A stretch of DNA of 19,824 nt from Verrucomicrobiota bacterium (GTDB taxonomy: Bacteria; Verrucomicrobiota; Verrucomicrobiia; Limisphaerales; CANJXF01). Positions within the stretch are counted from its first letter, which is position 1, and every line of letters starts with the position of its first letter. The stretch spans positions 1 through 19,824 of the forward strand of contig JBBQRQ010000094.1 in assembly GCA_038214755.1 (NCBI GenBank), read 5' to 3'. Under the pieces are notes generated by a model. That model was not told the origin of the DNA, made no database searches, and was given only the letters and a program-made list of their open reading frames with translations. Of the stretch, positions 1 to 19,824 are shown piece by piece. The translations under genes and the position numbers were made by a program.

Positions 1-918
1 TTGTTCAAATCCGATGTGGAAACGCGCGACCCGGCCCTGCTCGTGACTTGCAAAACCGAGGAAGAAATTTTCTCCACGCTGGACCTCGCGTTTGTTCCGC
101 CGGAATTGCGTGAGGATCAAGGCGAATTTGACGCAGCGGAAAAAAATAATTTGCCGCGCCTGCTCGAATGGACCGACTTGAAAGGCTCGTTGCACAATCA
201 TTCCAACTGGAGCGACGGCCGAAATTCTTTGGAAGAGATCGCGACGCATGTGCGGGAACTCGGCTGCGCGTATTGGGCGATCACCGACCATTCAAAATCT
301 TCCGTGCAGGCCAATGGTTTGTCACCCGAACGCGTGCGACAACAGCTTTTGGAAATCCGCGCCGTCAATCACAAGCTCGCGGATAAAGGCGAAGATTTTC
401 GTCTGCTCACCGGCTGCGAAGTGGATATTTTAAACGAAGGCAAATTGGATTTTGAAAATGATTTGCTCGCCGAACTCGACGTGGTGGTCGCGAGCATTCA
501 TCAAGGTTTTACCCAGAGCGAAGCGGAGACGACCAAACGTCTGATTCGCGCGGCGGAAAATCCGTTCGTTCACATCATGGGGCATTTGACCGGGCGACTT
601 TTGCTGGAGCGCGAACCTTACAAAGTCAATCAACACGCGGTCATCGATGCCTGCGCGGAAACCGGAACATGGATCGAACTCAACGCGTCACCCAATCGTT
701 TCGACATGGATTGGCGGCTCTGGCATTACGCGAAAAATAAAGGAGTGAAATGCGTGATCAATTGCGACGCGCATCGGTTCGCGCACGCGGGGTTTTTGCG
801 GCTGGGCGCTGGCATTGCGCGCAAAGGCTGGCTGACAAGGGAGGACGTAATGAACACATTGCCTTTGGAAAATTTAACAGACGCCTTGAAAAACATTCGA
901 GAGCGCAAGTCGGCGTGA
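1..918 (+). CDS. polX: DNA polymerase X family protein with C-terminal PHP domain (5'-truncated by window)
   Basis: End of PolX thumb region (EEEIFSTLDLAFVPPELRED) followed by PHP metal-ligand motifs GSLHNHSNWSDG, ITDHSKS, GCEVDIL, ASIHQ, MGHLTGRLL, IELNASPNRFD, NCDAH. Frame is open from position 1. Confidence 0.9.
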   Translation: MFKSDVETRDPALLVTCKTEEEIFSTLDLAFVPPELREDQGEFDAAEKNNLPRLLEWTDLKGSLHNHSNWSDGRNSLEEIATHVRELGCAYWAITDHSKSSVQANGLSPERVRQQLLEIRAVNHKLADKGEDFRLLTGCEVDILNEGKLDFENDLLAELDVVVASIHQGFTQSEAETTKRLIRAAENPFVHIMGHLTGRLLLEREPYKVNQHAVIDACAETGTWIELNASPNRFDMDWRLWHYAKNKGVKCVINCDAHRFAHAGFLRLGAGIARKGWLTREDVMNTLPLENLTDALKNIRERKSA

Positions 919-1007
919 ATTGGAAAACAAATCGTCGCGTCCGACTTTGTGAGTCGATTCCAGCATCACCAAGGAAAGCCTCTGCAAAAATCTCGCGTCT
1001 AAAAAAG

Positions 1008-1103
1008 AGCGGCAGAGGACCGCCGCACTCCCAGACGCTTCGCGCCTTCGGAAGCTTTCCTACTTCGCGCCAGCGTCTTGGACTGCGGCAGTCCTCTGCC
1101 GCT
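1008..1103. repeat. REP-like inverted doublet, family A (AGCGGCAGAGGAC-GCCGCACTCC-AGACGCT)
   Basis: 32-bp arms at 1008-1039 and 1072-1103 are near-perfect reverse complements. A second copy lies at 11302-11399 (29/32 identical in each arm). Confidence 0.9.
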
Positions 1104-1165
1104 TTTGAATCGACCAAACAATTTTCTACTGACGCAAAGTTTGCCCGGCCGGTATTCTCCCTTCG

Positions 1166-1732
1166 ATGACAACCGATGAGGCTTTGGAAATTTTTCGAGA
1201 CACCGGCGCTTTGCTGGAAGGCCATTTCGTTTTGCGCAGCGGTCTGCACAGCCGGCAATTTTTTCAGTGCGCGCTCGCGTTGCAACAAATGCCGGTCGTC
1301 GAAAAATTAGGAGCGGCATTGGCGGAAAAAGTCCGCTCGCTCGGCGCGACCACAATCATTTCTCCCGCGATGGGCGGACTGGTCATCGGACAGGAAGTCG
1401 CGCGGCAACTCGGCGCGCGATTTATTTTCGCGGAGAAGGAGGATGGCAAATTGGTTTTGCGGCGCGGCTTCAAAATTTCACGCGGAGAAAAAATTCTCAT
1501 CGTGGAAGATGTCGTGACCAAAGGCGGTCGCGTGCAGGAGACGTTGGAAATTGTGCGCGAAAACAGCGGAGTCCCTGTCGGCATTGCGATGATCGTGGAC
1601 CGTTCTGGCGGCTCCACAAATTTCGGCGCGCCGACCTTTAGTTTGATTTCGTTAAATGTGGAAACTTTTTCTCCAGACCAGTTGCCAAAAGATTTGGTCG
1701 CGATTCCGGCAACGAAACCGGGCAGCAAATGA
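1166..1732 (+). CDS. pyrE: Orotate phosphoribosyltransferase (short Thermus-type)
   Basis: GALLEGHFVLRSGLHS N-terminal motif, SPAMGG, LRRGF loop, PRPP-binding motif ILIVEDVVTKGG; 188 aa. Confidence 0.95.
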   Translation: MTTDEALEIFRDTGALLEGHFVLRSGLHSRQFFQCALALQQMPVVEKLGAALAEKVRSLGATTIISPAMGGLVIGQEVARQLGARFIFAEKEDGKLVLRRGFKISRGEKILIVEDVVTKGGRVQETLEIVRENSGVPVGIAMIVDRSGGSTNFGAPTFSLISLNVETFSPDQLPKDLVAIPATKPGSK

Positions 1733-1754
1733 GTTGTAGATATTCAGTGAAGAG

Positions 1755-1961
1755 AAACGCTCGCCCTCACCCTAACCCTCTCCCCGAGGAGAGGGAACCG
1801 TCATGGACATTTGTCGAAAATTCAGATGCGCGTTGTGCCATTTCCGCGTTCTGGTCACTTGCAAAAGAACGCGGATAATAACCGGCCGCACCAAATTACA
1901 AAAACGCGCCAACGATTCTCCCTCTCCTCGGAGGAGAGGGCCGGGGTGAGGTCGAGCGTTT
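1755..1961. repeat. Palindromic element of the CCCTCACCC..CCCTCTCC..GGAGAGGG family (inverted doublet with internal hairpin)
   Basis: Arms at about 1755-1797 and 1916-1961 are imperfect reverse complements, each with its own CCCTCTCC/GGAGAGGG hairpin. Internal 10-bp stem at 1843-1852/1866-1875. Confidence 0.85.
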
Positions 1962-2046
1962 ATTTTAAGCTAAATGATTTCGGAGAACCATCGTGCTTCC
2001 GAAGAAGCCGATTGAATTTTGAATTGCGCGAGGTCTAAATAGCCCG

Positions 2047-2871
2047 ATGAAAATTCCTCTGCCAAAAACGATTCTTAAAATCGTCGGCTGCTTTTCCATT
2101 ATGGCCACCACAACTTCATCCACTCTCGCCGTCGAAATTATCGCGCATCGCGGCGCTTCCTTTGACGCGCCGGAAAATTCCGTCACCTCCATGAAACTGG
2201 CGTGGAAGCAAAAAGCGGACGCCATTGAGACCGACATCCATCTTTCAAAGGATGGGAAGATTGTGATCCTGCACGATTTCGACACCAAACGCATCGGCGG
2301 CGTGGATAAAAAAATCGTCGATCAAACCTGGGATGAATTGCACAACATCGACATCGGAAAATGGAAGGGCGAATCGGTCGCCGGAGAAAAACTTCCGACG
2401 CTGGCACCGTTTCTGGAAACGATTCCGAACGGAAAACGGATTTTTATCGAGATCAAAGTGGGGACGGAAATTTTACCGGAGTTGGAAAGGACATTGAAAG
2501 AGTCCGGCAAAAAAACAAAACAGTTGGCGATCATCACTTTCAAATACGACGTGGCGACGGCGGCCAAAGAGCGCTTTCCAAAACATCAAGTCTATTGGCT
2601 GGCTGATTGGAAAAAGGACAAACAAACCGGGCAATTTCCTGACATCGATGAACTGATTCAAAAAGCAAAGGCGGCAAAACTGGACGGGCTGGATTTGAAT
2701 TTTCGTTTCCCCATCGACAAGACGTTCGTGAAAAAAGTGCATCGCGCCGGGCTGAAACTTTTCACCTGGACGGTGGACGACGCGGGCATCGCTCAACAAG
2801 AAGTGAAAGCAGGCGTCGATGGCATCACGACGAACCGCCCGGAATGGTTGCGCGCGGAATTGAAAAAATAA
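2047..2871 (+). CDS. Glycerophosphodiester phosphodiesterase (GDPD family), probably exported
   Basis: IIAHRGAS..APENS, IETDIHLSKDGKIVILHD, IEIK, WTVD, GVDGITTNRP motifs; signal-peptide-like N-terminus ending TLA-V. Confidence 0.93.
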   Translation: MKIPLPKTILKIVGCFSIMATTTSSTLAVEIIAHRGASFDAPENSVTSMKLAWKQKADAIETDIHLSKDGKIVILHDFDTKRIGGVDKKIVDQTWDELHNIDIGKWKGESVAGEKLPTLAPFLETIPNGKRIFIEIKVGTEILPELERTLKESGKKTKQLAIITFKYDVATAAKERFPKHQVYWLADWKKDKQTGQFPDIDELIQKAKAAKLDGLDLNFRFPIDKTFVKKVHRAGLKLFTWTVDDAGIAQQEVKAGVDGITTNRPEWLRAELKK

Positions 2872-2877
2872 TTGCGG

Positions 2878-2943
2878 GTAGCCGCCAACGTGAGGAGGCG
2901 GATTTATAGAAAAGTAAATCCGCCTCCTCACGTCGGCGGCTAC
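2878..2943. repeat. GTAG-type REP doublet (GTAGCCGCCRACGTGAGGAGGCGGATTTA)
   Basis: 29-bp arms at 2878-2906 and 2915-2943 with one mismatch and an 8-nt loop; GTAG/CTAC ends; starts a few nt after the GDPD stop. Confidence 0.9.
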
Positions 2944-2971
2944 GAGCACTCGTGGACGACAAATTTATTGA

Positions 2972-4468
2972 ATGAGCTTTCTCTCTTTCCGAAAAATCAC
3001 GAAACGTTTTCCCGGCGTGCTCGCGTTGGACGGCGTGAGTTTTGAAATCGAGCGCGGAAGTTGTCACGCGCTCATCGGCGAAAATGGCGCGGGCAAGAGC
3101 ACTTTGGGAAAAATTCTCGCCGGCATTTACACCGCCGATGCAGGCGAGATTTTGCTCGAAGGAAAAGAGATTCATCCAGCCACCCCACTCGCCGCTCGCC
3201 AACTTGGGATTGCGATGGTGCATCAGGAACTGGCGTTCTGTCCGAATCTTTCCGTCGCAGAAAATCTTTGCCTTGGCGATTTACCGCGCACGGCGGGTTG
3301 GGTCAATCGCAGCCGAATGCGCGAAGAAGCCCGGTCAATGCTCCGCGAAATTGGCGCGGAGATAAATGTCGATGAACCCATCTCTCGACTCTCCACCGGC
3401 CAGGAGCAGTTGGTGCAAATCGCCGCCGCCGTCGGAATCCAGGCGCACATTATCGTGATGGATGAGCCGACCAGTTCGTTGTCGGTGCGCGAGAGCGAAC
3501 ATCTTTTTGATCTGCTGAAAAAATTAAAGGAACGCGGCATCACCGTGATTTATGTCTCGCATCGCATGGAAGAAATTTTCCGATTGTGCGATTCGCTCAC
3601 CGTTTTGCGGGACGGGCGGCACGTCGCGACGGAGAAAATTTCCGAGACAAATCCCGATCGCGTTATCCATCAGATGGTGGGCCGCGAAGTTCTTTTTCAT
3701 CAACCAAAACATCTGGCGAACGAATTGGGCAAGGAACTTTTGCGCGTGGAAAATCTTACTTCGCCGGGGAAATTTTCTAACGTCAGTTTCACTCTGCGCG
3801 CGGGCGAAGTCCTTGGTTTCGCCGGGCTGATCGGAGCGGGACGCAGCGAAGTGGCTCAAGCCATTTTTGGATTAGACCGCGAGGCGACGGGAAAAATTTT
3901 CGTGAAAGGGAAAGCACTTTTGCCCGGCTCGGTGGACGACGCGCTGCGAGCGGGGATTGGTTTGCTGCCCGAAGATCGAAAACGCCTCGGTCTTGTTTTG
4001 ACGATGAATTGCCGGGAAAACACTTCTCTCTCTTCGCTCAAAAGGCTCAGTTATCTCGGATTGGTGAAACGCGGCAAAGAAAAGACTCTCGTGCAAAAAT
4101 ATGCGGACCGCCTGCGGGTCAAAGCGCCGTCCATCGAATCGCTGGTCGCAGGTTTGAGCGGCGGCAATCAACAAAAAATTGCGCTGGCTAAATGGCTGGC
4201 GCGCGAGTGCGAAATTTTAATTGTCGATGAGCCAACTCGCGGCGTGGATGTCGGCGCGAAAGCGGAGATTCATCAGTTGCTCGACGAACTGGCCTGTCAA
4301 GGTTTGGCCGTGCTGATCATTTCCTCCGAACTTCCCGAAGTGATGAACCTTTCGCGGCGAATTCTGGTGATGCGCAAAGGCGCGATGGCGGGCGAGCTTT
4401 CGCGGGAAGAATTTTCGCAACCGAATTTGATGCGGTTGATGGCGGGAGTTCAGCCCGCTTTCGGGTAA
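2972..4468 (+). CDS. Monosaccharide (CUT2) ABC transporter ATP-binding protein, RbsA/MglA-like
   Basis: Two fused ABC domains: Walker A GENGAGKST, VHQEL, MDEPTSSL, YVSHRMEE, LPEDRK, LSGGNQQK, VDEPTRGVDVGAK, ISSELPE. Confidence 0.95.
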   Translation: MSFLSFRKITKRFPGVLALDGVSFEIERGSCHALIGENGAGKSTLGKILAGIYTADAGEILLEGKEIHPATPLAARQLGIAMVHQELAFCPNLSVAENLCLGDLPRTAGWVNRSRMREEARSMLREIGAEINVDEPISRLSTGQEQLVQIAAAVGIQAHIIVMDEPTSSLSVRESEHLFDLLKKLKERGITVIYVSHRMEEIFRLCDSLTVLRDGRHVATEKISETNPDRVIHQMVGREVLFHQPKHLANELGKELLRVENLTSPGKFSNVSFTLRAGEVLGFAGLIGAGRSEVAQAIFGLDREATGKIFVKGKALLPGSVDDALRAGIGLLPEDRKRLGLVLTMNCRENTSLSSLKRLSYLGLVKRGKEKTLVQKYADRLRVKAPSIESLVAGLSGGNQQKIALAKWLARECEILIVDEPTRGVDVGAKAEIHQLLDELACQGLAVLIISSELPEVMNLSRRILVMRKGAMAGELSREEFSQPNLMRLMAGVQPAFG

Positions 4469-4594
4469 CATCTGCCTCCGGCGGGTGCGAAGAAACCAAT
4501 TCGTTATTCGATGTTTGAAAATTAACACCAACATCGAACAACCAACCTCGAAATAAGAAACGTTTTCGCACCTCGCCGGAGGCAGATGCTACCC
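4463..4594. repeat. GTAG-type REP doublet (GGTAGCATCTGCCTCCGGCGAGGTGCGAA) with internal hairpin
   Basis: Arms at 4463-4491 and 4565-4594 differ by one mismatch and one indel. Inner 9-bp stem TTCGATGTT (4507-4515)/AACATCGAA (4530-4538). Confidence 0.85.
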
Positions 4595-4670
4595 CGTCTC
4601 GAGGTAACACCATGAAATGAGTTGTTTATTTCCGTGTAACAATTCGATTGACCGTCACGTCTTTTAAGAA

Positions 4671-5975
4671 ATGTCATCGAAAACAAAATTTCTTTTGCTG
4701 ATTTCATTTTGCGTGAATGCCGTCCTTTTGGCCGGTTGGTTGGTCAGCCGATCCAATAGCCAGGCCATTATCAAGAACACAACGGAATCCAAAGCTACGA
4801 CCTTTGCGACGCCATCGAAAAATTCGCGCGCCAGCCGCAGTATCCAGACCGTCACGGTGGATCGCGAGAAACCGCTGGATTGGACCAGTCTGGAGTCGGA
4901 GGATTATCGTGAATACATCACGAGGTTGCGCGCCATCGGGTGCCCGGAGGAAACGGTGCGGGACATCATCATCTCGGACATCAACAAACTTTATGCCTCA
5001 AAAATTGCGGGGCTTTATCCCTCTCCGAAAGACCTCAAATTTTGGCGCGTGGAAGATCGCGTGGCGCGCAATGAAGAACGGGATCGGGACAAAAAGAGGC
5101 ACGAACTGGAGCAGGAAAAACGGGCGCTGATCAAAGAGTTGCTGGGCGTTGATTATGACGCGGAGTTGGCGCGTTTGTCCGGCCGGCCAAACGACGACGA
5201 CATGCGCTACGGATTTCTTTCGCCGGAAAAACAAGAACAGGCCAAAGCGCTGCGGGAAAAATATCGTGACATGGAGCAGTCGCTTTTCAACGACGGCGGG
5301 ATGACGCCGGAGAATCGCGCGAAGTTCATGGCGTTGCGCGCCGAACGGGAATCGGAAATGGCGAAGCTGCTGGGGCCCGAAGAATTTGAGCAATATCAAC
5401 TTCGCAGTTCGCGCACCGCCCGCTCCATGCGCGAAAATCTTTCTGGATTTCAACCAAGCGAAGAAGAGTTTCGGCAAATTTTTCAAGCGCGAAAGACCTT
5501 CGATGATCAGTATGCCTTCAGCCGCGATGGTGGCGATGAATCGGTGCGGGATGAACGAAAACTCGCTCAGCAAAAACTTGATGAGCAATTGAAATCGGTT
5601 TTGGGCGAAGAACGGTTTCGCGACTATCAAATGTCTCAGGATGATCGGTTCCGGGATAGTTTCGATTTTGCCCAAAAATATAATCTGCCGCGAGAAAAGG
5701 CGCAGACCATTTACGAAGTGCGGGTAGCCGTGGAGCAGGAACGGCAGCGAATCCAAAACGATGCCAACCTCTCGGCAGCAGCGCGCGCGGCCGCTTTGCA
5801 AGAAGTGTCGCAGTCCACTCAAACCGCACTCGGCCAGGCGCTGGGCAAGGAAGTTTTTGACAAATACTCGTCTCGCAACGGCGGCTGGATTACTCAGGAT
5901 CCTGCGAATGGAAATTCCAGCGGGCGCCGAAATCGCGACAGTCGCCGCGATCGGGGTCCGCGGAACGCGCCCTAA
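4671..5975 (+). CDS. Hypothetical protein with N-terminal membrane anchor and alpha-helical repeats
   Basis: 434-aa ORF; hydrophobic segment LLLISFCVNAVLLAGWLV; DW..LESEDY..YI..LRAIGCPEETVRDII motif, recalled from Verrucomicrobial hypothetical proteins (not checked); charged helical body. Confidence 0.85.
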   Translation: MSSKTKFLLLISFCVNAVLLAGWLVSRSNSQAIIKNTTESKATTFATPSKNSRASRSIQTVTVDREKPLDWTSLESEDYREYITRLRAIGCPEETVRDIIISDINKLYASKIAGLYPSPKDLKFWRVEDRVARNEERDRDKKRHELEQEKRALIKELLGVDYDAELARLSGRPNDDDMRYGFLSPEKQEQAKALREKYRDMEQSLFNDGGMTPENRAKFMALRAERESEMAKLLGPEEFEQYQLRSSRTARSMRENLSGFQPSEEEFRQIFQARKTFDDQYAFSRDGGDESVRDERKLAQQKLDEQLKSVLGEERFRDYQMSQDDRFRDSFDFAQKYNLPREKAQTIYEVRVAVEQERQRIQNDANLSAAARAAALQEVSQSTQTALGQALGKEVFDKYSSRNGGWITQDPANGNSSGRRNRDSRRDRGPRNAP

Positions 5976-6011
5976 CTTCTTCTCTCTGCAAAAATTCCGC
6001 GCGTTTTCTGG

Positions 6012-6077
6012 AGCGGCGCATCTGTGGCCGCCCCGGCCATCCGAGTTTAGAAATGCGGCGGTCACAGACGCGCCGCT
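6012..6077. repeat. REP-like doublet (AGCGGCGCGTCTGTGACCGCC), degenerate GTAG family
   Basis: 21-bp arms at 6012-6032 and 6057-6077 with 2 mismatches. Confidence 0.8.
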
Positions 6078-6166
6078 AGAATGTTGGTTGGTTTGAATTC
6101 AACCTTGTGCTTCAATTTCTCACGGGAAAATAATTTCGAATCATCAATTAAAAGTTCTCAATTCAA

Positions 6167-7066
6167 ATGCGAAAAATTAATTATGGCGGCTGGCCGAACT
6201 GCATCGAATTAAGCAACGGCCAAATAGACCTGGTCGCCACGACCGATGTCGGCCCGCGCATCATTCGTCTCGGTTTTGCCCATGGAAAAAATATTTTCAA
6301 AGAGTTTCCCGATCAAATTGGAAAAACCGGCGGCGACAAATGGACCAATTACGGCGGACACCGTTTTTGGCACGCGCCCGAGGTGATGCCGGACACCTAC
6401 GTGCCGGACAATTCTCCCATCGAACATAAATGGGACGGGCAGACCCTGCGGCTGATCCAACCAGTTGAAGCGAGCACGGGCTTGCAAAAAGAAATCGAGG
6501 TCACGCTCGATGCGAAAACAAATTCTGCGCGCCTGGTGCATCGGCTGACCAACCGGAATAAATTTTCCGTGGAAGCCGCGGCGTGGGCTTTGTCGGTGAT
6601 GCAGGGGCCGGGCCGCGCGATTTTTCCGCAAGAGCCGCCGGTGAATCAATTGCTCCCCGTGCGCTCACTCGCGCTCTGGGGTTACACGAACATGCGCGAC
6701 GAGCGTTGGCTTTGGGGAACAAAATATATTCAGGCCCGATGCGACCCCGGCGCAACGGCTTCCCAAAAAATCGGGATGATGAATAGACCGGGTTGGGCCG
6801 CCTATGTTCGCGGGGACGAACTTTTTCTGAAACGATTTGGGTTCGATGCAAAAGCGGTCTATCCCGATTTTGGCTGCAATAACGAATGCTACACCCGCGG
6901 CGATATGCTGGAAGTCGAAAGCCTGGGCCCATTGAGCAAGTTATCTTCGGGCGCAGCCGTCGAACATGTTGAACAATGGTTTTTATTCAACGCGAAAATC
7001 CCCGAAGACGAAAATGGAATCGATAAAGAATTGTTGCCGCTGCTGAAACAAACTGCTGGATTGTGA
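6167..7066 (+). CDS. Galactose mutarotase/aldose epimerase-like fold protein (DUF4380-like)
   Basis: LSNG..LV.TTDVGPRII N-terminus, YGGHRFWHAPE, YPDFGCNNECY, LEVESLGPL..L..G..VEHVEQW C-terminus typical of this beta-sandwich family. Confidence 0.75.
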   Translation: MRKINYGGWPNCIELSNGQIDLVATTDVGPRIIRLGFAHGKNIFKEFPDQIGKTGGDKWTNYGGHRFWHAPEVMPDTYVPDNSPIEHKWDGQTLRLIQPVEASTGLQKEIEVTLDAKTNSARLVHRLTNRNKFSVEAAAWALSVMQGPGRAIFPQEPPVNQLLPVRSLALWGYTNMRDERWLWGTKYIQARCDPGATASQKIGMMNRPGWAAYVRGDELFLKRFGFDAKAVYPDFGCNNECYTRGDMLEVESLGPLSKLSSGAAVEHVEQWFLFNAKIPEDENGIDKELLPLLKQTAGL

Positions 7067-7201
7067 TGGCTTCGTGCTTGAGATACGGCCATGATTGAAC
7101 GCTCCGCGGGTGCCGTAGTCAAACCTGCGCAAGAACAAAAATTTATGGCACACTTTTCAGAATTTTTTCGAGACAATCTGCGGAACAACTTTGCTCCGAC
7201 G

Positions 7202-7336
7202 ATGTTTCTGCTCGTAACGGGCGTTATTGCCGCATTGTTTATTGGCTATCTGCTGATCGATTTTGTGAAGACACGGATGTTGATTGCGCGCCGGAAAAAA
7301 GCGCTTCGCGGAGAGAGAAATGTTCGTCGGTCGTGA
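7202..7336 (+). CDS. Putative small single-pass membrane protein (44 aa; upstream in-frame ATGs at 7091 and 7145)
   Basis: MFLLVTGVIAALFIGYLLIDF hydrophobic helix followed by a basic tail (RRKKALR), consistent with the positive-inside rule. Start codon uncertain. Confidence 0.45.
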   Translation: MFLLVTGVIAALFIGYLLIDFVKTRMLIARRKKALRGERNVRRS

Positions 7337-7349
7337 TTGGTGCGAGGCG

Positions 7350-7780
7350 GAGGTTGGGTTGATGAGTGCCAGTTCTGCCGCCGTTCCCCCGGACCGATCT
7401 TTAGTTTGGGAGTTCGCATTATGCGCAATCAAGAGTGGAATAATATCCTTCGCCTCGGCCCAGTTTGGCCTCCCGAATCTGGGGCGTTAATATGAGCGCC
7501 CCTATCGAGAAGTGCTTCGACGATCTGTCGGTTCTTACCCAGGATTGCTGAATGCAACGGAAGCTTTGCATTTTTATTCGTGGGATTTATTTCCGCGCCT
7601 GCTTCTAAAAGCAGAGCAACCATTTTTTCATCGCCATGTTGCGCCGCGAGATCGAGGGCGCTGGAGCCATCGCTCGTTCGCAAATTCATCTGAGCATGGC
7701 GTTCAATCAACCGTTGCGCAAAAGCCATGTTCTTTTGCGCAACCGCGATGTGCAGAGGTGTTTCGCCCGTTTGGTTTTGC
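7350..7780 (-). pseudogene. Ankyrin-repeat gene remnant with frameshift near 7462
   Basis: Repeats GETPLHIAV, GSSALDLAAQHGDEKMVALLLEAGAEIN and KLPLHSAILGKNRQIVEALLDRGAHIN. After GQT the ankyrin pattern continues in another frame (WAEAKDIIPLLIAHNANSQTKDRSGGTAAELA). Boundaries approximate. Confidence 0.8.
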
Positions 7781-7973
7781 GTGAACGACGGCGAAGTGGA
7801 AAAATTGCCGGGTTTGAATTCATGTGATACCACGATGAAACACTTAGAAAATTTGTAACGAAAGTCGAAACATTCCACTCAATCGACCGGATTACTCACT
7901 CCACACGCCGCCTGCGATATTTAGTTTTCTTACGGCGTCAATTTTGGGAAGCTGTTTCAACTCAGTCATATTT

Positions 7974-10900
7974 ATGAAAAAGATTTTTGTCTCGGGCAGT
8001 GTGAGTTTTTTCTTTGTCGCTCTTTCGCTGCGCGCGGCTGAGTTCAAATTTGGAAATCAAATCCTGAAAGTCCCCGACGGCTACGAAATCGAACTCGTCT
8101 CCAACACCAACCTCGTTCTTCGCCCCGTCTCCATGGATTTCGATCAGCAAGGCCGCCTTTATGTCACCGACTCGTCCGGCTCCAGCGACAAAGGGCCGAC
8201 GCAATACGAAAAAAAAGATCATCGCGTCATGCGCCTCGAGGACACCGATGGCGACGGCAAGTTCGACAAAAGCATCGTGTTCGCCGACAAGATGATGTTT
8301 CCCGAAGGCTGCTTGTGGTACGACGGGTCGGTTTACGTTTCCGCCCCGCCCAGCATTTGGAAACTCACCGACACCAACAATGACGGCGTCGCAGACGTTC
8401 GCGTGGAATGGCACGAAGGCAAAACGCTCACCGGCTGCGCGAACGATTTGCACGGTCCGTATCTCGGTCGCGACGGCTGGATTTACTGGTGCAAAGGCGC
8501 GTTTGCCGAGCAAACCTACGAAGTAAATGGCAAGCCGTTCACATCGAAGGCGGCGCATATTTTTCGCGCCCGTCCAGATCACAGCGGACTCGAACCGGTG
8601 CTCACGGGCGGAATGGATAATCCAGTCGGCGTCGCATTCTCTCGCGAAGGTGAACGTTTTCTGGCTGGAACATTTTTTGAACCGGGCGGCGGTCTGCGCG
8701 ACGGAGTGATCCATGCGATTTACGGCGGCGTCTATGGCAAGCCGCATCCCGACGTTCTCGACGGCCACAAGAAAACCGGCGACCTCATGCCGGTGATGCT
8801 ACACCTCGGCGCATCCGCTTCCTGCGAGGTGATTTTTTATGAGTCGAAGATTTTTGGCGAGGAGTTTCAGAACAATCTGCTCGTCTGCAATTTCAACCTC
8901 CACAACATCACGCGCCACATTCTTGAGCCCGACGGCGCGACGTTTAAAACCAAGGACAGTGTTTTTCTCAGTTGCGAAAATGACCCTGATTTTCATCCCA
9001 CCTGCGTGCGCGAGGATGCCGACGGCAGCCTGCTCGTGATCGACACGGGCGGCTGGTATAAAATTTGTTGTCCCACGTCGCAGCTTTACAAACCCGATGT
9101 GCTCGGTGCGATTTATCGCATCCGAAAAATCGGCGCGAAAAAGGTCGAAGACGGGCGAGGTTTGAAAATTGACTGGGCGAAAGCGAAACCAGTAGAGCTA
9201 ACCAAATTTTTGGATGACGAACGACCTTACGTCGTCACTCGCGCCATTCATCAACTCGCAAAATTAAAAAATGAATCCGTTCCCGCACTTCGCGAAGTTT
9301 TAAAAGAGTTCAGTCCGAATCTCGCGGACACTCGCCGCAACGCTGTTTGGACGTTGACGCAAATCGATACCCCAAAAGCGCGCCAAGCGGTTTATGCCGC
9401 CTTTCCCGCAGACGCAAACGCTCACATTGATCCAAATGATTCCGTTGCTGCTGCGGCGTTTCATTCCATTTCACTTTGGCGAGACACAGGGGCCGTATGG
9501 GGGAGCGGCCCAGATCAAGATTATTTTCGGGCCGTCCTGGCAATAACCGGCGCAGGAGCCTCCGAAAACCATGGGATGCGCCGAATCGCTGCTGAACTTT
9601 GGGGCCGGATTGGTCATGTGCAAAAAGATTTTGCGGTTCGTAATTTATTTCAAATAGCCCAATACGAAACCCAATATGATCGTGATCGCGTTCTCGAACA
9701 TTCGATAATTTACGCGCTGATAGAATTGAATGATCCAAAAACTACCGCGGAAGGACTAACCGGTTCTCCACGGTTGCGGAATCTGTTCGATTCGACCAAG
9801 CGCATTTCTCTCATCGCTCTCGATCAAATGGACAACGGCGGATTGAAGCCGGAACAAGTCGCGCCGTTTTTGCTTTCAACCAATGCCGCTTTGAAAGAAA
9901 CCGCCTCGTGGATTCTCAGCCACCATCCGGAATGGGGCGATGCGCTCGCCGGATTTTTCCGTGACGCGCTCGGCAAAAAAGAAATTTCTTCCGCCGAACA
10001 AACTGAATTGCAGAAACAACTCGCGCAGCTTTCGTCCAATACCACGATTCAAGAATTGCTCGCGGGGACTTTGCAAAGCGGTTCAAAAAATTCGCGGCTC
10101 ATTGCGCTGCGAGCGATGGGACAAGCCAATCTGAAAACTGCGCCGGAGCCGTGGGCGTCAGAAATTTCAAAAGTTCTCGCGGGCAAAGAATATATTCCCG
10201 AAGCCATTGCTGCCGCTCGCGCTCTCCCGGCGGCCAAAGAAAAATTTTCCGGGTTGACCGACGCGCTTTTGAAAATCGCGCGGGACAAATCACAATCGGC
10301 TGAGTTGCGTTTGAATGCGATGGCCGCGTTGCCGAACGTCGCCAATTTGGAATTGGATCTTTTTGATTTTCTCCGCGCCAATTTGGATTCGAGCAAAGCG
10401 GTTTCGACGCGGACGTCTGCTTCGTCTGTGTTGACGCGAGCCAGGTTGAGTCGGGAACAACTTTTGGTTTTGACGGATTCGGTCAAAACCGTCGGGCCGA
10501 TGGAAGCGATGAAATTAGTAGACGCTTTTGAGAAGGCGGCGGCCACGAATGAGATCGTGGGAGTGAGATTGCTCAGCGCTTTGAAGGACGCAAAAACTTT
10601 TAACACGTTGCGCGTGGAAAGATTGAGACCGCTCTTTGCCAAATATCCTCCCGTCGTTCAAGCGGAGGCAGAAAAACTTTATGCGACGCTCAACGTCGAT
10701 TCGGCCAAGCAAGCCGCGCGTGTCGATGAACTTTTAGCCGCGCTAAAAGGCGGCGACGTGCGTCGAGGGCAAATTATTTTCAACAGTTCAAAGGCAGCTT
10801 GCTCGTCGTGTCATGCGATTGGTTACGCTGGCGGCAAAGTCGGTCCGGACCTGACGAAAATCGGCACGGCGCGCAACGAGCGCGATTTGCTGGAGGCGAT

Positions 10901-11171
10901 TGTTTTTCCGAGCGCAAGTTTCGTTCGCAGTTACGAACCTCTGATTGTCGCGACGCAGTCCGGCGAAGATTACAGCGGCGTTTTGAAAAAAGACGCGCCG
11001 GATGAAATTATCTTGGTCAGCGGGCCAAACGTTGAAGTAAAAATTCCACGCAACGAGATCAAAGAAATGCGTCCGGGAATGATCTCCGTCATGCCTGCTG
11101 GTTTGGATGAACAATTGAGCAAGGGCGAAATGGCGGATCTGCTGGCGTTTCTAAAAGCGACGCGGTGGTGA
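7974..11171 (+). CDS. PVC-type membrane-bound dehydrogenase-like protein (beta-propeller + HEAT-like repeats + C-terminal CxxCH heme c domain)
   Basis: ATG at 7974 gives signal peptide MKKIFVSGSVSFFFVALSLRA. VPDGYEIELV, PVSMDFDQQGRLYV, LEDTDGDGKFDKS.VFA, GGMDNP, DADGSLLVIDTGGW; helical middle; GDVRRGQIIF, CSSCH (10800-10814), GPDLT, SVMPAGL distal Met. Confidence 0.9.
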   Translation: MKKIFVSGSVSFFFVALSLRAAEFKFGNQILKVPDGYEIELVSNTNLVLRPVSMDFDQQGRLYVTDSSGSSDKGPTQYEKKDHRVMRLEDTDGDGKFDKSIVFADKMMFPEGCLWYDGSVYVSAPPSIWKLTDTNNDGVADVRVEWHEGKTLTGCANDLHGPYLGRDGWIYWCKGAFAEQTYEVNGKPFTSKAAHIFRARPDHSGLEPVLTGGMDNPVGVAFSREGERFLAGTFFEPGGGLRDGVIHAIYGGVYGKPHPDVLDGHKKTGDLMPVMLHLGASASCEVIFYESKIFGEEFQNNLLVCNFNLHNITRHILEPDGATFKTKDSVFLSCENDPDFHPTCVREDADGSLLVIDTGGWYKICCPTSQLYKPDVLGAIYRIRKIGAKKVEDGRGLKIDWAKAKPVELTKFLDDERPYVVTRAIHQLAKLKNESVPALREVLKEFSPNLADTRRNAVWTLTQIDTPKARQAVYAAFPADANAHIDPNDSVAAAAFHSISLWRDTGAVWGSGPDQDYFRAVLAITGAGASENHGMRRIAAELWGRIGHVQKDFAVRNLFQIAQYETQYDRDRVLEHSIIYALIELNDPKTTAEGLTGSPRLRNLFDSTKRISLIALDQMDNGGLKPEQVAPFLLSTNAALKETASWILSHHPEWGDALAGFFRDALGKKEISSAEQTELQKQLAQLSSNTTIQELLAGTLQSGSKNSRLIALRAMGQANLKTAPEPWASEISKVLAGKEYIPEAIAAARALPAAKEKFSGLTDALLKIARDKSQSAELRLNAMAALPNVANLELDLFDFLRANLDSSKAVSTRTSASSVLTRARLSREQLLVLTDSVKTVGPMEAMKLVDAFEKAAATNEIVGVRLLSALKDAKTFNTLRVERLRPLFAKYPPVVQAEAEKLYATLNVDSAKQAARVDELLAALKGGDVRRGQIIFNSSKAACSSCHAIGYAGGKVGPDLTKIGTARNERDLLEAIVFPSASFVRSYEPLIVATQSGEDYSGVLKKDAPDEIILVSGPNVEVKIPRNEIKEMRPGMISVMPAGLDEQLSKGEMADLLAFLKATRW

Positions 11172-11260
11172 TTCCTTATCATCACTCACGTCTCATCGCG
11201 TGTTCCTTCAATCCTGAAAGGCCAGTCCCGTGCCTGCGGGACGAGGAACGAGCTACGCTG

Positions 11261-11430
11261 GGGTGTGGTTTCAAGTTGCGGTCACTATCGGTGCTATTAA
11301 AAGCGGCGGAGGGCCGCCGCACTCCAAGACGCTCGCGCGAATTTCGACGACGCAGGAATGTCGCGATAGCGTCTTGGAGTGCGTCAGTCCTCTGGCGCTC
11401 TTGTTCTGACCGCCAGTTTAAATCACACCC
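11261..11430. mobile_element. 170-bp MITE with 24-bp TIRs and 9-bp target-site duplication
   Basis: TIRs GGGTGTGGTTTCAAGTTGCGGTCA (11261-11284) and TGACCGCCAGTTTAAATCACACCC (11407-11430) match at 20/24. They are flanked exactly by GCTACGCTG at 11252-11260 and 11431-11439. Confidence 0.85.
11302..11399. repeat. REP-like inverted doublet, family A, second copy (inside the MITE)
   Basis: Arms at 11302-11333 and 11368-11399, each 29/32 identical to the arms at 1008-1039 and 1072-1103. Confidence 0.9.
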
Positions 11431-11490
11431 GCTACGCTGGGAGCGTCAGAGAAATGTTTCGTCAACTCTGAAAAGAGTTGAATCGGGAAA

Positions 11491-11523
11491 TTAATCCCAA
11501 AGATACCGTTCATCGATCTCATA
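11491..11523 (-). pseudogene. C-terminal remnant of an IS200-like tnpA transposase
   Basis: Minus strand reads TAT GAG ATC GAT GAA CGG TAT CTT TGG GAT TAA = YEIDERYLWD*, resembling the YEIEYDERYVWD* terminus recalled for one IS200-like TnpA subgroup. Only 10 codons. Confidence 0.6.
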
Positions 11524-11700
11524 GCAGACGTGAGAGGGGATTTGATTCAACACTTTCCGGGTTGATGATTTGTTTGCACGATGACCCAGCGTAGCTCGTT
11601 CCTCGTCCCGCAGGCGCGGGACTGGGCTGATTGATCGCAATCCCGTTGGGATTGAATAGCCGACGACGAATCGTGGGTGATGCTAAGGTGATTCAGTCTC

Positions 11701-11726
11701 GGTAGGGCGAGACTCCGTCGAGTCTC
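11701..11726 (+). repeat. Single GTAG-type REP unit (GGTAGGGCGAGACTCCGTCGAGTCTC)
   Basis: GTAG head followed by GAGACTC-CGTC-GAGTCTC hairpin; lies between convergent genes. Confidence 0.6.
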
Positions 11727-11749
11727 CTTTGCAGGAAACCGTATTCAGT

Positions 11750-12247
11750 TTATTCCAACTCCACAATGCCCGTTCGTTTCCGCTGGCGGCATTCCTCGAT
11801 GGCGGTGCGCAGTTGTTCGCGGATTTCTTGGGCGTTGTTCAAACCCTGTAACTCCAGCGTCGGGGTCGAGGTGTCGTTGGTCACGATCACGATGTTGCCG
11901 ACACCAAACATGCGGTAGAGAAATGGTTCAATCAGCGACGTGTCTTTGGCGCGATACAATTCCAGTTCGTCCGTGCGTTTGGACAGGATGCCGCGAATGA
12001 TTTTGATGCGCTCGCTGGTGATTTCGTAGGAAATAAAATTTAGCAGCGACCATTTGGTCAGAAAAATAAAAACCGGAATCAGCAAGAGCGCAAACAAAGC
12101 GTAGCGCGCGTTGCCTTGCGGAAGATGATCGTGGAAATAAATCAAGCCCACTCCAATCGCGATGAAGATAACCACGCTCAAAACGAGAGAGCCCAGGATC
12201 GTCACTGTTGATGGATTGCCTTTAAAGATGATTCGTTCTTCAGCCAT
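11750..12247 (-). CDS. Membrane protein with bacterial PH domain (bPH_2/YdbS-like)
   Basis: Two TM helices, then YEITSERI.I.RGILSKRTDELELYR.KD.SL..PFLYRMFGVGNI.I.T.D.STP.L.L. Confidence 0.85.
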   Translation of the reverse strand: MAEERIIFKGNPSTVTILGSLVLSVVIFIAIGVGLIYFHDHLPQGNARYALFALLLIPVFIFLTKWSLLNFISYEITSERIKIIRGILSKRTDELELYRAKDTSLIEPFLYRMFGVGNIVIVTNDTSTPTLELQGLNNAQEIREQLRTAIEECRQRKRTGIVELE

Positions 12248-12333
12248 GGTTCAAGTTTTCCTCGATTGAACGCCGCCCGCAATGGGAAAATCGAAGGACG
12301 ATCCAATATATGCACCTCCTGGCATATCCGCCG

Positions 12334-12430
12334 GTAGTGGGGCAGACATCGTGTCTGCCATCGGGGCTTCCAGCCCCAGGATTCGCGGGCAAGATGCCCG
12401 CTCTGACAGGCTGGAAGCCTGCCCCACTAC
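12334..12430. repeat. GTAG-type REP element with four internal mini-hairpins
   Basis: GTAGTGGGGCAG...CTGCCCCACTAC ends. Hairpins GGCAGACA-TCG-TGTCTGCC, GGGGCT-TCC-AGCCCC, GCGGGCA-AGA-TGCCCGC and CAGGCT-GGA-AGCCTG. Confidence 0.85.
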
Positions 12431-12468
12431 ACTTGATTGGATTGGTGGTGTTCTCAAGGGATGCGCTC

Positions 12469-14307
12469 CTATAATATTTTTTCCAGCAGTCCGTAAATGC
12501 CAATGCTCAATGCGGCCAGCGAATCTCCGCCGATCAATCCGCCGCCGATGAGTGACATCGTGCTCATGTCGGCGGGGATTTCGCCTTCCGCCGGGCCTGA
12601 TGCCGGTTTTCGTTTGGTGAAGGTTTCAAAAAGCGAACTGATAATTCCTCCCAACCCAAACCAAATCGTGGTCCACAAATTTACAAATCCACCGAACGCT
12701 GAGGCATACGGACTTGGAATGACGACGGCGTCCAGAACAAAGTCGGTTACTTTTCCCTTGGGCGACGTGGTGGAAAAGTTTTTATAACGCGGCGATGACT
12801 TAACAATTTTTCGGAGCAACTCGATAACAAAACCTGTGCCGATGCCGATCAAGAGGGCAGTTGTGACGTAGGGTTTGGGATTGGTCAGACCGCGCAGCGC
12901 TCCGACAAATTTGTAAGTCATGGCGGATTGCCATTTTTCTGCTCCGGGAGTGTCAGGATGGGCGAAGGTATCCACTTGCAGCACGGGATAGGCGTTCATA
13001 AAAATTTTCGCCAATACGACTGCCATCACCGCGCCCATCGCGATGCCGATGACCTGGTAGCGAAACTGTTTGATTCGATTTGTTCCGAGACGCCAACCGG
13101 TCGAGCGATCTTGCTGCATATCCACTCCCACGGCGCACGAAATCAAAAGAATTGCTGCGCACATCAGACCGACGCCGGGATCTTTTAAACCGAGCAGCGC
13201 CATTAAAAGAACGGCGACAACAAACGCGCTCGAAATGGGATTGCTGTCGGAAATTCCGTTGGAGATTCCATTAATAAGAACGAAAATAAAAGCCAGTGCC
13301 ACACCAAATAAAACAAACATCACTGGTTGATGAAGAATATTTCCTCCCACAAAAACGAGCGCGGCGCCCCAGCAAACAATCCAGAGAAGCAACAAGGAGG
13401 TGTTGGTTTTTTTCCAATCGTCAGCGGCAGGAGCAGGTTGTTTTTTCTCGCCCAAACGTTGGACGGCCTGATAACCAATAAGGCAAAGGTCAATTATTGC
13501 CGCGCCCAAAATAGTTCCGAGCGCCAGGATGAAACCGATCTTGCGGAATGGATCTTTCTCTCCAAGCCAGCCAATGCTGCGCAGCCACGGAGTAAAATGT
13601 TCTCCCAGCAAACCGACGAGCAGTGCGGGAATGGTGATGCGCGCGCCGACGATCATCCCGGCGCCGAGCGTGGAAGCCTGAAAACTGGAGTCGCCAATCC
13701 TGCCGATTATTTTCGGAGGAATGCCCCACGCCTGGAAGGTTTCTAATTTGCCCATCGCCAATCCGCCAACGAATCCGGCGAGTGTCCCGCCGCCGAGTTT
13801 TGCGATGGATGCTTTGAGCAATTTTTTGTCGGTGAGCGCGCGCAGAATATTGGCGACGGCGAAACCGGATGGATAAGTCAGTTGCATTCGATCCACGAGA
13901 ATCGGCGTGTAGAGCATTCCGACGCCCACGCCGAACATTCCGATGCACATGAAAAATAAAATCAGTTGCCAGACCGGCGGCTGCGGCAGACCGAGCCAGA
14001 CCATCGCTTGCACGAGCACAGCCATGCCCGACATGCTCGCGACGGATGCAGCCATCGTTTGCATATAGTTCGCGCCGTGTTTTCCTTCCGCGCCGTAGCC
14101 GTAGGTGACGACGCTGCCCAGAATTCCCGCGAGCACCTGCCCGCCGACAAAAAAGCCGAGGGAAAAATTCATGTAGGCCGCGGAAATTCCACCGAGCGGG
14201 CCCAAAATAAAAATCGCGACCGCACCGAGAAGCAGGTGATAGCCGGGCGATTCGATTCGCGGCAAAAAAGACTTCGGTTTGGTTTGCTGGTCTGCGTTCA
14301 TAGGCAT
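12469..14307 (-). CDS. OPT/YSL family oligopeptide (or metal-chelate) transporter
   Basis: 612-aa polytopic membrane protein with AYMNFSLG, NYMQTMAAS, LTYPSGFAVANILRAL, GISDSNPIS, DMQQDRSTGWRLGT...Q...Q.IG and GGGLIGGDSL motifs. Confidence 0.9.
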   Translation of the reverse strand: MPMNADQQTKPKSFLPRIESPGYHLLLGAVAIFILGPLGGISAAYMNFSLGFFVGGQVLAGILGSVVTYGYGAEGKHGANYMQTMAASVASMSGMAVLVQAMVWLGLPQPPVWQLILFFMCIGMFGVGVGMLYTPILVDRMQLTYPSGFAVANILRALTDKKLLKASIAKLGGGTLAGFVGGLAMGKLETFQAWGIPPKIIGRIGDSSFQASTLGAGMIVGARITIPALLVGLLGEHFTPWLRSIGWLGEKDPFRKIGFILALGTILGAAIIDLCLIGYQAVQRLGEKKQPAPAADDWKKTNTSLLLLWIVCWGAALVFVGGNILHQPVMFVLFGVALAFIFVLINGISNGISDSNPISSAFVVAVLLMALLGLKDPGVGLMCAAILLISCAVGVDMQQDRSTGWRLGTNRIKQFRYQVIGIAMGAVMAVVLAKIFMNAYPVLQVDTFAHPDTPGAEKWQSAMTYKFVGALRGLTNPKPYVTTALLIGIGTGFVIELLRKIVKSSPRYKNFSTTSPKGKVTDFVLDAVVIPSPYASAFGGFVNLWTTIWFGLGGIISSLFETFTKRKPASGPAEGEIPADMSTMSLIGGGLIGGDSLAALSIGIYGLLEKIL

Positions 14308-14368
14308 CGTCAGTTTAATTCAGGAGCGCGTGGTTCTGGTTCGCGTGTTCTAAACCATCATAAAATAA

Positions 14369-16045
14369 ATGCCAGTCACTAATAAAAAAAACGCGCCGAA
14401 GCGTGTCCATCTCCTGCACTCGGGCGAAACCACTGCGCTTCTGTTTATTTTTTTTACGCTCCTGGTGACCGGCTGCGGCAAGCGCGAAACCCGCGTGGCT
14501 TTCGGAGACGCTCATCAGATTCTCTATTTGGCCAATGGCTCCGAGCCGGAGGACCTCGATCCGCAAATTGTTACCGGCGTGACCGAAGACAACATCATCC
14601 GCGCGCTCATCGAAGGATTGGTGGCGGAAGACCCGAAAGATTTGCATCCGGTTCCGGGCGTGGCGGAACGGTGGGAGATTTCGCCGGACGGGAAAATTTA
14701 TACCTTCCATCTACGCGCGAATGCCCGCTGGTCCAACGGCGACCCCGTCACCGCCACGGATTTTGTCCGTTCCTACAAGCGCGCCCTTACCGCCGAACTG
14801 GCGAACGAATACGCCTACATGTTTTTTTACGTCGTCAACGCGGAAAAATTTAACAAAAAGGAAATTACCAATTTCGATGAAGTCGGTTTCAAGGCGGTGG
14901 ACGACCGCACGCTACAAATCACGTTGAATAATTCGACCTCGTATTTTCTTTCGCTGCTCAATCATCACTCGTGGTATCCGGTTCACATTCCGACGGTCGA
15001 AAAATTTGGCGACCCGTTGCAGCGGGGTAATCGCTGGACGCGCCCCGGAAATTACGTCTCCAACGGCCCGTTTGTTTTGTCGGAATGGAAAGTCAACACC
15101 GTGATCGCTGTGAAAAAAAATCCGCTCTACTGGGACGCCGACACGGTCAAACTGCAAAGCATTCGCTTTTATCCGATGGAAAGATTGGACACGGAGGAAC
15201 GGGCATTTCGCTCCGGTCAGGTTCATAAAACCTATAAACTTCCGCTGACGAAGTTTGATTATCACAGGCAGCACAATCCCGATTCTCTAAAACAGGCGCA
15301 GTATCTCGGCACTTATTTTTATTCGTTCAACGTGACGAACGCCGCGTTCCGCGACAAACGCGTACGTCAGGCCCTCGCCATGTCCATCGACCGCGAGGCC
15401 CTTGTGACAACCGTGACGCGTGGCGGCGAAATTGCCGCCTACACCTTCACGCCGCCGGACACCGCAGGTTACACGGCGGAAGCGAAAGTTTCTTATGACA
15501 TCGACCGCGCGAAAAAATTGATGGCGGACGCGGGCTATCCCGATGGAAAAGATTTTCCCAAAACGGAATTGCTCTACAACACGCTCGAGAGTCACAAAAT
15601 CATCGCGGAAGCCTTGCAGCAGATGTGGAAAAAAAATCTCGGCATCGACATCACCTTGCGCAACGAGGAATGGAAAGTGTATCTCGATTCCAAAAAGCGT
15701 GGGAACTTTGATCTTTTTCGCTACGGCTGGATTGCTGATTACGTGGACCCCAATGCGTTTCTTGACATGTGGCTTTCTTACAGCGGAAACAACGCGTCCG
15801 GCTGGAAAAATCCTGAATACGACGCGCTCATCGCCGAAGCCGGGCGCACGCTCGACACGGCGGCGCGTTACAAAGTTTTTCAAAAGGCGGAAGCGCTGCT
15901 GCTGGAGGAGATGCCGGTCATTCCCATTTATTACTACGCAACCGGCTATCTGCTGCGGCCCAGCGTGAAGAATTGGAACCTGACCATTCTCGATCATCAA
16001 GCTTACAAATACGTGTACCTCGATCCGTCCGCGGAAAAAAACTGA
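14369..16045 (+). CDS. oppA: Oligopeptide ABC transporter substrate-binding lipoprotein (SBP family 5)
   Basis: Lipobox LVTGC; EPEDLDP, PGVAERWEISPDGKIYTFHLR..ARWSNGDPVTA.DF..S, SNGPF.L.EW, VRQALAMSIDRE, GWIADYVDP..FL, AE.LLLEEMPVIPIY. Confidence 0.93.
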   Translation: MPVTNKKNAPKRVHLLHSGETTALLFIFFTLLVTGCGKRETRVAFGDAHQILYLANGSEPEDLDPQIVTGVTEDNIIRALIEGLVAEDPKDLHPVPGVAERWEISPDGKIYTFHLRANARWSNGDPVTATDFVRSYKRALTAELANEYAYMFFYVVNAEKFNKKEITNFDEVGFKAVDDRTLQITLNNSTSYFLSLLNHHSWYPVHIPTVEKFGDPLQRGNRWTRPGNYVSNGPFVLSEWKVNTVIAVKKNPLYWDADTVKLQSIRFYPMERLDTEERAFRSGQVHKTYKLPLTKFDYHRQHNPDSLKQAQYLGTYFYSFNVTNAAFRDKRVRQALAMSIDREALVTTVTRGGEIAAYTFTPPDTAGYTAEAKVSYDIDRAKKLMADAGYPDGKDFPKTELLYNTLESHKIIAEALQQMWKKNLGIDITLRNEEWKVYLDSKKRGNFDLFRYGWIADYVDPNAFLDMWLSYSGNNASGWKNPEYDALIAEAGRTLDTAARYKVFQKAEALLLEEMPVIPIYYYATGYLLRPSVKNWNLTILDHQAYKYVYLDPSAEKN

Positions 16046-16161
16046 AATTGTTTAGTGTTTTCTGCTGCCATTGAGGCCGCGCGTCTTAGTTAGCCTGACC
16101 TTCCTACAAGACGCGTTTGCTGAGGAATTTCCCCGATTCGTAATTCGTTTGGCGATGTCGA

Positions 16162-18588
16162 TTATGGAATTCCTCTCGCCCGGAATACTCGGGAAGTAGT
16201 GGACAGGGAAACGGCGTTCGTGAAATCAAGTTGCTTCGCGCTGTTGGTCATCAGCGGTGTCCAGGTTTGAAAGTTATCAGAATATTCGAGCAGGTAAGTT
16301 ACGCTCTCGTTACAATTGATGCGGGATTTGAAAATATTTCCGGGCAGGAGTTGCGTCCTGGAAAAAGCCAAAGTGAAAGGCGGCATGAAATTAATCGTGT
16401 CGTTCCAGCGGGCTATACCTGACGAGTCACTCAGACCGGCTCCACTGAAGGTCCCGATGACGAAAACGTCATCGCCCCGAATTGCGAAACCACTCGGGCG
16501 CACGACGGGCGAGTCCGCATAAAATCCGCTGCCCAGCGGCTCCCATTTTGCGCCATTCCAGCGGGCGATGCCGTTGGCGTCCACGCCGCTGACATTTGTG
16601 AATATGCCCGCTATATAAAGTGTGTCCCCCAGAAAAGTCAAAGCGCGAACCTGGGGATTCGACGGACCGGTTACGCCGCCCCCCAATGCTGACCAGGTTG
16701 AGCCGTCCCATTTGGCAATGCCGCGAGCGGTGTTCGTCCCGGCGGTCGTGAAGGAACCACCGACGTAAACGTCGGTGCCATGCAGAGCAATGGCAAAGAC
16801 GGCATTGTTCACGCCATTAGATGAACCGTTGAGAAAAGGTGACCAATTCGAACCGTTCCACTTCGCAATCCGGTTGGCCGTGCTCCCTCCCGCAGCGGTG
16901 AAAGAACCACCCACGTAAACATCGCCCCCGGACGCGGCGATGGCGCTGACGGTGCCGCCGACACCGGTTCCGAGGTTTCGCCAGGCCGATCCATCCCAGC
17001 GGGCAATGCGATTGACGGTGATTGTGGAAGGCGGGTCGTAGGCCAAAGTGAAACCGCCACCGGCATATACGTCGGTGGGGGTCGTCGCAAGGACGTTCAC
17101 GCTGGAATCGAAGCCCAAGCCCATGTTCGACCAGTTTGCTCCGTTCCAGCGCGCGATGTTACTGACGTTGATTCCGCCGACGTTGGTAAATGTTCCGCCA
17201 ACGAACACGTCCTTGCCACGGCCCTCAATGGCAAGCACCCGGTTCGCGCTACTCGCCCCTCCAGCGGTGCCGCCGCCAACATTGAACCAGTTTGTTCCGT
17301 CCCATCGCGCGATACGGTTGGCCAGCGTCTTTCCGGCGATAGTGAAAAGTCCGCCGACGTAAATGCCATCGTCAGCCTGGCCGATGCACCCCACGTTAAT
17401 GGCGGGCGTGGTAAACCCATTGGCCGGTTTCGCGCCGAGCGCATGAAAATTGATTCCGTCGTAACGCGCGACGTGATTAGCATTGACGCCCCCCGCCTGA
17501 TTGAAAGCGCCACCGATGTAAAGCGAGCCGTCTTTGACCACCATGCGATTGGCTGCGTCGTTCAACGGATATTGAAAAACACCGTCCGTGATCGGCCAAG
17601 TCGCCCACGAAGATCCGTTCCATTTGGCGAACGAACGCGCGCTCACGCCGCCCACGTCTGTGAACCCGCCGCCGACGTAAATATCCGAGCCGAGAATGCC
17701 GATGCAGCTCACACCGCTCTTGCAGCCGGTGCCCAAGGCAGACCACGACGCCCCGTTCCATTTTGCAATGCTGAACGCGGAGATGCCGCCCGCGACCGAG
17801 AAATCGCCTCCCACATATAAGTCATCTCCCTGAAACGCCAACGCCGAAACGGCGCCGTTTACACCGCCACCCACGCCCGACCAGTTCACGCCGTCCCAGA
17901 CGGCGATGTTCGAGAGCGCTATGTTGCCTGTGTTCGTAAAGTGGCCACCCGCGTAGAGCTGGCCGTTATGCCACTCCAGCACGTCCACTTCTGGACTAGC
18001 GCCGCCGACATAGTAACCGAGGCTGCTGCCAAGCGCATACCAGTTGGTGCCATCGAATCGCGCGATGTTCGTGTTCAACACGCCGCCCGCGTTGGTGAAC
18101 GATCCGCCGACGTAAAGATTTGTCCCGTCGGAAACCAGCGCGAGGGCGACGCCAGCGAAACCGATACTCGACCAATCGCGCCCGTTCCACTTCGCCAGAC
18201 CCGACGTCGTCACGCCGTCGGCCTTTGAAAAAACTCCGCCCACATAGACATCATTGCCCAGGAAACCGACGTCGTAAACAATGCATAAGCTACTGCCGGA
18301 CACTTCGCCAATCGTGCTAGTCCAGTTGGTCCCGTCGAAGATGTCCACGCCGGTGTTCGTGCCGAGCAGTCCACCCGCGCCGACGGGATAGCCGCTCGCG
18401 TAGAGCTTATCGCCGTTGAAGCGCAGCGCAAAAACGCGATTAGTCACGCCGGGCAGTCCAAATTGCCTGTCCCAGTGACTGTCGCCAGGTGCCGCCTCGA
18501 GGGACGATGACCCGCTCACTCCAGCAAGGCATGTCCAAGCGAGAAAGTTTTTTGCACAAGAGAAGATCGGGCGGAGAGAGGCTTTCAT
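16162..18588 (-). CDS. Secreted beta-propeller repeat protein (14 repeats) with short C-terminal beta domain
   Basis: Signal-like N-terminus; 14 copies of about 50 aa V.AL.....LYVGG.FT.AGG.....IARW(D/N)G..W..LG; C-terminal YLLEYSDNFQTWTPL...RVFRAR. Confidence 0.88.
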   Translation of the reverse strand: MKASLRPIFSCAKNFLAWTCLAGVSGSSSLEAAPGDSHWDRQFGLPGVTNRVFALRFNGDKLYASGYPVGAGGLLGTNTGVDIFDGTNWTSTIGEVSGSSLCIVYDVGFLGNDVYVGGVFSKADGVTTSGLAKWNGRDWSSIGFAGVALALVSDGTNLYVGGSFTNAGGVLNTNIARFDGTNWYALGSSLGYYVGGASPEVDVLEWHNGQLYAGGHFTNTGNIALSNIAVWDGVNWSGVGGGVNGAVSALAFQGDDLYVGGDFSVAGGISAFSIAKWNGASWSALGTGCKSGVSCIGILGSDIYVGGGFTDVGGVSARSFAKWNGSSWATWPITDGVFQYPLNDAANRMVVKDGSLYIGGAFNQAGGVNANHVARYDGINFHALGAKPANGFTTPAINVGCIGQADDGIYVGGLFTIAGKTLANRIARWDGTNWFNVGGGTAGGASSANRVLAIEGRGKDVFVGGTFTNVGGINVSNIARWNGANWSNMGLGFDSSVNVLATTPTDVYAGGGFTLAYDPPSTITVNRIARWDGSAWRNLGTGVGGTVSAIAASGGDVYVGGSFTAAGGSTANRIAKWNGSNWSPFLNGSSNGVNNAVFAIALHGTDVYVGGSFTTAGTNTARGIAKWDGSTWSALGGGVTGPSNPQVRALTFLGDTLYIAGIFTNVSGVDANGIARWNGAKWEPLGSGFYADSPVVRPSGFAIRGDDVFVIGTFSGAGLSDSSGIARWNDTINFMPPFTLAFSRTQLLPGNIFKSRINCNESVTYLLEYSDNFQTWTPLMTNSAKQLDFTNAVSLSTTSRVFRARGIP

Positions 18589-18907
18589 TTCAAGTAAAAA
18601 TGGCGATGGTAGTTATCCTAGTGAGGCGTGCGCCAGACCCCAATTCTACAAACGGAGTTGCGATCCGGCACCGTTATCCTTTGCGTTAGTTGCCAGGTCA
18701 AGGAGATTTAACTTCATCCTCGCCTAGCGAGTTGCCTCATAAATAAAGACACCGAGGGGGGCTTTAGGGTAGATGAAAACGACCTCCATTCATTTCAGTT
18801 GCTGACGCCGGTTGCTGCCCCAAAAGAAAATGGTTTCGCGCCGCGCAAAAAAAGTAGAGCGGCAGACGGCTTTATCCATTACAACGCTTGGCGGAAAAAA
18901 TTGAATT

Positions 18908-19824
18908 ATGATTCGCTTCGTCATCCGGCGCATTTTGATTTCGATTCCGGTGCTGCTGATCATCGCGGCGCTTTCTTTTTTCATGATTAAAAAAGCGCCG
19001 GGCGGGCCGTTCTCGAAAGAGAAAAACGCGCCGCCGGACGTGATCAAAAAAATCGAAGCGCAATATGGCTTGAACCAGCCGGTCTATAAACAATTCGCGA
19101 CTTACTTGAAAAACGCGGTGCTCCACGGCGATTTGGGGCCGTCGTATCGTTATGCGAATTGGAGCGTGAACGATTTGATCCGCTCCGGCTTCCCCGTCTC
19201 GCTCGAACTCGGCTGTTGGGCTTTGGTGATCGCCATGCTTGTCGGTATTCCAGCGGGGATCATCGCTTCCATCAAACCCAATTCGTTGAGCGATTATTTC
19301 CCGATGTCCGTCGCGATGATGGGAATTTGTCTGCCAACATTCGTGATGGGACCGTTGCTCGTCGGAGTTTTTGCGCTCTGGCTTGGCTGGTATAATTCCT
19401 CCGGCTGGGATTTTACTTACGATCGCATTTTGCCGTCGCTGACTCTTGGCGGGTACTACGCGGCCTACCTGGCGCGACTCACACGGGGCGGAATGCTCGA
19501 GGTGTTGAACCAGGATTTCATTCGCACCGCGCGCGCCAAAGGCGTCAGCGAACTCAGCATTGTAGGGAAACACGCGTTGCAGATCGGGCTGTTGCCGGTG
19601 ATTTCTTTTCTCGGCCCGGCCACGGCGGGTTTGCTCACCGGTTCGTTCGTCGTGGAAACGATTTTTGATATTCCCGGTCTGGGACGGTATTTCGTCACCT
19701 CCGCGTTCAATCGCGATTATCTCCTGCTGATGGGATCGATCATGTTTTACGCCGTGCTGATTGTGACGATGAATTTGATTGTGGACGTTCTGCAAGTCTG
19801 GCTGAACCCAAAACTGCGTTTCGA
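18908..19824 (+). CDS. oppB: Oligopeptide ABC transporter permease (3'-truncated by window)
   Basis: Translated by hand from ATG 18908: MIRFVIRRILISIPVLLIIAALSFFMIKKAPGGPF..., YGLNQP, GDLGPSY, EAA loop RGGMLEVLNQDFIRTARAKG, VETIFDIPGLGRYFV.SAFNRDY, ending WLNPKLRF at the window edge. Confidence 0.93.
   Translation, partial: MIRFVIRRILISIPVLLIIAALSFFMIKKAPGGPFSKEKNAPPDVIKKIEAQYGLNQPVYKQFATYLKNAVLHGDLGPSYRYANWSVNDLIRSGFPVSLELGCWALVIAMLVGIPAGIIASIKPNSLSDYFPMSVAMMGICLPTFVMGPLLVGVFALWLGWYNSSGWDFTYDRILPSLTLGGYYAAYLARLTRGGMLEVLNQDFIRTARAKGVSELSIVGKHALQIGLLPVISFLGPATAGLLTGSFVVETIFDIPGLGRYFVTSAFNRDYLLLMGSIMFYAVLIVTMNLIVDVLQVWLNPKLRF

Follow-up and report, generated by a model that had tools for sequence, protein, structure and literature searches.

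The nest and its surroundings

The window analysed here, i.e., the whole stretch of 19,824 nucleotides, is contig C94 of an assembly of a Verrucomicrobiota bacterium (designated G000; 5.1 Mb, 175 contigs, 97% complete). The gap separating two of its convergent genes contains, at 11168-11694, four nested layers of gene-less mobile DNA (Table 1). From the outside inwards these are a shell with IS4-type ends (layer 1), the arms of an element with a HUH (Y1) transposase (layer 2), a MITE (layer 3) and a pair of REP-like hairpins (layer 4). The original prediction for this DNA had rightly seen a nest, but had counted three levels and overlooked the outer IS4 shell. All four layers are of kinds that have been described before.

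Table 1. Features of the nest and of the genes on either side, with positions in the window.
Feature	Position	Strand	Remark
Upstream gene	7944..11171	+	DUF7133, HEAT repeats, cytochrome c domain; convergent with next gene
7-bp direct repeat, left copy	11168..11174	.	overlaps stop codon of upstream gene
Layer 1 left TIR, IS4-family (IS50-subgroup-like)	11175..11193	+	15/19 identical to autonomous element L335
Layer 2 left arm, outer part	11207..11260	+	first hairpin shortened by deletion; extra hairpin 11225-11242
MITE 9-bp target duplication, left	11252..11260	.	
Layer 3 left TIR	11261..11284	+	19/24 identical to G059 IS end
Layer 4 left REP-like unit	11300..11333	-	GGAG-tagged hairpin; terminator-like on minus strand
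Layer 4 right REP-like unit	11368..11399	+	terminator-like on plus strand
Layer 3 right TIR	11407..11430	-	20/24 identical to G059 IS end
MITE 9-bp target duplication, right	11431..11439	.	perfect
Layer 2 left arm, remainder	11440..11481	+	inner hairpin 11462-11481
Layer 2 transposase stub	11491..11523	-	last ~10 codons and stop of Y1 HUH transposase: YEIDERYLWD-stop
Layer 2 right arm	11547..11654	-	hairpin 11547-11565; core 11585-11628 with extra hairpin 11605-11622; hairpin 11638-11654
Layer 1 right TIR	11669..11687	-	13/19 identical to L335
7-bp direct repeat, right copy	11688..11694	.	
Downstream gene	11750..12247	-	bacterial PH-domain; convergent

The nest region folds with -155 kcal/mol (z -16 versus shuffles). 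A search of the window against Rfam gave no matches, no promoter consensus was found in 11100-11800, and a terminator scan, which is a weak one, found two terminators as compared to 0.6 +/- 0.9 in shuffled sequence. Immediately to the right of the nest lies a GTAG-tagged REP-like hairpin (11702-11722). One of the genomes used for comparison, G009, is unpublished; it was counted only in tallies and in four negative loci, and no positive claim rests on it.

The inner MITE and its ISKra4-family parent

Layer 3 spans 170 bp (11261-11430), has imperfect 24-bp TIRs that are 83% complementary, and is bounded by a perfect 9-bp duplication, GCTACGCTG. The claim that a TIR/TSD-bounded 170-bp insert holding a REP doublet interrupts the left arm of the palindromic element thus proved correct. 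Removal of 11261-11439 restores the left arm, again as predicted, so that the order of events can be read at this site and shows that the MITE arrived after layer 2.

In G000, the MITE end motif has 133 matches, compared to 10 in the reversed genome, and these form 37 pairs. The 9-bp duplication (at >=75% identity) is present in 22 of the 37 two-ended copies, versus 0-2 out of 37 at control lengths of 5-8 and 10-13 bp and 5/37 at 4 bp. Counted over full-length copies, with a shift of up to 2 nt allowed for BLAST-defined ends, 31/52 keep the duplication; the 21/52 without it at <=2 mismatches were dropped, and part of them recover with a shift of 1-3 nt. The interiors of the two-ended copies measure ~169 bp when they hold the hairpin family found here (REP-A) and ~211 bp with a second family (REP-B), and furthermore one copy is an empty shell of 63 bp and another a nest of 447 bp. 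The element is therefore short, non-coding and multicopy, with TIRs, a variable target duplication and ends shared with an autonomous IS, which are the features of a MITE; the definition of a type II MITE was taken from the relevant part of PMC10969869. The original prediction had staked itself on the recurrence of the insert ends with variable duplications and on the existence of uninterrupted copies of the outer element. Both were found, the latter on several contigs.

The MITE end occurs in 6 of the 41 related genomes searched, G000 included. The cognate ISKra4 transposase had no match in G000 at 1e-20, and the ISKra4 elements that this genome does contain are only distant ones with other ends. 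The genome G059, however, carries 11 copies of a 1444-bp IS with the ends of the MITE, all of which (11/11) have a perfect 9-bp duplication; G059 has no MITE pair. The IS has two overlapping ORFs that are joined at an A-run, and the best family for orfB is ISKra4 (NF033572, E 1.6e-55). Its 188.9 bits stand against a cut-off of 205 for the whole protein and were obtained with orfB alone (profile 71-422), the frames being unjoined. At another locus, L138, the same ends enclose a transposase, and in a GTDB scan some MITE-type ends adjoin transposase fragments, the fragment being matched in 32/301 genomes.

From the ends, the duplication and the insertion pattern, layer 3 is assigned as a MITE of an ISKra4-family IS, in keeping with the DDE-type MITE that had been postulated on the basis of the window. 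Those parts of Guerillot 2014 (PMC3942029) that describe the ISKra4 family give inverted repeats of 18-39 bp with a terminal C and direct repeats of 8-9 bp, and the G059 IS fits this description with 24-bp inverted repeats and 9-bp repeats. The ISKra4 group in particular (p-MULT 4) has near-perfect inverted repeats and a 9-bp duplication, as seen in the G059 IS, and a transposase frameshift is described there for the ISKra4 group (ISDesp4) and the ISMich2 group. The situation here differs from that described for the group in these passages in that we find non-autonomous derivatives filled with REP-like doublets, and the cognate transposase was not found in G000.

Two other parents or helpers were considered and rejected. 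A resident ISKra4-family element on contig C50 matches the MITE ends at only 12/24 positions and has its own MITEs, such that cross-mobilisation is unlikely. IS256 (PF00872) had no matches in G000. As a separate observation, the neighbour of a REP-loaded MITE at L093:2329-3370 is a broken ISKra4 element whose ends are the same, and the two share a 9-bp repeat between them.

Landing sites of the MITE

The fact that the MITE sits within a palindrome in the window had led to the proposal that it actively targets palindromic repeats as safe havens. We reconstructed 31 empty sites, only two of which have coding sequence on both flanks, and seven lie in repeat families. Compared with the whole genome, where repeats make up 4.4%, this is an excess (p 0.0003). 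However, there is no excess above intergenic DNA: the rate in random intergenic sequence is 17% (p 0.27) or 22.8% (p 0.58), both backgrounds resting on our own rough gene calls. A second measure agrees with this, as 10/94 MITE ends adjoin repeats versus 14.4% expected (p 0.88). Relative to intergenic DNA, the 24 empty sites outside repeats show a slightly greater tendency to form hairpins (z -0.97 versus -0.44, p 0.01), but strong folding is seen at none of the 11 empty sites of the G059 IS (range -3.8 to -13.6 kcal/mol, with a mean of -9.4 for the flanks).

A different rule emerged from the flanks. In a window of 16-18 nt outside the MITE-type end, chosen after the profile had been seen, TTG starts (with a peak at 17) at 27/94 ends in G000, 11/22 ends of the G059 IS and 47/113 others, against a background of 6.4%, and in 10 of the 11 G059 IS copies a TTG accompanies one end or both. 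Of the TTG ends in G000, 11/27 also have a TAnnnT box at the spacing of a -10 element, versus 4/67 of the other ends, and the next gene points away from the element at 23/27 versus 26/67. In G059 alone the numbers for the -10 box are 4/11 versus 1/11, which is not significant (p 0.16). The MITE family thus favours positions that lie ~16 bp upstream of a -35 box, and this matches the ISKra4 group, which according to the passages on its targets inserts 16 bp upstream of sigma-A -35 boxes, with either side facing the box (PMC3942029).

Four of the seven empty sites within repeats likewise have a -35-like TTG at the preferred distance, which argues against palindromes being sought as such. The site in the window has no TTG at this distance, like 15/31 sites in all, and its position is therefore not explained by the -35 rule. 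Most likely, the landing within a palindrome was incidental to an intergenic, promoter-adjacent preference, and we consider active targeting of palindromes quite improbable.

The REP-like cargo and its spread

REPINs, as known from RAYT systems, are inverted doublets of tagged hairpins, and layer 4 has this architecture. The REP-A hairpin has 129 matches, versus one in the control, and 67 inverted doublets were counted; its tag is GGAG or GGAC, not GTAG. A diverged free REP-A doublet is also seen in the window itself, between two genes at ~1000-1110. Layer 4 differs from REPINs in that no RAYT was found flanked by REP-A (0/42 loci, and 0/60 loci by pattern), so that its status as a REP rests on its form and not on a cognate enzyme. 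At one locus (L240), a RAYT-like gene is flanked by a hairpin pair related to REP-A, and the cargo types REP-B and GGAGCGC flank RAYT-like genes.

It had been suggested that the MITE ferries REPs, and several results support this. Among the 67 REP-A doublets, 51 lie at DDE ends, including 12 at ISL3-type ends, and the 39 that are linked to the TIR all fall in one branch (support 96/93), together with five long-branch free copies. The labels change four times on the tree, compared to 21 times when shuffled; the tree is based on 104 columns, with unsettled bootstraps and rough supports, and a single origin of the TIR-linked doublets would be compatible with it, short of proof. These doublets share a common spacer and branch, yet have individual duplications. 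As each copy has its own flanks, the loaded shell would seem to have spread as a unit. In other genomes, 39 two-ended elements from 78 loci fall into 14 interior clusters, approximately nine of which we read as unrelated hairpin cargos and the rest as IS remnants or weak folds; the duplication is kept at <=2 mismatches in 21 of the 38 that could be scored.

Conversely, empty shells might have spread first and then received REP doublets singly through a RAYT, in which case the MITE would be no REP ferry. The empty 63-bp shell, which carries a 9-bp duplication, and the many cargos within the same ends speak for such a course, as do a REP-B RAYT pseudogene in G000 (C10:59766) and the REP-B copies with only one TIR. 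For the initial capture this model fits, but it does not fit the spread, because the TIR-linked REP-A doublets have one spacer and one branch with individual duplications, and because only 1/37 two-ended copies in G000 is empty. The clade disfavours it, and we hold it to be quite improbable as an account of how REP-A multiplied. With respect to the one-TIR copies, 21/42 REP-B copies with the MITE-type spacer are of this kind and break at or near the foot of the hairpin (C10:55952, C9:944, C21:53140), and 14/65 REP-A copies likewise have a single TIR, some of them being merely decayed. The action of a RAYT, deletion or the assembly itself may lie behind such copies.

A REP inside a MITE is already in print. 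QMITE2, as described in parts of Wachter 2018 (PMC5896051), is 150-190 bp long with variable direct repeats of 7-11 bp, contains a GTAG REP and is itself a target of IS elements. What differs here is that parents are identified and that several shells and cargos mix; the passages on QMITE2 name neither a parent transposase nor an exchange of cargo. Our literature search, in a collection with few subscription journals, turned up no paper on the repeats described here or on MITEs that derive from ISKra4 and carry REPs.

The middle layer: remnants of a HUH element

The palindromic arms of layer 2 had been described as 39 bp long; instead, the arm repeat comprises 44 nt at 95% identity (11219-11262 / 11585-11628). 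The transposase-like stub between them, which had also been noted, is real and corresponds to the C-terminus of a Y1 HUH transposase. It is seen in 5/16 arm doublets of G000. The arms are matched in 30/61 genomes searched, and two intact elements, L173 (in G042) and L179 (in G012), consist of two such arms around a 151-aa Y1 transposase that ends in FDERY.WD-stop. Both proteins carry the HUH motif DHVH and the sequence YIAGQEEHH, which corresponds to the signature Y---Q--HH, and the intact transposase scores 77.7 bits with PF01797 and 57.1 bits with NF033573, narrowly over the cut-off of 55.

IS200/IS605 elements proper (subclass 1.1) have asymmetric subterminal hairpin ends and not long inverted arms; they were ruled out for layer 2, whose arms are symmetric, ~100 bp long and inverted. 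Class 3 TnpA-Y1 was ruled out because the tabulated motifs differ. On the evidence of the HUH motif, the Y---Q--HH signature and the C-terminal tail, the parent of layer 2 is classified as TnpA-Y1 subclass 1.2. This subclass, according to the relevant sections of Quentin 2018 (PMC6006769), is close to IS200 TnpA, shares the signature and a conserved C-terminal tail with the layer 2 parent, occurs mostly in Cyanobacteria and Bacteroidetes, and generally lacks typical IS200 terminal structures. Unlike the subclass as described in these sections, the gene here is flanked by ~100-bp inverted arms with three hairpins, and these persist as gene-less repeats. In this respect they resemble TIRtrons, as far as these are described in the part of PMC3733652 consulted.

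Some further observations on this family may be added. The extra hairpin common to both arms of the window copy is missing from most copies, but is present at C31:15404, which suggests a variant subfamily or a conversion from arm to arm. G000 has related Y1 genes (C1:47497) whose arms are similar in plan, yet different in sequence. Y1 transposase-like domains occur in open frames of 970-1440 codons in G000 (C33:16136, C64:10402, C88:19561), with similar frames in relatives, and G055:C1:1734549-1736393 has seven tandem matches to part of the layer 2 arm at ~300-bp spacing.

The outer shell

Outside the HUH arms, 19-bp inverted repeats flanked by a 7-bp duplication delimit the shell (11175-11687), which in the window begins 3 nt past the stop codon of the upstream gene and not within a REP. 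Such ends are present in 39/301 genomes, where they also bound elements of ~1.5 kb as well as other cargos with duplications of 9-11 bp. One of the long elements, L335, has 1525 bp and a single ORF for a 462-aa transposase with a YREK motif, Tn5-type Pfam domains and 305 bits to NF033590 (cut-off 160), and its end matches the signature of the IS50 subgroup, CW------Y---CA-A--W-, at all seven positions by eye. We thus classify this element, the putative parent of layer 1, in the IS50 subgroup of the IS4 family. The parts of De Palmenaer 2008 (PMC2266710) on this subgroup give a length of 1350-1550 bp and, like L335, the YREK motif and the end signature; the direct repeats given there measure 8-9 bp, whereas those of the shell measure 7-11 bp. 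A cognate IS4 transposase was not found in G000.

The shell, unlike the inner MITE, is the layer whose ends adjoin repeats: in G000, 20/34 shell ends do so versus 14.4% expected (p 2.5e-9), and by eye the repeats are mostly REP hairpins. A precedent is ISRm22, an IS4-family element that, according to passages in Tobes and Pareja 2006 (PMC1525189), sits at the axis of REPs. ISRm22 has a 6-bp duplication, whereas the shell has 7-11 bp, hits several REP families and carries HUH-element arms as cargo. The duplication measures 7 bp in the window and 9-11 bp in other copies and is absent or inverted in many, such that a duplication by strict criteria is seen in only 4 of the 15 IS4 shells with two ends in G000. 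Inverted rather than direct flanks would be in line with a deletion that runs from one REP of a doublet to the other; adjacent deletions are discussed in the ISRm22 paper (PMC1525189, in part).

The original prediction had taken the outer element to be both derived from and moved by a HUH system. Its origin is borne out by the arms of the middle layer, but since the outer ends are of the IS4-family DDE type, the element probably reached this site by DDE rather than HUH chemistry. One could still regard the middle and outer layers as a single HUH-mobilised element whose ends are simply the 19-bp repeats, given that arms and stub are Y1-derived, that 11/15 two-ended copies lack a strict duplication and that HUH arms are nearly the sole cargo of the shell in G000. 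This is very improbable, however: the intact Y1 elements L173 and L179 do not have the 19-bp ends, 14/45 arm cores have no such end just outside them (as compared to 30/45 that do), and the same ends bound the 1.5-kb elements, one of which encodes the IS4 transposase, and, in other genomes, cargos of unrelated kinds that have duplications of 9-11 bp.

Other shells in the same genome

In G000, at least five shell families carry palindromic cargo, three of the ISKra4 type, one of the ISL3 type and one of the IS4 type. A sister ISKra4-type MITE of ~204 bp forms 19 pairs, 12 of them with 9-bp duplications, and encloses another REP-A-like doublet (C8:13976-14178, C43:24472-24675). It displays no -35 signal (5/57 ends), so the preference for promoters is not general to all ISKra4-type shells of this genome. 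The full-size ISKra4-family element mentioned above (C50:32710-34086; L136) is flanked by a perfect 9-bp duplication, and 16 bp beyond one of its ends lies a -35-like box. Its ends recur on 11 short elements whose cargo comes from two REP families; one of these families also flanks RAYT genes resident in G000 (C37, C13). An ISL3-family element with one internal stop (C67:20626-21956; L301) has short relatives with the same ends that carry REP-A doublets (C32:33668, C37:44270, C43:17763), with an 8-bp duplication in 2/4 two-ended copies, and this type of end is found in 49/301 genomes with other hairpin cargos. A reciprocal nest exists at C2:92225-92671 (L137), where an IS4 shell with HUH arms lies inside a REP-B ISKra4 MITE and replaces the middle of the doublet.

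How the nest may have formed

The reading that we favour, to which we give a probability of roughly 0.8, is that of a four-layer nest (IS4 shell, arms of a deleted HUH element, ISKra4 MITE, REP pair) in which palindromic cargo was captured rarely and was then likely copied by DDE transposases acting in trans. Each shell would have taken up its cargo once or a few times, the unit then likely being copied by the shell's own transposase. At this locus, an internal deletion of a HUH element would first have given rise to layer 2, which would then have been captured in an IS4 shell; shell and cargo would have inserted just past the stop codon with a 7-bp duplication, and the REP-loaded MITE would later have entered the left arm with its perfect 9-bp duplication. 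This order fits with the decayed shell ends and the perfect duplication of the MITE. It is highly improbable that some of the nests and of the copies with one end arose as chimeras of the assembly or by recombination between repeats, as the fragmented assembly, the many ends at contig edges, the many one-ended copies and the missing duplications might suggest, because at this locus the 9-bp and the 7-bp duplication are each intact, the locus is mid-contig, and a test for swapped flanks in copies whose duplications are bad gave no match.

As for the capture itself, deletion within an IS may leave small end-pairs into which the most abundant mobile DNA of intergenic regions, i.e., REP doublets, then enters. 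A RAYT might drive the insertion of a doublet into such a minimal shell, which would fit with the REP tags that, in several cargos, lie a few bases at most from one of the inner ends. Template switching, as in plant Pack-MULEs, would be another option. It suggests itself because p-MULT elements are thought to move via circles (PMC3942029, in the part concerned). Loaded shells may persist because a pair of hairpins would be nearly harmless if it lies outside a promoter or in the gap that separates convergent genes.

It is furthermore possible, though we find it doubtful, that DDE end-pairs are general vehicles for the palindromes of HUH systems in this bacterial order, in a relay of REP-homing IS50-like and promoter-homing ISKra4 shells, that the hairpin cargo is selected, and that REPs thereby outlive their own RAYT. 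If this were the case, the ISKra4 shell would drop a two-way terminator pair just outside a -35 box, the hairpins would owe their selection to a role as insulator or as a spacer required by the transposase, beyond mere tolerance, and there would be a testable route to REP persistence without a RAYT.

For the little-studied Y1 subclass, layer 2 supplies gene-less derivatives and long inverted arms. As all three parent transposases can be named, together with two different landing rules, the hitch-hiking of REPs in DDE mini-transposons becomes directly testable with defined parts. The finding is relevant to the persistence of REP families in the apparent absence of a RAYT, and in it a promoter-seeking element is seen placing terminator-like hairpins beside promoters.
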